Shown here: positions 1-64,000 of the stretch, one piece after another
How the letters are laid out: each line of letters opens with the position of its first letter
Position numbering within the stretch: position 1 is the first letter of the stretch
Assembly: GCA_043819555.1 (NCBI GenBank)
Contig: JBDREQ010000073.1
Span: 1-64,000 of the forward strand
Direction of reading: 5' to 3'
Length of the DNA stretch: 64,000 nt
Source of the DNA: Candidatus Zixiibacteriota bacterium
GTDB lineage: Bacteria; Zixibacteria; MSB-5A5; GN15; JAAZOE01
Notes under the pieces: generated by a model
Seen by the model: only the letters and a program-made list of their open reading frames with translations
Told to the model about the DNA's origin: nothing
Databases searched by the model: none
Position numbers and translations under genes: made by a program

Positions 1-120
1 AATGTCACGATATCGGCAGAGTTGATCACGCCGATCGCGATGGAGAAAGAACTTCGGTTCGCGATACGTGAAGGCGGCCGCACGATTGGCGCCGGCGTTA
101 TCGCCGAAGTAATTGAATAA
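1..120 (+). CDS. tuf: Elongation factor Tu, C-terminal end (partial)
   Basis: Frame 1 reads ...[32 protein letters not shown], the conserved EF-Tu C-terminus; lies just before rpsJ. Confidence 0.97.
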
Positions 121-138
121 AAACTGGTGAATGATTTT

Positions 139-447
139 ATGGATCCGCAGAAAATTAGAATTAGATTAAAAGCTTATGATCATTTTTCGCTTGATCGCTC
201 GACGAAAGAGATCGTTCGGACTGCATTAAGGACCGGGGCTCGAATTGCCGGACCGGTGCCGTTACCGACCAAGAAAACCGTTTATACGGTATTAAGATCC
301 CCCCACGTCGATAAGAAATCTAGGGAACAGTTTGAAACCAGAATTCACAAGCGATTAATTGATATTTATGACTCCACGCCGCAGACGGTTGACGCTTTGA
401 TGAAGCTCGATTTGCCTGCTGGTGTTGACGTTGAAATTAAAACCTGA
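139..447 (+). CDS. rpsJ: 30S ribosomal protein S10
   Basis: [18 protein letters not shown] and [14 protein letters not shown] motifs; ATG at 139 preferred over GTG at 127. Confidence 0.98.
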
Positions 448-457
448 TGGCTGAAGA

Positions 458-1090
458 ATGCATACATTACTTGGCAAAAAAATAGGAATGACCCGTCTTT
501 TTATGGAAGACGGAACGGCAGTTCCAGTGACGGTGGTCGAAGCCGGGCCATGTTCGGTGGTGGCTATCATGACCAAAGAAAAGAATGGTTACAATGCTTT
601 TCAGATTGGTTTTGGAACGGGCCGAAAAGACCTTTTCAATAAACCTCGAACGGGACAATTCAAAACGGCTGGAATCGATCCTACCCGGTATTTGCGTGAA
701 GTCCGGGTTCCCGAATTGGGTGAAACCAAAGTCGGTGACTCATTCAAGGTTGATGATATCTTCCATGAAGGAGAAAAGGTAGATATTACAGGCACATCCC
801 GCGGAATGGGATTTGCGGGTGTTATGAAACGCCATCATTTTAGCGGGAGCCAGAAAACTCACGGCCAGTCGGATCGGATGCGCGCCCCGGGTTCAATCGG
901 GCAGTCATCTTATCCTTCACGGGTGCTCAAGGGTATCCGCATGGCCGGCCGTATGGGCGGCGAAACTGTCACCGTAGCCGCGCTTAGAGTGGTAAAAGTG
1001 ATACCCGAAGAGAACTTAATTTTAATTAAAGGTGGCATTCCGGGCAAGGCGAACAGCCTGCTCAAGATTAGAAAATCGACTCGGAAGTAA
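458..1090 (+). CDS. rplC: 50S ribosomal protein L3
   Basis: GKKIGMT, GFAGVMKRH, PGSIG, MAGRMG motifs; operon order. Confidence 0.98.
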   Translation: MHTLLGKKIGMTRLFMEDGTAVPVTVVEAGPCSVVAIMTKEKNGYNAFQIGFGTGRKDLFNKPRTGQFKTAGIDPTRYLREVRVPELGETKVGDSFKVDDIFHEGEKVDITGTSRGMGFAGVMKRHHFSGSQKTHGQSDRMRAPGSIGQSSYPSRVLKGIRMAGRMGGETVTVAALRVVKVIPEENLILIKGGIPGKANSLLKIRKSTRK

Positions 1091-1098
1091 GGTAACAT

Positions 1099-1722
1099 AT
1101 GCCGGTAACGATATTTAAAGCAGACGGAAGCAAAGGGTCCACCATAGAATTGCCCGAAGCAGTATTCGGTATTGAGCCGAATGAAACGGTTGTGCATAAT
1201 TATATTGTAAATTATCTGGCCAATCAAAGGCAAGGCAATGCATCTACCCGTGTAAGAGGCGAAATTCGCGGTGGCGGGGCCAAACCATGGCGACAGAAAG
1301 GCACCGGTCGAGCTCGATCCGGAACCATCCGTTCTCCCCTATGGAGAGGGGGCGGTATTGTCTTTGGTCCGCACCCAAGATGCTATTATAACAGGATGCC
1401 TAAAAAGCAAAAACGATTGGCCCTGAAATCAGTTTTTTCTGATAAGGCCAAAACCGAAAACATCAGGGTTCTTGATAAACTTGATTTTCCGGATAAAAAA
1501 ACTAAAAACCTTAAAACGCTCCTTGGGAATCTGGAATTAGTCGGCAAAAAAGTCCTCGTCCTTGATGAAGGCATGAATCCAAATCCTTATTGGGCTGCCC
1601 GTAATTTAACGGGGGTTAAGGTCGTCAGAGCGCGTTTGGCAAATGCTTATGATGTTTTGCACGCGGATGTTTTATTAATCACCCAATCCGGATTAAAGGA
1701 AATTGCGGAGGTGTTTGCCTGA
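1099..1722 (+). CDS. rplD: 50S ribosomal protein L4
   Basis: [22 protein letters not shown] motifs. Confidence 0.98.
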
Positions 1723-2009
1723 TGGAAGCTCGGAGAATAATAAGGCAATATTTGGCCACTGAGAAATCGGTCATTGCCAAAGAGGCTTATGGCAAATATG
1801 CCTTTATAGTGGAATTAAGGGCAAACAAGAATCAAATAAAACATGCAATTGAGGATCTGTTTAAGGTTGAAGTTGAATCGATTCGCACAATGGTATTGCC
1901 CGGTAAAATCAAGAGAATGGGACGTTATGAAGGCAAGACTTCCAAATGGAAAAAAGCTGTAGTTAAATTGAAAGGCGACGCCCAAATCGCGGAGCTTGAA
2001 AATCTCTAA
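1722..2009 (+). CDS. rplW: 50S ribosomal protein L23
   Basis: TEK...ANKNQIK...WKKAVV; operon order. Confidence 0.97.
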   Translation: MEARRIIRQYLATEKSVIAKEAYGKYAFIVELRANKNQIKHAIEDLFKVEVESIRTMVLPGKIKRMGRYEGKTSKWKKAVVKLKGDAQIAELENL

Positions 2010-2028
2010 AGCAGATGTTGGATAGATT

Positions 2029-2850
2029 ATGGGTATAAAAAAATACAGACCGATCACGCCGTCATTAAGGTTCAGGACAACTCCGACGTTTGAAGAAATT
2101 ACGTCAATCATTCCTGAGAAATCATTGATTCAAATCTTAAAGAAAACCGGCGGCCGGAATAATAAAGGTCGAATTACCGCTTACCAGCGAGGCGGCGGCC
2201 ATAAACAATTCTACCGGATTATTGATTTCAAGCGGAACAAACATGATATTCCGGCGCGTGTGGCATCCATTGAGTACGATCCCAATCGTTCTTCCCGCAT
2301 TGCGCTCCTTCATTATGCTGATGGAGAAAAGCGATATGTTCTGGCACCGGATGGATTGAATGTTGATGACATGATTATGTCGGGTGAAAAAGCTGACATC
2401 AAGATTGGTAACGCCACACAACTGGCCAGAATACCTCTGGGAACGATGATTCATAACGTGGAAATGCGGCCCGGGAAAGGCGGACAAATCGGCCGCGGCG
2501 CCGGAACGATGGTCCAATTAATGGCAAAAGAGGGCAAGTACGCTCATTTAAAAATGCCTTCTGGCGAAGTTCGATTGGTCCCGATTATCTGTCTGGCAAC
2601 TATTGGGCAGGTCGGTAATATCGATCACGAAAATGTCGTCTGGGGCAAAGCCGGCGCTCGTCGTTGGCGCGGGTTGCGTCCCAATGTTCGCGGCGTGGCG
2701 ATGAACCCTGTTGACCACCCCATGGGTGGAGGCGAAGGACGCAGCTCGGGTGGCCGCCATCCTTGTACGCCCTGGGGAAAACCGACTAAAGGTAAGAAAA
2801 CCAGACATAAAAAAAATTCGGACGCTTTAATTGTTAAGCGACGCAAGTAA
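2029..2850 (+). CDS. rplB: 50S ribosomal protein L2
   Basis: [33 protein letters not shown]. Confidence 0.99.
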
Positions 2851-2870
2851 AGTAAAGACACGGAGGATAA

Positions 2871-3164
2871 ATGGCCCGGTCACTTAAAAAAGGCCCTTAT
2901 ATTGACCCAAAATTGTTCAGTAAGGTTGAAGTTCTGAATGAAACCGGGGAGAAAAGAGTAATAAAAACCTGGTCTCGCCGATCAACCATATCGCCGGAAT
3001 TTGTCGGCCATACTTTAGCCGTACATACCGGCAATAAGTTTATCCCGATTTATATTACCGAAAATATGGTGGGTCACAAACTTGGTGAATTCGCTCCGAC
3101 GCGTACTTTTCGCGGGCATGGTGGAAAACTGGCCGAACGTGCTTCGGCGGTCAAACGAGTATAA
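2871..3164 (+). CDS. rpsS: 30S ribosomal protein S19
   Basis: [27 protein letters not shown]. Confidence 0.99.
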
Positions 3165-3178
3165 CGGGATTTGATACA

Positions 3179-3790
3179 ATGCAGGCAAAAGCAAGATTAA
3201 GATATTTAATGATGTCGCCGCGTAAGATTCGCCGCGTTGTCGAATTGGTTAAGGGTAAATCGGTAGAGGACGCGATTACAATTCTCAAATTTACCAATAA
3301 GGCGGCGGCCGGACCGTTGTCCAAAACAATTCAATCAGCGACTGCAAACGCATTGGCAATCGAAGGTACGTCACGGCTAAAAGCCGAGGATTTATCAATT
3401 GCGCGAATAAATGTCGACGAAGGGCCTCGGGCCAAGAGAATTCGCTTCCGTGCCATGGGACGAGTTTTTCGTTATAAAAAACGATTCGCGCATATTACCG
3501 TGGTTGTCGAGGGTGAGGCGGTCGAAGAAGCGAAGACGAAAAGAACCATTGGCAGGAAAAAAGCCGAAGACGAGATGAAATCGGCCGCAAAGGTAACAAC
3601 CGGGAAGGCGGCCAAAAAGAAAACAGCCGCAAAAAAGGCGACCGCAAAGAAAGCGACGGCCAAAAAATCGGACGGAACGAAAAAGTCGACGACAAAGAAA
3701 ACAGCCGCAAAAGATAAAACGAAGACAACGGCTAAGCCTAAAAAGAAAACGGCCGCCAAAAAGCCGGCTAAGAAGAAGGAAAAAGAATAA
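3179..3790 (+). CDS. rplV: 50S ribosomal protein L22 with long Lys/Ala/Thr-rich C-terminal extension
   Basis: SPRKIR...VDEGP...RAMGR...HITVVV core (~113 aa) followed by ~90 aa of AKK/TAKK repeats. Confidence 0.96.
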   Translation: MQAKARLRYLMMSPRKIRRVVELVKGKSVEDAITILKFTNKAAAGPLSKTIQSATANALAIEGTSRLKAEDLSIARINVDEGPRAKRIRFRAMGRVFRYKKRFAHITVVVEGEAVEEAKTKRTIGRKKAEDEMKSAAKVTTGKAAKKKTAAKKATAKKATAKKSDGTKKSTTKKTAAKDKTKTTAKPKKKTAAKKPAKKKEKE

Positions 3791-3816
3791 ACCGAAAGGT
3801 TTATGGAGGATAAATT

Positions 3817-4677
3817 TTGGGTCAAAAAACAAATCCCATAGGTTTCAGACTCGGAGTAACAAAGTCCTGGAATTCAAAATGGTTTTCCGTGAAATCTGTT
3901 GCTGATCTTATTCAAGAGGACCTGCTGATAAAAAAATATATTTCTACTCGCCTCGATAATGCCGGGCTGGCTAAAGTTGAAATAATTCGAGCCCCAAAGA
4001 AGGTGACCGTTGACATCCACACCGCCCGCCCGGGCATTGTAATTGGACGCCGGGGGGCCGAAGTTGACAAATTAAGAGAAGAATTGCAGCTCCTGGCCAA
4101 TCAAGATATAACTCTCAATATTATCGAGGTCAAAAAGCCTGAATTGTCAGCCCAGCTCGTAGCCGATTCAATCGCCAAACAATTGGAAGGGCGCGTTTCT
4201 TTCCGTCGGGCAATGAAAAGATCTCTTTCAGCTACGATGAAAATGGGCGCCGATGGCATTAAAATTATCTGCAACGGCCGTCTAAATGGGGCTGAAATCG
4301 CTCGCTCGGAAAAGTACATGGAAGGACGAGTACCGCTTCATACCCTGCGTGCTGATATAGATTACGCAATCGCCACCGCACATACAACCTATGGGTGTAT
4401 CGGCGTCAAAATATGGATTTGTAAAGGCACTATTCTGGATCGAGGTGACTTTACTCCTGAGGGACGCGAAGATAAAATGTTTGGTGATGGAACTGAAGCC
4501 GCTCGCGGCGCTCATAGAGGAGAAAAAAGACATAAACGCAAACCTGCCGGACGAGTTCGCAGGGATAATATCTCCGACAAATCTAAAAAGAGAGGGGGCG
4601 GGAAGCCTCGCAGGCAGAGAAAACCGGGCGGCAAGCCTCCTGCTAATAAAACGATGAAAGAAGACGGAGACAAATAG
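3817..4677 (+). CDS. rpsC: 30S ribosomal protein S3 with basic C-terminal tail
   Basis: [36 protein letters not shown] start after a GGAGG RBS. Confidence 0.98.
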
Positions 4678-4679
4678 TC

Positions 4680-5102
4680 ATGTTAATGCCGAAACGGACC
4701 AAGTATAGAAAAACCCAACGAGGTCGCCGGCGTGGAAACGCTTATAGAGGCTCAAATATTGATTTTGGGCAATTTGCGCTGAAAGCAGTGGAAGCCTGCT
4801 GGTTAACCAATCGTCAAATCGAAGCGGCTCGTGTAGCTTTGACCAGACATATTAAGCGTGGCGGAAAAATCTGGATTCGCGTTTTTCCCGATAAGCCGGT
4901 CACTCAAAAACCGGCCGAAACCAGAATGGGTAAGGGTAAAGGCGCTCCCGAATATTGGGTCGCGGTCGTGAAGCCCGGTCGAATCCTTTTTGAAATAGAA
5001 GGCGTTGATATAAAACTTGCCCGAGCGGCGTTGGATCTGGCTTCCCACAAACTGCCGATAAAAACCAAATTTGTCACTCGTACTGAATTGGAAGGTATTT
5101 AA
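4680..5102 (+). CDS. rplP: 50S ribosomal protein L16
   Basis: [23 protein letters not shown]. Confidence 0.99.
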
Positions 5103-5104
5103 CA

Positions 5105-5368
5105 ATGCGCATGGAAACTCTCAGGGATCTGACAAAAGATGAACTGCTTCAAAAACGTGATGAAATGAAGCAAGAGTTATTTAATCTAAAATTGCGTCGC
5201 GGCATCAGCCAGCTTGATAATCCGCTGAAGCTGCGTACCCTTCGCCGTGATATTGCCAAAATAGAAACAGTTATTAGCGAAGACAAAAAAAATATAAGAA
5301 AAATCGTCGATCAGGCGGGATCAATTCTCGAACAGGCCGATGAGACAAAAGAAATAATCAGTGAATAA
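5105..5368 (+). CDS. rpmC: 50S ribosomal protein L29 (C-terminally extended)
   Basis: ELFNL...[11 protein letters not shown]; position between rplP and rpsQ. Confidence 0.93.
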
Positions 5369-5387
5369 TACAGGAGTCGCACCAGAG

Positions 5388-5645
5388 ATGGCTGAAAGAA
5401 ACCGGAGAAAAACCCGAATCGGTACCGTAATCTCCAATAAAGCAAACCAAACCCTGGTTGTCGAAGTCAATCGTACTTTAAGACATCCATTATATGAGCG
5501 CATTATCCGGACAAAATCGAAATTGTACGCTCATGATGCCAGGGGCGAGGCCGGAATTGGAGATGTAATTCGGGTAATGGAATGTCGGCCGCTATCAAAA
5601 ACTAAACGCTGGCGCCTTGTGGAAATTATGGAGAAGGCCAAGTAA
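5388..5645 (+). CDS. rpsQ: 30S ribosomal protein S17
   Basis: HPLYER...AHD...[13 protein letters not shown] at 5388 follows an AGGAG RBS. Confidence 0.97.
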
Positions 5646-5673
5646 AGTCTAACGCGGTCTGGGAGATGCGAAG

Positions 5674-6042
5674 ATGATTCAGGAATATACTCGACTGGTG
5701 GTAGCTGATAATTCCGGGGCAAAGCGTGTTATGTGCTTTAAGGTCCTTGGAGGCTCCAAAAAACGTTATGCTCGAGTCGGAGATATAATAGTTTGCACCG
5801 TAAAAGACGCCATACCAGGCGGCACGGTCAAGAAATCTGAGGTTTGTAAAGCGGTTGTCGTCAGAACAACCAAGGAAATTCGCCGTAAGGATGGTTCATT
5901 AATTCGGTTTTCCGATAATGCGGCCGTGATTATTAATGATCAGAATGAACCGCGCGGAACTCGTATTTTTGGACCGGTAGCCCGAGAGCTTCGTGAAAAG
6001 CAGTTTATGAAAATAATCTCTTTGGCTCCGGAAGTTATTTAA
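5674..6042 (+). CDS. rplN: 50S ribosomal protein L14
   Basis: [27 protein letters not shown]. Confidence 0.99.
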
Positions 6043-6054
6043 GGAATACCTGAT

Positions 6055-6381
6055 ATGAATATTAAAAAAGGCGATACGGTTTACGTGATAAGCGGTAATT
6101 CTAAAGGTAAAACCGCCAAGGTCTTGCATGTGTTTCCTGAAAGCAACCGCCTTATTGCTGAAGGCGTTCACATGATGAAGCGTCATACGCGTCCGACTCA
6201 AAGGAATCAAAAGGGCGGTATTATTTCAAAAGAAGGCACTATAAATCGCTCTAATGTAAAACTTTATTGCGGATCTTGCAACAGCCCGACGCGGGTAGCT
6301 TACAAGCTAATCGATTCCAAGGGCGAAGGTAAGTCAAAAGCCAAAACGCGCTGTTGCAAATTATGCGGCGCTGAGTTATAA
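6055..6381 (+). CDS. rplX: 50S ribosomal protein L24
   Basis: IKKGDTV.VISG..KGK KOW motif; also CGSC...CKLC. Confidence 0.96.
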   Translation: MNIKKGDTVYVISGNSKGKTAKVLHVFPESNRLIAEGVHMMKRHTRPTQRNQKGGIISKEGTINRSNVKLYCGSCNSPTRVAYKLIDSKGEGKSKAKTRCCKLCGAEL

Positions 6382-6397
6382 GGGAGTTGCTTAAGAA

Positions 6398-6943
6398 ATG
6401 GCACGGCTTAAAAAGAAATATCTTGATGAAATAGTCCCCAAATTAATGAAGGACAATAAATATCCCTCCGTTATGGCAGTACCCAAAATCGAAAAGATCA
6501 CGGTCAATATCGGTGTCGGCGAAGCGATTACAAATGCCAAAACTCTGGATGCCGCCGTTGAAGATTTAAGAGTCATTACCGGCCAGCAGCCGGTCATTAC
6601 TCGGGCAAGCAAATCTATATCCAATTTCAAGCTCCGCCAGGGAATGTCTGTCGGGTGTCGGGTTACACTACGACGCGAAAAAATGTATGAATTCCTGGAT
6701 CGGCTGATGAATTCGGCAATGGCTCGTATCAGAGATTTTCGCGGAATTTCTACGAAATCCTGCGACGGCCGTGGGAATTTTAATATCGGGATCAAAGAAC
6801 AATTGATTTTTCCCGAGATCGATTATGATAAAATTGACAAAGTCCGCGGTTTGTCAATTGCCATCACAACAACTGCGGAAACCGACGCGGAATGTATTCA
6901 GTTGCTTAGAGAATTTGGTATGCCATTCCGGAAAGAGGAGTAA
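6398..6943 (+). CDS. rplE: 50S ribosomal protein L5
   Basis: [27 protein letters not shown]. Confidence 0.99.
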
Positions 6944-6945
6944 TC

Positions 6946-7131
6946 GTGGCCAAGAAGTGCTTGATTGAAAAACAAAAACGTAAACCTAAATTTAAGGTTC
7001 GAGGCTACAGTCGATGCCGCCGTTGCGGACGACCGAGGGCTTTCATGCGCCAATTCGGTTTATGCCGAATTTGCTTTCGTGAACTTGCTTTATTTGGTGA
7101 ATTGCCTGGAGTCAGGAAAGCCAGTTGGTAA
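6946..7131 (+). CDS. rpsN: 30S ribosomal protein S14, zinc-binding type Z
   Basis: 61 aa with CRRC...CRIC and KASW end. Confidence 0.97.
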
Positions 7132-7174
7132 AATTTGCCGATTTACGGCAGAATAGTATTAGGAGTATTTGGTT

Positions 7175-7579
7175 ATGTCAATGACCGACCCGATTGCGGA
7201 TATGCTGACTAGAATTAGAAATGCTTGTAAGGCTAAAAAAGTAGCGGTTGATGTTCCTGCCTCTAAGTTGAAAAAGGAAATCGCCCGCATTTTAAAAGAA
7301 AATAACTACATCAAAGATTATATTGAACTGCCCAGTCGAAATAAACAAGGTCTCATTCGCGTATATCTTAAATATAGCCGCGAGGATAAACCGATTATTA
7401 AAGGTTTGCGTCGAATCTCACGCCCCGGATTAAGAAAATATGTTGACGCTACTGATTCATTTCAATATGGCTACGGCCGGCAGGGAATGATGATTATCTC
7501 AACCTCTTCGGGAGTTATGACCAGTTCGGAAGCGGCAACTAAGAAAGTGGGCGGCGAAGCTGTCTGCGCCATTTGGTAA
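7175..7579 (+). CDS. rpsH: 30S ribosomal protein S8
   Basis: TDPIADMLTRIRNA, RISRPGLR, STSSGVM, GGE. Confidence 0.98.
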   Translation: MSMTDPIADMLTRIRNACKAKKVAVDVPASKLKKEIARILKENNYIKDYIELPSRNKQGLIRVYLKYSREDKPIIKGLRRISRPGLRKYVDATDSFQYGYGRQGMMIISTSSGVMTSSEAATKKVGGEAVCAIW

Positions 7580-7591
7580 GGAGAAGACGTT

Positions 7592-8140
7592 ATGTCACGC
7601 GTCGGAAAAAAACCGGTTGAAATCCCCAAAGGGGTAAAAGTTACATTATCCGGTTCTCAAATGACGGTCGAAGGACCGAAGGGAACTTTGATTAAAAAAT
7701 TTCATCCGGATATGACTATAAATATTGGCGAGGAAACAATTGAAGTCCTCCGATCTTCGGACAAAAATTTTCATCGCAGCCTTCACGGTCTTACCCGCGC
7801 TTTGATTCAAAATATGATAACCGGGGTAACACAAGGTTATACAATACGACTGGAAGTTATTGGAGTGCAATATCGGGCGGAGATGAAAGGTAATCACTTG
7901 TTTTTCCCTCCAAAGGCAATTGGCTATTCTCACGCTGTTTTGGTGAAGGCGCCGGAGGGTATTGTTTTGGAATTCGATCCCAAGCCTAAAATTATTACTG
8001 TCTCCGGTATTGATAAAGAACTTGTCGGATTAACAGCCGATCGGATTCGCGCCATACGTAAGCCGGAACCATATAAAGGTAAGGGTATTAAATACGTCGG
8101 CGAGCATATTCGTCGTAAAGTTGGCAAGACTGCCGCATAA
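7592..8140 (+). CDS. rplF: 50S ribosomal protein L6
   Basis: MSRVGKKP, PEPYKGKGI. Confidence 0.98.
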   Translation: MSRVGKKPVEIPKGVKVTLSGSQMTVEGPKGTLIKKFHPDMTINIGEETIEVLRSSDKNFHRSLHGLTRALIQNMITGVTQGYTIRLEVIGVQYRAEMKGNHLFFPPKAIGYSHAVLVKAPEGIVLEFDPKPKIITVSGIDKELVGLTADRIRAIRKPEPYKGKGIKYVGEHIRRKVGKTAA

Positions 8141-8159
8141 TAATGGAGTTGTTGTAACG

Positions 8160-8534
8160 ATGATCTCAAATACTAAGAAAAAAGCTGCCAGAGCGCTGAA
8201 ACGACGTCGCCGGGTTCGGGGAAAGATCAATGGCACTTCCCAAATTCCTCGTCTTACGGTCTCAAAGTCTCTTAATAATATGTATATGCAAATAGTAGAT
8301 GATCATAAATGCATCACCCTTTTTGGGCTGGCTACTAATTCAAAAGAATTCGCCGGAAAGTTGGATAAAAGCGATTCGAAGGTTGACAAAGCAAAAAAAC
8401 TCGGTCAGGCATTTGCCGAGTTGGCTATCGAAAAGGGAATTGAAAAGGTCGTTTTCGATCGCAATCAGTTTCGGTATCATGGGCGTGTAAAAGCTGCGGC
8501 TGAGGGCGCTCGCGAAAAAGGTTTGAAATTTTAA
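8160..8534 (+). CDS. rplR: 50S ribosomal protein L18
   Basis: PRL.V.KS, VFDR...YHGRVKA; ATG at 8160 chosen so as not to overlap rplF. Confidence 0.96.
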   Translation: MISNTKKKAARALKRRRRVRGKINGTSQIPRLTVSKSLNNMYMQIVDDHKCITLFGLATNSKEFAGKLDKSDSKVDKAKKLGQAFAELAIEKGIEKVVFDRNQFRYHGRVKAAAEGAREKGLKF

Positions 8535-8555
8535 TTTGAAGAATAAATGAGGTGA

Positions 8556-9041
8556 ATGTTGACCCGATTTGAAGTTGATAGTCTTGAATTTCAGGAAAAA
8601 GTAATTCACATTAACCGAGTCGCCAAGGTTGTCAAGGGTGGACGACGTTTTTCATTCACGGCTCTGGTTGCTGTGGGTGACGGCAATGGCAAAGTAGGAA
8701 TCGGACTCGGCAAAGCCAAAGAAGTTGCTGGGGCAATTCATAAGGGCACCGAGGCGGCCAGGCGCGCTATGGTTAATGTGTCGATCTCCGGTGGCACCAT
8801 CCCGCATCGCATAATCGGTGAATTCGGGGCTGCCCGGGTAATTCTCAAACCGGCTTCGGCCGGTACCGGTGTAATCGCTGGCGGCGGAGTTCGTGCGGTT
8901 TTAGAAGCGGCCGGCGTCCAGGATATTCTGACTAAAGCCCTCGGTTCGCGCAATCCGCACAATGTCGTAAAAGCCACAATGAACGGGCTTCAGAATTTGC
9001 GCACCGGCGAAGAAGAAAAAGAATACAGAGAAAAGGGTTAA
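8556..9041 (+). CDS. rpsE: 30S ribosomal protein S5
   Basis: [23 protein letters not shown]. Confidence 0.99.
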
Positions 9042-9052
9042 AAGGTTCTGTT

Positions 9053-9235
9053 ATGGCAAAGATAAAAATCACACAGATTCGTTCCGTAATAGGACGGAAA
9101 CCGCAACACAAACGCACTATCGAAGCATTGGGATTGGGCAGAATCAGGAAATCAGTTATTCACGAAGATACTCCCCAAATCAAAGGTATGGTAAAAAGCG
9201 TGGCGTTTCTTGTTAACGTTGAGAATGTGAAGTAG
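9053..9235 (+). CDS. rpmD: 50S ribosomal protein L30
   Basis: KITQIRS.IG...ALGL...GMV; operon order. Confidence 0.96.
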
Positions 9236-9263
9236 CCTCTCGGCGCAAAAGTTAGGGTATAAA

Positions 9264-9707
9264 ATGGAACTTTCAAATTTAAAACCAGCTTCCGGATCAA
9301 GAAAGAAAAGAAAACGTGTGGGACGGGGACCCGGATCCGGTATGGGTAAAACCTCTACGCGAGGACATAAAGGGCAGAAAGCCCGCAGCGGCGGCTCGGT
9401 TCAGCCATGGATGCATGGCGGTCAAATGCCACTGCACCTGCGCCTCCCCAAGCGGGGTTTTACAAATATCTTTAAGCAGGAATTTCAGATTATAAACCTC
9501 TTTTCACTAAAAGGCCTGCCGGTCGAAGAACCGATTACTGCGGATGTTTTGAAAAAGCACGGCAAAATTAAATCGCTGAATATACCGGTGAAGATTCTCG
9601 GCCAGGGTGAAATTGAAGCGGCAATGACAATCGTTGTCGATGCCTGCAGTGAAACCGCCCGAAACAAAATCGAGGCGGCCGGAGGAAAGGTTGAGGTAGC
9701 TCAGTGA
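9264..9707 (+). CDS. rplO: 50S ribosomal protein L15
   Basis: RVGRGPGSG.GKT..RGHKGQKARSG, GGQMPL..RLPKRGF. Confidence 0.98.
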   Translation: MELSNLKPASGSRKKRKRVGRGPGSGMGKTSTRGHKGQKARSGGSVQPWMHGGQMPLHLRLPKRGFTNIFKQEFQIINLFSLKGLPVEEPITADVLKKHGKIKSLNIPVKILGQGEIEAAMTIVVDACSETARNKIEAAGGKVEVAQ

Positions 9708-11020
9708 TAGGAACGTTTCAATCGATTTTCAAAATTGAAGAACTGAGAAGAAGGATTTTCTATACTTTAGGCCTTCTGATTGTTTATCGCATTGGCGGCC
9801 ATATTCCGACACCGGGTATTGATGCCGGGGTTCTCCAGAGCTTTTTTGCCGGCGCGCAGGGAACTCTGGTAGGAATGTTTGATATGTTTGCCGGCGGGGC
9901 GTTTCAGAAGGCAACTATCTTTGCCCTGGGTATTATGCCGTACATCTCGGCTTCGATTATTATGCAGTTATTGGGCGCGGTAATTCCTTTTATCCAAAAA
10001 TTGCAAAAGGAGGGCGAGGAAGGGCGTCGCAAAATTACCCAGTACACCCGTTATGGAACCGTCGTCATCGCTGCCTTGCAGGCTTTCGGTACGGCGACAT
10101 ATCTGCAATCGATCGTCTCGTCGGACGGTCGCGCCGCCGTAGTTATGGATAGTTGGCAATTTGTTCCCCTGACGGTTTTGACTTTTACATGCGGGACCAT
10201 TTTTATAATGTGGCTCGGTGAACAGATTACCCAGCGTGGTATCGGAAACGGTATCTCGCTTATAATCTTTGCTGGTATTATCGCCCGCTTCCCGCAAGCT
10301 GTGGTTGAGGAAGGACAGGCGGTTTTAAATGGTACGCGCTCGATCTTTGTCGAAGTTTTGATGATAGCGATGATGCTGGTCGTTATTGCAGCGGTAATTG
10401 TTGTTACGAGAGGCCAGCGGCGCATTCCCGTACAGTATCCCAAAAAAGTTGTCGGACGAAAAGTGTACGGCGGCCAAACGACGCACCTCCCGCTTTCGGT
10501 AAACTCAGCCGGTATTATCCCAATTATTTTTGCCCAATCGATTATGTTTGCCCCGGCGACGGTGGCGCAAATGTTCCCAAATGTGGAATGGATAAATAAT
10601 ATAATCGGTTATTGGCTGGCGCCGGGAACGCTGTTTTATTCGATATTATACGGTTTGATAATTGTATTTTTCGCGTATTTTTATACTGCTCTGACATTCA
10701 ATCCGATTGATCTGGCTGATAATATGCGCAAAAACGGCGGATTTATTCCCGGGATTCGACCGGGGAAACGAACGGCTGAATATATCGAAAAGATTTTGAC
10801 TCGCATCACATTACCGGGTGCGGTATTCTTTGCCATGATCGCTATTTTGCCCTGGGTGTTAGTGGCTCAGTTGAATGTAAACTATTTCTTTGGCGGGACT
10901 GGGCTCTTGATTATCGTCGGTGTAGCCCTTGATACATTGCAGCAAATCGAATCGCATTTGCTGATGAGACATTATGACGGCTTTATGAAAAAAGGCCGTA
11001 TTCGTGGGAGATCTTATTAA
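9704..11020 (+). CDS. secY: Preprotein translocase subunit SecY
   Basis: ALGIMPYISASI, GIGNGISL, IPGIRPG, GGTGLLI; multiple TM segments. Confidence 0.99.
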   Translation: MIGTFQSIFKIEELRRRIFYTLGLLIVYRIGGHIPTPGIDAGVLQSFFAGAQGTLVGMFDMFAGGAFQKATIFALGIMPYISASIIMQLLGAVIPFIQKLQKEGEEGRRKITQYTRYGTVVIAALQAFGTATYLQSIVSSDGRAAVVMDSWQFVPLTVLTFTCGTIFIMWLGEQITQRGIGNGISLIIFAGIIARFPQAVVEEGQAVLNGTRSIFVEVLMIAMMLVVIAAVIVVTRGQRRIPVQYPKKVVGRKVYGGQTTHLPLSVNSAGIIPIIFAQSIMFAPATVAQMFPNVEWINNIIGYWLAPGTLFYSILYGLIIVFFAYFYTALTFNPIDLADNMRKNGGFIPGIRPGKRTAEYIEKILTRITLPGAVFFAMIAILPWVLVAQLNVNYFFGGTGLLIIVGVALDTLQQIESHLLMRHYDGFMKKGRIRGRSY

Positions 11021-11664
11021 TGAACTTGATTTTTCTGGGAGCTCCCGGGTCGGGGAAGGGAACGCAAGCGGTTCGTTTGGCCAAAAAAATCTCGGTCTTA
11101 CATTTATCTACCGGTGATCTGCTTCGGGCTGCAGTAAAAAATGGCACCGAATTGGGTAAGAAGGCCGAAGGATACATGAAAGCCGGCGAACTGGTACCGG
11201 ATGACATAATTATAGGTTTGATTGAAGAAAAACAAAATAACGCGGAATTAAAAAACGGATTTATTCTTGATGGATTCCCCCGAACAATTCCTCAGGCGGA
11301 AGCTTTGAGCATGATGTTTGAACGCGCGGGCGCCAAAATTGACCATGCCGTATTGCTTGACGTCGATGATGAAGAAATAATTAAGCGCCTCTCCGGAAGA
11401 ATGTATTGTAACGATTGCCAGTCCGGTTACAATTATCCGGCCAATATGCCAAAGGAAGAGGGCGTTTGTGATAAATGCGGCGGCAAATTGGTCCGCCGTC
11501 CTGATGATGAACCCGAGGTTGTGAAAAACCGACTTGATGTTTATAAAAAACAAACCCAGCCGATTGAGGATTATTACAGGGGCAAATCATTGTTATTGCC
11601 GATTCCCGGAATCGGTACCCCTGATGATATCTTTAATCGTATTGTTAAGGGTTTGGGCGTTTAA
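11020..11664 (+). CDS. adk: Adenylate kinase (Zn-lid type)
   Basis: GAPGSGKGT P-loop, LDGFPRT, CNDC...CDKC lid. Confidence 0.98.
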   Translation: MNLIFLGAPGSGKGTQAVRLAKKISVLHLSTGDLLRAAVKNGTELGKKAEGYMKAGELVPDDIIIGLIEEKQNNAELKNGFILDGFPRTIPQAEALSMMFERAGAKIDHAVLLDVDDEEIIKRLSGRMYCNDCQSGYNYPANMPKEEGVCDKCGGKLVRRPDDEPEVVKNRLDVYKKQTQPIEDYYRGKSLLLPIPGIGTPDDIFNRIVKGLGV

Positions 11665-11671
11665 ATGAACA

Positions 11672-12430
11672 ATGTACGAATTGAAGTCAAAAAGAGAAAT
11701 TGAACTGATGCGCAAAGCTGGCCGAATAGTCGCTGAAGTACACGAGCTGATGGAGAGAAATATCGCCCCAGGCGTTACCACCGCAAGGCTTGACGCTATC
11801 GCCGAAGACCATATCCGATCGCGCGGGGCCAAACCCGCTTTCAAGGGATACCGAGTGGGTAATAATACTTATCCGGCTTCAATTTGTTCTTCAATCGATG
11901 AAGTCGTTGTTCATGGCATTCCTTCGAATCGGAAACTGGCTGAAGGCGAGATTATTTCAATCGACGTCGGTACTTATATTGACGGTTATTATGGCGACGG
12001 AGCCAGAACTTATGCCGTTGGCGAAGTTGATGAAACCAAAATGAAATTGATACAAGTAACCAAAGATGCTCTAAAGGCCGCCATTGAAAAGGCTCGCGCC
12101 GGGAATCATCTCGGAGATATCGGTTCGGCCATTCAAAGTCTCGCGGAACAAAATGGCTTTACGGTCGTTCGGGATATGGTCGGTCATGGAATTGGCCGCA
12201 AAATGCATGAAGATCCGCAAGTGTATAATTTTGGCTCGCCGGGTACCGGATTGAAATTACTCGAAGGAATGGTTCTTGCGATCGAACCAATGATTAATGC
12301 CGGAGATTATAAAATAAGTTTTAAACCGGATGGCTGGACAACGGTTACTGCCGATGGGAAGCCGTCGGCACATTTTGAGCATACTGTGGCAATTACGTCC
12401 AATGGTCCGGATATTTTAACGCTGGTATAG
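11672..12430 (+). CDS. map: Methionine aminopeptidase type I
   Basis: HGIP, GHGIG..MHEDP, AIEPM, SAHFEHT. Confidence 0.98.
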
Positions 12431-12437
12431 GAATTTT

Positions 12438-12656
12438 ATGGCAAAAGAAGATATTATTCAGGCTGAAGGAAAGGTTCTTGAACCGCTGCCCAATGCCATG
12501 TTCAAAGTCGAACTGGAAAATGGACATGTGGTCCTGGCTCATATATCCGGGAAAATGCGGATGCATTTTATTAAGATTTTGCCGGGCGACCGTGTCAGCC
12601 TGGAGCTGTCTCCGTATGATTTAAGCCGGGGGAGAATAACCTACCGGCATAAGTAA
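12438..12656 (+). CDS. infA: Translation initiation factor IF-1
   Basis: [26 protein letters not shown]. Confidence 0.99.
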
Positions 12657-12683
12657 GAGATTGCGACCATAGAGGATAAAACT

Positions 12684-12797
12684 ATGAAAGTCAAAACGTC
12701 AATAAAGAAGCGGTGCGATAAATGTAAAATTATTCGTCGCAAAGGTGTTCTGAGAATAATCTGCGTCAACCCGCGTCATAAGCAGAGACAAGGGTAA
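12684..12797 (+). CDS. rpmJ: 50S ribosomal protein L36 (not in ORF track, 37 aa)
   Basis: Manual translation [44 protein letters not shown]. Confidence 0.98.
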
Positions 12798-12830
12798 ATT
12801 GATGGCCGCTAATCAATATAGGAGGTTCAT

Positions 12831-13214
12831 TTGGCCCGAATAGCTGGTGTGGAATTACCACGCACGAAACGGATCGAAATCGCCCTGACTTATATCTTTG
12901 GAATTGGGTTAACATCAGCCAAGGATATCCTGGCTCAAACCGGAGTTAATCCCGACACCAGGGTTAATAAACTGACTGAAGAAGATGTTATCAAACTGCG
13001 AAACCTGATTGAACATGATTATAAGGTGGAGGGAAGCCTGCGCAGTGAAATAGCAATGAATATCAAACGTTTGATTGATATTGGCTCCTATCGGGGTTAC
13101 CGGCATAGACGTGGCTTGCCTCTTCGAGGCCAGCGAACGAAAACTAACGCTCGCACTCGAAAAGGCCCCAAGAAAACTGTCGCCGGAAAGAAGAGAGCTC
13201 CGGGACCTAAATAA
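12831..13214 (+). CDS. rpsM: 30S ribosomal protein S13
   Basis: [29 protein letters not shown]. Confidence 0.99.
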
Positions 13215-13244
13215 GAAAATAATTTGAGTATTTGAGGAGTATCT

Positions 13245-13637
13245 GTGGCTGATCCGAAGAAACGAAAAGCAAAAAAGAAACACCACAAAGTAGAGTTGGT
13301 GGGAATTGCCAAGGTTATGGCATCTTTCAATAATACGGTTATATCTATTTGTGATTGCAAAGGCAATGTCTTGTCGTGGGCTAGCGCCGGTCGAGTAGGT
13401 TTTAAGGGTTCAAAAAAATCGACCCCATTTGCTGCCCAGCAGGCCGCAGCGTTATCAGCCAAAGAGGTCCTTGATATGGGCATGCGCAAAGTGGATATAA
13501 TGGTTAAAGGTCCAGGTTCGGGCCGTGAAGCCGCTATTCGTTCTATTTCCGCGGCAGGATTGGAAGTGCTAAGCATAAGAGACGTTACACCGATTCCGCA
13601 TAATGGGTGTCGTCCGCCAAAACGCCGTCGGGTTTGA
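13245..13637 (+). CDS. rpsK: 30S ribosomal protein S11
   Basis: [31 protein letters not shown]. Confidence 0.99.
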
Positions 13638-13688
13638 ATAGACGGTATAAACTTGTAAATGAATCTGTTTGAATAAAAGGAATGTTTA

Positions 13689-14315
13689 ATGGCTCGTTAT
13701 ACTGATGCCAACTGCAAATTGTGTCGCCGAGAAGGCGAAAAACTCTTTTTGAAAGGCAATCGATGCCTTTCTGAGAAGTGCTCGTTCGAAAGGCGGGCTT
13801 ATGCTCCCGGACAGCACGGTAGCAATATGCGAAGAAAGGTTTCCGAATACGGTCTTCAGCTCCGGGAAAAACAAAAAATCCGGCGTATTTATGGAATTCT
13901 GGAAAGACAATTTCATAACTACTTTGAAAAGGCCGAGCAAAAAAAAGGCATTACCGGCGTCAATCTATTGCAAATGCTGGAATGCCGCCTCGATAATGTT
14001 GTGTATCGTCTTGGTTTTGCTCCTTCAAGAAAATCTGCGAGACAACTTATTCGTCATCGCCATTTCCAGATCAATGGCCGTATTGTTGATATTCCCTCTT
14101 ACAATGTCATGGTCAATGATGTTTTGCGCGTAAAGGATAAATCCAAAAGTCTGGATATTATTCATATGGCGCTGAAGGAATCAAGAGGCGAGGAAATTTC
14201 CTGGTTGCGTCTGAACAAAGCCAGCCTGGAAGGTGAATTATTGCAAGTTCCGAAACGGGAAGAAATTATGATACCCGCCCAGGAACAGTTAATTGTGGAA
14301 TTGTATTCAAAATAA
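13689..14315 (+). CDS. rpsD: 30S ribosomal protein S4 (Cys-containing form)
   Basis: [34 protein letters not shown]. Confidence 0.99.
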
Positions 14316-14356
14316 TACCGCTTTAGCGGTGCTTTAACCTTACGGGGGATAAGCTA

Positions 14357-15334
14357 ATGAAATGGAAGAGCCTGCAAATGCCCAAGGAGATTGTAACCGA
14401 TAAATCCAATCTGGATGAGGGTTATGCAAGGTTTGCGATCGAGCCTCTCGAAAGAGGATTCGGCGCGACAATAGGACACTCCCTCAGGCGGGTTTTGCTG
14501 TCATCGATTCAGGGGGCGGCGCCGGTTTCAATGAGGATTGAAGGTGTATTGCATGAATTCGGAGCAATTGAAGGAGTTTATGAGGACATTACCGATATTG
14601 TATTGAATATCAAGAAGATGCGCGTTTGGCTAAATTCTGACGAACGACGTACTTTGACCATGTCAGTTAACTCCAAGGGTAAAATTACAGCCGGCATGTT
14701 TGAAGAGAATCCAGATGTGGAAATTCTTAATCCGGACTTGCATATTGCGGAATTGACAAGCAAGCGTGATTTCTCTCTTGAAGTAGATATTGACTACGGT
14801 CGAGGTTATGTAATGGCTGAATCAAATAAACGGGAAGATATGCCGGTCGGCACAATTTTCCTCGATTCTCTCTTTTCACCGGTCATTAAAGTCAATTATG
14901 AAATCGTAAACACTCGCGTTGGACAAAAAACCGACTACGATCGGCTGGAGCTCGATATTTGGACCGATAAATCGATGACGCCGGAAGACGCCCTAAGCTA
15001 TGCTGCCAAAATCCTCAAAGATCACATGCAATTGTTTATCCATATTGATGAGGAACTGGACGCTGCGGTGGAAGAAGAAGAAGATGAGGAAGTCGTTCGC
15101 ATCAGACTCCTTTTGAAAACTCGAGTTGATGAGCTTGAATTGTCGGTACGTTCTTCTAATTGCCTGCGCGCTGCCAATATTCAGAATTTAGGAGAACTCG
15201 TCTCAAAAACCGAATCGGAAATGCTCAAATATCGGAATTTCGGTCGCAAATCGCTTAATGAACTGACATCCATACTCGACGAATTGAATTTATCTTTCGG
15301 TATGGATATTGTACCATACCTTGAAAAGAATTAG
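14357..15334 (+). CDS. rpoA: RNA polymerase alpha subunit
   Basis: [34 protein letters not shown]. Confidence 0.99.
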
Positions 15335-15351
15335 AACCTGGCAGGAAAAAC

Positions 15352-15762
15352 ATGAAACATCAGGTCAAAACCAAGAAATTATCTCGGACAAAACCGCATC
15401 GAGAAGCGATGCTGGCCAATATGGCTAATTCGCTTTTCGCAAACCGCTCTATAAAAACTACGGATGCCAAAGCCAAAGAACTGCGCCGCTTGACGGATAG
15501 GCTAATAACAACCGCCAAGCAAAATACTCTGGCGGCTCGGCGGCAGATATTTGCGCAATTGCGAAATGAAACGATTGTCAAGAAATTGTTTGATGAAATC
15601 GCTCCGTATTTTTCCGATCGGCCGTCAGGATTTACTCGTGTCATCAAAATCGGCCCTCGACTTGGAGATGGCGCCGCTCTGTCGCTAATCGAATTGCAGA
15701 CTCCAAAGCCCGAAAAGGCTGATGAAAAGTCGAAAGATAAGAAAAAATCTAAAAGTAAATAG
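15352..15762 (+). CDS. rplQ: 50S ribosomal protein L17
   Basis: KLSRT..HR.A, I.TT.AKAK, G.TRVIK.G.R.GD.A. Confidence 0.98.
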   Translation: MKHQVKTKKLSRTKPHREAMLANMANSLFANRSIKTTDAKAKELRRLTDRLITTAKQNTLAARRQIFAQLRNETIVKKLFDEIAPYFSDRPSGFTRVIKIGPRLGDGAALSLIELQTPKPEKADEKSKDKKKSKSK

Positions 15763-15782
15763 CTGCAATAATTTGTTATTAC

Positions 15783-15813
15783 AAAAGCGGCCGCCATGCG
15801 GCCGTTTTTGTTT
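15783..15813 (+). terminator. Intrinsic terminator of the ribosomal superoperon
   Basis: AAAAGCGGCCGC-CAT-GCGGCCGTTTTTGTTT hairpin with T tract right after rplQ. Confidence 0.85.
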
Positions 15814-15990
15814 ATGTTTTTATCTCGTCTAATTAATAATTCCAAAAAAGCATTTGCAAACTGCTGCAATTAGTGTTATCTTCATTAAAGAATCATATTA
15901 ACAAGTGGCAAGAATAGGTTAGTTCTCCACGAGTTACGAGGGGGAACTATTTTCGCAATTCAACTAATGCTTTAATTGCACGGAGGCTTT

Positions 15991-16422
15991 ATGGCAATGT
16001 CAAAAGGGTGCACGATTGCGTTAATTGTCGTCGCGGTATTGGCCGCCATTATTATTATCGGAGGCGTGCTGGTTTGGCTTAACAAAGATAAAATCATGCA
16101 GGCCGGTATCGATCAAATGGTGGGAATGGCTGAGGTTGAAATAAAAGCCAGCCTTCCGGAAGGTTATTCCGAAGAATCGGTAACCGAATTGATGGGGGAA
16201 TTAAAAGCCGCGCTTAATGAAAATAAAATCGCGGCGGATAAAATTCAGGGACTTGCTGCAAATCTTCGGGAAGCAATGGCTGATAAGCATTTTGATGTCG
16301 AAGAATCAAAAGACATGCTCAATTTGATTGAGGATGCCCTCGGCAAGGAACCGTCGGTTATGAACGATATGGGCGAGGAGGAAATGCCGGGCGATTCTCT
16401 TGCTGTTCCGGATAGCCTGTAG
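15991..16422 (+). CDS. Hypothetical protein with N-terminal membrane anchor
   Basis: MSKGC followed by a hydrophobic helix and an acidic helical domain; GGAGG RBS. Confidence 0.75.
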   Translation: MAMSKGCTIALIVVAVLAAIIIIGGVLVWLNKDKIMQAGIDQMVGMAEVEIKASLPEGYSEESVTELMGELKAALNENKIAADKIQGLAANLREAMADKHFDVEESKDMLNLIEDALGKEPSVMNDMGEEEMPGDSLAVPDSL

Positions 16423-16725
16423 ATGAAACATCCGCGGGAAAAATTCATTTCTGCGGAAATAAAAGTTCTTCGAAATCCAAATACGGGTCTGCCGGAATCT
16501 TTTGTTTGGGATGATCGAGATTTTGTAATTAAGCACATTATTGCAGCCTGGCCCAATCATGGATATTCTGCCGGTTCCCCTCGCAAAAAAGACTGGCGGA
16601 TGCGGCGTCATAGAAATTTTTATCAGGTTGAAACACTTGATGGTGATATCTTTGAAATGTATCATGATCGCGGATTGAAACCTGATGGCGGAAAATGGAT
16701 TTTGCTGACAATAACTAAAAGGTAA
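16423..16725 (+). CDS. DUF6504-like small protein
   Basis: P.SF.W......V......W...W.....YQV......E.YHD.....W pattern recalled for DUF6504. Confidence 0.6.
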   Translation: MKHPREKFISAEIKVLRNPNTGLPESFVWDDRDFVIKHIIAAWPNHGYSAGSPRKKDWRMRRHRNFYQVETLDGDIFEMYHDRGLKPDGGKWILLTITKR

Positions 16726-16746
16726 AAGAATTCACCGCTGTAAATA

Positions 16747-17382
16747 ATGAGTTTCTATCTTTGTCTCATACTATCTTACCTGCTGGGAGGAATCCCCTTC
16801 GGTTTAATTGCGGGATTTCTCTTTGGGCATGGAGATATCAGATCTAAAGGTTCGGGAAACATTGGGGCTACCAATGTCTGGCGGATAGCCGGGCCCGGAG
16901 CCACTTTTTTTGTCTTTGTCGGCGATTTTGGCAAAGGGGCGGCGGCAGTTTTAATTTGCAGCTTATGGTCCAATTCTTCATGGCCAATTCCCCAGGAATC
17001 AGCGGCATTGTTATGTGGGCTATTTGCGGTACTGGGGCATCTTTTTTCCCCATATTTAGTTTTTAAGGGCGGCAAGGGAGTATGTACCGCTCTTGGAGTT
17101 TTTGCCAGTTTATTGCCATTGGAAACTTTGGCTTCAGTAATCATCTTTGTTATCGTTTTGTTGATAACACGATTCGTCTCTCTGAGTTCCATAATCGCGA
17201 CAATGTCATTGGCCGGGATTCTTTGGATAAAATATCTGTATTTTAATATCCCCGTTAAAAAAGAATATTTGCTGGCAACATCAGTTGTTTCGGCCTTAAT
17301 ACTTTTTACTCATCACCAAAATATTAAAAGGCTGATTACGGGAACTGAACATAGATTTCAATTACGAAAGGCAGTCGATTGA
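16747..17382 (+). CDS. plsY: Glycerol-3-phosphate acyltransferase PlsY
   Basis: GSGNIGATN, GH.F....FKGGKGV, HHQNI.RL..G.E. Confidence 0.96.
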   Translation: MSFYLCLILSYLLGGIPFGLIAGFLFGHGDIRSKGSGNIGATNVWRIAGPGATFFVFVGDFGKGAAAVLICSLWSNSSWPIPQESAALLCGLFAVLGHLFSPYLVFKGGKGVCTALGVFASLLPLETLASVIIFVIVLLITRFVSLSSIIATMSLAGILWIKYLYFNIPVKKEYLLATSVVSALILFTHHQNIKRLITGTEHRFQLRKAVD

Positions 17383-18428
17383 AAAAGCGGGTAACCATAT
17401 TGGGGGCTGGATCCTGGGGAATCGCCAACGCCAATCTCCTGGCTCAGAACGGATCGGAAGTTACTCTATGGGAGTTTGATCCCATGGAATTGGAACTTCT
17501 ACGGACTGAGCGGGAACATCCGCGTAAATTACCGGGAATTAAAATCGATAACAGTATCAATCTGGTCGGCGATTTGACCGATGCCCTTGAAGGTTCCGAT
17601 ATCGTTGTTTTTGCGGTACCGACTCAGAAGATATCGGAAGTCTGCCGCCGCATCTCGGCGACATCCACGGCTCGTCCGGAATTAGTAATTAGTCTGAGCA
17701 AAGGAATTGAACAAGGGAGCCTGCGCCGAGTATCACAAATACTCGCCGAAGAATGGGTTGGCATCCACCCAGAAAGTATAGTGTCTCTTTCCGGTCCTTC
17801 GCATGCCGAAGAAGTCTCGCGACATATTCCGACCTCGGTTGTAGTGGCGGGCAATAAAGAAAAATGCCAGTTGACACAAAAAATCTATAGCAATCCCGTT
17901 TTTCGAGTATATCGAAGTTCCGATCTAATCGGCGTCGAATTGGGCGGCTCATTGAAAAATGTTATAGCCATCTCAGCCGGGATCATTCGCGGTCTGGGTT
18001 TTGGCGATAATACAATGGGAGCATTGATCACTCGAGGACTGGCTGAAATCAATCGCCTGGCTTATGCAATGGGAGCCAAACCGGAAACACTGGCGGGATT
18101 ATCGGGTATTGGGGATTTGGTTGCTACCTGCACCTCTGCCCACTCAAGGAATCAGATGGTCGGATATCAAATAGGACAGGGCAAGACTCTCAAAGAAGTG
18201 CTATCGGGAATGGTTATGGTCGCCGAGGGGGTCACTACCTGTCGTTCGGCGCGCCAGCTGGCCCACGATAAGTCTATAGAAATGCCGATCACTGAAGCCG
18301 TTTGCGAGGTTTTATTTGAAAATCTTCCTGCCCGTGAAGCTGTCACAAGTTTAATGACAAGGCCTCTCAAGGCCGAAGTCTCGGTTAAGTTTGATTATTT
18401 GAACGGAGGTACTAATGCACAAAACTAA
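17379..18428 (+). CDS. gpsA: NAD(P)H-dependent glycerol-3-phosphate dehydrogenase
   Basis: GAGSWG, SGPSHAEEV, LKNVIAI, GDLVATCTS..SRN, AEGV. Confidence 0.97.
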   Translation: MKKRVTILGAGSWGIANANLLAQNGSEVTLWEFDPMELELLRTEREHPRKLPGIKIDNSINLVGDLTDALEGSDIVVFAVPTQKISEVCRRISATSTARPELVISLSKGIEQGSLRRVSQILAEEWVGIHPESIVSLSGPSHAEEVSRHIPTSVVVAGNKEKCQLTQKIYSNPVFRVYRSSDLIGVELGGSLKNVIAISAGIIRGLGFGDNTMGALITRGLAEINRLAYAMGAKPETLAGLSGIGDLVATCTSAHSRNQMVGYQIGQGKTLKEVLSGMVMVAEGVTTCRSARQLAHDKSIEMPITEAVCEVLFENLPAREAVTSLMTRPLKAEVSVKFDYLNGGTNAQN

Positions 18429-18780
18429 GGTACTCCTTGATGAAAAACTATATTATTCCATAAGTGAAGTTGCGCGTATAACCGACCTCCAGCCATATGT
18501 TTTGCGGTTTTGGGAAAAGGAATTTCCAACCCTGCGCCCCAGGAAAAATAAGGGCGGCAATCGGCATTATCAAAAGCGCGATATTGAAATGATTAATCAA
18601 ATCAAGCAGTTACTTTACAGCGAAAATTATACAATCGCCGGCGCAAGAAAACGCATTCGTCAAATGGAATCAACGCCGGAAAAGCGGAAACTGATTTTAA
18701 AGGCAAAATCTAATACCATTATTGGTGAGATTAAAAAGGAACTTACCGATCTTCTCAAACTTTTCCCTTGCCTTTTTTAG
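18415..18780 (+). CDS. MerR-family transcriptional regulator
   Basis: YYSISEVA...YVLRFWEKEF...GNRHY HTH, of the type commonly found next to tRNA-Pro. Confidence 0.9.
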   Translation: MHKTKVLLDEKLYYSISEVARITDLQPYVLRFWEKEFPTLRPRKNKGGNRHYQKRDIEMINQIKQLLYSENYTIAGARKRIRQMESTPEKRKLILKAKSNTIIGEIKKELTDLLKLFPCLF

Positions 18781-18806
18781 ATATTTAACCATTTTGGGAT
18801 ACGCGT

Positions 18807-18884
18807 CGGGGCGTGGCGCAGTCCGGTTAGCGCACTCGCTTGGGGTGCGAGAGGTCGGCCGTTCAAATCGGCTCGCCCCGACCA
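18807..18884 (+). tRNA. tRNA-Pro(GGG)
   Basis: CGGGGCG acceptor stem, anticodon arm CTCGC-TTGGGGT-GCGAG, TTCAAAT T-loop, encoded CCA. Confidence 0.95.
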
Positions 18885-18909
18885 TTTTATATAAATCCGG
18901 AATATATAA

Positions 18910-19578
18910 ATGAAACCCAAAATTCTTCTTTTAATACCAGCTTACAACGCCGCCAAATATATCCCCGAGCTCATAAGACGGGTTTCGCCTTATTTTAAAG
19001 ATGAAAGTATTTTAATAATCAACGATGGCTCAACTGATACGACGCAAATTGAAATTGATAAACTCCAATGCCACAAAATTAATTTCCCTGAAAATCTGGG
19101 CAAAGGAGTCGCCCTCAAAAGAGGATTTGAATTCGCCGTCGCTCATGGCTGTGACGCCGTCATAACAATTGATTCCGACTTGCAGCACCGTCCCGAACAT
19201 CTGCCGGCTTTTCTGGAAGCATATGATGATGCCGATATATTAATCGGAACCCGGGATATTAATCCCCGCTTGATGCCATATGATCGCCTGTTGACCAATA
19301 ATCTGACTTCGATTATTATTTCCATATTCGGTTCAATTCGAATTCGTGACTCCCAATCAGGATATAGATTAATTAAAACTTCGGTTTTAAAAAGACTTTG
19401 TTTAACCAGTTCAAGATATGATACCGAAAGCGAGATGCTCTTCCAAAGCGGGTATTTGGGATTTACCACGGGTGAAGTGGCTATCGATACGGTTTACGAA
19501 GGTTCACATTCATTTATTAATCCGTTCAAGGATACAACTCGTTTTATTCGCCAAATATGGAAACGCATTTGGTATTGA
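18910..19578 (+). CDS. Glycosyltransferase family 2 (Dpm1-like)
   Basis: IPAYN, INDGSTD, N.GKG.A, DSDLQH, DSQSGYR. Confidence 0.93.
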   Translation: MKPKILLLIPAYNAAKYIPELIRRVSPYFKDESILIINDGSTDTTQIEIDKLQCHKINFPENLGKGVALKRGFEFAVAHGCDAVITIDSDLQHRPEHLPAFLEAYDDADILIGTRDINPRLMPYDRLLTNNLTSIIISIFGSIRIRDSQSGYRLIKTSVLKRLCLTSSRYDTESEMLFQSGYLGFTTGEVAIDTVYEGSHSFINPFKDTTRFIRQIWKRIWY

Positions 19579-19590
19579 ACAAAGGACATT

Positions 19591-20343
19591 ATGCGAATTT
19601 TACTGACCAATGATGACGGCGTTCATGCCGAGGGAATAAATATTCTCTTTCAGGAATTGAAAAAGCGCCATGATGTTTTACTTTTTGCTCCCGATAGAGA
19701 ACAGTCCGCCACCAGTCATTCTCTGACGCTGTCGCATCCTTTGCGCATACACAAATTCGCTGATGATCGCTATTCCTGCGACGGCACGCCAACTGATTCG
19801 ATTCTTTTGTCGGTTTTAAGTATTCTCAATCACAACAAGCCGGATATGATCATTTCCGGGATCAATCATGGTCCGAATATGGGCGAGGACGTCATGTATT
19901 CAGGGACCGTCGCCGCCGCCATAGAGGGCTCTCAGTTGGGTATTCATTCCATTGCCGCTTCAATGGTCAATTGCAAAGACGCTGATTTCAAAAGCGCGGC
20001 ACGTTTTATTCGGCGTCTGATTAAAGGATACCCGCAAATGAATCTGTCTCCCAAAACAATTTTGAATATAAACTTCCCCGGCAAGGTTAAAGACGGATTC
20101 AAAAAATACCGATTCACCAGTCTGGGAAGTCGGGAATATGATGATATTATCGAAAAACGAAAAGACCCGCGCGGCTGGGACTATTACTGGATAGCCGGGA
20201 GCCCCATCTGGAAGAAGGTTCCGGGGTCTGATATTTACGCCATCGAATCAGGTGAAGTATCGATTACTCCCATACATTTTCATTTTACCGACACAAAAGT
20301 ATTGAGTTCTTTAACCGAAAACGGCTTCAAACTCCCCCGGTAA
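19591..20343 (+). CDS. surE: 5'/3'-nucleotidase SurE
   Basis: ILLTNDDG, GTPTD, SGINHG.N.G.DV.YSGTVAAA.EG. Confidence 0.97.
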   Translation: MRILLTNDDGVHAEGINILFQELKKRHDVLLFAPDREQSATSHSLTLSHPLRIHKFADDRYSCDGTPTDSILLSVLSILNHNKPDMIISGINHGPNMGEDVMYSGTVAAAIEGSQLGIHSIAASMVNCKDADFKSAARFIRRLIKGYPQMNLSPKTILNINFPGKVKDGFKKYRFTSLGSREYDDIIEKRKDPRGWDYYWIAGSPIWKKVPGSDIYAIESGEVSITPIHFHFTDTKVLSSLTENGFKLPR

Positions 20344-20362
20344 AGGTCGATGAAATCAATAC

Positions 20363-20390
20363 TTGACAAAAAGTTAATTTGTTCTATTTT
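20363..20390 (+). promoter_or_regulatory. Putative sigma70 promoter of tRNA-Pro(CGG)
   Basis: TTGACA-N16-TATTTT just upstream of the tRNA. Confidence 0.55.
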
Positions 20391-20403
20391 GGAATTCTCT
20401 AAT

Positions 20404-20476
20404 CGGGGCGTAGCGCAGTTGGTAGCGTGCTTGGTTCGGGACTAAGAGGTCGCTGGTTCAAATCCAGTCGCCCCGA
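20404..20476 (+). tRNA. tRNA-Pro(CGG)
   Basis: CGGGGCG/CGCCCCG acceptor stem, CTTGG-TTCGGGA-CTAAG anticodon arm, GGTTCAAATCC; no encoded CCA. Confidence 0.95.
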
Positions 20477-20513
20477 TTTTTATATAAGTAATCACTTCAA
20501 ATAAAGGGGAATT

Positions 20514-20990
20514 ATGGACATAGAAAATAAAATCATAATAGGCGTCATCGGAGCCGGAAAAGGTTCGCGGAAGCTGAAAGAGCAGGCTTATCAGGTTGGT
20601 CAGGAAATCGCACAGGCCGGTGCGATACTTGTTACCGGAGGTCTCAAGGGTGTCATGGAAGCGGCTTCCCAGGGAGCAAAAGAATCCGGAGGAACCGTTA
20701 TAGGTATCATTCCCGGTATCGATAAATCCGATGCCAATCCATACTGCGACATCGTAATTCCGACTGGTTTGGGAGAAGCCCGCAACATGGTCGTTGTCAG
20801 GACGGCCGATGCAATAATATCCCTTCATGGCCGTTATGGCACAATAATCGAAATGTGTTTTGCTCTCAAACAAGGCAAACCGTTAGTCTCACTGGTGAAC
20901 TGGGATTTGCTTCCTGAAGTGATGACAATGGCAATCCCGGCTGAGGCGGTCGAAGAAGCGATCAAGCAAGCTGGCCATGCCAAAAAGTAG
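20514..20990 (+). CDS. TIGR00725 / LOG-like Rossmann-fold protein
   Basis: GVIG, VTGG..GVMEAAS.GA, TG.GEARN, G.YGT..E. Confidence 0.88.
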   Translation: MDIENKIIIGVIGAGKGSRKLKEQAYQVGQEIAQAGAILVTGGLKGVMEAASQGAKESGGTVIGIIPGIDKSDANPYCDIVIPTGLGEARNMVVVRTADAIISLHGRYGTIIEMCFALKQGKPLVSLVNWDLLPEVMTMAIPAEAVEEAIKQAGHAKK

Positions 20991-21252
20991 CGTCAGAATA
21001 ATTGTCAGCGGTTTAGTGCAGGGCGTCAGTTTTAGATATTTTACATATAAACAGGCGACCTCTCTGGGTTTAACCGGATATGCTAAAAATCTCCCCACCG
21101 GGCAGGTTGAAATAATCGCCCAGGGTGAAAAAGGCATGATTGATGAACTGATCAAAATCGTAAGAGTTGGCCCCAGTTACGCTTCAGTATCCGACGTACA
21201 ACTGGAAGAAATTAAAACCGATGAGAACTTTGATAAATTTGGAATAAGATAA
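20977..21252 (+). CDS. acyP: Acylphosphatase
   Basis: VSG.VQGVSFR, G...N...G.VE. Confidence 0.93.
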   Translation: MPKSSVRIIVSGLVQGVSFRYFTYKQATSLGLTGYAKNLPTGQVEIIAQGEKGMIDELIKIVRVGPSYASVSDVQLEEIKTDENFDKFGIR

Positions 21253-21262
21253 GGATATAATC

Positions 21263-21784
21263 ATGGACTTGAAAAACGCCATCCGTTCCATTCCCAATTT
21301 TCCCAAACCGGGAATAGTTTTCCGGGATATCTCTACACTACTGTCCAATCCGGAAGCATTCAAACAATCGCTTGACGAATTTGAAAAGTATTTTCGCGCC
21401 AGAAATATAAATCGCATTGCCGCCATTGATGCCCGCGGCTTTTTATTCGGTGGGGCGTTGGCCGACCGCATGAATATTCCGCTTTGTGTTATTCGAAAAA
21501 AAGGCAAGCTCCCATTCGATACAGTTTCGGCCTCATATGAACTCGAATACGGTACCGATACTCTGGAAATGCACAAAGATGCCATCTTCCCCGGCGATAA
21601 AGTCGCCGTCATCGACGACCTGCTCGCTACCGGTGGAACCCTCGAAGCGTCGTGTCGAATGGTCGAAGAACTTGGGGGAGAGGTTACGACTATCGGTGTT
21701 GTGATTGAATTATCCTTTCTCAATGGCCGTAGTAAACTATCAAAGTTTGATATTTGTGCTTTGGTTGATTATGAGAGTGAATAA
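21263..21784 (+). CDS. apt: Adenine phosphoribosyltransferase
   Basis: FPKPGI.FRDI, RKKGKLP, IDDLLATGGT. Confidence 0.97.
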   Translation: MDLKNAIRSIPNFPKPGIVFRDISTLLSNPEAFKQSLDEFEKYFRARNINRIAAIDARGFLFGGALADRMNIPLCVIRKKGKLPFDTVSASYELEYGTDTLEMHKDAIFPGDKVAVIDDLLATGGTLEASCRMVEELGGEVTTIGVVIELSFLNGRSKLSKFDICALVDYESE

Positions 21785-21827
21785 ACCATAGGATAAATAT
21801 AGTAACCGTGCAGAATAGGAGGATTTA

Positions 21828-22175
21828 ATGATTCTACTTTCATGGATCATTCTTATCGGCGGATTTCTTTTTATTAATGAGGTCTTGCAGTTAAAACTGG
21901 GATCACCAGTACGAGCTATATCGGTGTCATTAACCTGTGCCATTTCAGGTCTTATAGCATGGTATGAATACAAATCAAAGAAACAATTGAAACGGGATTT
22001 CAGATACGCTATACCGCCTCTTGTCATATCATGTATCGGATTTCTGTATTTCATATCAACCTTAGCTTTGCAATACATCCCAACCGGTGTGCTAGTATTT
22101 TTGCCAATGATAATATTGGTTCTGCTCATTAAGGCGCTTATTAAATATATGCAAAAGCTAAATAAGTATAAATGA
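21828..22175 (+). CDS. Hypothetical 4-TM membrane protein
   Basis: AGGAGG RBS; four hydrophobic segments. Confidence 0.65.
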   Translation: MILLSWIILIGGFLFINEVLQLKLGSPVRAISVSLTCAISGLIAWYEYKSKKQLKRDFRYAIPPLVISCIGFLYFISTLALQYIPTGVLVFLPMIILVLLIKALIKYMQKLNKYK

Positions 22176-22198
22176 CATAAATATTATAGGAGATAGAC

Positions 22199-23299
22199 AT
22201 GGATCCACGAGTAAAAAAGCTTGCCGAGTTATTAGTACATTACTCTTTGAAACTTAAGAAAAATCAGTTGGTCAAAATTAGAGGGGAAGTGGCTTCAATG
22301 CCTTTGATTAAGGCGGTTTATATGGAGGCTCTCGATGCTGGCGCCTATCCATATACTACAATTGATATTCCCGATTGCGATGAGGCTTTTCTCAAACGGG
22401 GATCAAATCAACAACTGAGCTACATAAGTCCCATCTCCAAATTGGAAATAAATAAGCTCGATGCCTATATATCAATCTGGGGCGGTGAGAATACCAAGTA
22501 TTTATCCGGAGTTGATCCCAAACGCCAGGCGTTACGGCAAAAAACTCTGAAACCTCTATTGATGCGATTTTTTAAGCGCGAATCTCTGGGGCAGATTAGC
22601 TGGGTTGGAACCCAATTCCCAACGCTGGCGGACGCTCAACTGGCCGAGATGTCACTTACTGAATACGAAGATTTTGTTTATGATGCAGGTCATATCAATG
22701 ACCGTGACCCCTACAAGTACTGGCAAAAAATCGCCAAAGAGCAACGCCTCCTGGTCAGGATCCTCAACCGTATCAGCCTGCTGCAAATCAGAGGTAGCAG
22801 CACCGATATTACAATGCAGGTCAAAGGACGTAAATGGATATCATGCCACGGAACCGAGAATTTTCCCGATGGAGAGATATTTACTTCACCGATTGAAAAC
22901 AGCGCCAACGGCGTTATTAGTTTCAGTTATCCCGCTTCGTATTATGGGCGGGAAGTGTACGACGTTAAACTTGAATTCAAAAACGGTACCATCGTCCACT
23001 CTGAAGCATCTAAAAACTATGAGTTCCTCAAAGGTATGCTGACAACGGATCCCGGCGCCAAGCGGATTGGTGAGATTGCAATCGGCACTAATTACGGTAT
23101 CCAACGCTTTACCCATAATGTTCTATTCGATGAAAAGATAGGTGGCACCTGCCACATGGCCATCGGAGCCGGTATCCCAGAAGCCGGAGGAAAAAACAAG
23201 TCCGGGATTCATTGGGATATGGTTACCGAAATGAAAAAGGGCGGAGAGATTTACGGCGACGGCAGACTGATCTATCGAAGCGGCAAATTCACGATCTAA
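22199..23299 (+). CDS. M29-family aminopeptidase (AmpS/PepS-like)
   Basis: NFPDGEIFTSP, GEIAIG, LFDEKIGGT.H.A.G, IHWDM. Confidence 0.93.
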   Translation: MDPRVKKLAELLVHYSLKLKKNQLVKIRGEVASMPLIKAVYMEALDAGAYPYTTIDIPDCDEAFLKRGSNQQLSYISPISKLEINKLDAYISIWGGENTKYLSGVDPKRQALRQKTLKPLLMRFFKRESLGQISWVGTQFPTLADAQLAEMSLTEYEDFVYDAGHINDRDPYKYWQKIAKEQRLLVRILNRISLLQIRGSSTDITMQVKGRKWISCHGTENFPDGEIFTSPIENSANGVISFSYPASYYGREVYDVKLEFKNGTIVHSEASKNYEFLKGMLTTDPGAKRIGEIAIGTNYGIQRFTHNVLFDEKIGGTCHMAIGAGIPEAGGKNKSGIHWDMVTEMKKGGEIYGDGRLIYRSGKFTI

Positions 23300-23369
23300 G
23301 ACCGATTACTCAAAATTCAATATAAGCGTTTCTTGCCGCCCCCATTTTATTATATCATTATATTTAAAA

Positions 23370-23476
23370 TGTACGTTTACGCACGGCAAGTGTGCGATAA
23401 CGAACACGTATGATGATTATGAATTGATGCAAGTATTTGATATGTGCGATGTTAACGGCTTGGCATTATATTTGCT
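23370..23476 (+). promoter_or_regulatory. Sigma54-type promoter with upstream activator sites and IHF-like site
   Basis: TTGGCAT-TATAT-TTGCT (23460-23476); inverted pair TGTACGTTTACGCAC / GTGCGATAACGAACA (23370-23406); CAAGTATTTGATA (23430-23442). Confidence 0.7.
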
Positions 23477-23511
23477 TATATCTTTAAGTAAATGTAGTTA
23501 GTTAAGGTGGG

Positions 23512-25875
23512 ATGATGATTAAGAACTTCTTTAAGATCGCCATCAGAAGTATCATAAAGCAGCGATGGTATGCGGTCATAAATATAATTGGGTTAGCCAT
23601 TGGGATATCTTGCATAGCTATGGCATTCCTTTACGCGCAGTATGAATTCAGCTTTGACAGATTCCATAAAGATGCTAATAGGATTTACAGGGTAGTCAGC
23701 AAGGAAACAGGTGTTTCAACGCCTTCCGAAATGTCGCCGACTATGATGGAAAGATACCCGGAAGTTGAATCGGCAACCCGTTTACAATTCGGCAGCTACG
23801 ATAAGAATCGGGTATTGTTTTATTACCATGATAAATCTTTTTATAGTGAAGGTTACTTCGCGGATGAGCGTTTTTTTGACGTTTTTTCATTTCCATTTAT
23901 AATGGGTGAACCGCGGAAAGCCTTAACCGAGCCTAATACTTTGGTAATTACGAAAGGTTTTGCCCGGAAGTATTTCGGAGACGACGACCCGATCGGGGAA
24001 ACAATTAGTTTTGACAAGAAGTATGACCTCCGAGTGACAGGGGTCATTGATGATATTCCTTCCAATTCGCATCTTCAGTTTGATTTCCTTGTTTCTTTTG
24101 CCACCTATGCCGCGACAGCATCAGGCAAATCCTACACGCGGTGCTGGGCCTGCAACCTTTTTCTGACTTATGTCAAATTGCATGATAATGTGGAGATTGC
24201 CCCTTTGAACGGCAAACTGGATGAAATGATATTGGAAAAAACAGGGACTCATTCCGATTATTTTATTCAACCGATGACAGACATTAGATTATTCTCAGGA
24301 TTGGACCGCGAGCCGGGCACATCCAATATCAGCGATATATATTATGTCCATCTGGCGCTTTCCATTTCCCTGTTAATATTGATATTAGGATGTCTAAACT
24401 ACATTAATATCGCCACCGCCAGGATTTCATCCCGGGCCAATGAAATCGGAATTCGTAAAATGATTGGAGCCGGTAAAAGACTAATAATAATCCAATACAT
24501 AATTGAATCATTGTTAATGACATTCTTTGCGATGATATTATCGGTAATCCTGATGGAGCTTCTAATTCCATGGGTTAATTCCTATGCAAACATAGATATT
24601 GAAATTAGTTTTATAAATAATCCACCTTTTCTGCTCTTTGCAATATTTCTTTGTTTCGCGGTTGGCATAGTTGCCGGCGGTTACCCGGCCCTGGTTCTTT
24701 CTGCCATCAAGCCTTTGAGAGTAATAAATAATATATTTATCGCTGGCAGAGATGGCGTACGGTTGCGCCAGCTTTTTGTAATAATTCAATTCGGTGCAGC
24801 CGTCTGTCTCCTTATTATCACGTTAATTATTAATTTGCAGCTATACTATGTGGATAATTTAGATGTCGGTTATGATAAGAATAATATCGTCGTGATGAAA
24901 CTGAAGGGCGAAGATTTTGAGAAAAACAAGCAAAGCATTAAAAATGAGATACTAAAGCATTCCAAAGTTCTGGGTGCGACATATTCAGATGCATTGCCGC
25001 ATCTCATTTTGAATTCAACAACTAATAAAGTCGCCGATGAAAAAGGAGATTCTGCCGATCTATCAATATATTTTTGTGAAGTTGATGAGAATTTCACTGA
25101 TGTCTTTAATATTTCTATAGTAGGGGGCAGGAATTTCTCACCAGAGTTTAACGATACCCGGGAATCATCGGTCATCCTAAATGAATCTGCCATAAGGGCA
25201 ATCGATAAAGAAAATCCGATTGGCCGGCCCTATACAATGGGGGGAAATATTGACGCAAAAGTTATCGGTGTTGTGAAAGATTTTAATTTTCTGCCATTGC
25301 ATAAATCGATTGCACCATTGGTATTATTATACGGCGATGGAAAATATCTATCCGTAAAAATACAAAGCGGCAGCCGCGAATCTACAATAAAAAGTATTGA
25401 AGAAATAGTAAGAAGATTGGTCCCGGATTATCCATTTGAGTATAAAATGCTGGATGATTATTACCGCAGTGCATATTCCTCGGAAAACAATTTGAATATT
25501 GCCTTAAATGTCTTTGCCGCCATTGCCATCATTGTAGCCTGTCTGGGTTTGATGGGCCTGTCATCTTTCTCCGCGGCGCAAAAATCAAAGGAAATCGCCA
25601 TCCGCAAAGTATTGGGCGCATCAGTATCTGATATTGTGAAAATGCTTTCAAAAGAATATATTGTTCTGGTTGCGATTGCTAATATTATTGCCTGGCCGAT
25701 TGCTTTCTATGTTGTAAAAACCTGGCTGGAAAATTTTGTCTATCGCGTCAATATTGAATTATCAATGTTCTTCGCGGCCGGTTTTTCCGCGATACTTATT
25801 GCCCTGATAACTGTCAGTTTTCAGGCGATTAAAGCCGCCCTTGCCGATCCAATTGATGGCATCCGCCATGAATAA
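23512..25875 (+). CDS. MacB/FtsX-type ABC transporter permease (two MacB_PCD + FtsX repeats)
   Basis: INI.GLAIG, EIGIRK..GA and EIAIRKVLGAS, A...P...RHE end. Confidence 0.93.
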   Translation: MMIKNFFKIAIRSIIKQRWYAVINIIGLAIGISCIAMAFLYAQYEFSFDRFHKDANRIYRVVSKETGVSTPSEMSPTMMERYPEVESATRLQFGSYDKNRVLFYYHDKSFYSEGYFADERFFDVFSFPFIMGEPRKALTEPNTLVITKGFARKYFGDDDPIGETISFDKKYDLRVTGVIDDIPSNSHLQFDFLVSFATYAATASGKSYTRCWACNLFLTYVKLHDNVEIAPLNGKLDEMILEKTGTHSDYFIQPMTDIRLFSGLDREPGTSNISDIYYVHLALSISLLILILGCLNYINIATARISSRANEIGIRKMIGAGKRLIIIQYIIESLLMTFFAMILSVILMELLIPWVNSYANIDIEISFINNPPFLLFAIFLCFAVGIVAGGYPALVLSAIKPLRVINNIFIAGRDGVRLRQLFVIIQFGAAVCLLIITLIINLQLYYVDNLDVGYDKNNIVVMKLKGEDFEKNKQSIKNEILKHSKVLGATYSDALPHLILNSTTNKVADEKGDSADLSIYFCEVDENFTDVFNISIVGGRNFSPEFNDTRESSVILNESAIRAIDKENPIGRPYTMGGNIDAKVIGVVKDFNFLPLHKSIAPLVLLYGDGKYLSVKIQSGSRESTIKSIEEIVRRLVPDYPFEYKMLDDYYRSAYSSENNLNIALNVFAAIAIIVACLGLMGLSSFSAAQKSKEIAIRKVLGASVSDIVKMLSKEYIVLVAIANIIAWPIAFYVVKTWLENFVYRVNIELSMFFAAGFSAILIALITVSFQAIKAALADPIDGIRHE

Positions 25876-26065
25876 ATAATGCATACATTAATTGACGAAA
25901 AGAGACAAATGTTGTGCGCGGGTGACCCATAGCCACATCATAAAAACTTCAGACAAGGTGTAGCGGCAACCCTCGGGTTGTCGTTTGGTATTCTACCGTT
26001 AAGTGAAAAATAATGGGTAATTCGTTCTTGAGTTTAATTGGGTTATTACATATTATTGATTTAAT

Positions 26066-26139
26066 GCCCCCGTAGCTCACCAGGACAGAGCATCGGTTTC
26101 CTAAACCGAGTGCAGCAGGTTCGAGTCCTGCCGGGGGTA
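26066..26139 (+). tRNA. tRNA-Arg(CCT)
   Basis: GCCCCCG/CGGGGGT acceptor stem, TCGGT-TTCCTAA-ACCGA anticodon arm, GCAGGTTCGAGTCCTGC T-arm. Confidence 0.94.
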
Positions 26140-26150
26140 ATATATATATA

Positions 26151-26179
26151 TTGACAATCATTGCGCTTCTCAATAGATT
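26151..26179 (+). promoter_or_regulatory. Putative sigma70 promoter at islet start
   Basis: TTGACA-N17-TAGATT. Confidence 0.55.
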
Positions 26180-26299
26180 TTTGCATAGATATTAATGATC
26201 TACTGCTTGAGCGTACGCTTGATATTCAAAAGTAAGTTGTGGATTACTCTGTCGGCGTACATCAGCGGTTCTCTATTTTCAAAACGAAGGAGGAATAGG

Positions 26300-26587
26300 A
26301 TGAAGAAGGTGCCTTATTACAAGACCCTTTTAAGCGAAGGTATTGACTTAACTAAGAACGTGAGTAGCCTAACAGGTCTGAGCTATGAAAACACATATCA
26401 TAAGATTAATCTACTTGATCCACCCCTCACTGATGGATTGGGTCATATTAGTATAGATTATTATAAGGATTTTGCCAGATCATATGGTGCATCCGATCAT
26501 ACAATCGCAAAATCACTAACCAATATTACAGGTTTAGGTTACGAGAACATACTTATTCAAGTCAAAATGCCTAAAATAGATTACTAA
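26300..26587 (+). CDS. Small hypothetical protein with internal repeat (95 aa)
   Basis: AGGAGG RBS before ATG 26300; repeat K.(V/L)(S/T).(L/I)TGL.YEN occurs twice. Confidence 0.65.
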   Translation: MKKVPYYKTLLSEGIDLTKNVSSLTGLSYENTYHKINLLDPPLTDGLGHISIDYYKDFARSYGASDHTIAKSLTNITGLGYENILIQVKMPKIDY

Positions 26588-26648
26588 ACCTGTGATCCAC
26601 AGTTTGCTGCGGAATTGATTGATGGATTTACAACTGCGTATATTCAAT

Positions 26649-26680
26649 TCTAATGGTTCGAAAATCGTTCAATACGGGTA
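26649..26680 (+). repeat. Direct repeat copy 1
   Basis: TCTAATGGTTCGAAAATCGTTCAATACGGGTA. Confidence 0.9.
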
Positions 26681-26836
26681 CATGCAATTATTAATTGACA
26701 GAGTCTTACCAGGATTTCTGAGACAGCCGTTGTTATTATTTCTCATAAGACTGATTATGAGCTTTTGGAAATTGCCTCTAATAATAGTATATTGGCAACA
26801 TCATCAGCCCGTTAATAATGGAGCATAAATATTCAA

Positions 26837-27766
26837 ATGAGCAATAATAAATACAAAGGGACCGTGTTTTTCATTGACGATGAAAAGAGAATGCAGGATT
26901 CCATGAAAGTCTTGCTTGAGGATGAAGGATATCGTGTCTTCACTACGGGCAGCAATGATGAGGCCATACTAATCATGAATGATTATCGGAATGACATAGA
27001 TATTGTGATTCAAGATGGTAATCGACCACAAGGACAATGTATGGGGGATGTAGACATTCCGTCACGGGACGTTAGTGTTGCCTTCTTCCTGAGATATATA
27101 AGAAAAATACTTCCAGATATTCCTGCCGCATTCTGCACTTGGAGAAATGACATTGAATTTCTTAAAGCAGTCGAATCATTCCAGAATACATTCTACATTC
27201 CCAAGCCGGTGGAATATCCTTGTTTCAGTGCACTGATTGAAGCGTGTACAGGGAATAGAGAAGTACTTTATAATAGCGAATCTGTGGATCGTCAAATCTC
27301 ACTCGTTCAGACTGAGTTCATTGATGCAAGTGATGATTTGATAAAATATCTTACAATAAACCCTGATTACATGTATAACCTCAACCCGAGAAAGTTCGAA
27401 GAAGTGGTTGCGAAGCTTCTGGAAAGGGCAGGATTTTCTATAACCCTGACCCCAGGTACACGAGATGGAGGGAAAGATATTTATGCGATCCATAAAACCG
27501 ACGTTGGTCACATGCTCATACTCGTTGAGTGTAAAAGACATAATAAGGATAACAAGGTTGGTGTAGATGTCGTGAGATCCTTATATGGAGTAAAAATGGC
27601 AGAGAGGGCCAATATGGGTGTAGTCGTTACAACGTCATTCTTTACACGCGATGCATATGAATTTAAGAAGCAGGTTGGATATGATCTCAGCCTTCGAGAT
27701 TATAATGATCTAACTGATTGGTTACGAGCATATTGTAATAATCCTGACGGCGCATTAAATATTTAA
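26837..27766 (+). CDS. Response-regulator receiver domain fused to Mrr-type (PD-(D/E)xK) restriction endonuclease
   Basis: N-terminal REC (FIDDE, VIQD, CT, IPKP); C-terminal Mrr_cat (PRKFEEVVA.LL...G, DGGKDI, VECKR, VVRSLYG, VTTSFFT..A). Confidence 0.88.
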   Translation: MSNNKYKGTVFFIDDEKRMQDSMKVLLEDEGYRVFTTGSNDEAILIMNDYRNDIDIVIQDGNRPQGQCMGDVDIPSRDVSVAFFLRYIRKILPDIPAAFCTWRNDIEFLKAVESFQNTFYIPKPVEYPCFSALIEACTGNREVLYNSESVDRQISLVQTEFIDASDDLIKYLTINPDYMYNLNPRKFEEVVAKLLERAGFSITLTPGTRDGGKDIYAIHKTDVGHMLILVECKRHNKDNKVGVDVVRSLYGVKMAERANMGVVVTTSFFTRDAYEFKKQVGYDLSLRDYNDLTDWLRAYCNNPDGALNI

Positions 27767-27872
27767 ATATTGGAGAAATGACCGCTATCTAAATGAGACA
27801 AAATCCTTTTTGTTCTCAATACAAGGCTAATAGAAAAAACATCTTATCTTATTCATACCGCGGAAACTCGAA

Positions 27873-27905
27873 TCTAATGGTTCGAAAATCGTTCAGTACG
27901 GGGTA
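27873..27905 (+). repeat. Direct repeat copy 2
   Basis: TCTAATGGTTCGAAAATCGTTCAGTACGGGGTA; 29 of the first 30 nt identical to copy 1. Confidence 0.9.
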
Positions 27906-27944
27906 TGTAGATTAATATTTAAACAAGATACAAAATTATATCAT

Positions 27945-28952
27945 ATGAAAGTTTCGATATCTCAACTCATTAGCGAACCAAAAAACGAAGGAAGACATGT
28001 TGTTATTCTTGGAGCCGGTGCGAGTAAACAGGCTTTTCCTGATGGCGATATGAATGGTAAAATCCCACCAATAATGAATGAGCTATTTGGATTACTCAAT
28101 ATTGGGCAAAAACTGAAAAATACAGGGATTAACTTTAAGAATGAAAACTTTGAAGAAGTTTATAGTGAACTTTCAGTAAAAATGCCTAATTCCCAGATAA
28201 TAGAAGATATCGATTTAAACATTAGAGAATATTTTTCCTCCCTGCAAATTTCTGCAAATCCAACTTTATATGATCATTTGATTCTCTCATTAAGGCCAAA
28301 AGATTTTGTATTTACATTTAATTGGGATCCCTTTCTATATGAAGCCTGGAATCGCAATATTCATAATGCACCGTCACCCAAAATTGCCCATTTACATGGA
28401 AATGTCCGCATAGGGTATTGTTTAGAGCACAAAGTATATGGAGAAAATGGTCGAAAATGTCCAAATTGTAATAATCTTTTTTGCCGAACCCCATTACTTT
28501 ATCCAGTCGCTGTTAAAAATTATAATGATGATCCATTTATTAAAAGTGAATGGGAGTTATTTAGTGAAAGTCTATCTAAGGCAAGCCTGGTTACAATCTT
28601 TGGATATAGCGCCCCATCAATTGATGTAGAAGCTGTTAATATTATGCAAAATTCATGGGGAAGAGATAATCGATTTATAGAACGAATTGAAGTCATTGAT
28701 ACCAAGGAAAAGGCTGAAGTTGAGAAGACATGGAGTCCTCTTGTTGTAAGAAACTACCTTGATTATTCACAGGATTTCTATCAATCCAGAATTGCGTCAC
28801 ACCCAAGACGAACATGTGAGCAATTTCTTCATACGAATTTTCAAGGACATTTTGTCGAGGAAAATCCGTTGCCTATCAATGCAGATTTTGATGAGTTATA
28901 TAATTGGCTATCACCTCTATTAAAGGCCGAAACCGAAATTGAAAAATCCTAA
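27945..28952 (+). CDS. SIR2-like (SIR2_2-type) protein
   Basis: VILGAGAS, FTFNWD, HLHGN, C..H...CPNC, IFGYS sirtuin-like motifs in canonical order. Confidence 0.82.
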   Translation: MKVSISQLISEPKNEGRHVVILGAGASKQAFPDGDMNGKIPPIMNELFGLLNIGQKLKNTGINFKNENFEEVYSELSVKMPNSQIIEDIDLNIREYFSSLQISANPTLYDHLILSLRPKDFVFTFNWDPFLYEAWNRNIHNAPSPKIAHLHGNVRIGYCLEHKVYGENGRKCPNCNNLFCRTPLLYPVAVKNYNDDPFIKSEWELFSESLSKASLVTIFGYSAPSIDVEAVNIMQNSWGRDNRFIERIEVIDTKEKAEVEKTWSPLVVRNYLDYSQDFYQSRIASHPRRTCEQFLHTNFQGHFVEENPLPINADFDELYNWLSPLLKAETEIEKS

Positions 28953-29019
28953 ATAGAACAGTAAAATATAAGTTTGCTAAGCGAGAGAGTTATTCGGCGT
29001 AGAATTATTTTTCAACAAT

Positions 29020-29058
29020 AAAAAAAAGGACCTAATTCAAAATCAGGTCCCTTTTTAT
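29020..29058. terminator. Bidirectional intrinsic terminator between convergent genes
   Basis: AAAAAAAAGGACCT-loop-AGGTCCCTTTTT. Confidence 0.75.
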
Positions 29059-29102
29059 TATCGTTCAAGCTGCTTTTGGTAAGCAGGCGTTGTAGTCAAA
29101 GA

Positions 29103-29474
29103 TTACCAGCGTCCGCCGCCGCCATCGCGACCGCCACGACCACCGCCGCGACCACCGCCGCCGCGACCGCCGCCGCCGTAGCCACCACGACCACCACCGC
29201 CACGACCACCACCGCCGCCGCCACGATTTTCAGTGCGCGGGCGAGCTTCGTTGACGTTTAGATTACGTCCTTTGAACTCGGACTCATGCAAAGCCGCTAT
29301 AGCTGCTTTGGCCTTTTCGTCATCATCCATTTCAATAAATCCAAAACCTTTGGACTCACCACTGTACTTGTCTTTGATGATGTTGATACTTGAAATTTCA
29401 CCATGCTCCGCAAATATTTCGCGAAGATCATCTTCCGTCGTTTGATACGACAGGTTTCCTACGTAGATTTTCAT
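29103..29474 (-). CDS. RRM RNA-binding protein with Gly/Arg-rich tail
   Basis: RNP2 IYVGNL, RNP1 KGFGFIEM, VNEARPR, RGGGG repeats. Confidence 0.96.
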   Translation of the reverse strand: MKIYVGNLSYQTTEDDLREIFAEHGEISSINIIKDKYSGESKGFGFIEMDDDEKAKAAIAALHESEFKGRNLNVNEARPRTENRGGGGGGRGGGGRGGYGGGGRGGGGRGGGRGGRDGGGGRW

Positions 29475-29761
29475 TCTACTCTCCGTATTACGTTTATCGC
29501 ATGCCGGAGCCGACCCTGATCCAGAAATCCTCGACCCTCGATAAACCCATTATTGCGCGTTATTGCGCTTCGTCCTTATCTAAGATTCTTGGAAGAATTG
29601 GTCAGGAGAACAAATCTTTACGAAACCATAGTCCAGGACATTTCTAATTCACATATCTATATACGGCAAAAAAGGCCAAAGTCAACACCGTTTTTACAAA
29701 TTATTTTGTTGGCGAAGCCAGAATTTAAACATAAAATGTAGCAACATTTCGGGAGGATTAT

Positions 29762-30370
29762 ATGAGCAATAAATATATCTTCACCGCTCTTTTGCTGGTT
29801 TGTGCGGCGGGACTGGCCTGGCCTCAGTCAAATCCGGTCGGACAGGGCAATTATCTGGCCGGCGGAAAGCTGTATTTTCAAAGCCAGACAGGAGAGGCTT
29901 ACGAAGATGAAAACGGAGAATCGACGACAACAATCAGCATAAACCCGGATTTTGGGATATTTTTTGCCGATGGATTTTTTCTCGGAGCCGCCGGCGAAAT
30001 GCAGTCAATCGACATTGGAGAGAAAAGGCGGCTGGAATATTCCATCGGTCCAAAGATTGGGTATTTTTACAACAGTGACAAATATCGCGAGGATAATGAA
30101 GGAGCCGTATTTCCATATGCAACGCTCTATTTTACTTATGGAGAATTTCAAAATCTCGAGGAATTTGAAATCAATTATTCAAAAACAGCGATCGGCATAA
30201 ATCTCGGTATGATCAAAATGATTTCTCCCGCCTTTGGATTGGATGTGGGAATCAAAATTTCACATGATACCTTTGAAATCAAAGGAGAGGATCTCGCCGG
30301 TATGGAAGGAACCTCCGTTCGGATTGGGATCGGTTTGGTTGGCTTTTTGGGTAAAAGATTTAATTTGTGA
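29762..30370 (+). CDS. Outer-membrane beta-barrel protein
   Basis: Signal peptide, alternating amphipathic beta-strands, G..F near the C-terminus. Confidence 0.7.
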   Translation: MSNKYIFTALLLVCAAGLAWPQSNPVGQGNYLAGGKLYFQSQTGEAYEDENGESTTTISINPDFGIFFADGFFLGAAGEMQSIDIGEKRRLEYSIGPKIGYFYNSDKYREDNEGAVFPYATLYFTYGEFQNLEEFEINYSKTAIGINLGMIKMISPAFGLDVGIKISHDTFEIKGEDLAGMEGTSVRIGIGLVGFLGKRFNL

Positions 30371-30397
30371 TTGCCTTTGTTAATTTAACTTACATTT

Positions 30398-31645
30398 ATG
30401 CGTGTCATGCCAGGCAGTAATATAAAGAATCCAGCAATTTCGATTCCGCAAGCCCGCAGGCTGGCGATTAACGCTCAACTGCTTGACGGCAAGTCGAAAG
30501 TCCCTGCCGGTAAAGAGGGGATTGCTCGAACAATTGAGACTATCGGATATGTGCAAATTGACACGATTTCTGTTGTTGAACGGGCTCACCGCCATACACT
30601 CTGGTCGAGACATCAGGATTTCAATGGACGGGTGCTTCACGAATTGCAGGCCAATGACCGGAGGATATTTGAGTACTGGGGCCATGCCATGTCGTACCTG
30701 CCTATGTCCGATTATCGGTACTACTTGCCTCGAATGAAAAAGTTTTGCGATCCTTACAGTAAATGGGAAAAAACGAGATATGAAAAATACGGTCATTTGA
30801 TGAAGCCGGTTCTGGAACGGATACGCAAAGAAGGGCCCTTGGGCTCCAAAGATTTCGCTCAGATATCGGATAAAAAGAGCGGAACATGGTGGGATTGGCG
30901 GCCGGCCAAAGTTGCGCTCGAGATGCTATTTTGGTGCGGTGAACTGATGATTACCGCAAGACATAATTTCCATCGGGTATATGATTTGACCGAACGGGTT
31001 TTGCCCGATTCGATAGATAAAACTTTTCCCGATAATGAAGAAGTCGGCAGGTTTTTTATCAGGCGTGCTCTCAAGTCTTACGGTGTTGCCAAAGAAAGAG
31101 AAATTCGCGAGCATATTCGAGCGGCTGATAATGAGGCGATTGAAAATTCGTTAAATGCGATGATTGAATCCAAAGAGATAATTAAGGTTTTGGTCGGCAA
31201 AAATAATGGTGATTATTATACTTTGCCGGAATCGCTCGAAAAACTTAATAATCTTAAACGGACCCCAAAAAAGATTCATATTCTTTCGCCATTTGACAAT
31301 TTGATAATTCAACGCGAACGAACCAAAAAGTTATTTGATTTTGACTATACAATTGAATGCTATGTTCCGGCGGCGAAAAGAAAATACGGCTATTTCGTTT
31401 TGCCGATTTTATGGGGTGATAAATTTGTCGGCCGTATGGATGCCAAAGCGGAAAGAAAGAAAAAGGTATTAGTGATTCGCAGATTGCATTTTGAAGACGG
31501 CTCTAAAAAACATGATAGTTTACTTCCAGCACTGGGTAAAAAACTACATGAATTCGCACGGTTTAACAGATGCGAGAGGATTGAGGCTGAGGGAGTTATT
31601 CCGTCAAAGATGGAAACAGCCATTAAGAATTCCTTGCAATATTAG
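30398..31645 (+). CDS. YcaQ/AlkZ-family (HTH_42) crosslink-repair DNA glycosylase
   Basis: VQIDTISVVERAH (QxD), FEYWGH, LSPFDNL, KRKYGYFVLPIL, VGRMDAK. Confidence 0.9.
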   Translation: MRVMPGSNIKNPAISIPQARRLAINAQLLDGKSKVPAGKEGIARTIETIGYVQIDTISVVERAHRHTLWSRHQDFNGRVLHELQANDRRIFEYWGHAMSYLPMSDYRYYLPRMKKFCDPYSKWEKTRYEKYGHLMKPVLERIRKEGPLGSKDFAQISDKKSGTWWDWRPAKVALEMLFWCGELMITARHNFHRVYDLTERVLPDSIDKTFPDNEEVGRFFIRRALKSYGVAKEREIREHIRAADNEAIENSLNAMIESKEIIKVLVGKNNGDYYTLPESLEKLNNLKRTPKKIHILSPFDNLIIQRERTKKLFDFDYTIECYVPAAKRKYGYFVLPILWGDKFVGRMDAKAERKKKVLVIRRLHFEDGSKKHDSLLPALGKKLHEFARFNRCERIEAEGVIPSKMETAIKNSLQY

Positions 31646-31790
31646 GTTCTCATTTAATAATAATCAAATATATTGCCGCCAGATGTTGAAATAATTATAA
31701 TTCTCTATGTCTTTTAGCATCTAAAGGAAAATCAGTCAATATTCGTTGATGAATTTGTGAATAAATTCAATTATTAAGGAGGAGGATAAA

Positions 31791-32108
31791 ATGATTATCA
31801 AAAAAATTGGCGTTTTTTCGTGTGCCAAAATAAGCGGGATATTATACGCTTTGATGGGATTAATTATTGGGGCAATATTCTCATTTATCAGTCTGGTCTC
31901 TTCGGTATTTTCGGGAGATTTGGGAGGCGGTCAATTAATGGGGATGTTTTTTGGAATTGGGGCAATAATACTTCTCCCGATTTTTTATGGCCTGTTGGGC
32001 TTTGTCTCTGCCGCGATAGGAAGTTGGTTTTATAACCTCGTGGCTGGCTGGATTGGCGGAATTGAAATCATCCTCGAAGAACAACCGCCCAATGTTCTGC
32101 AAAATTAG
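31791..32108 (+). CDS. Small membrane protein (DUF3566-like)
   Basis: S.AKISG.LY...GLI, P..YG, YN..AGW.GGIEI. Confidence 0.7.
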   Translation: MIIKKIGVFSCAKISGILYALMGLIIGAIFSFISLVSSVFSGDLGGGQLMGMFFGIGAIILLPIFYGLLGFVSAAIGSWFYNLVAGWIGGIEIILEEQPPNVLQN

Positions 32109-32128
32109 AATTTTTTAGAGGAGAGTAA

Positions 32129-32887
32129 ATGACTGAGAAAAATACGGACTGGTGGGAAAAATTTTTCGATGATTTCAGGCCGGTCTTTGATTCGGTTCCG
32201 GTAAAAGCTTCCAATGCGGTCGTCCGTTTCGCAATCAAATACCTTGATCTAAAACCCGGTCAACAAGTTCTTGATTGTCCCTGCGGAATCGGCCGTACGA
32301 CAATTTTAATGGCTCGCAATGGATTGAAAATGACCGGGGTGGATTTTCACCAAGGCTATCTGGATGAACTTGATAAAAAGGCAGCGCAGAAGAATCTTAA
32401 AATCAAAACGGTACAGAGTGATATGCGCCGGATTAATTTTGAAAACAAATTTCACGCCGTCGTTAACCTCTGGACGTCGTTCGGATATTTTGAAAATGAA
32501 TCAGATAATTTTCTGGTCCTCAAGAAATTTTATAAAGCATTGAGACCGGGCGGCAGACTTTTGATTCAGGCAATCAATCGTGACTATATCATTGCTGATT
32601 TCAAGGAGTCGGAATGGCTAAGAATAAATCGCGGATATGTTCTTATAAAAAATAATTTCGATTTCCGAAGATCGATGATTTACGGAACATGGCATTTTGT
32701 AAAAGACGGCGAGGAGAGCCCGCAGCCAATGCGAATCAGAGCCTATTCATATCACGAAATGGCGGCAATGTTTGAAAAAGCAGGATTTGTCGATGTCAAA
32801 GGATATGGTTCGCCCACTGGAGAAGAAATCTCATCGAAAAATCGGTCGAATTTTATTATCGGAACCAAGCCGAGAAGAAAGAAATAG
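32129..32887 (+). CDS. Class I SAM-dependent methyltransferase
   Basis: VLDCPCGIGR, DMR, TSFGYF, LRPGG. Confidence 0.92.
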   Translation: MTEKNTDWWEKFFDDFRPVFDSVPVKASNAVVRFAIKYLDLKPGQQVLDCPCGIGRTTILMARNGLKMTGVDFHQGYLDELDKKAAQKNLKIKTVQSDMRRINFENKFHAVVNLWTSFGYFENESDNFLVLKKFYKALRPGGRLLIQAINRDYIIADFKESEWLRINRGYVLIKNNFDFRRSMIYGTWHFVKDGEESPQPMRIRAYSYHEMAAMFEKAGFVDVKGYGSPTGEEISSKNRSNFIIGTKPRRKK

Positions 32888-32912
32888 TCTGTCTTCGGAG
32901 TTATTTGTCTGA

Positions 32913-33854
32913 CTATGGCTGGTACCAGACACCGCCGACGAAGGCGCTGTCGAGTTCCATATCGCCATTGTTGAGAAGCCCCACGTATGGTGCGTAAAAT
33001 TCATCATATTCGGGTTCGCCATCCGGCGTATAATGCAATTGTATAATACTCTCAAATGTCCCGGCTGGAACCTGCCCGGTGACATAATCGACAAAGGATA
33101 AACTTCCTGTGATCGAACCGGCTCCGACATTATTTACAAATACCTGAGAATTATAATTATGAGGCCCGGCAGCTTCCAGATTAAATGGAATCGCGAGAGG
33201 GGGGATAAAGACATAAATATCATCGCCGGTCAACATGTGGACATAAAATCCAGCGCTGTCCGTTCCCAGGTAGCTTATTGACCAGGCTTCAGCCGTAACT
33301 CCATTATGTAAAACTCTGCGGCAAGTGCGAATGGCAATCGTTGTGTCGCCGGAAACTGTCCTGATGATTTGTTCGTCGATGGCATTGGTATAATACCAGG
33401 TGTCGCCATCAGCCATCGGGAAATAGTCCGGACCGAGTGGCACGACTTTATCCAGCTCAACCAAAATGGTGTCGGTACCGCCATTGGACGTGACAATTAT
33501 TGTTCCCGATTCGGAGCCGATATCGAGACCGCTACGGTTAACGCTCACGGCAATATGATCGGTTTCTGAAGTGGCCTCTCCGCTTGAGGGACTCAAAGCA
33601 ATCCAGCTATAATTAGATGAAACCTGCCAGTCCAGAGTACCGGTTCCCTTATTAGCGATATTGAGAACCTCGACAATGCTGCTCCTGCCAAAATCAAGAG
33701 AATTGGGCGAGGCCTCTAAAACCGGGGTAGTCGGCCGAACTGGGTTACTCCCGCTATCATCACCACCACAACCGATCAGAAATATCGCAAGTAAGGCAAA
33801 TTGAGAAAGAACCAGCAATATGTACAAGTTATTTGATTTCACGGATTTACCCAA
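32913..33854 (-). CDS. Lipoprotein with BACON/Ig-like domain
   Basis: Lipobox LIGC; N.GTGTL.W...W...SP.SG domain; YFP...G.TW.Y C-terminal domain; TTG start. Confidence 0.75.
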   Translation of the reverse strand: MGKSVKSNNLYILLVLSQFALLAIFLIGCGGDDSGSNPVRPTTPVLEASPNSLDFGRSSIVEVLNIANKGTGTLDWQVSSNYSWIALSPSSGEATSETDHIAVSVNRSGLDIGSESGTIIVTSNGGTDTILVELDKVVPLGPDYFPMADGDTWYYTNAIDEQIIRTVSGDTTIAIRTCRRVLHNGVTAEAWSISYLGTDSAGFYVHMLTGDDIYVFIPPLAIPFNLEAAGPHNYNSQVFVNNVGAGSITGSLSFVDYVTGQVPAGTFESIIQLHYTPDGEPEYDEFYAPYVGLLNNGDMELDSAFVGGVWYQP

Positions 33855-34041
33855 TCTTCAAACCTGTTTGTTTATTCCAAAATATACGCAATTAAAAAGT
33901 TTCGTCAAGCATAGTTAATTCATGAAGGTCAGAATTTCGTTTTTTGATTTTTGACAAATCGGCGGAATTGCCGTCTTAAATACGACCGGTTTTTGGACGA
34001 AAATATTTGATTGGGATTGGGATAAAGTTTGGTAAAACCGT

Positions 34042-34070
34042 TTGACAGCATATTGTTAAATTGTTATATT
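34042..34070 (+). promoter_or_regulatory. Sigma70 promoter
   Basis: TTGACA-N17-TATATT with extended TG. Confidence 0.7.
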
Positions 34071-34135
34071 CTCAATCTGTCGCAAGGCAGTGGATGAGAA
34101 AATATTTAGCCGTGATATACGGGAGGAAGTCCTTT

Positions 34136-35584
34136 ATGAAGACGCTGGTCGGTCTTTTAACCTTGAGTCTAATGCTAACTGTATCTGTAGTATTCGGACA
34201 GTCAACGAGTAGAGCTCTAAACGCAAATAGTTTTGGGTTTTACGGCGGCGGCGCCAGAGCTATGGCGATGGGCAATGCTTTCATCGGCCTGGCGGATGAC
34301 ATTAGTGGAGGAAGTTGGAATCCAGCTGGAATTTATCAGTTGGACAAGCCGGCTATATCTGTTTCATATAATATGTTCACTCCAAAAGGGGAATATCGAT
34401 ATAATAGAGATGAATATCTTATCAATGAAATCACTCCAAATGATATTCAACTTAATGGAATTGGCCATTTCTCATTTGTCGCTCCGGTCCGTATTAAGGG
34501 ACATCCCTGGGTATTTAATTTAAATTTTATCCGCAATAATAATAGTAGTTTTCTCAGAAATATGAAGACAAATCCATGGAGCAATTTAGACCCTGATGAT
34601 TATCTTAAGAGTGAATCTGGTATGCGTACATTTAATTTTGGCTTCTCAACGAGATTATATGATCGTCTTGCAATAGGAGTTGTCGCCAATATTTATGACG
34701 CCAGAGAAATAGTGGTTGATATTGAACGATGGGCTTATGATAGTGTTATTTATTTTGATGGAACATCTATTAATGTAAAGCATGAGAATGGCGTTACTGA
34801 TTCAATAGCAAGTAGTGGATTCAATTTTCTCATCGGTACGATGTATAAAATGGATAAGGTGAGCCTTGGCGCCGTAATTAGGACTCCCTTTCAGCTCAAG
34901 CACAATTCTGATCGCCTTTTTGAATTTTTGACTACTCATCAAGGTCTGGTTTATACTGCCGGCTCAGATACGCTATTTGATGATAATAATTTATCTAAAC
35001 AGGATTTGCCGTTGTCGATTGGATTTGGCGTCGGCCTGACTCCCAAGGAAAACATAAAAATCACTCTTGATTTTAATTATGATAAGTATGGTTCTGTAAG
35101 TTGGTTTGCCAATGATTCTACGGTGATTTCCCCGGGAGGCGAGAGAACTGATTATTACAGCGAAATACCGATTGACTGGAATAACACATTTGGAGTCGGG
35201 AGCGGGATTGAATATGTTTTAACATCTGCTTTTGGGCAAATACCGATACGGGCCGGATTTAGATTTAATCAATTACCCACGCCAAAAGATTTTAATCAGC
35301 ATACTGATATCATACTTGATATGGATGGAAATGATACTGGTGCACGCAATATGTTGTACACTGCCAGCGGGCGTCAAAATATGACTCAATTTAGTGTTGG
35401 CTCTGGTATTCATTGGTCGCAGATCCGTATTGATTTGACATATCGTATTTCTTCACAAACGGGATGGAATAGAGTAGATACAGAAACGGATATTGACAAT
35501 CCGAGCCAGATTAAGACCATATCTGTGCAAGGGAATGAGCCCAAATCGCATGAATTTAATATTAGCTTTACGGGGTATTTCTAA
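34136..35584 (+). CDS. FadL/OmpP1/PorV-like outer-membrane barrel
   Basis: Signal peptide, GARAMAMGNAF.GLADD...WNPAG plug motif, C-terminal Phe; GGGAGG RBS before 34136. Confidence 0.8.
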   Translation: MKTLVGLLTLSLMLTVSVVFGQSTSRALNANSFGFYGGGARAMAMGNAFIGLADDISGGSWNPAGIYQLDKPAISVSYNMFTPKGEYRYNRDEYLINEITPNDIQLNGIGHFSFVAPVRIKGHPWVFNLNFIRNNNSSFLRNMKTNPWSNLDPDDYLKSESGMRTFNFGFSTRLYDRLAIGVVANIYDAREIVVDIERWAYDSVIYFDGTSINVKHENGVTDSIASSGFNFLIGTMYKMDKVSLGAVIRTPFQLKHNSDRLFEFLTTHQGLVYTAGSDTLFDDNNLSKQDLPLSIGFGVGLTPKENIKITLDFNYDKYGSVSWFANDSTVISPGGERTDYYSEIPIDWNNTFGVGSGIEYVLTSAFGQIPIRAGFRFNQLPTPKDFNQHTDIILDMDGNDTGARNMLYTASGRQNMTQFSVGSGIHWSQIRIDLTYRISSQTGWNRVDTETDIDNPSQIKTISVQGNEPKSHEFNISFTGYF

Positions 35585-35603
35585 GAGAAAGCCTGAAAAA
35601 ACT

Positions 35604-35642
35604 AAAAAGGCGGAAGCTTATTTTGATTCCGCCTTTTTTTTC
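35604..35642 (+). terminator. Intrinsic terminator
   Basis: AAAAAGGCGGAA-loop-TTCCGCCTTTTTTTT. Confidence 0.85.
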
Positions 35643-35704
35643 TGATATGATTTCAGTAAATTACCGATAATAATCGATGATAAGTTTATAGGAGAAAAAG
35701 ATAA

Positions 35705-36385
35705 ATGGCTCAAAATATTAAAATTACGAAGCGGGATCTCAAAGAAGATAAATTTACGACCAATATGCTTTTGGCCAAAGACTATATTATGAACAATTGG
35801 GTGATTTTTGCCGGGGGAGCGGCGGTCATAGTTCTAATTGTATTAGGAATTACCTTCTTGCAGCAAGAACAATCCCGAAAAGAAATTGCGGCTGCGGATA
35901 TTTACAATCGAGCCGCCAGTCAATTGATGGGCAAAAGCTATCCCCTGGCGATTGTTGATTATAAGTTAATTATTGATGAATACGGATCGTCAACCGTAGC
36001 TGAGCAGGCAACGTTTGAATTAGGCAACGCCTATTTTTATAACAAACAATATACTGAGGCTAAAGAAGCGTTTGAGGCATATTTATCGTCATATGAAGGC
36101 AACAATCAATATTTTACGACCTCGGCTATGGCGGGTGCCGCGGCATCGCTTGCAGCATTGGGAGATATGGCCGGGGCGGCTGATATGTACAGGGCCGCGG
36201 CTGAAAAATATCCGGATTTTGATATGGCCGGACAATATTTATATGACGCAATGAAACACTATGCCCTGGCCGAGAATCTTGAATCCGCCCGTGTTATTTT
36301 TGCCAAATTAACAAATGATTATAAAAGCAGCCGTTTTTATCGCGATGCTGTGAGATTGGCCGGAGAATACGGCATAGAATTATAA
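35705..36385 (+). CDS. Membrane-anchored TPR protein (YfgM-like)
   Basis: KITKRDLKEDKF N-terminus, one TM helix, TPR helices. Confidence 0.8.
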   Translation: MAQNIKITKRDLKEDKFTTNMLLAKDYIMNNWVIFAGGAAVIVLIVLGITFLQQEQSRKEIAAADIYNRAASQLMGKSYPLAIVDYKLIIDEYGSSTVAEQATFELGNAYFYNKQYTEAKEAFEAYLSSYEGNNQYFTTSAMAGAAASLAALGDMAGAADMYRAAAEKYPDFDMAGQYLYDAMKHYALAENLESARVIFAKLTNDYKSSRFYRDAVRLAGEYGIEL

Positions 36386-36406
36386 CAATTATTTTGGGGG
36401 TGGGAA

Positions 36407-38542
36407 TTGCTTAAGGTTGCCTTTTTGTGGCACATGCATCAACCGTATTATCGCGATCCCCAATCCGGTAATATGGCGCTCCCATGGGTCAGGTTGCATG
36501 CTTTAAAAGATTATTATGATCTTCCCGCACGGATTGGAAATTATGAAAACCTGAAAATGACTTTTAATCTGGTCCCATCGCTTTTGGAACAGATTGATCT
36601 TTATTGTGATGGACAATCTACCGACCGGCACTTTGAATTAACCACACGTCCCACAAACAGCCTGAATTCTCATGAGAAGATGGAAGTTTTTAAGATATTT
36701 TTCCAGGCGAACCAGGAAACAATGATTGATCCTTATCCGTGTTATCGAAGGATTTTTAGGAAATTCCATGATTGCAATAGTGACGCGGACCTTGCGGTTC
36801 GAACCTCGACCGTTCAGGAGATCAGGGATCTGATCGTTTGGGCAAATCTGGTTTGGGTAGATCCTATTCTAAGAAGGCGAGAACCCTTTAAAAGTCTATT
36901 TAGCAAAGGAGAGAAATTTACCGAAGAGGACAAGTCCGCTCTGGTCCATGCCCAGCTTTCTCTAATGTCAGAAATCGTTCCGGTTTATAAATCTCTAATG
37001 GAACTGAATAAAATTGAGGTTTCTTTTTCTCCGTATTTTCACCCGATTTTACCATTATTGTGCGATACTGATTCGGCCCGCGAAGCATTACCGGGTATAG
37101 TTCTGCCGCAAAACCGCTTTTGTCATCCGGAAGATGCGCGACGCCAGGTGATTCTCGCGATTGAAATGTATCAGGATAAATTCGGGAGAGATTTAAAAGG
37201 GATGTGGCCATCCGAGGGATCGATATCTGAACCTGTGGCCGAAATCTTGATAGAAAACGGCCTCAAATGGATGGCTTCGGATGAACAGGTATTATATAAT
37301 TCAGCGCAAAAATCCGGAATTGATCGAAGTGAATCCGGAACTCATAATGTTTATAAGTACAAATCATCCGGCGGCGAAATTCATTTGTTTTTTCGAGATC
37401 ATGCCCTTTCGGATAAAATAGGATTTGTCTATTCGGGCTGGGAAGCCAATCGAGCCGTCAATGATTTTATGAGTCAGCTCTATCGATTGAATGATATATT
37501 GGGGGCGGATGATAATCATGTAGTGCCAATTATTCTTGATGGCGAAAATTGCTGGGAATTTTATGCCAATGACGGCGATGAGTTTTTGAATTTATTGTTT
37601 GAACAACTTTCATCCGATACCAGGATTGAGACGGTTACAATGTCTGAAGCGGCTGAAAAGGTACAGTCAAAACCCCTCAAGCGGATATTTGCCGGTTCGT
37701 GGATTAATAGTAATTTCCGTATCTGGATTGGTCATGCCGAGGATAATCTGGCCTGGGATCTGTTATGGGAAGCACGGCGGGCGCTGTATAAATTCAGAGA
37801 TGAACACCCGGATTTCGATGTAAAAATCATAGGCAGGGCAGAAAAATCGCTTATGGCCGCGGAAGGGTCAGATTGGAACTGGTGGTATGGCGATGAGCAT
37901 CGGGGAACTCAAAACGATTTATTCGATCAAATCTATCGCAAACATATTGGATTTATTTATACTTTATTAGGTCTGGAGATACCCAGGAACGTCCTTTCGC
38001 CTATAACTAAGGCTGTTCCGGTTTCATATATAACATCTCCGGAGTGTACCGTAACCCCGAAAATTGATGGCAAACTGACATCATACTATGAATGGCTCGG
38101 CGCCGGGAAATTCGATTGCATTAAGGCGGGCGGGGCGATGCATCGGGTTGACCGTGCCATAAAAGAATTGTACTTCGTCGCTGATGAAGAATATCTGTAT
38201 TTCAGGGTAGATTTCACAAAGAAAGGTTTTTTGGTTGACAATCGTCATCTGAGTTTGAAAATTGATATTATAAACCCCGGTCAGGGTCAATTTATATTTT
38301 CGAATGACGAAATGCGTCAGGTGCCCGATTGGGTTAAAGATAAAGGCGATATACTATTCGGCATCGACGACATTGCTGAAGTCGGTTTAAAAAGGAGCAT
38401 GTTTTTCCCGGAAGGGCGCGGCGATTTATTTTTTCGATTAGGCGTTGTGGAGAATGATCAAGAACTGGAAATTTGGCCCGAGGGCGACCCGATTCATTTT
38501 GCCGTACTCAAAGAGGGAGAAGATATTATATGGGATTTATAA
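36407..38542 (+). CDS. Glycoside hydrolase family 57 (amylopullulanase-like)
   Basis: WHMHQPYY, HPILPLL, WPSEG, LDGEN.WE, AEGSDW.WW. Confidence 0.94.
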   Translation: MLKVAFLWHMHQPYYRDPQSGNMALPWVRLHALKDYYDLPARIGNYENLKMTFNLVPSLLEQIDLYCDGQSTDRHFELTTRPTNSLNSHEKMEVFKIFFQANQETMIDPYPCYRRIFRKFHDCNSDADLAVRTSTVQEIRDLIVWANLVWVDPILRRREPFKSLFSKGEKFTEEDKSALVHAQLSLMSEIVPVYKSLMELNKIEVSFSPYFHPILPLLCDTDSAREALPGIVLPQNRFCHPEDARRQVILAIEMYQDKFGRDLKGMWPSEGSISEPVAEILIENGLKWMASDEQVLYNSAQKSGIDRSESGTHNVYKYKSSGGEIHLFFRDHALSDKIGFVYSGWEANRAVNDFMSQLYRLNDILGADDNHVVPIILDGENCWEFYANDGDEFLNLLFEQLSSDTRIETVTMSEAAEKVQSKPLKRIFAGSWINSNFRIWIGHAEDNLAWDLLWEARRALYKFRDEHPDFDVKIIGRAEKSLMAAEGSDWNWWYGDEHRGTQNDLFDQIYRKHIGFIYTLLGLEIPRNVLSPITKAVPVSYITSPECTVTPKIDGKLTSYYEWLGAGKFDCIKAGGAMHRVDRAIKELYFVADEEYLYFRVDFTKKGFLVDNRHLSLKIDIINPGQGQFIFSNDEMRQVPDWVKDKGDILFGIDDIAEVGLKRSMFFPEGRGDLFFRLGVVENDQELEIWPEGDPIHFAVLKEGEDIIWDL

Positions 38543-38554
38543 TCCGGAGGATTA

Positions 38555-38950
38555 ATGTCTGAATCTTTTTTTAATCAGGATAAGAAGGATGAAAAACTCT
38601 CTGGCGAAGGGAGAATTCCGGAATTAGAGAGCGATGGATTTGATTCCCGGCCGTCTGAAGATAAGCGGATGATGGCGGTTATGGCTTATATTCCGTTCCT
38701 GTGTTTTATTCCACTACTGAAAATGCGCGATGATCGGTATGTTTATTTCCATGCCCGCCAAGGATTAGTTTTATTTTTTATGGAAATAATCGCCTTCATA
38801 TTTTCATTTCCTCATCTCAGCCAATTATTCTGGACCGCGATTATTATCGGGTGTATTGGGGCGGCTGTCGCCGGAATAATGTTCGCCGTTCAGGGCAAAG
38901 CTCACCAGATTCCCATTATTGGAGATTTGGCTAATAAGCTGAAGTTGTAA
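38555..38950 (+). CDS. DUF4870-like membrane protein
   Basis: AYIPFL, FHARQGL, G...IPIIG. Confidence 0.75.
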   Translation: MSESFFNQDKKDEKLSGEGRIPELESDGFDSRPSEDKRMMAVMAYIPFLCFIPLLKMRDDRYVYFHARQGLVLFFMEIIAFIFSFPHLSQLFWTAIIIGCIGAAVAGIMFAVQGKAHQIPIIGDLANKLKL

Positions 38951-38956
38951 GTAAAA

Positions 38957-39769
38957 ATGAAATTGGAACAATCAAAATTATTATTCCCAATTCTTTTAAT
39001 AATAATCTTTTTGGCTTTTCAATCCTGCGCGACGACCGGGCCGGGCGGGAAAAAATCACTTATCCTGATATCCTCAAATCAGGAAGTAGCCATTGGACAG
39101 GAACTAAATCAGGAGCTCCAACAATCTGAGAAATGGCTCGATGATCCGGAATGGCAGGCATATATCAATGAGATGGGCCAGAAAATAGTCGCGGTTTCAG
39201 ATCGCAAAGATATTGAATATAAATTCGCGGTTATTGAATCGGACCAAATTAATGCTTTCGCCGCTCCGGGCGGTTTTGTTTTTTTCTACACTGGGTTAAT
39301 TAAAAAGATGGATAATGAGGCCGAATTGGCCGCTGTAATGGCTCACGAAATCAGCCATGTTGTGGGTCGGCATAGCATTAAAAGCCTCCAATCGGTAATG
39401 GGGCTGTCACTGGTACTGGATTTGGCTTTGGGGGAGAAATCAGACCAGACAAAGGCTCTGGCTGGAACAGCTTTGGGGATAGTTATGTCAGGCTACTCGC
39501 GCTCAAATGAACATGAGGCCGATGATTTTGGCCTGACCTATATGGTGAGAGCCGGGTGGAACCCGGACGGGATGTTATCAATGTTTGAAAAATTGCGGGT
39601 AATGAATAATGATGATAATGCCGGGTTCTTTGAAATGCTCGCTTCCAGCCATCCCCAAACCAGCGACCGAATTTCCTCGACCAGAGAGAGAATTAAAAAA
39701 CTTGGGGAACTGCCTTCAAATTTGACTCTAAATAGCCAGAAGTTTAATAACCTTAAAAACCGCCTGTAG
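38957..39769 (+). CDS. M48-family zinc metallopeptidase lipoprotein
   Basis: Lipobox FQSC, NAFAAPGG, AHEISH, E.EAD, SHP. Confidence 0.93.
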   Translation: MKLEQSKLLFPILLIIIFLAFQSCATTGPGGKKSLILISSNQEVAIGQELNQELQQSEKWLDDPEWQAYINEMGQKIVAVSDRKDIEYKFAVIESDQINAFAAPGGFVFFYTGLIKKMDNEAELAAVMAHEISHVVGRHSIKSLQSVMGLSLVLDLALGEKSDQTKALAGTALGIVMSGYSRSNEHEADDFGLTYMVRAGWNPDGMLSMFEKLRVMNNDDNAGFFEMLASSHPQTSDRISSTRERIKKLGELPSNLTLNSQKFNNLKNRL

Positions 39770-40079
39770 TTTTGCTCACCGATTTTTGTGTTTTGGTTTA
39801 GGCTGTTATTCGAATACTCAGCAATAATAATCACAAGAAATGGCCCGTTATTGGTGCAATTACATGCAACATTTCCCTTGAGAAATGCAGTAGATTGCAC
39901 GTATTATGATTTGCTGTTCATTTACTAAACAGCAAAATACGCCTGATAAAAAATTAATAAAGAATAATGGGTCTAACATATCCATAATGGCGATAACAAG
40001 GCATTATGTTATAATGACTTATAATGAGATTAATCAGTGGTGGCTGCTGTAAATGTAAGATTTGCATTCATCAAATTTT

Positions 40080-40096
40080 CTGGCAGTCTATTTGCT
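40080..40096 (+). promoter_or_regulatory. Sigma54 -24/-12 promoter
   Basis: CTGGCAG-TCTAT-TTGCT about 70 bp before the sugar transferase ATG. Confidence 0.7.
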
Positions 40097-40166
40097 CAAT
40101 TTCAATTAATGCTTGGGATAATTAGGAAAATCCTTCAAAATATTGTGATCTTTTAGGGGGTCCACT

Positions 40167-41072
40167 ATGTATACGCACTCTGTCGGTGCCCAGCGGATGG
40201 CCGGTTTATCGATTGGTAAACATGGTTCGCAAACCGCTTTTAAGGAGAAAGATTCAGTCTACGAGTCTTTATCTTCGAGAATTGAGAAAGGCAGTCAAGG
40301 CAACTCAATTTCGGGAATCTTATTGAGTTACATTATCCTTGCTGGAATTTTAACGAATTCTGTTTTTCGGCATTGGTTGATGGTAATTCCAAGCTTTGCC
40401 TTTAAGTCGGTTTTTCTAAAGCGCGCCGTTGATATCATTGGAGCTCTGGTAGGTTTGGTTTTGACACTTCCAGTATTTATAATACTTCCAATCCTTATTA
40501 GGCTTGATTCGCCCGGACCGGTTTTTTATAAGCAATTGCGCGTCGGTCAAAATCGCCGGAGAGATGAGAGGCGACAGGAAAACGGTTCTATGCTGGGACG
40601 TGACAGGCGAAATCGCAGGCGAATAAATTTGCATGGCACGCCTTTTCATGTTTACAAGTTTCGTACAATGGTGCCTGAAGCCGAGAAAAAGTGCGGTGCG
40701 GTATGGGCTACCAAAAATGATCCCAGAGTGACACGCCTGGGAAGATTTATGCGCAAATCACGGTTAGATGAGATTCCCCAGTTTGTGAATATTCTATTGG
40801 GTCATATGTCGCTGGTTGGCCCTCGCCCGGAACGCCCGAAATTCGTTGAAGAATTATCTTCACAAGTGGATAATTACAAAATGAGACTGGATGTCAAGCC
40901 GGGGTTGACGGGACTGGCTCAGATTGAGAATGGATATGACTCTTCGGTCGCGTCGGTCGTGCGAAAAGTACAATATGATTTGCAATATATCCAGAAATGG
41001 AATATTTGGCAGGATTTCAAAATTATGATGAGGACTGTTCTAGTAGTTTTTACGGGCAAGGGCGCCTTTTAG
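40167..41072 (+). CDS. Priming (undecaprenyl-phosphate) sugar phosphotransferase, Bac_transf family
   Basis: KRAVDI, YKFRTM, DPRVT, LDEIPQF.N...G.MSLVGPRPE, KPGLTGLAQ. Confidence 0.93.
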   Translation: MYTHSVGAQRMAGLSIGKHGSQTAFKEKDSVYESLSSRIEKGSQGNSISGILLSYIILAGILTNSVFRHWLMVIPSFAFKSVFLKRAVDIIGALVGLVLTLPVFIILPILIRLDSPGPVFYKQLRVGQNRRRDERRQENGSMLGRDRRNRRRINLHGTPFHVYKFRTMVPEAEKKCGAVWATKNDPRVTRLGRFMRKSRLDEIPQFVNILLGHMSLVGPRPERPKFVEELSSQVDNYKMRLDVKPGLTGLAQIENGYDSSVASVVRKVQYDLQYIQKWNIWQDFKIMMRTVLVVFTGKGAF

Positions 41073-41094
41073 AACTGAATTCTGTGAAAAGATT

Positions 41095-41126
41095 AAAACC
41101 GCGCTTTCACATTAAGCGCGGTTTTT
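41095..41126 (+). terminator. Intrinsic terminator
   Basis: AAAACCGCGCTT-loop-AAGCGCGGTTTTT. Confidence 0.85.
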
Positions 41127-41209
41127 GTATATTGGGGATGAGTTTTTATTGCGAGAATATCAAGGATTTGATATATTTTCCCGAAATAAATCAAAAAGGG
41201 AATTTGTTT

Positions 41210-41941
41210 ATGAACCAGGCCATAAAATGGAATTTGGCGGTCTGTTGCGTTTTATGTTTGGTCACTTCGACCAGTCTTCTGGCTCAGGATGAAGGTAATG
41301 TCGTTATCAATTCCAATCCGCAGGGAGGACTGGTAAGGCTTGAGGGATTATTTGATCTGTCAGGCGTTACGCCCATTAGATTTGACCGAGTTTTATCCGG
41401 ACAGTACCGTCTTACGGTAGAGCGGGACGGTTATGAAAAGTACAAATCCACCGAGTATTTTTCCGAGACACAGCCAGCCCGGCTTGATATAAATCTCGTT
41501 AAAAAAACGAGAACCAAAGCGTTTTTCAGATCTATCGTGTTTCCCGGATGGGGACAAAAATATTATGGGGACAAAACCAAATCGACGGTTATCGCTTTGG
41601 GTACCCTTGCTTCTGTCGTAGGATATATACACTATAAAAGTGATTACGATGACAAGGTCGAAGATTTTAATGCCGCCAAACAGGCTTTTGCCGATGAACG
41701 CAGCTGGAGTAAATTAGGCGGTTTGGAAGAACGTGTCTGGGCTGCCCAGAGGGTGGCCAATGATGCGGAGAACAAGGTAAATCTTTTAATAGCTGTTACT
41801 GCCGGAGTCTATCTGTTAAATCTTTTGGACACTATTCTATTGTTTCCCGAACATAGCTCATACTCCGAATATAAGTCGATTACGGCCGTGCCCGACGTGG
41901 GTGATGACAAGGTTGGATTAACGTTGGCGGTGAGGTTTTAG
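41210..41941 (+). CDS. PEGA-domain protein with DUF5683-like C-terminal region
   Basis: Signal peptide, I.SNP.G, G.TP, GYE; RS.VFPGWGQ.Y; C-terminal F. Confidence 0.7.
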   Translation: MNQAIKWNLAVCCVLCLVTSTSLLAQDEGNVVINSNPQGGLVRLEGLFDLSGVTPIRFDRVLSGQYRLTVERDGYEKYKSTEYFSETQPARLDINLVKKTRTKAFFRSIVFPGWGQKYYGDKTKSTVIALGTLASVVGYIHYKSDYDDKVEDFNAAKQAFADERSWSKLGGLEERVWAAQRVANDAENKVNLLIAVTAGVYLLNLLDTILLFPEHSSYSEYKSITAVPDVGDDKVGLTLAVRF

Positions 41942-41943
41942 AT

Positions 41944-43488
41944 ATGAAGAAAAAATATTTTATATTGGCCTTTTCAATCCTGTGCGCCATGATAATCCTT
42001 TCATGCAGTGAAGAAATTGAATCACCAAGCGGAATATCTGGTTTGCCGGCTGAACCTGAGATTCCTCGTGGATTAACGGCCGCCATTGGAGAAGGTACGA
42101 TTAATTTAGCCTGGACCATCTCGAATGCTTCTGCAATTTCCCAGTATTTTATATATTATTCTGATTCATCGTCTTCGGATATGTCATTGTTGGATTCGAC
42201 TAAGAATTTATCATATCAGGTGACGGGATTATCCAATGGTGTCGAATACTTCTTTCGAATATCGGTTCTCACAACGGCCGGATATGAAGGTAAGAAATCT
42301 CGCGTCGTCAGGGCGACTCCCGGAATATTTTCTATTCTCATAAATAATGGCAATGAATTTACAAATAGTCGGTCGATATCAATCGCGTTAACTGCCGTTG
42401 ACGCGACCGATCTGGTACAATTTTCGGAAAGTTTTGATTTTAATTCGGCTCATTGGGAGAATTTTAGCCCAACGAAGTCATATTTACTGTCTGACGGGGA
42501 TGGAATGAAACGGCTTTATGCTCGTTTTCAAACCAGGGACGGAGGTAATTCGACAGGTATGATAGCCGACAGTATAATCCTTGATCGATATGCCGCTATT
42601 GATTCGGTTACCGAAAACTCGGGAGGTGCGGTGCTGGCCGTTGGCGATACGGTTCATCTATCAATTTATACTTCCGAATCCGGGGGGGAGGCATCGGTTA
42701 ATATTACCGGAATAGGAAATATCGCCCTCAATGATTTTGGATTAAGTGGAGACAGTTTTGCCGACGATGGCATATATGAAATTGATTATGCCTTACCGAT
42801 AGGCACGGAATTGGTGGATGCGGAAATTACCGGGAGTTTTACTGATGCCGCCGGTAATCACGCTTCTGATGTAAAGGCCGGAACTCGTTTGACCGCGACT
42901 TTTCCTCCGGATCCGGTGATCCTGACAGGTTATTCCGAATCATCACTTGAAATCCTGTTACAATGGACGCGATCAGCCATATCAGATTTTTCATTTTATC
43001 GTATTTTTCGCAGTGTAAACCCCGGAATAGATGAAACTTCGTTCCTTGTGTCAACGGTATCCAGTCAATCTACAACCAGTTACCAGGATACTGCACTGGC
43101 CGATACAACTGCATATTATTATCGCGTGTACGTTTATGATAACCGCGGAAATTCATCTGGATCCAATGAACTGGAAATATCAACCATGAAAAATACTCCG
43201 CCGGACGCGATTACAATCGCGGTCGGATTGACCGGCGAAGCTCTGGCGGTGGAAGTCAGCTGGCTGCAGTCATATGATGATGATTTTGCATCATATCATC
43301 TCCTAAGGGATAATAGTCCGTTGAACGGTTATGATAGTGATCTTGTGGTAGGTATAATTAATGCGCGTGCGACAACATCGGTAACCGATTATTTACCGGC
43401 GGCCGGAACATATTATTATCAGGTTTTCATATTTGATAAGCAGGGACTGTTGACCGGTTCGAATATTGTATCAATTGTTATTCCCTGA
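41944..43488 (+). CDS. Fibronectin type III repeat lipoprotein
   Basis: Lipobox ILSC; L.W...Y...Y.FRI and YYYRVYVYD FN3 motifs; GD..ADDGIY. Confidence 0.85.
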   Translation: MKKKYFILAFSILCAMIILSCSEEIESPSGISGLPAEPEIPRGLTAAIGEGTINLAWTISNASAISQYFIYYSDSSSSDMSLLDSTKNLSYQVTGLSNGVEYFFRISVLTTAGYEGKKSRVVRATPGIFSILINNGNEFTNSRSISIALTAVDATDLVQFSESFDFNSAHWENFSPTKSYLLSDGDGMKRLYARFQTRDGGNSTGMIADSIILDRYAAIDSVTENSGGAVLAVGDTVHLSIYTSESGGEASVNITGIGNIALNDFGLSGDSFADDGIYEIDYALPIGTELVDAEITGSFTDAAGNHASDVKAGTRLTATFPPDPVILTGYSESSLEILLQWTRSAISDFSFYRIFRSVNPGIDETSFLVSTVSSQSTTSYQDTALADTTAYYYRVYVYDNRGNSSGSNELEISTMKNTPPDAITIAVGLTGEALAVEVSWLQSYDDDFASYHLLRDNSPLNGYDSDLVVGIINARATTSVTDYLPAAGTYYYQVFIFDKQGLLTGSNIVSIVIP

Positions 43489-43536
43489 TAATGCCCGATA
43501 GGAGGGCATAGGGATAACTAAGTAAGGCGATCTGTA

Positions 43537-44394
43537 ATGGGACAAAGAGTTCAGTTCGGAGAATTTTGGTTTTTATACCTGCAGACAATAAAGCAGATGA
43601 AACGAGCTGTTTTATGGTCGCCCCTATTAATTTTGGGACTGCTGACGATTGGTCTGGCGACGGCGCATTATTATATTTTCTCGCCAGTTTTGAATCCGTT
43701 ATTGAAAGGCTTTCTGAGTTTTACATATCCTCAATATAAGGACGCCTTTTTTCACTATCCGAACCATTTTACCCTGTTGCCGCTAATTCTTGATACTTCA
43801 GTTCGGGTGTTTTCTATCCTCGTTGAAGCGCTTTTTCTGGGCGTTTTTTCCGATTTAATGATTTCCAACTATCGGGGAGAGAAACCGGCTTTCAGTCAAT
43901 CGTTCGGTCGAGCCGCAAAAAGATATATAAAATTGACTTCGGTGTGGGGCGGATTGCTGGTTGTGCTCTATCTGCTGTCTTTATATTATTATGATTTTCT
44001 TACTGACGTCATCGGGCTTGCGCTGCATCAGTCGCCCCGACGACAGATTGCGGTTTTCTTTTCTCTGCATTTTCTGGCGGTTGTCATTTATACACCACTT
44101 ATATTCATTATCCCCAGTATAATGGTCGGCGGTTCATCTCTGGCCAAAACAATAAGCCGGGCTTTTAAAACTTTTATACGCCACCCGTTTATTGCTTTTG
44201 GAATTGTCCTTATCCCTTACGTTATATCAGCCGCCCCGGGATTACCTTTATCCTTTTCGAACCGTGTGGTTGAAGTATTTAATCCGGAAATGATTTTTTA
44301 TCTTATAATAACGTCAATCGTAGTCAGTCTAATTACCAATTTTATTTTGATGGGCACCGCGGTAAAATTCTTTATGGATCAGAATGAATCGTAA
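43537..44394 (+). CDS. Polytopic membrane protein of unknown function
   Basis: About 6 hydrophobic segments; translationally coupled to the kinase gene. Confidence 0.75.
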   Translation: MGQRVQFGEFWFLYLQTIKQMKRAVLWSPLLILGLLTIGLATAHYYIFSPVLNPLLKGFLSFTYPQYKDAFFHYPNHFTLLPLILDTSVRVFSILVEALFLGVFSDLMISNYRGEKPAFSQSFGRAAKRYIKLTSVWGGLLVVLYLLSLYYYDFLTDVIGLALHQSPRRQIAVFFSLHFLAVVIYTPLIFIIPSIMVGGSSLAKTISRAFKTFIRHPFIAFGIVLIPYVISAAPGLPLSFSNRVVEVFNPEMIFYLIITSIVVSLITNFILMGTAVKFFMDQNES

Positions 44395-46487
44395 TGGAAC
44401 CGGTACAAGTATTTTTAATTATTTCGTTCTGTCTGCTTCTGCTTACCATTTTTCTGGTTATTTTATTCAAGAGATTCTCATCTTACAACCGTCCACTTTT
44501 ATATTTTTCCTTTATAAATATCATCGGGATCGCGGCGTTTTATATTGAAGTTGGACAATTCCCGCAGCTTTGGAAAACGGCGCATATCATGGTGTACGCC
44601 TTTATATCATTTATGCCTTTTGCATGGTACGTTCTTTCGAGCCGCTGGGCCCAGGATACAGGTGAATTTGAATCAAAAAGCAAAATGATTCCCCGTTTAC
44701 TGTTTATCCTGGGGGCAATCATTTTTGTAATTATGATCGGGCAAAAGGCCGTTGATGTTGTCATTATTGGCGACCGCTGGTTTATATCGCTGCTAAAATG
44801 GAGATTTTTGATAAATCTGAATTTTATTTTTTGCCTTACGGCCGGAGCTTATGCCATTGAAAATCGATATCGCTCATCACTGGGTTTATCGCGGGATAGA
44901 ATAAGAAAGTCATTTTTCCTGCTGTTGACGTATGTGATAAATTTTCTGGCTATGGCAACGATTGCCATAATCTATGGACAAATCAGTGATTATCTTTTGA
45001 CCTTGAATTTTTTCCTCGCCGGACTAATTTGTTTGTTTTATGTAAGGCATGTAATAAGATTCGAACCGGACAATGATGGCATCATAATTTCCCGCAAGGC
45101 ATCATATTCATCAATCGTAGTTGTAGTTTTTGGTCTGTATTTTTTATCCATTGGACTAACTGGAGAGATATTGAGAAAACTTAATTTGAATGAGGGTACA
45201 TTTATTTCAGTTGTTGTCCTTATCCTATTGGGCTCTACTTTTATTTTCTTCCTCTTCTCTCAGGCCAGACGATCGCGATTGACCGGATTAACTGATGGCG
45301 GTCACATATCTTCAGGACTAAAATATGGTGTGGAATGGAAGGAATTCGCCGAAGAAATTTCTGCCACAATAGAATTTGATGAGATCTATCAGCGCACCAA
45401 AAGCTTATTGCATCGCATAATGAAAATTGAGGATTGCTTCTTTATTCTAAGGGAATCCGAACCGGGTTGTGATTACAGATTATTGATCGGTAAGGACATT
45501 GACCATATAATTCCCGCAAATAATTTGAATCAACTATGCGATTGGCTGCACCGACTTGGACGGCCGATTGAAGTGAGCGATATCGGTGATGCCGGTGAGA
45601 CCGAGCTGAATCAATATCTGGATTTGGAAAAACTCATTCCGTTTACTGCGTTTCTGCTGGTTCCATTTGCGGCGCGGCATCAATTCATCGGCATTTGGGG
45701 GATTGGTTATCATAATTCGGGACGAAAACTCCTCAGCGATGAGATAGGTTTTATTGAGGCTGCGGCCGGACCGGTGGCATTGACTTTGCACGGCGCGCGA
45801 ATTACCGAAGAGCTTGTAACGTCGCGTGAAATTGAATCATACCACCGGTTTTCATCGTTTGTACTGCATGATCTTAAGAACTCCGTAGGGATGCTATCGA
45901 TGCTGTTGCAGAATGCTGATAAAAACATGGCTAATCCGGATTTTCAAAGAGAAGCCTTAATTACAATCGGAAAGGCGGTCGATCGCCAGACGAAAATAAT
46001 ATCACGCCTTACCGAAGAGCGTGGCGAGGATAAGTATTTTATTAAGGAAGCCCGCCTTTCGGAATTAATCAAGTGGGCTACAGAAAGAGTCCGGATCGAT
46101 ACCATGCCCCAGGTTGACTTAAGGTGCGATATTGACGATGGCGTTAGAGTATTTGTGGATCCCGAAAAAATAGGATCGGTATTTGACAATTTAATTATGA
46201 ACGCGGTCGAAGCTATGCCGGATGGAGGGGTATTGTCAATCAATACTTTTTCTGAAGCAGACGGAGAAGCGATTGGTATAAAATTTAGCGATACCGGTTG
46301 CGGAATGGATGCGGATTACCTTAATTCAAAATTATTCCGGCCATTTAGCTCGACCAAAAAGCATGGTCTCGGAATCGGTATGTATCAATCACGGGAAATT
46401 ATTTTCAAACATCATGGTCGCCTGGAAGTAAAAAGTGAACCTGGTCGGGGAACCGATTTTATAATCTATTTGCCCGGAGAAATATAA
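44394..46487 (+). CDS. prsK: PrsK-type sensor histidine kinase (multi-TM, GAF, HATPase)
   Basis: SFVLHDLKN H-box typical of PrsK, NLIMNAVEA, DTGCGM, GLGIGMYQ. Confidence 0.85.
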   Translation: MEPVQVFLIISFCLLLLTIFLVILFKRFSSYNRPLLYFSFINIIGIAAFYIEVGQFPQLWKTAHIMVYAFISFMPFAWYVLSSRWAQDTGEFESKSKMIPRLLFILGAIIFVIMIGQKAVDVVIIGDRWFISLLKWRFLINLNFIFCLTAGAYAIENRYRSSLGLSRDRIRKSFFLLLTYVINFLAMATIAIIYGQISDYLLTLNFFLAGLICLFYVRHVIRFEPDNDGIIISRKASYSSIVVVVFGLYFLSIGLTGEILRKLNLNEGTFISVVVLILLGSTFIFFLFSQARRSRLTGLTDGGHISSGLKYGVEWKEFAEEISATIEFDEIYQRTKSLLHRIMKIEDCFFILRESEPGCDYRLLIGKDIDHIIPANNLNQLCDWLHRLGRPIEVSDIGDAGETELNQYLDLEKLIPFTAFLLVPFAARHQFIGIWGIGYHNSGRKLLSDEIGFIEAAAGPVALTLHGARITEELVTSREIESYHRFSSFVLHDLKNSVGMLSMLLQNADKNMANPDFQREALITIGKAVDRQTKIISRLTEERGEDKYFIKEARLSELIKWATERVRIDTMPQVDLRCDIDDGVRVFVDPEKIGSVFDNLIMNAVEAMPDGGVLSINTFSEADGEAIGIKFSDTGCGMDADYLNSKLFRPFSSTKKHGLGIGMYQSREIIFKHHGRLEVKSEPGRGTDFIIYLPGEI

Positions 46488-47846
46488 GTGGCCAAGCCTG
46501 TCATTCTCATAGTCGATGATGAAGAGGGTATCCGTTCCCAGTTAAAATGGGCATTGCTTGACGATTATGAAGTTATCGAATCGTCAGGACCGGATGATGC
46601 TTGTGCCCTGGCATCTGAGCATAAGCCGCTCATTGTTCTACAGGATATAGCTCTAAGTACGCGAGAAAATGCCGTCGAAGGGATTGAATTAATTGAGTAC
46701 TACCTCAGGATAAATCCCTTTTGTAAAGTCATTATGGTTACCGGACACGGTCAAAAGGAAAATGCCCTCAGGGCTGTCGCCAAAGGCGCTTATGACTTTT
46801 TTGAAAAACCGATCAATCTGGATCAATTGAAAATTATCATGGATCGCGGCCTAAGAATGGCGACGCTGGAAGAAGAAAACCGGCAGTTATCTACCGAATT
46901 GGCCCACGTAAAACGATTTGATAATATTATCGGCGACTCGGAAAAAATGCAGGAAGTTTATAAAATTATCGAAACTGTATCCGGGACCGATTATACTGTT
47001 TTGATTACCGGTGAATCAGGAACAGGTAAAGAACTGGTAGCGAGTGCCATTCATAATTCCGGACTTCAAAAGGGTAATCCCTTCATAACTATTAATTGCG
47101 GAGCGATTCCGGAAAATCTATTGGAATCGGAACTTTTCGGGCATGAAAAGGGAGCTTTTACCGATGCCTATGCTCAAAAACTCGGCAAATTCGAGCTGGC
47201 AAATAAAGGTACGATTTTCCTCGATGAAATTGGTGAATTACCGCTAAACCTTCAAGTAAAGCTTCTCAGAGTTTTGGAAAATCATATTATTGAAAGGGTT
47301 GGGGGCAGAACTGGAATTCCACTTGAGGTTCGCGTCCTGGCGGCAACCAATCGAGATTTACTGGAAGAAGTTAACAAAGGCGCTTTTCGTGAAGACTTAT
47401 ATTATCGCCTATCGGTTATAACTATCGATTTACCGCCGCTTCGGGACCGGGGAGATGATATCCTGTTGTTGGCCAAGACATTCCTGAACAGATATGGTCT
47501 TGAAAACCAAAAGGGCAATCTGTCGTTTTCAGAAGTTTCTGCACGCGCTATTGCCTCATATGATTGGCCGGGAAATGTCCGGGAGCTCGAAAATAAAATT
47601 AAAAGAGCCGTTATCATGGCTCAGGACAAGAAGATAAAGCCGCTGGATTTATCTTTGCCGGCGGTCGCGGGAAATGATGCCGGCCGGGCAACCCTGCAGG
47701 AAGTGCGCGAAGAAACCGAAAGAGAGTATATTCTTGAATCCCTGGTCAGGAATAATTGGAATATATCCAGGGTTTCGCGAGAACTGGGGACCAGCCGAAC
47801 GACTCTTTATGACCTGATTGAAAAATACAATCTTAAGAATAAATAA
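46488..47846 (+). CDS. prsR: PrsR-type sigma54-dependent response regulator
   Basis: REC (IVDDEEGI..QLKW), GESGTGKE, GAFTDA, WPGNVRELEN, HTH; adjacent to the PrsK-like gene. Confidence 0.85.
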   Translation: MAKPVILIVDDEEGIRSQLKWALLDDYEVIESSGPDDACALASEHKPLIVLQDIALSTRENAVEGIELIEYYLRINPFCKVIMVTGHGQKENALRAVAKGAYDFFEKPINLDQLKIIMDRGLRMATLEEENRQLSTELAHVKRFDNIIGDSEKMQEVYKIIETVSGTDYTVLITGESGTGKELVASAIHNSGLQKGNPFITINCGAIPENLLESELFGHEKGAFTDAYAQKLGKFELANKGTIFLDEIGELPLNLQVKLLRVLENHIIERVGGRTGIPLEVRVLAATNRDLLEEVNKGAFREDLYYRLSVITIDLPPLRDRGDDILLLAKTFLNRYGLENQKGNLSFSEVSARAIASYDWPGNVRELENKIKRAVIMAQDKKIKPLDLSLPAVAGNDAGRATLQEVREETEREYILESLVRNNWNISRVSRELGTSRTTLYDLIEKYNLKNK

Positions 47847-47954
47847 CTATTCAAAATTGCATTTTCTGCCATTTCCCCCTAAACAAATACTCACCCCTAA
47901 CCGATTACTGTACTATACCATAGTACGTTACATGATGTTAGGGAACTATAGAAA

Positions 47955-49388
47955 ATGAAAAAAGTACTCCTTGTTGATGACGATGTTGAATTGTCACGAT
48001 CACTAATCAGTTTATTTGATCCGGATAAATTCGCATTCCACCATTTGGAGGATGGACAGGAAACGACGAATTATATTAAATGTCATGATGATAATCTCGA
48101 TCTCGTAATGCTGGATGTGAACCTGCCGTCATGTTCCGGTCTGGATGTATTAAGAAATATTAAAAAAATCAAGGATGATTTGCCGGTCATAGTCATTTCA
48201 GGATTTATATCAACTGAAAACGCAATGGAAGCGATGCGAGAGGGAGCTTTTGAATACTTAACCAAGCCATTTGAATTAAATAAATTGATTGAAATAGTTA
48301 ATAAAGCATGCGGATTTATGCAGGAGCCCCATGTCATAAAGCAGCATGTAATCACATCCGACGACGACACGGCGACGGATCTTATCGTGGGGCAGTCGCC
48401 TGAGATAGTTGAAATCGCCAAGCTAATTGGTCAGGTTGCCAGAACAGACGCTTCGGTTCTTATTTTTGGCGAGTCAGGTACCGGAAAAGAGCTGGTTGCC
48501 CGCGCCATTCATCGCAATAGCCTGAGACGCGGCAATACTTTTTTATCGGTCAATTGCGCCGCATTATCCGATACCTTATTGGAGTCCGAATTATTCGGCC
48601 ATGAAAAAGGCGCCTTCACCGGGGCCTATTTCAAACGCATTGGAAAATTCGAACAATGTGACGGCGGAACAATCTTCCTTGATGAAGTAGCCGATATGTC
48701 AATGTTGACCCAGGGGAAAGTGCTGCGCGTTTTGCAGGAAAGAGAATTTGAGAGACTGGGGGGAAATGAAACCATCGCTGTTGATGTTCGGCTTATTGCC
48801 GCTACGAATAAGTCTCTGGTCCAATGCATGAAGGACGGCGCCTTCCGGGTAGATCTTTTCTATCGATTGAAAGTCGTTTCTCTGTACATCCCGCCTCTGC
48901 GCGACAGACGGGAGGATATACCTCTCCTGGTAGATCATTTTATCAAAAAATACAATAAATCCCTGGGGAAAGACATCCGTTCCATTTCCAAAAAGGCCAA
49001 GACGATAGTGTCAAAATATATCTGGCCGGGAAATGTCAGGGAACTTGAGAACAATATTCATACCGCGATGGTCATGTCCAAATCCGATGTTATTCAGCCG
49101 GAAGATTTGCCGGTCTGCAATGAAAACGATGACAAGGTTGACATTGATATAGAGGGTTTGCAGGATAATTATGCCGAGATGTTCGCGCGTTTGATTGAGC
49201 CGCTATTTCCCAAATTGATCAGTAGCAGCGAGGGACGCATTTACCATTTGATGCAATCGTCCATGGAAAAGGCATTGCTTTCAGCCTGCCTGAAACATTT
49301 CAATTCCAATCAGGTCAAGGCTTCGGATATGCTTGGCATATCCCGCAATACTTTACGGGACCGTATCAGCAAGTACGGCATATATTAG
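47955..49388 (+). CDS. NtrC/AtoC-family sigma54-dependent response regulator
   Basis: REC, GESGTGKE, GAFTGA, WPGNVRELEN, Fis HTH (NQVKAS.MLGISRNTLR). Confidence 0.93.
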   Translation: MKKVLLVDDDVELSRSLISLFDPDKFAFHHLEDGQETTNYIKCHDDNLDLVMLDVNLPSCSGLDVLRNIKKIKDDLPVIVISGFISTENAMEAMREGAFEYLTKPFELNKLIEIVNKACGFMQEPHVIKQHVITSDDDTATDLIVGQSPEIVEIAKLIGQVARTDASVLIFGESGTGKELVARAIHRNSLRRGNTFLSVNCAALSDTLLESELFGHEKGAFTGAYFKRIGKFEQCDGGTIFLDEVADMSMLTQGKVLRVLQEREFERLGGNETIAVDVRLIAATNKSLVQCMKDGAFRVDLFYRLKVVSLYIPPLRDRREDIPLLVDHFIKKYNKSLGKDIRSISKKAKTIVSKYIWPGNVRELENNIHTAMVMSKSDVIQPEDLPVCNENDDKVDIDIEGLQDNYAEMFARLIEPLFPKLISSSEGRIYHLMQSSMEKALLSACLKHFNSNQVKASDMLGISRNTLRDRISKYGIY

Positions 49389-49428
49389 ACTATACCATTT
49401 CAAATTATCTTCCAGGATGGGTTCAATG

Positions 49429-49457
49429 GGCCGCAATTAATATTGCGGCCTTTTTTT
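49429..49457 (+). terminator. Intrinsic terminator
   Basis: GGCCGCAAT-TAAT-ATTGCGGCC-TTTTTTT. Confidence 0.85.
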
Positions 49458-49492
49458 ATTGAGTGTATATTGATTATCAAAAGTTTATTATT

Positions 49493-50596
49493 ATGCGAAT
49501 ATGTCATTTTGCGGATAATCATCTGGGCGCCGGTTCAGGGGCCAGGGAAAACGATATTTTCGAAGGCTTCAAAAACGCCGTCGATGGGATCATTGATTTA
49601 CGTCCTGATTTGGTGATAAATGCCGGCGACCTGTTTCACATGGTACAACCGTCCAACAAAGTTATCGCCTTTGCTTCTCGCCAGTTATTGCGACTGGGGA
49701 GAGAGCATAAAATCCCAACGGTCATAATTTCGGGAAATCATGACGCCCCTAAACAAAAACACATTGCGTCGGCTCTATCGATATTTGAGGATTATGAGAA
49801 CATCACGGTTATATATAAATCTCAATATGAAGAAATTAAGATTGGCGGAGTTTCTATATCCGCCGTACCTCATTGTTTGACTCCGGAAATCCTGCAGCGG
49901 GAGCTCGAAAAAATCGCCCTGGATAACAATGCTGATAAAAATATTCTTGTTCTGCATGGAGTCGTGGGCGGGATTAAAGCCTTTCAAATGGCGGATCTTT
50001 CGGAGCAAATGATTCCTTCGGACCGATTTGGAGATTTCGATTATGTTGCCCTTGGACATTATCATAATTTCACAAAGGTTGGAAAAAACGTTTATTATTC
50101 AGGTTCGACCGAACGATTGTCACAGGCGGAAAGCGGTCATCAGAAGGGATTTGTTGAGGTCGATTTTTATGAGTCCGGTCCGCCTAAAATTGAATTTCAT
50201 AAAATCCCCTCCCGGACTATGCTCGATTTGCCACCGCTCCAGGTCCGGGGCAGTTCCGCGGAAGACATTATGTCGCGGATTGAAAAGAAAATAAGGGACC
50301 ACAATCCTGAAGATAAAATAATTCGCCTGAAGGTTGACGGGATTTCGGAAGAGGCATATCGGGCGCTGGCATTTGATAAAATAGCCGAGCTGAAAAACAA
50401 GGCCTTTGCTCTGGATATCCAGTTTATAAAGGAAGAAAAGAAGAACGATAACCTCTATGCCGATTTGAATTTGGGCCGCCTTGATATGGCCTTTGAAAAA
50501 TTTATTGCATCCGGATCAATAGACTCGCTTGACAAAGAGAAATTGACTCGAATGGGAATAGAATATCTAAATCGTGCGGAAGAAATAGACGACTAA
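49493..50596 (+). CDS. sbcD: SbcD/Mre11-family DNA repair nuclease
   Basis: D.HLG, AGDLFH, GNHD, LHG, ALGHYH, YSGS.ER metallophosphoesterase motifs. Confidence 0.88.
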   Translation: MRICHFADNHLGAGSGARENDIFEGFKNAVDGIIDLRPDLVINAGDLFHMVQPSNKVIAFASRQLLRLGREHKIPTVIISGNHDAPKQKHIASALSIFEDYENITVIYKSQYEEIKIGGVSISAVPHCLTPEILQRELEKIALDNNADKNILVLHGVVGGIKAFQMADLSEQMIPSDRFGDFDYVALGHYHNFTKVGKNVYYSGSTERLSQAESGHQKGFVEVDFYESGPPKIEFHKIPSRTMLDLPPLQVRGSSAEDIMSRIEKKIRDHNPEDKIIRLKVDGISEEAYRALAFDKIAELKNKAFALDIQFIKEEKKNDNLYADLNLGRLDMAFEKFIASGSIDSLDKEKLTRMGIEYLNRAEEIDD

Positions 50597-50690
50597 GAAA
50601 TATCCCTTACGAAAATTATATTGCGATTTTTTATTATTCCGCCAATTATTGCGTATCAAATAATGATTCCGGAAATTCAAAGGAGTTGCT

Positions 50691-51458
50691 ATGCAGACAT
50701 TTGTTTCGGCTGATAAACGCCGTATGTATGAGGAACTGGCCTGGATTTGGCCGATAATAAGTCCGCCTGAGGATTATATCGAAGAGACTGAAGAATTTGT
50801 CAGGCTTATAAAGGAACATTCTCAAATCCCTGTCAAAAATGTCCTGAATATGGGTTGTGGGGGGGGCCATAACGATAATACGCTTGCCGGGTATTTTGAT
50901 GTCGTCGGTGTGGATATCAGTTATGAAATGTTACATTTGGCCAGAGCTCTAAATCCCAATGTCCAATACGAGCATGGCGATATGCGTTCGGTGAGATTGG
51001 GGCAGGGTTTTGACGCCGTGACAGTCTTTGATTCTATAAGTTACATGCGTACTCCGGAAAGCCTGAAAGCGGCTTTTACTACCGCCTATGCGCATTTAAG
51101 GCCAGGGGGGGTCTTCCTGACCTGTGTTGAAGAAACCGTTGAGACATTCAGGCAAAACAAGACGCTGTATTCAACCCGTGGCCAGGGAGACGTTGAGATT
51201 ACTTTGATAGAAAATTATTATGATCCGGTCCCTGATGATTATTGTTACGAGGGGAATTTCATCTATTTAATCAGGCGTTCCGGCGAACTTTCAATTGAAA
51301 CCGATTGTCATTTGCTGGGCTTGTTTAAGCTGGCGACCTGGATGGATTTAATGACGGAAGTCGGCCTCGAAGTATTTAAACGTGAATCAATTATACCAAC
51401 AACGGACGGGGAGATGATACCGATACTAATAGGGTTAAAACCGGTGACGCATTTTTAA
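50691..51458 (+). CDS. Class I SAM-dependent methyltransferase
   Basis: LNMGCGGG, VDIS..M, GDMR, HLRPGG. Confidence 0.9.
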   Translation: MQTFVSADKRRMYEELAWIWPIISPPEDYIEETEEFVRLIKEHSQIPVKNVLNMGCGGGHNDNTLAGYFDVVGVDISYEMLHLARALNPNVQYEHGDMRSVRLGQGFDAVTVFDSISYMRTPESLKAAFTTAYAHLRPGGVFLTCVEETVETFRQNKTLYSTRGQGDVEITLIENYYDPVPDDYCYEGNFIYLIRRSGELSIETDCHLLGLFKLATWMDLMTEVGLEVFKRESIIPTTDGEMIPILIGLKPVTHF

Positions 51459-51499
51459 AAAAACCGGGGAAGTACGCCAAAAACAGCGCCATCCCCCGG
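51457..51499 (-). terminator. Probable terminator between convergent genes
   Basis: A-run then CCGGGG...CCCCGG inverted repeat. Confidence 0.55.
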
Positions 51500-51523
51500 C
51501 CATACTTTATCGACATTACCAGC

Positions 51524-51637
51524 TTACAATTGCGTATTGTCGTCGTTTTCGCTCAATATTCTTCGGAAGCAAAAAATCCCCATTGCGATTACGCCGCCCC
51601 ACATGATAATTAACATAATCCATCCGCCTAATTCCAT
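51524..51637 (-). CDS. 37-aa single-TM protein, probable MetS-like small subunit of the NSS transporter (not in ORF track)
   Basis: MELGGWIMLIIMWGGVIAMGIFCFRRILSENDDNTQL*; starts 1 nt after the transporter stop, GAGG RBS. Confidence 0.72.
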   Translation of the reverse strand: MELGGWIMLIIMWGGVIAMGIFCFRRILSENDDNTQL

Positions 51638-51638
51638 C

Positions 51639-53177
51639 TTACACCTCGCTTCCGGTTTCACGCCTGCGTTTTTGCCAGGCAATACGAACTAAAATACAGA
51701 GAATCAGGAATACGAATACAAGACCGATGCGCGTACCAAGTATATAAGGTATATCTTTTTCAGCAATTCCTTTCATTAGAATCACGTCGAGCCAATCCTG
51801 GAAGAACCATGTCCCAAGGATGGCAAGCAGAAATATCGGAGTGACATATTTGATGATATATTTGAAAAACCCGGGGACTCTCATATTGGAACCGATGTGC
51901 ATTTCAGCCCAGAGTTTATCGATTCCGAATACCCAGGCCACCAGAATAATCTCTATCGTTGCTCCCAGGACAATAATAAAACTGCCGCCCCAAAAATCGA
52001 GATCGCCAAGAACACCGTTATCAAAAAACCAAATCGCCGGCTGGCAAAGGATAAATGTGACCAAAGCGAAAGCTATTACCGCCCTTTTGCGGCTCATTCC
52101 AAATTCATCCTGGAAAAAACCAACCAGGGGTTGAGTAAGCGAGATTGATGATGTTATCCCTGCCAAAAAGAGCATTAAAAACCAGAGAAAACTGAATAAT
52201 TGTCCGAACGGTATCTGGCCAAAAATCCCCGGCATCGTAACGAATCCGAGATTAAAGGCGCCAGAATTGGCGATTTCAACAATGCCTTCATTGCCAAAAA
52301 AGAAAAACGCCGCCGGTATAATTAGCGAACCGCCCAGTATGACCTCGGCGAATTCATTGGTACTGGCCGCCGATAATCCCGCCAGAGGAACATCATCGGT
52401 TTCCCTGAGGTAACTTGAATAAGACAGAATCACTCCCATCCCAAGTGACAATGTGTAGAACACCTGACCGGCCGCGGCCAGCCATACTTTTCCGGATTTT
52501 AATTCGGAGAAATCGGGATTCCAAAGAAACCCAAGGCCGTTAAATTCTCCCCAGTCGAGAGTAATAACTCGAATCACCAATAATATGCCAAAGATTAAAA
52601 GAGTAGGCAGGGCGATATTGCATAATCTTTCGATACCGCCTTTAATGCCAAAAAAGGTAATCCCGATATTAATTGAGAAAGTAATTATGAAGAATGTAAA
52701 CGCCGCGCTTAAACCGCTAAACCAATGATTGTGTTCGATCCCCTGCAGTCCCGAGAGGAAGTTGGTCAGCTGCCCTCCTTCGCTGGCTTGTGCGAGTGTG
52801 CCGGTTGCAGAGTAAAAGCAATAAGCAAGCGTCCATGACTCGATATAAACATAATACATATAAATAATCAATGGCCCCAAAATGCCAAGAACGCCAATGT
52901 ACTTGATCGCTTTATTGCGTTTCCAGAGCGACTGGAAAATTCCGGGGGCGGAAGAATGGCCATAGCTGCCGCCATACCGCCCAGCCGTCCATTCGACCCA
53001 CATAAGCGGAATCCCAATTAACACAAAGGCGCATAAATAAGGAATCATAAACGCTCCGCCTCCGTTTTGAGCGGCCTGTACCGGAAATCTTAAGAAATTG
53101 CCCAAACCTACCGCGGAGCCCGCGACGGCCAGGATGACCCCCATTCTTGTTCCCCAGCGTTCTCGTATTTGAGCCAT
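51639..53177 (-). CDS. Sodium-dependent transporter, NSS/SNF family
   Basis: RERW, AGSAVGLGNFLRFP, GGGAFMIPY, W.AA.GQ.F.TLS. Confidence 0.95.
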   Translation of the reverse strand: MAQIRERWGTRMGVILAVAGSAVGLGNFLRFPVQAAQNGGGAFMIPYLCAFVLIGIPLMWVEWTAGRYGGSYGHSSAPGIFQSLWKRNKAIKYIGVLGILGPLIIYMYYVYIESWTLAYCFYSATGTLAQASEGGQLTNFLSGLQGIEHNHWFSGLSAAFTFFIITFSINIGITFFGIKGGIERLCNIALPTLLIFGILLVIRVITLDWGEFNGLGFLWNPDFSELKSGKVWLAAAGQVFYTLSLGMGVILSYSSYLRETDDVPLAGLSAASTNEFAEVILGGSLIIPAAFFFFGNEGIVEIANSGAFNLGFVTMPGIFGQIPFGQLFSFLWFLMLFLAGITSSISLTQPLVGFFQDEFGMSRKRAVIAFALVTFILCQPAIWFFDNGVLGDLDFWGGSFIIVLGATIEIILVAWVFGIDKLWAEMHIGSNMRVPGFFKYIIKYVTPIFLLAILGTWFFQDWLDVILMKGIAEKDIPYILGTRIGLVFVFLILCILVRIAWQKRRRETGSEV

Positions 53178-53444
53178 AAATACCTTTCCTGCTAATTAAC
53201 GCGACAATATTCCATCCGGGTAAATATATGTTCCAAAAACTTTGGTCTCCGATGCCGAAAAAATTGATAATAACATATATAAGGCACATGTTGAAACTTT
53301 TTGAGAGTTCATTTTGTAAATAGTATTATGCCGCGGCCCCCTTGTCAATATTAATATTTACCTCTTGCATTTTGTTTTTGTTGACCGGAATGAGACATGA
53401 GATTATTTATACTTAAGCCAATATATGAAAGGAGATATCATTAA

Positions 53445-54086
53445 ATGATGAGGATTGTAAAATATTTTATTATTGTCTGCCTGATCGCCGGATCAGCATC
53501 GGGGCAGTTTTTGGGGCAAATGACGTCGGCAGATTGTCTTGAAAAAGGGAAGAATATTGGCGGAGGTTATTTAATTATTGCCGAAGACGCATTGGGCGTC
53601 GTCGGTTCCTGGCGGATGGGATTAGGAGAGTATCTTGAGGGCCGTATTAGGGGCGGACTTCTTGATCCTGAAGGAAACGGCGTAAATTTAATACTTGGCG
53701 CGGATGCCAAATATCAATTATGGGAATATATCAAGGGGGAAAATCCTTTTGATATGTCTCTCGGAACCGGAATAGAGTATTCAAAATTTGATAATGGGAA
53801 ATTGTTAGGCCTGACCGGTTCGATAATCGGTTCGCATTTGCATGTTTTGAAGGGCGGGCAAAGTATCGAATCGTATGCTCAATTGCATTTGCGTCTCGAG
53901 CGAATCTCGACCGATGATTTTTATCTATCAAATGTCAAGATTAGCGGCGGTTCCGATTCCAAACTCAGGATGGGCGGCAGCATCGGGGCTGTTTTTAGCG
54001 TGATGTCGCTGGCGGATTTTACGATTGAATTGCAGCTGGATGACCAATTCGCGATTATGGCCGGACTCGATTTGTTCGAGTTTTAA
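53445..54086 (+). CDS. Outer-membrane beta-barrel protein
   Basis: Signal peptide (ASG|Q), amphipathic strands, C-terminal Phe. Confidence 0.65.
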   Translation: MMRIVKYFIIVCLIAGSASGQFLGQMTSADCLEKGKNIGGGYLIIAEDALGVVGSWRMGLGEYLEGRIRGGLLDPEGNGVNLILGADAKYQLWEYIKGENPFDMSLGTGIEYSKFDNGKLLGLTGSIIGSHLHVLKGGQSIESYAQLHLRLERISTDDFYLSNVKISGGSDSKLRMGGSIGAVFSVMSLADFTIELQLDDQFAIMAGLDLFEF

Positions 54087-54120
54087 ATTTGGAATATTCA
54101 TTTCATAGAATTGAACATAG

Positions 54121-54906
54121 ATGGAATTTTGGGATGTTCTAATTTTAGGCACAATTCAGGGGCTGACTGAATTTTTGCCGATTTCTTCATCAGGCCATCT
54201 GGTCATTAGCCAGTACTTGCTGGGAATCAAAGCCCCGGGAGTCAGCCTTGAAATCTGGCTGCATTTTGGGACGCTCATTGCAGTGCTGGTTTATTATTTT
54301 AGGCGTCTCCTCGAAATCGCAAAAGCCTTAATTGGGAGATCTGAAAACCGGGATGAAAACCTTCGCTTATTAATGGCAATTATTATTGGAACTACACCGG
54401 CCGCGGTTATTGGTTTATCTTTCAAATCATCAATTGAAGCCGCCTTTGGTTCGCCATCATTTGTATCAGCCATGCTTGTCGTCACAGGGGTTATCCTCCT
54501 TCTAAGCGGTTTGGCCCGCAATAAAAACCTGCAAATCAACATGCCTCGCGGATTGGGTATTGGGATGGCTCAGGCTCTGGCTATTTTGCCCGGACTTTCC
54601 CGCTCCGGAAGTACAATCACATGTGCCATGCTTCTGGGCGTCAAACCCAAACAAGCCGCGGAGTTTTCATTTTTGCTTGCCATACCGGCAATCGGGGGGG
54701 CCTTTGTTCTTGATTTAATTTCGAGTGATATTTCAGTCTGGTCTGGCAATGAATTAGGATTATTTTTAATTGGAGCTTTAGTATCCTTTGTAATTGGATT
54801 GCTTTCGATTCATTATCTTCTGAAGTTGATTGCACGGGGAAAGTTCTATATTTTTGGATTTTATTGCTTTGCCGCGGGAATTATTTCTTATATATTTATC
54901 AACTGA
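54121..54906 (+). CDS. uppP: Undecaprenyl-diphosphate phosphatase
   Basis: QGLTEFLPISSSGHL, PGLSRSGSTI, FSFLL.IP. Confidence 0.97.
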   Translation: MEFWDVLILGTIQGLTEFLPISSSGHLVISQYLLGIKAPGVSLEIWLHFGTLIAVLVYYFRRLLEIAKALIGRSENRDENLRLLMAIIIGTTPAAVIGLSFKSSIEAAFGSPSFVSAMLVVTGVILLLSGLARNKNLQINMPRGLGIGMAQALAILPGLSRSGSTITCAMLLGVKPKQAAEFSFLLAIPAIGGAFVLDLISSDISVWSGNELGLFLIGALVSFVIGLLSIHYLLKLIARGKFYIFGFYCFAAGIISYIFIN

Positions 54907-56468
54907 TGCGGAATATTTTTATCATACGTCTGGGCCGTTTGGGAGATGTCACGCTTACCGGACCGACTATCAAAAATCTGCGCTTTCTTTACCCGGATTC
55001 AAAAATATCGTATATCACCCGTGAACCCTATCAATCTCTATGCCATTCGCTTTTCGGAGTCGACGAAGTATTGACCTTTCCTAACGAAGGGTCGTATCTC
55101 GATTTGGTAAAATTATCAATCAAACTGGATGATTTTCAGCCCGACCTGGTTGTTGATTTGCATAAAAATTTCCGTTCCTTTCATCTCGCCAATTTATGTA
55201 AAGCTCGCTATAAGGTCGTATATAAGAAGAGGCGCAAAGAAAGGCAGGCAGCAGTCAACGAGAAGATCTTTGTTTCGCCAATACCGCATACCATTGACCA
55301 GTATAATCTGGTAATAGATAAACTTAAGGGCGAACGCATCGCCCGAAGGCCTGATATTTTTATTCCCTATGATAAATTGTCGGATTGTAATTTTCGAAGA
55401 GAGGGCGTGGCCATCGCGCCGGGCGCCGGATCATCCGTTAAATGCTGGCCAATTGAGAACTTTGTTTCGGTAATTGAAAAATTAATCGGTGATTTTAATT
55501 TCCCGATATCGTTATTTCTATCTTCGTCGGATGATGCCATCGCGGATAAAATTTCTCATTTTCCGGCCGATAGAGTTTCGATTTTTTGGGATGAACCGTT
55601 GGATCGGATTGGTGAAATCCTATCGCAGTACCGCCTGAGCCTGACCAATGATTCCGGATTAATGCATATCTCTTCGGCGGCCGGGACTCCGACTCTGGGA
55701 CTGTTCGGCCCAACCCATGAGCAACTTGGATTTTACCCTCTGGGAGTTCATGATGTGATGCTGGGAACGGATGAGAAATGCCGACCCTGTTCGCTTCATG
55801 GTAATGTCCCCTGTTATCGAGAAAAGCAATACTGTTTCACTCGCATGACGGTCGATTTTGTCTATAAGCAGATGATCCGAATTCTCGATAAAGAAAATCT
55901 TTGTCCGGCGGTATTTATAGATCGTGACGGGACGTTGATTGTTGATGAGCATTATCTGGCCAATCCGGATAAAATCAAATTTATCGATGGATCGATTAAT
56001 GCTCTGCATAGATTAAAAAAGGCAGGTTTTAAAATCGTAATTGTCTCCAATCAATCAGGCGTAGCTCGAGGGTTTTTCCCCGAAGAAGCCGTTGTGAAAG
56101 TGCATAATCGTCTTGAGGCATTGCTGAAAGAAAACGGTATTGAAATTGATGATATTAGATTTTGTCCCTACCATCCGGACGGTGATGTTCCCGAATATAC
56201 AAAGGAAGATGAATGCCGCAAACCTCGGCCTGGAATGCTTGAAAAAAGCGCGATGGAATTGGGAATTGATTTAAAAAGATCATATATGATTGGAGATAAA
56301 CTATCGGATGTCCAATGCGGCCAGGCCGCGGGAGCGATCCCAGTTTTAGTGCGAACCGGTTACGGAATGGAAACCGAAAAAGATTACCCCGCCGCGCCGT
56401 ATCCGCCTCCGTATTTTTTATGCGATAATCTAAGCGCCGCCGCCGACAGGATATTGTCGAAATCATGA
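54906..56468 (+). CDS. Fusion: GT9 heptosyltransferase + D-glycero-D-manno-heptose-1,7-bisphosphate phosphatase (GmhB)
   Basis: N-terminal RLG.LGDV, NDSG.MH, LFGPT; C-terminal FIDRDGTL, SNQSG, CPYHP..CRKP, MIGDK.SD in one reading frame. Confidence 0.88.
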   Translation: MRNIFIIRLGRLGDVTLTGPTIKNLRFLYPDSKISYITREPYQSLCHSLFGVDEVLTFPNEGSYLDLVKLSIKLDDFQPDLVVDLHKNFRSFHLANLCKARYKVVYKKRRKERQAAVNEKIFVSPIPHTIDQYNLVIDKLKGERIARRPDIFIPYDKLSDCNFRREGVAIAPGAGSSVKCWPIENFVSVIEKLIGDFNFPISLFLSSSDDAIADKISHFPADRVSIFWDEPLDRIGEILSQYRLSLTNDSGLMHISSAAGTPTLGLFGPTHEQLGFYPLGVHDVMLGTDEKCRPCSLHGNVPCYREKQYCFTRMTVDFVYKQMIRILDKENLCPAVFIDRDGTLIVDEHYLANPDKIKFIDGSINALHRLKKAGFKIVIVSNQSGVARGFFPEEAVVKVHNRLEALLKENGIEIDDIRFCPYHPDGDVPEYTKEDECRKPRPGMLEKSAMELGIDLKRSYMIGDKLSDVQCGQAAGAIPVLVRTGYGMETEKDYPAAPYPPPYFLCDNLSAAADRILSKS

Positions 56469-57463
56469 TTCGAGAAGCGTTATATCAAAAAAAACTGGAG
56501 AATAGTCGGGTACAATGCTTATTATGTCCGGCTTTCTGTCGACTGAGACCGAGTCAGCGAGGCATTTGTCATTCCCGATTTAACCAGGATGGCAGGCTGG
56601 TTACTGACAATTTTGGAGAAACGGTTACGATTGTCATTGATCCTATTGAAAAAAAGCCTCTCTATCATTTTAAACCGGCGACGAATATTGTTTCAATAGG
56701 CGCCAACGGATGCAATTTATCCTGCCGCCATTGCCAGAATTGGCAAATATCTCAGGAGAGAGTTTCGACTGTCTATATTGATCCGGAGAAACTGCCGGAA
56801 ATTGCCGCACAAAAAAACTCAATCGGAATCGCTTATACCTATACTGAACCAATTATCTGGTATGAATATATTATGGAAGCGGCTCCATTAATAAGAAATG
56901 CCGGCCTAAATAATGTCATGGTTTCGAACGGATACATTAATCCTAAGCCCCTTGAGAAATTACTTCCTTATATTGACGCCTTTAATATTGATCTCAAGGG
57001 AATTAAACCGGAGTTTTATAAGCGTATTTGCAAAGGCAAGCTTGAGCCTGTTCTGGAAGTAATTAAAATTATCGCAAACTCGTCGGCCCATATTGAATTG
57101 ACCAATTTGATTATACCCGGTTTGAATGATGACGAAAGTGATTTTCATAAACTGGGCGAATTTGTCAATTCCGTTGACGGAACTATTCCAGTGCATTTGT
57201 CGGCGTATCACCCAAGCTACAATCTAAATAATCCCCCAACGCCGGAAAAAACTATGAGACAGGCTTATTCTATTTTAAAAAAGTATGTCAATAATGTGTT
57301 CGTGGGGAATATGGCTCTTGATGAATTGGGCAATAGCCGCTGCCCTTCATGTAATCAGGTTCTTATAAAACGACAAAGCTATCGGATAGATATTACAGGT
57401 TTAGATGAAAAAGGAATTTGTTCGTCATGCCATGCCGAAACTGGTATTGTCACAGGGAATTAG
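56465..57463 (+). CDS. AmmeMemoRadiSam-system radical SAM enzyme
   Basis: CLLCP..C, DPIEKKPLYHF, CNLSCRHCQNWQISQ, YTYTEP, C-terminal CxxC pairs. Confidence 0.92.
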   Translation: MIREALYQKKLENSRVQCLLCPAFCRLRPSQRGICHSRFNQDGRLVTDNFGETVTIVIDPIEKKPLYHFKPATNIVSIGANGCNLSCRHCQNWQISQERVSTVYIDPEKLPEIAAQKNSIGIAYTYTEPIIWYEYIMEAAPLIRNAGLNNVMVSNGYINPKPLEKLLPYIDAFNIDLKGIKPEFYKRICKGKLEPVLEVIKIIANSSAHIELTNLIIPGLNDDESDFHKLGEFVNSVDGTIPVHLSAYHPSYNLNNPPTPEKTMRQAYSILKKYVNNVFVGNMALDELGNSRCPSCNQVLIKRQSYRIDITGLDEKGICSSCHAETGIVTGN

Positions 57464-57599
57464 TTATATTATCGACTGCAGTAAGAGTATTCAGAGGTCG
57501 ATATATTTTAATATCAGGGATTTAAAGCGTTTTGGTTGGAGAGACTGCAATTATCATATGTGGGCGGGAACACGACTTGATTGCTGACCGTTTTGAATT

Positions 57600-60407
57600 A
57601 TGATGAGATTAAAATATTTTTTAATTAGTTTTTCAGTTGTCGTTATTGCCGGATTTTTGTCAATTGAGCAAGCGAATGCCCAATTCTATTTTGGCAAAAA
57701 TAAAATTCAATACACAAATTTTGACTGGCAAGTTATGACGACAGAGCATTTCAAAATATATTTCTATCCCGCCGAAACGGAATTGGCGGAAATCGCAGCC
57801 AGGTCCGCCGAAGAATCTTACAAACGTCTCGCGTCGTTTTTTAATCATGAAATATATGAGATTACGCCTCTTATTATTTATAGCAATCCCAATTATTTTG
57901 TTCAAACCAATACGACTTTTTCTTTTTTACCTGAAAATGTGGCCGGTTTTACTGAACATATGAAGGGGCGGGTGGTCGTGCCATTCAACGGTTCCTATTC
58001 TGATTTTAATGATGTCATCTGGCATGAAATGGTCCACGTCTTCACCTTCGCCAAGATTGGGCAGAAGATTCAGGATTACGGCCGTATGGCGTCGGCTTTT
58101 CCTCCTCAATGGTTTATTGAGGGGCTGGCTAATTACTGGTCGCGCGAATGGGACAGCGAAGGCGACATGGTTTTGAGGGATATGGTCATTAATGGAAATC
58201 TGCCGTCTATAAAAAACATGTGGATTTATAACAACACCTATTATGTATATAAACTGGGCGAATCTATCTGTCATTTTATCGCTGACGAATATGGCGAAGA
58301 CAAAATGACAGAGATATTTGAGAATTGGTCATTGGGGAAAACATTTGATGATGTTATCACCTTTACACTCGGGAAAAATTTGGATGAACTTTCCGAAAAA
58401 TGGTCATATTTTCTCAAGAAAAAATATTTCCCGCAGATTGCTAATCTTGATTTGCCCGATAAAAGAGCTACCAGACTGACCGACAGGATATTCGCCGTTC
58501 GCCCGGTACCCGTGACTATGACCAACAAAAACGGCATCGAAGAGCCGTGGGTGATATACAAGGCCAACAAAGTTGGGTACTCGGCGATTTATATGCAACC
58601 CGCAATGGGGGAAAGCAAGCAAGTTATAACTCTTTTGAAGGGCGAACGATCGGCCAAGTACGAGTCATTGCACCTATTGTCAAGCGGAGTAGACCAATTT
58701 GACAATAAACTTCTGGCATTTGCCTCAAAATCGCAGGAACGTGATGTCTTGTACATATATGATTTGGAACACCGGAAAGTTATCACAAAGTATGAATTTG
58801 AAAATCTTATCGGATTAGTGTCGCCTCGATTTTCGCCTGAAGGCGATCGAGTTGTCTTTACCGGATATCAATTGGGCGGCTATGCCGACATCTATATGAT
58901 ATATCTGAAATCGGGCGAAATTATTCAACTTACCAATGATATTTATAATGATCTTGATCCATCCTTCGGATTCGAAGGAAACTCCATTTTGTTCTCATCC
59001 GATCGCGGCGGTTATGGATACGATGGATACATGTCCCTCTATCGAATCAATGTGCAGGATCGCCAAATGAAACGAATTACATATGGCAAATGCCATGACC
59101 GATATCCTTCAGAGAGCCCCGATGGACAACAACTGATATTTTCCTCCGATCGCGGCGAAGAAAGATCGTTTAATATTTTTAGCCTCGAACGCGAGCGAAG
59201 GCTTTCCAAAGTAACCGAATATTTAACCGGAGCATTTGATCCCCGCTTTAATAAAGGCGGAGATGAGGTTTATTTTTATGCCTACCAAAACCGTGGTTTT
59301 CATTTGTTTCGTTCAGACATAAATATTCTGGAGACCGTCCCCGTCGATGAAAACGAAAATTTTGAAATTCGCTGGATACCTGAAAAGATAGGCATAGAAG
59401 CAAGCGAATCAACAGTAAAGTATAAAACCGATTATTCACTTGATATCGCGCAATCGACAATCGCCTATGATGGAGTTTACGGGACTATCGGGGGTATTCA
59501 AGCGGCAGTGAGTGATATGCTCGGCAACAATATGTGGATATTCCTGCTTTCAAATACGGCTCAAACTAAGGACGATATATTGACCAGTTTCAATCTTGGT
59601 GTGACTTATCTGAGACGAACTAACAGACTTAATTGGGGACTGGGAGTTTTTCATTTATATAATGAGTACTATAACGATTATGACGGTTATTACTTTGAGC
59701 GGCTCATCGGCGGAGTCGGTTTATTAAGTTATCCCCTTACAAAATTCGACCGCATCGAAACGTCGCTGTTTTTGAGATATAGCGAAAAAGAAAGATTTGC
59801 AGGCCTATGGAAGCGAAAGGCAATTCCGGCTACACAATTATTCAGTTTTATCAGCGATAATACGCTTTGGGAGCCTCTTGGTCCGGTTGAGGGACGGCGG
59901 CTTAATCTGACAGTCGGTTACAGTTTCGATTTGAATTCGGCCGAGACATTTAACCGCTTGGCGTCTATTGATTTTCGGCATTATTTAAGATTGGGCAGTC
60001 GCTCATCCTTTGCCAGCCGTTTCTTCGCCTATTCATCATCGGGAGCTGAACCGCAGAGAATATACCTTGGAGGAAGCTGGTCATTCAGGGGATACAGCCG
60101 TCGGCATTTCTATAATAGAAACATATTGTTCAATTCAATGGAACTTAGATTTCCACTGATAAACAATTTGATAATTGGATTCCCGATTGGCGCCATGAAA
60201 TTTAGCGGAATTCGGGGGGCCTTATTCCATGACGCCGGAACCGCCTGGGATGATAACTGGATTGGATGGAGAGGTTCTTTTGGAGCATCAATACGGGTAG
60301 CCCTCGGTTATCTGGTTGTCCTAAGATTTGATTTCTCGCGAATTCATAACTTTCGAGGCATCTCAAAAAGTACACGGGCAGATTTCTTTTTCGGGTGGAA
60401 TTTCTAA
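57600..60407 (+). CDS. Omp85/BamA-family barrel with N-terminal zincin peptidase-like and TolB/PD40 propeller domains
   Basis: FGKNKIQY, HEMVH + WFIEGLA, SPEG/SPDG..FSSDR repeats, LGG...RGY, ELRFP, terminal F. Confidence 0.8.
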   Translation: MMRLKYFLISFSVVVIAGFLSIEQANAQFYFGKNKIQYTNFDWQVMTTEHFKIYFYPAETELAEIAARSAEESYKRLASFFNHEIYEITPLIIYSNPNYFVQTNTTFSFLPENVAGFTEHMKGRVVVPFNGSYSDFNDVIWHEMVHVFTFAKIGQKIQDYGRMASAFPPQWFIEGLANYWSREWDSEGDMVLRDMVINGNLPSIKNMWIYNNTYYVYKLGESICHFIADEYGEDKMTEIFENWSLGKTFDDVITFTLGKNLDELSEKWSYFLKKKYFPQIANLDLPDKRATRLTDRIFAVRPVPVTMTNKNGIEEPWVIYKANKVGYSAIYMQPAMGESKQVITLLKGERSAKYESLHLLSSGVDQFDNKLLAFASKSQERDVLYIYDLEHRKVITKYEFENLIGLVSPRFSPEGDRVVFTGYQLGGYADIYMIYLKSGEIIQLTNDIYNDLDPSFGFEGNSILFSSDRGGYGYDGYMSLYRINVQDRQMKRITYGKCHDRYPSESPDGQQLIFSSDRGEERSFNIFSLERERRLSKVTEYLTGAFDPRFNKGGDEVYFYAYQNRGFHLFRSDINILETVPVDENENFEIRWIPEKIGIEASESTVKYKTDYSLDIAQSTIAYDGVYGTIGGIQAAVSDMLGNNMWIFLLSNTAQTKDDILTSFNLGVTYLRRTNRLNWGLGVFHLYNEYYNDYDGYYFERLIGGVGLLSYPLTKFDRIETSLFLRYSEKERFAGLWKRKAIPATQLFSFISDNTLWEPLGPVEGRRLNLTVGYSFDLNSAETFNRLASIDFRHYLRLGSRSSFASRFFAYSSSGAEPQRIYLGGSWSFRGYSRRHFYNRNILFNSMELRFPLINNLIIGFPIGAMKFSGIRGALFHDAGTAWDDNWIGWRGSFGASIRVALGYLVVLRFDFSRIHNFRGISKSTRADFFFGWNF

Positions 60408-61519
60408 TGAAAGCCTTATTATCAGTTGTATTGGCGATAGTTGTTCTTCTATTCTCTGCCTGCACCGTTCCGAAAAAAATGAGGCGGGATTTTGGGTATT
60501 TATTGCCTAAAAGTGAACAAAAATCCGGTATTTATACGTCTAATGACAATTTTCAGGGGAAGTTAAAACTATTATATGAATATAAAATTAAAGGAGCGCC
60601 GGCCGATCCTTTAATACTTGGCGAGCGCTATCTCAGCGTGAGAACTTCTCGCAATCGCGTGGTTTTTTATGATCAGGATAATGGAGAAAAATTATGTCGG
60701 ATTAAGCAGAGCCGGGGCTTTATTTTGCCGCCCTTAATAACCGACTCATTGATTATTTTCACAAAAAAGTCGCCTTTAGGCCAGATTATAATGCAAAATC
60801 TGTTCACCGGCAAGAAGATAGGTGAAGTTTATGTAAAAGATATTCGTTCCGGGCCGATAATGATTAATAACAGTCTTATTGTGGGTACTGCGACTGGTTT
60901 GGTGTCGATAAATTTGACCGAATTGAACCAGAAATGGAGGCTGGAAAACGACGAAGTCGTCGATATCCCTCCGATTTTCGATGGTTCTCACATTTATTAT
61001 GCATCGGGCAGCGGTCAGATAAGGGCTGCTGAGCCCGGCGATGGTTCTTTGAAATGGGAAATCGATTGCAATGCCTCGATAAGTTCCGAACTGAGTATTG
61101 GTCGATACTTATATATTGGTTTATCAGACGGCGAATTGCTGGCCCTTGATAAGACTTGTGGCCGCGTTGTATGGCGAACCAATACCGGTTATGCCTTCCG
61201 AGGCAAGGCGATTGAATATAACGATCGCGTTTATTTCGGATGCACAGACGGTAAAGTTTATTGCCTTTCCTCCGTTGATGGTGGAATAATATGGGATTAT
61301 CAGACAGATGGCGTTATTGTAGCCACCCCCGTAATTTATGGTAATACTGTTTTAATAGGATCGTACGACCAGAAGTTTTATAGCATTGATGCCGAAAGCG
61401 GTGAAATGTTGGACAGTTATAATCTTGAAGGACCGGTCGCCTTTGCAGCAGCCATAAACAAAAACAGGATTTTTGTGGCGTGTCAGAAAAACCACATTTA
61501 TTGTTTTGAGGAGTATTAA
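60407..61519 (+). CDS. BamB-like PQQ-repeat beta-propeller lipoprotein
   Basis: Lipobox FSAC; repeated G..DG...ALD...G...W blades. Confidence 0.82.
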   Translation: MKALLSVVLAIVVLLFSACTVPKKMRRDFGYLLPKSEQKSGIYTSNDNFQGKLKLLYEYKIKGAPADPLILGERYLSVRTSRNRVVFYDQDNGEKLCRIKQSRGFILPPLITDSLIIFTKKSPLGQIIMQNLFTGKKIGEVYVKDIRSGPIMINNSLIVGTATGLVSINLTELNQKWRLENDEVVDIPPIFDGSHIYYASGSGQIRAAEPGDGSLKWEIDCNASISSELSIGRYLYIGLSDGELLALDKTCGRVVWRTNTGYAFRGKAIEYNDRVYFGCTDGKVYCLSSVDGGIIWDYQTDGVIVATPVIYGNTVLIGSYDQKFYSIDAESGEMLDSYNLEGPVAFAAAINKNRIFVACQKNHIYCFEEY

Positions 61520-63714
61520 TGGAACGCAATATAAATCTTAGCGAAAAAAATCTTCAAACAGATATCAGGAAACTGACCCAGGCAATAGTACATGAGTTGT
61601 TCTTAATCTGCCGCAAAGCCGGGATATATGCGATCGATCATCCAATGGTTGTTGAGGGACTGTCCAAACCGTTTCTGGGATTGCAACGCCTGTTCGGATT
61701 CAAAAAATATTGTATTTTGTATTTCACAGAGGGGCGATTGTACGCCAACAATATCCTGATGACCGACGCCGGAGCCGTGAATTATCTAAAAGATAAGATG
61801 CATGAACTCGATCTCAAATCAATCGCTTTTGAAGAAAACATTACCGCTGTGGGATTTACCGCCTTTGTCGAAAGATTCGTTGGACGCGTAAATCCTTCTC
61901 ACCCCGATTACGCTATGGAATCATATTTAGAGAGGCGGCGAATAACAACGGTTTTAATCAATAATGACCTGATTGAAAAATTATATAATACCGGCCTGCG
62001 TTATCGCGAAATGCAGCTTGATGATTTTTCCGTCAGGCGAATGGTGACCGATTATTTTTCAGGCGATATCAATCTTGCGGTAAAACTCTTATCCGCCGAT
62101 TTCAACGAAACCAGTGAACAGGTGGAATCAACCGGGATAGATTATCATCGAGAAATAGTCCGGTATATTCTGCCGGAGAAATTTGCCGAATTGCAATCTT
62201 CTGAATTGCTGTCTATGGCCTTGAAGATTTTGGAGGAAAATCCCTCCGGCGACGGGAACTTACCGGATGAATTGATTCAACTTATTCGTTCTTTTAATTT
62301 CCACCCGCGCCGCGACGAATTAATCAACAAAGTCCAGTCGTATTTAATGGATCAAGGTTTCAAATCGAATCTGCTCGGAAATTGTCTGTCAGAGCCGGCA
62401 TCAATTAAATTGCAGGCGGTTCAGGATATTGATCGAATTGGCGATGATGTTTATTCCGAAAAGTACCAGGAAGCGCTTTATTGTGAATTCCACGATGCCT
62501 TTATAAGACTATTGCGAACCAGGCAGATTGGCAAAGCGGCCAGCGTCGCCGAGAAGATTGTGAGGAACCTTGCGTCCGATACTGCCATTTATCGCCAGCA
62601 TTCAATCTATCTTTTAAAAGATATTATTGCCACTAGTACAAACGCCGGTGAAAACGAGTTTTTGGACGCGATTTTGCTCCTGATGCAGGCTTTGTACACT
62701 CGCGGGTTGGAATCATTTGAATTCTCGGAAGTTGTATTTGAGCTATTAAATGTTATGATTTCTCTGCAGAGATATAAAGCCGTCGCGGAATTTTTAAATA
62801 CTCTCAGCTCAAGCCGCCATTATGAGAATGGGGTTTTGGTTTATGATTCGGTTACTGTCCGGAGAATCTTTGAAGTGATGGATAATAAGGAGTTAATTTC
62901 TCAATTAATGAGAGAAATCCGAACCCCGAATGGCACTCTCATAAAACAGGTTCGAGAAATTTTAATTGCCCTGCAATCAGAAGAAGTCGCCCTTCAATTA
63001 GCAGAAATAGTGATTCACCCCAACCGCCAAATCAGGCAGCATAGTCTGAAGATATTATCGGAATCAGGTCGACCTGCAATAAAAGTCTTTTCAGATATCC
63101 TGAGAGATGAATCAAATTTCATGCGGTCCTTTGATCGCCGCGAATTGCCCGATGACAAGTGGTATCTAATCAGAAATGCCATTTTTGTCCTGGGGAATTT
63201 AGGCGGAACGGAAGCCTGCGAGGCTTTAAGGTGCAGATTGTCTGATTCCGATGTCAGGGTTCGTCTTGAAATTATCAAAGCCCTTGAGAAAATAGACGCC
63301 AATGTATCTGCTGATTTATTAATGCTCCTGGCTGAAGATTCTGATAGTTCCGTCCGTGAAGCGGCTATCATTGTTTTGGGTTTGAAAAAAAGAAGAGATT
63401 TGTTCCCCTTTTATACTGATCTGATCGAAAAACAAAAAGGTGAAACCGATCGCATTATTAACGCCATGGCGCTAACCGGTGCTTTGGAAGCAAGGGATTA
63501 TCTCTGGGAGCTTTTGCAAAGCAAACATAAGCTAAAAGAACTATCATCAAGTAAACTATCAGTAAATGTCCTTCAATCTACAATCGTCAAGGCTCTTGAA
63601 AAGATCGGCGACGATGAATTGAAGAAAAAACTTGAAAATTTTAAACCGGATTTCCAAAATAATTTATCAAAAACTGCCAAAGTCATTTTAAATAAACTGA
63701 ATCCGAAACAATAA
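61519..63714 (+). CDS. HEAT-repeat protein
   Basis: WYLIRNA..VLG, D.DVRVR.E...AL, D.D.SVREAA. Confidence 0.8.
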   Translation: MERNINLSEKNLQTDIRKLTQAIVHELFLICRKAGIYAIDHPMVVEGLSKPFLGLQRLFGFKKYCILYFTEGRLYANNILMTDAGAVNYLKDKMHELDLKSIAFEENITAVGFTAFVERFVGRVNPSHPDYAMESYLERRRITTVLINNDLIEKLYNTGLRYREMQLDDFSVRRMVTDYFSGDINLAVKLLSADFNETSEQVESTGIDYHREIVRYILPEKFAELQSSELLSMALKILEENPSGDGNLPDELIQLIRSFNFHPRRDELINKVQSYLMDQGFKSNLLGNCLSEPASIKLQAVQDIDRIGDDVYSEKYQEALYCEFHDAFIRLLRTRQIGKAASVAEKIVRNLASDTAIYRQHSIYLLKDIIATSTNAGENEFLDAILLLMQALYTRGLESFEFSEVVFELLNVMISLQRYKAVAEFLNTLSSSRHYENGVLVYDSVTVRRIFEVMDNKELISQLMREIRTPNGTLIKQVREILIALQSEEVALQLAEIVIHPNRQIRQHSLKILSESGRPAIKVFSDILRDESNFMRSFDRRELPDDKWYLIRNAIFVLGNLGGTEACEALRCRLSDSDVRVRLEIIKALEKIDANVSADLLMLLAEDSDSSVREAAIIVLGLKKRRDLFPFYTDLIEKQKGETDRIINAMALTGALEARDYLWELLQSKHKLKELSSSKLSVNVLQSTIVKALEKIGDDELKKKLENFKPDFQNNLSKTAKVILNKLNPKQ

Positions 63715-63718
63715 TATG

Positions 63719-64000
<282 letters not shown>

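Follow-up and report, generated by a model that had tools for sequence, protein, structure and literature searches.

A receiver domain fused to an Mrr-type nuclease in a repeat-bounded tRNA-Arg interval of an uncultured Zixiibacteriota bacterium

RESULTS

Gene content of the variable interval

The window analyzed here, the 64,000 nucleotides at positions 1 to 64,000 of contig JBDREQ010000073.1 (“Candidatus Zixiibacteriota bacterium,” assembly GCA_043819555.1), contains a variable interval that begins at a tRNA-Arg gene and carries a gene joining a response-regulator receiver domain (REC) to an Mrr-type nuclease, here called REC-Mrr. The features of the interval and its edges are as follows.

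26065..26140, + strand: tRNA-Arg (anticodon CCT), left edge of the variable interval (ARAGORN; Rfam tRNA, 61.4 bits)
26300..26587, + strand: small open reading frame of 95 amino acids without an assigned function, its ATG following the Shine-Dalgarno-like AAGGAGGA
26633..26678, + strand: direct repeat, copy 1, 158 nt ahead of the REC-Mrr ATG (repeat search)
26837..27766, + strand: REC-Mrr gene, 309 amino acids (open reading frame, Pfam, family profile)
26858..27217, + strand: REC domain, approximately residues 8 to 127 (Pfam, PDB profile search, structural model, Foldseek, ESM Atlas, residue counts)
27218..27376, + strand: helical linker, residues 128 to 180, with a long helix at 148 to 174 (secondary structure of the model)
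27377..27724, + strand: Mrr_cat PD-(D/E)xK nuclease domain, residues 181 to 296, with E188, D214, and E231-x-K233 (Pfam, PADLOC)
27857..27902, + strand: direct repeat, copy 2, separated from the REC-Mrr stop codon by 90 nt and from the gene that follows by 42 nt
27945..28952, + strand: stand-alone SIR2-fold protein, 335 amino acids (model, Foldseek)
29022..29056, no strand assigned: hairpin flanked on each side by T-runs, right edge of the variable interval and a likely terminator where the SIR2-like gene and the RRM gene converge
29103..29474, − strand: RRM-type RNA-binding protein with a Gly/Arg-rich tail, conserved right flank (RRM_1, 81.7 bits)

The GC content of the interval is low (0.35 to 0.38), and its content is wholly different in the same-genus genome G001, where REC-Mrr is absent from the equivalent position. 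Rightwards from the RRM gene, the DNA has 81% identity to that of G001. For the small open reading frame, of which a longer, 130-amino-acid version begins at 26195 in the list of frames, no Pfam, PADLOC, or NCBIfam match was found.

The two direct repeats that bracket REC-Mrr belong to a family (D2) of 46-nt elements and are 85% identical to each other, with a 23-nt core that is exact in both copies (0 expected by chance). The repeat recurs in related genomes, where, again behind this tRNA-Arg, its copies enclose single genes of other kinds; the homologous tRNA adjoins the repeat element in G001, G004, G009, G010, and G012. The cassettes in these arrays are mixed, encoding GNATs, a metallo-beta-lactamase-fold protein, an outer membrane barrel, and many proteins of no recognized type, which makes the locus a variable hot spot rather than an island dedicated to defense. 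The arrangement resembles the pile-ups of tRNA and tmRNA islands and the arrays of integrons, in that a tRNA gene is directly followed by unrelated genes, each set off singly by same-orientation direct repeats spaced 0.6 to 1.9 kb, with no recombinase within the array. Neither an integron integrase nor a tyrosine recombinase was found on the contig, the five Phage_integrase matches in the genome all being elsewhere.

Several candidate identities for the repeat were rejected. Folding of 19 copies with RNAalifold gave −1.83 kcal/mol and 0 covarying pairs, which does not fit an integron attC-like site or a structured RNA, and an Rfam search over positions 25800 to 29800 found the tRNA alone. The 3′ end of the tRNA-Arg is not a credible origin of the repeat (alignment score of 17 versus 14.4 ± 2.9 for shuffled sequences, 403 of 2,000 of which scored as high), and the scores for the tmRNA (C71:31395-31752) and its flanks were likewise within those of shuffles, which speaks against a tmRNA origin and against identity with another cassette array of this genome. 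A plain promoter is not supported: the gene that follows lies on the opposite strand after 5 of the 19 copies. A scan for sigma-70-type promoters, the only type scanned for, found 16 such sites in the islet versus 12.5 ± 3.7 by chance.

Directly following REC-Mrr and repeat copy 2 is the gene for the SIR2-fold protein, for which a search by sequence found no Pfam match and which has 2,983 homologs, none of the 120 listed having a precomputed Pfam domain. Its model (pLDDT of 89) has 396 PDB matches at an E value of ≤0.001, the best 40 of which are all SIR2-type proteins or SIR2-containing complexes; SIR2 subunits from SIR2/HerA antiphage complexes rank first (E value of 2e-9; TM score of ~0.5). 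A gene that occupies the corresponding place in the same-genus genome was considered as a counterpart of the SIR2-like gene and is unrelated to it.

Domain architecture of REC-Mrr

The ATG of REC-Mrr is the first start in an open frame of 315 codons, and in the 309-amino-acid product, the receiver comes first and is joined through a helical linker to the Mrr_cat nuclease at the C terminus. Pfam matches at an E value of ≤1 are Mrr_cat, NA-iREase1, and Response_reg only. That the protein is a fusion of a receiver with an Mrr-type nuclease, as had been proposed from the sequence, is borne out by both hidden Markov models, which score above their cutoffs, and, for the receiver, by the family profile and structural models. 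A 221-nt contig from one DNA run, in which a small share of the sequence words occurs, is identical to positions 26873 to 27093, most of the stretch being without such cover and no junction across the cassette being seen. The same run otherwise gave generic tRNA and GC-repeat pieces.

The receiver match barely passes on this single sequence, with Response_reg (PF00072) scoring 30.6 bits against a cutoff of 30.2 over residues 10 to 126, a margin of 0.4 bits. The assignment is nevertheless firm. When six family members are combined into a profile, it matches receivers of solved structure with an E value of 2.9e-9, and Response_reg is matched in 21 of 26 members, with a best E value of 3e-17, the other 5 having no match at an E value of ≤0.01. 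The AlphaFold model has a pLDDT of 85 to 95 over residues 10 to 100 and the (beta-alpha)5 order of a receiver, with strands at 9 to 13, 33 to 37, 56 to 59, 97 to 101, and 118 to 122 and helices alternating with them, and Foldseek aligns it to the isolated receivers KdpE, CheY4, and CckA-REC with target TM scores of 0.78 to 0.89 and a root mean square deviation of ~3 Å. The ESM Atlas structure concurs (TM scores of 0.65 to 0.71). A word-based search with the receiver half alone returned nothing beyond the protein itself.

The key residues of the receiver are the acidic pair D14/D15, the phosphoacceptor D60, T101, Y120, and K123-P124, and among 25 distinct family members, the quintet is kept at D/E14 in 22, D15 in 22, D60 in 24, S/T101 in 21, and K123 in 21; a few members miss one or more of these residues. 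All of the residues named in the original prediction (D14-D15-E16, I58-Q59-D60, T101, K123-P124, D214, and E231-C232-K233) were found. Conservation of the quintet speaks for the view that phosphorylation chemistry is important in this family. Beside the acceptor aspartate, the beta3-alpha3 loop (residues 61 to 75) is unusually long, with an insertion of 10 to 14 residues that includes a conserved Arg, at a position where canonical receivers have Met. This insertion could alter or abolish the docking of a kinase.

The nuclease domain is matched strongly by Mrr_cat (PF04471; 97.8 bits against a cutoff of 21, residues 181 to 296) and is recognized in all 26 members. E188, D214, E/D231, and K233 are each present in 25 of 25 distinct members, with D in place of E231 in 4. 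The preservation of both the receiver and the nuclease sites at an identity of only 28 to 49% argues that both chemistries are in use. Three PADLOC models of defense nucleases (mREase_IV, PDC-S02, and ZorD) match the Mrr half only. In the structural model, the nuclease comprises a helix at 184 to 197 and strands at 201 to 204, 214 to 220, and 225 to 231, with a pLDDT of 50 to 65 that falls below 50 after residue 233, a low confidence that leaves no domain interface readable. A homodimer prediction gave a score of 0.26 against a mark of 0.42, which counts neither way. Conservation of the Mrr module extends into the C-terminal part of the linker, also where relatives have no receiver, and profile matches to the Mrr-only relatives start at approximately positions 129 to 160.

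Mrr proteins bear an N-terminal DNA-binding domain that reads modifications, and REC stands in its place here. REC-Mrr has the C-terminal Mrr_cat with an intact D...ExK motif in common with the Mrr-type type IV restriction endonucleases; however, the N-terminal modification-dependent DNA-binding domain is absent from its Pfam matches at an E value of ≤1, and since the receiver replaces that domain, the protein is not strictly an Mrr-type restriction enzyme. The best structural matches to the whole model, PorX and RssB, are alike in having a receiver followed by a helical linker, whereas their outputs (a PglZ phosphodiesterase and a PP2C-like adaptor) are unrelated to the nuclease and their kinases or partners are known.

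Relatives of the nuclease module and distribution of the fusion

The nearest Mrr domains, which are 43 to 58% identical, form the C-terminal part of proteins whose switch or sensor domains are of other kinds. In the table of nearest Mrr domains, which covers lengths of 169 to 541 residues and does not reach to membership in longer forms, 23 of the 86 matches carry PF13191 and 6 carry PF13809, and among nine relatives that were scanned (323 to 467 amino acids), the domains include Tubulin_2, AAA_16/ATPase_2/nSTAND1/NB-ARC, Peptidase_M78, and DUF4062. The closest relatives of the nuclease half are fusions of Mrr to a STAND/AAA_16-type ATPase, a tubulin-like GTPase, an ImmA/IrrE peptidase, or DUF4062, which resemble REC-Mrr in the order of their parts and in the conserved helix before the nuclease and differ from it in being regulated by an NTPase or peptidase domain and not by a receiver. 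The occurrence of Mrr behind such varied switch domains makes it a swappable effector module. Its relatives and setting favor a role in conflict or defense.

The full-length fusion was found in 22 of the 150 best clusters listed, out of 49,016 Mrr-type matches. Of the 285 genomes from its phylum, this is the only one that carries it, with no paralog, and among the 80 best loci, it occurs in just one other species-representative genome (L033), where it adjoins an HTH_3 gene, a weakly matching Gp49-like gene, and a DDE transposase. Searches of plasmids (289 records), phages (7 records), and viral contigs (5 loci) returned the Mrr half only and no fusion. One further locus from a metagenome scan (L138), which seemed to extend into the receiver, is actually a P-loop NTPase-Mrr protein. 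We found no description of a receiver fused to Mrr_cat in the literature searched, although the effector lists of the preprint on the Detocs defense system might include related architectures. The rare and patchy occurrence of the fusion matches what is expected of an accessory gene.

Absence of a linked kinase

The islet had also been predicted to be free of kinase genes, and indeed none of the 40 HATPase_c matches in the genome falls at 26 to 29 kb; the nearest on this contig is at 46158 to 46478, 18 kb from the islet. No linked kinase, phosphatase, or buffer receiver was found in two genomic contexts of the fusion, one of which ends 113 nt upstream. There is no second REC-like frame in the interval, and the remaining REC matches of the genome are on other contigs.

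DISCUSSION

A receiver-gated nuclease and its closest precedent

Detocs is described as a defensive two-component operon of three genes, encoding a sensor kinase (DtcA), a buffer receiver (DtcB), and an effector (DtcC), in which the receiver aspartate of DtcC is needed for defense and the separate receiver is proposed to act as a sink for stray phosphate (Rousset et al., bioRxiv 10.1101/2023.01.24.525353). The same preprint reports that in a minority of operons, an REase-fold effector (PF18742) replaces the usual PNP domain (bioRxiv 10.1101/2023.01.24.525353). Detocs offers a precedent for reading REC-Mrr as a receiver-gated effector: DtcC, whose effector is cell killing, likewise has an N-terminal receiver fused to an effector, a likeness of architecture only. 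REC-Mrr differs in having neither an adjacent DtcA kinase (none within 18 kb) nor a DtcB buffer receiver, and its nuclease is Mrr_cat (PF04471) and not the PF18742 REase of that source. None of the nine PADLOC matches of REC-Mrr is to a Detocs model, which that library may not contain. The original prediction held that a phosphorylation-gated nuclease would link two-component signaling to restriction or abortive infection. Its architecture, intact phosphoacceptor site and nuclease motif, and absence of a kinase all stand, whereas the link itself is not new in concept, being already known from Detocs. What sets REC-Mrr apart from that system is the lack of a kinase and of a buffer and the use of Mrr_cat.

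Our leading interpretation, which we hold tentatively, is that REC-Mrr is a stand-alone effector nuclease of the response-regulator type, gated by phosphorylation. The receiver, phosphorylatable on Asp60, would restrain the C-terminal Mrr-type PD-(D/E)xK DNA endonuclease until phosphorylation changed its alpha4-beta5-alpha5 face; the long linker helix would transmit this change, allowing the nuclease domains to pair or to open and cut DNA. The outcome may be abortive infection, in which an infected or stressed cell stops growing or dies, or the killing of cells in which the protein is misregulated. Because the single-gene cassette travels without a kinase, the phosphodonor would most likely be a histidine kinase of the host, working in trans, or a small molecule such as acetyl phosphate, and because there is no modification-reading domain, modified DNA would not be singled out for cutting. 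Phosphorylation gating, the on-direction of the switch, dimerization, the DNA target, and a role in defense are all features that we infer. Awkward for phosphorylation gating is that a mobile gene would need a matching kinase in each new host.

Alternative explanations

The receiver might not depend on phosphorylation at all. It might instead serve only for dimerization or autoinhibition, or offer a phage or host protein a surface on which to dock, in the manner of atypical or pseudo-receivers, which would be in keeping with the absence of a linked kinase, the unusually long loop at the acceptor site, the borderline Pfam score, the 5 of 26 members without a Response_reg match at an E value of ≤0.01, and the few members that fall short of the quintet. 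Pseudo-receivers, however, typically lose the phosphorylation residues, whereas here 24 of 25 members retain D60 and 21 to 22 of 25 retain each of the other four residues, and we regard a phosphorylation-independent receiver as unlikely. If phosphorylation does occur, it might work in the opposite direction, as a guard or addiction switch in which a housekeeping phosphorelay or acetyl phosphate keeps the receiver phosphorylated and the nuclease silent. An infection or an energy collapse that halted phosphorylation would then let the short-lived aspartyl phosphate decay and the nuclease fire. The sequence evidence for this inverse logic is equal to that for phosphorylation as the activating signal. 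A single-gene cassette without a sensor of its own would suit a reader of the general state of the cell, and the proposed role of the Detocs buffer receiver shows a phosphate level serving as a safety signal. Against it, phosphorylation usually activates the output of characterized enzymatic response regulators, and the sequence itself does not indicate the direction of the switch. We consider the inverse direction unlikely as well.

The remaining alternatives concern the role of the gene. A regulated housekeeping or stress nuclease outside defense, acting in DNA turnover during starvation or in type IV-like restriction under one of the ~40 kinase-type ATPases, might be expected in a genome with so many histidine-kinase-type ATPase domains (40 HATPase_c matches) and at a locus whose cassettes in relatives are not mainly defense genes. 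The occurrence of REC-Mrr in 1 of 285 genomes of the phylum, its absence from the equivalent interval of the same-genus genome, and the lack of a domain that reads DNA modification make a housekeeping nuclease improbable. It is more doubtful still that the gene is a passenger, decaying or silent, that does nothing for its present host; as a singleton in the phylum, orphaned and with no partner, it could be taken for one, but the frame is intact at the full length of the family and the catalytic and acceptor residues are all present.

One extension of phosphorylation gating would go further, casting REC-Mrr as a kinase-less, single-gene immune or suicide switch whose receiver senses the general phosphodonor state of the cell (acetyl phosphate or stray phosphorelay flux) in place of a dedicated sensor kinase and directly triggers the destruction of DNA and that spreads as a one-gene cassette in a previously undescribed type of repeat-bounded tRNA-Arg array without an integrase or a hairpin. 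We offer this as a speculation with a small chance of being right.

Significance

No switch is commoner in bacterial signaling than the receiver domain, and defense systems commonly use Mrr-type nucleases as a killing module. Detocs joined a receiver to a defense effector, both served by a kinase of their own. A single-gene mobile nuclease with a fully equipped receiver raises the questions of what serves as its phosphodonor in a new host and whether phosphate arms or disarms it, and the answer would tell whether immune effectors tap the general phosphorylation state of the host. A further yield would be a small (309-amino-acid), chemically switchable nuclease. The repeat-bounded tRNA-Arg gene array is a second and independent lead, on the exchange of accessory genes in these uncultured bacteria. 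REC-Mrr, a member of a rare and unstudied family, is a real fusion of a receiver and a nuclease that stands alone as a mobile cassette, away from any kinase, and so probably serves as a switchable nuclease for self-destruction or against phages.

Domain architecture of REC-Mrr

REC-Mrr is encoded by a 309-aa open reading frame at 26837..27766 (+), with exactly the coordinates of the original prediction, and its ATG is the earliest start within a 315-codon open frame. The nuclease domain is clear in Pfam: Mrr_cat (PF04471) scores 97.8 bits on residues 181 to 296 (cut-off, 21), and NA-iREase1 gives a weaker, overlapping match. Response_reg (PF00072), on residues 10 to 126, is just past its cut-off (30.6 versus 30.2 bits); because this is marginal for a single sequence, the receiver assignment was tested by further methods. 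A profile of REC-Mrr and five full-length relatives matched solved receiver domains (best E, 2.9e-9), and Response_reg was found in 21 of 26 family members (best E, 3e-17). In an AlphaFold model built from six sequences, residues 10 to 100 (pLDDT 85 to 95) form five strands alternating with helices. Foldseek placed the receiver part of this model on the isolated receivers KdpE, CheY4, and CckA (target TM 0.78 to 0.89, rmsd ~3 Å), and the response regulators PorX and RssB were the top matches of the whole model. In the ESM Atlas, the 30 clusters nearest by features were all Response_reg (score 0.93), and structural comparison gave a TM of 0.65 to 0.71. Both predicted domains are thus borne out, as are the residues that were listed for them: D14-D15-E16, I58-Q59-D60, T101, and K123-P124 in the receiver and D214 and E231-C232-K233 in the nuclease. 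Y120, three residues ahead of the receiver lysine, occupies what we take, by comparison with CheY, to be the position of the aromatic switch residue.

Family and residue conservation

When 5.8 billion proteins were searched through a word index, 86 matched; five of these (P0002 to P0006) have at least 95% query cover at 40 to 49% identity, the others covering the nuclease half alone. Searched exhaustively with a profile, 1.84 billion representatives yielded 49,016 matches at E ≤ 0.001, nearly all of them Mrr-type domains; 22 of the best 150 align over essentially the whole profile (285 to 318 aa). Conservation was counted by column in a family alignment of 26 rows, 25 of them distinct (P0091 is the gene of L033, a Cloacimonadota MAG locus). 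All four nuclease positions (E188, D214, E/D231, and K233) are kept in 25/25 members. In the receiver, the acceptor Asp is kept in 24/25, the first acidic position is D or E in 22/25 and the second is D in 22/25, and the Ser/Thr and the Lys are each kept in 21/25. Most departures come from the rows farthest from the rest (P0095, P0115, P0128, and P0174), for which the receiver-half alignment is less certain. The loop past the acceptor Asp is 10 to 14 residues longer in the family than in the solved receivers aligned to it and contains Arg (16/25), then Pro (12/25) and Gly (16/25); canonical receivers have Met-Pro where the family has Arg-Pro.

Kinship of the nuclease half

The Mrr domains closest to that of REC-Mrr (43 to 58% identity) are C-terminal modules behind different N-terminal domains. 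Among the 86 word-search matches, PF13191 occurs in 23, PF13156 in 8, PF13809 in 6, and PF06114, PF09848, and PF13271 in one each. Pfam scans of nine relatives found Tubulin_2 in three, P-loop domains of the AAA_16/ATPase_2/nSTAND1/NB-ARC type in three, Peptidase_M78 in one, DUF4062 in one, and no partner domain in one. Profile matches of Mrr-only relatives begin at profile positions ~129 to 160, and therefore the helix ahead of the nuclease is part of the shared module. In PADLOC, the Mrr half matches the defense nucleases PDC-S02, mREase_IV, mREase_II, and the nuclease end of ZorD; residues 4 to 59 gave one weak match, to PD-T4-6. From these relationships, the nuclease is an interchangeable effector module used by conflict systems, which in REC-Mrr follows a receiver. 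True Mrr enzymes carry an N-terminal DNA-reading domain, whereas Pfam finds none in REC-Mrr, which has the receiver in that place; for this reason REC-Mrr is not placed among the Type IV restriction enzymes. The original observation of the domains, the conserved sites, and the lack of a kinase is confirmed, and its interpretation is supported in part.

Distribution of the fusion

The fusion has a rare, patchy distribution. No paralog occurs in its own genome, where the remaining receiver matches score at most 21 bits. When the receiver half was searched against 285 genomes of the phylum, the window itself was the one real match (E, 4e-110), the others being ordinary receivers at ≤36 bits. One genome from each of 185,579 species yielded 229 stretches that encode a relative, and L033 alone among the best 80 extends into the receiver, although weaker full-length relatives are possible among the other 149. 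The receiver is absent from the best 80 of 485 metagenome relatives; L138, which seemed to extend into it, in fact encodes a P-loop NTPase-Mrr protein. Viral contigs, 72,556 plasmids, and 50,697 phage records contain the nuclease half only, and no record covers 80% of REC-Mrr.

Genomic neighborhood

Features of the variable interval and its borders
26065-26140, tRNA-Arg (CCT)
26300-26587, small ORF of unassigned function, between tRNA-Arg and REC-Mrr
26633-26678, direct repeat, copy 1 (46 nt)
26837-27766, +, REC-Mrr
27857-27902, direct repeat, copy 2 (46 nt; 85% identical to copy 1, exact 23-nt core)
27945-28952, SIR2-fold gene (335 aa), next after REC-Mrr
29022-29056, hairpin, likely terminator, between the 335-aa gene and the RRM gene
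29103-29474, RRM-protein gene, convergent

GC content falls to 0.35 to 0.38 at 26 to 29 kb, the surroundings being mostly at 0.42 to 0.47. A genome of the same genus is 81% identical to the window in DNA to the right of this islet and 90% identical on the tRNA side, and every gene between the conserved flanks differs. As predicted, the islet contains no kinase gene: of 40 HATPase_c matches genome-wide, the nearest on the contig is at 46158-46478. The contig also has no tyrosine recombinase. A gene for an AlkZ-like DNA glycosylase (30398-31645; PF06224, 225 bits) lies just right of the variable interval and has a conserved counterpart in the same-genus genome. A GC-rich repeat with 12/15-nt periodicity (29103-29228), a segment that contigs of unrelated organisms also match, codes for the Gly/Arg-rich tail of the RRM protein.

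The 335-aa neighbor had no match in Pfam, PADLOC, or NCBIfam, and no Pfam domain was found among the 120 listed of its 2,983 homologs. Its model is confident (pLDDT 89) and in the PDB comes closest to the SIR2 subunits that form antiphage complexes with HerA (E, 2e-9; TM, ~0.5), with classical sirtuins next. Across 26 aligned sequences the invariant residues include three cysteines, N126/D128 (in NWD), and a glycine loop of the GAGAS type; at least 90% of the sequences also have H151. Unlike the SIR2 subunits that act with HerA, this protein is stand-alone, with no HerA gene beside it. Because its gene is far commoner and does not adjoin the fusion in L033, the two genes are regarded as independent.

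The L033 fusion region (114-2478 and 4325-5885) holds the sole other full-length REC-Mrr among the best 80 of the 229 species-level stretches. Its contig begins 113 nt ahead of the fusion gene, and its context is that of the downstream side only: a weak Gp49-like gene (19.3 bits, below the cut-off) overlapping an HTH_3 gene, likely a toxin-antitoxin pair, then a gene of unknown function and a DDE transposase.

A direct repeat and a proposed gene-cassette array

No such repeat is expected in the window by chance, and the genome has only these two copies. Unexpectedly, a DNA search of 30 relatives found the same repeat in other genera of the taxonomic family; with ten regions of relatives searched, there are 19 copies in total, the window's two included.

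Repeat copies by locus
Window: 26633-26678, 27857-27902
L015: 1875, 2631
L016: 269
L017: 2934, 3820
L018: 182
L019: 7728
L020: 2078, 3888, 4844
L021: 2210
L022: 2424
L023: 535, 1127
L024: 2423, 3096, 4966

The copies (~45 to 50 nt) share one orientation within a locus, are spaced 0.6 to 1.9 kb apart, and lie closely after diverse ORFs; the first is within ~1.5 kb of the homologous tRNA-Arg in genomes G000, G001, G004, G009, G010, and G012. Five of the eight intervals between adjacent copies hold one plus-strand ORF (REC-Mrr, three unknowns of 152 to 212 aa, and one GNAT), and three hold minus-strand ORFs. Further genes adjoining the repeat encode an MBL-fold protein, an outer-membrane barrel, a second GNAT, and a weak, sub-cut-off TIR_2-like protein. 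A conserved, convergent HAD hydrolase gene lies directly beside the repeat on the opposite strand in four loci (L015, 169-813; L018, 246-890; L020, 4015-4698; L024, 3225-3869) from four genomes (G001, G003, G004, and G009), and may be the array's distal limit there.

In a census of the 19-nt core with up to two mismatches, cores with zero or one mismatch were confined to the taxonomic family (6/13 other genomes plus G000). Outside it, 10/146 genomes had two-mismatch cores alone; the control, the pattern read backwards, gave 5 hits in 160 genomes. No conserved hairpin was found in the repeat and no recombinase near its copies; tRNA 3' ends and tmRNA, considered as its origin, showed no significant similarity. 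The repeat resembles a site that bounds gene cassettes, in an array of an undescribed kind. This anatomy suggests a variable hot spot, where a candidate recombinase acting in trans would use a conserved linear site to insert or exchange single genes, with REC-Mrr as one of the cassettes. Sequencing reads, which covered little of the stretch, showed neither an excised nor an empty version of the cassette.

Proposed mechanism and relation to known systems

REC-Mrr combines two intact domains, active sites conserved across the family, and an effector-type nuclease module, in an accessory, mobile setting with no linked kinase. In receivers, Asp phosphorylation alters the shape of the alpha4-beta5-alpha5 face, and dimerization or the freeing of an output domain is a common consequence; PD-(D/E)xK nucleases are commonly dimers that cut both strands. 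From this general behavior we infer that phosphorylation of the receiver Asp would gate the nuclease, whose cutting would not be aimed via any modification-reading domain and whose firing would stop the cell. A serious rival is the inverse, "guard" logic, in which the switch would run in the opposite direction. A receiver that works independently of phosphorylation is less likely given the conservation of the quintet (acidic pair, acceptor Asp, Ser/Thr, and Lys) across the family, although the odd loop beside the acceptor Asp keeps that reading alive. As for the input to a phosphorylation-gated nuclease, a single-gene cassette is not assured of a matched kinase in each host; on this argument, the phosphate would more likely come from a small molecule, for example acetyl phosphate, or through cross-talk with kinases resident in the host.

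The principle of a receiver-controlled effector is already known from Detocs, the defensive two-component system. There, according to the preprint, phage defense comes from a protein that joins receiver and effector, with a dedicated kinase feeding it and a lone receiver serving as buffer, and the receiver Asp is required (bioRxiv 10.1101/2023.01.24.525353). REC-Mrr, in contrast to the system as described there, is stand-alone and kinase-less. A minority of Detocs operons have a REase-fold (PF18742), TOPRIM, or membrane effector, the REase fold differing from the Mrr_cat (PF04471) of REC-Mrr. Receiver domains without kinases are described as sporadic among NTPase-based conflict-system effectors (Kaur et al. 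2020, PMC7159879). A receiver-like domain with a kinase-like partner is encoded near restriction-modification genes, but in the arrangement described it is not fused to a nuclease as it is in REC-Mrr (Bellieny-Rabelo et al. 2021, PMC8011034). DefensePredictor (PMC13092281) names REC in a figure legend only. A full-text literature search found no description of a receiver plus Mrr_cat protein, although the Detocs supplementary tables may list related forms; by that search, the stand-alone, kinase-less form and its cassette setting are therefore not described. The conceptual space of REC-Mrr was already opened by Detocs; within it, the family is real, rare, conserved, and experimentally tractable, and its input signal makes for a pointed question.
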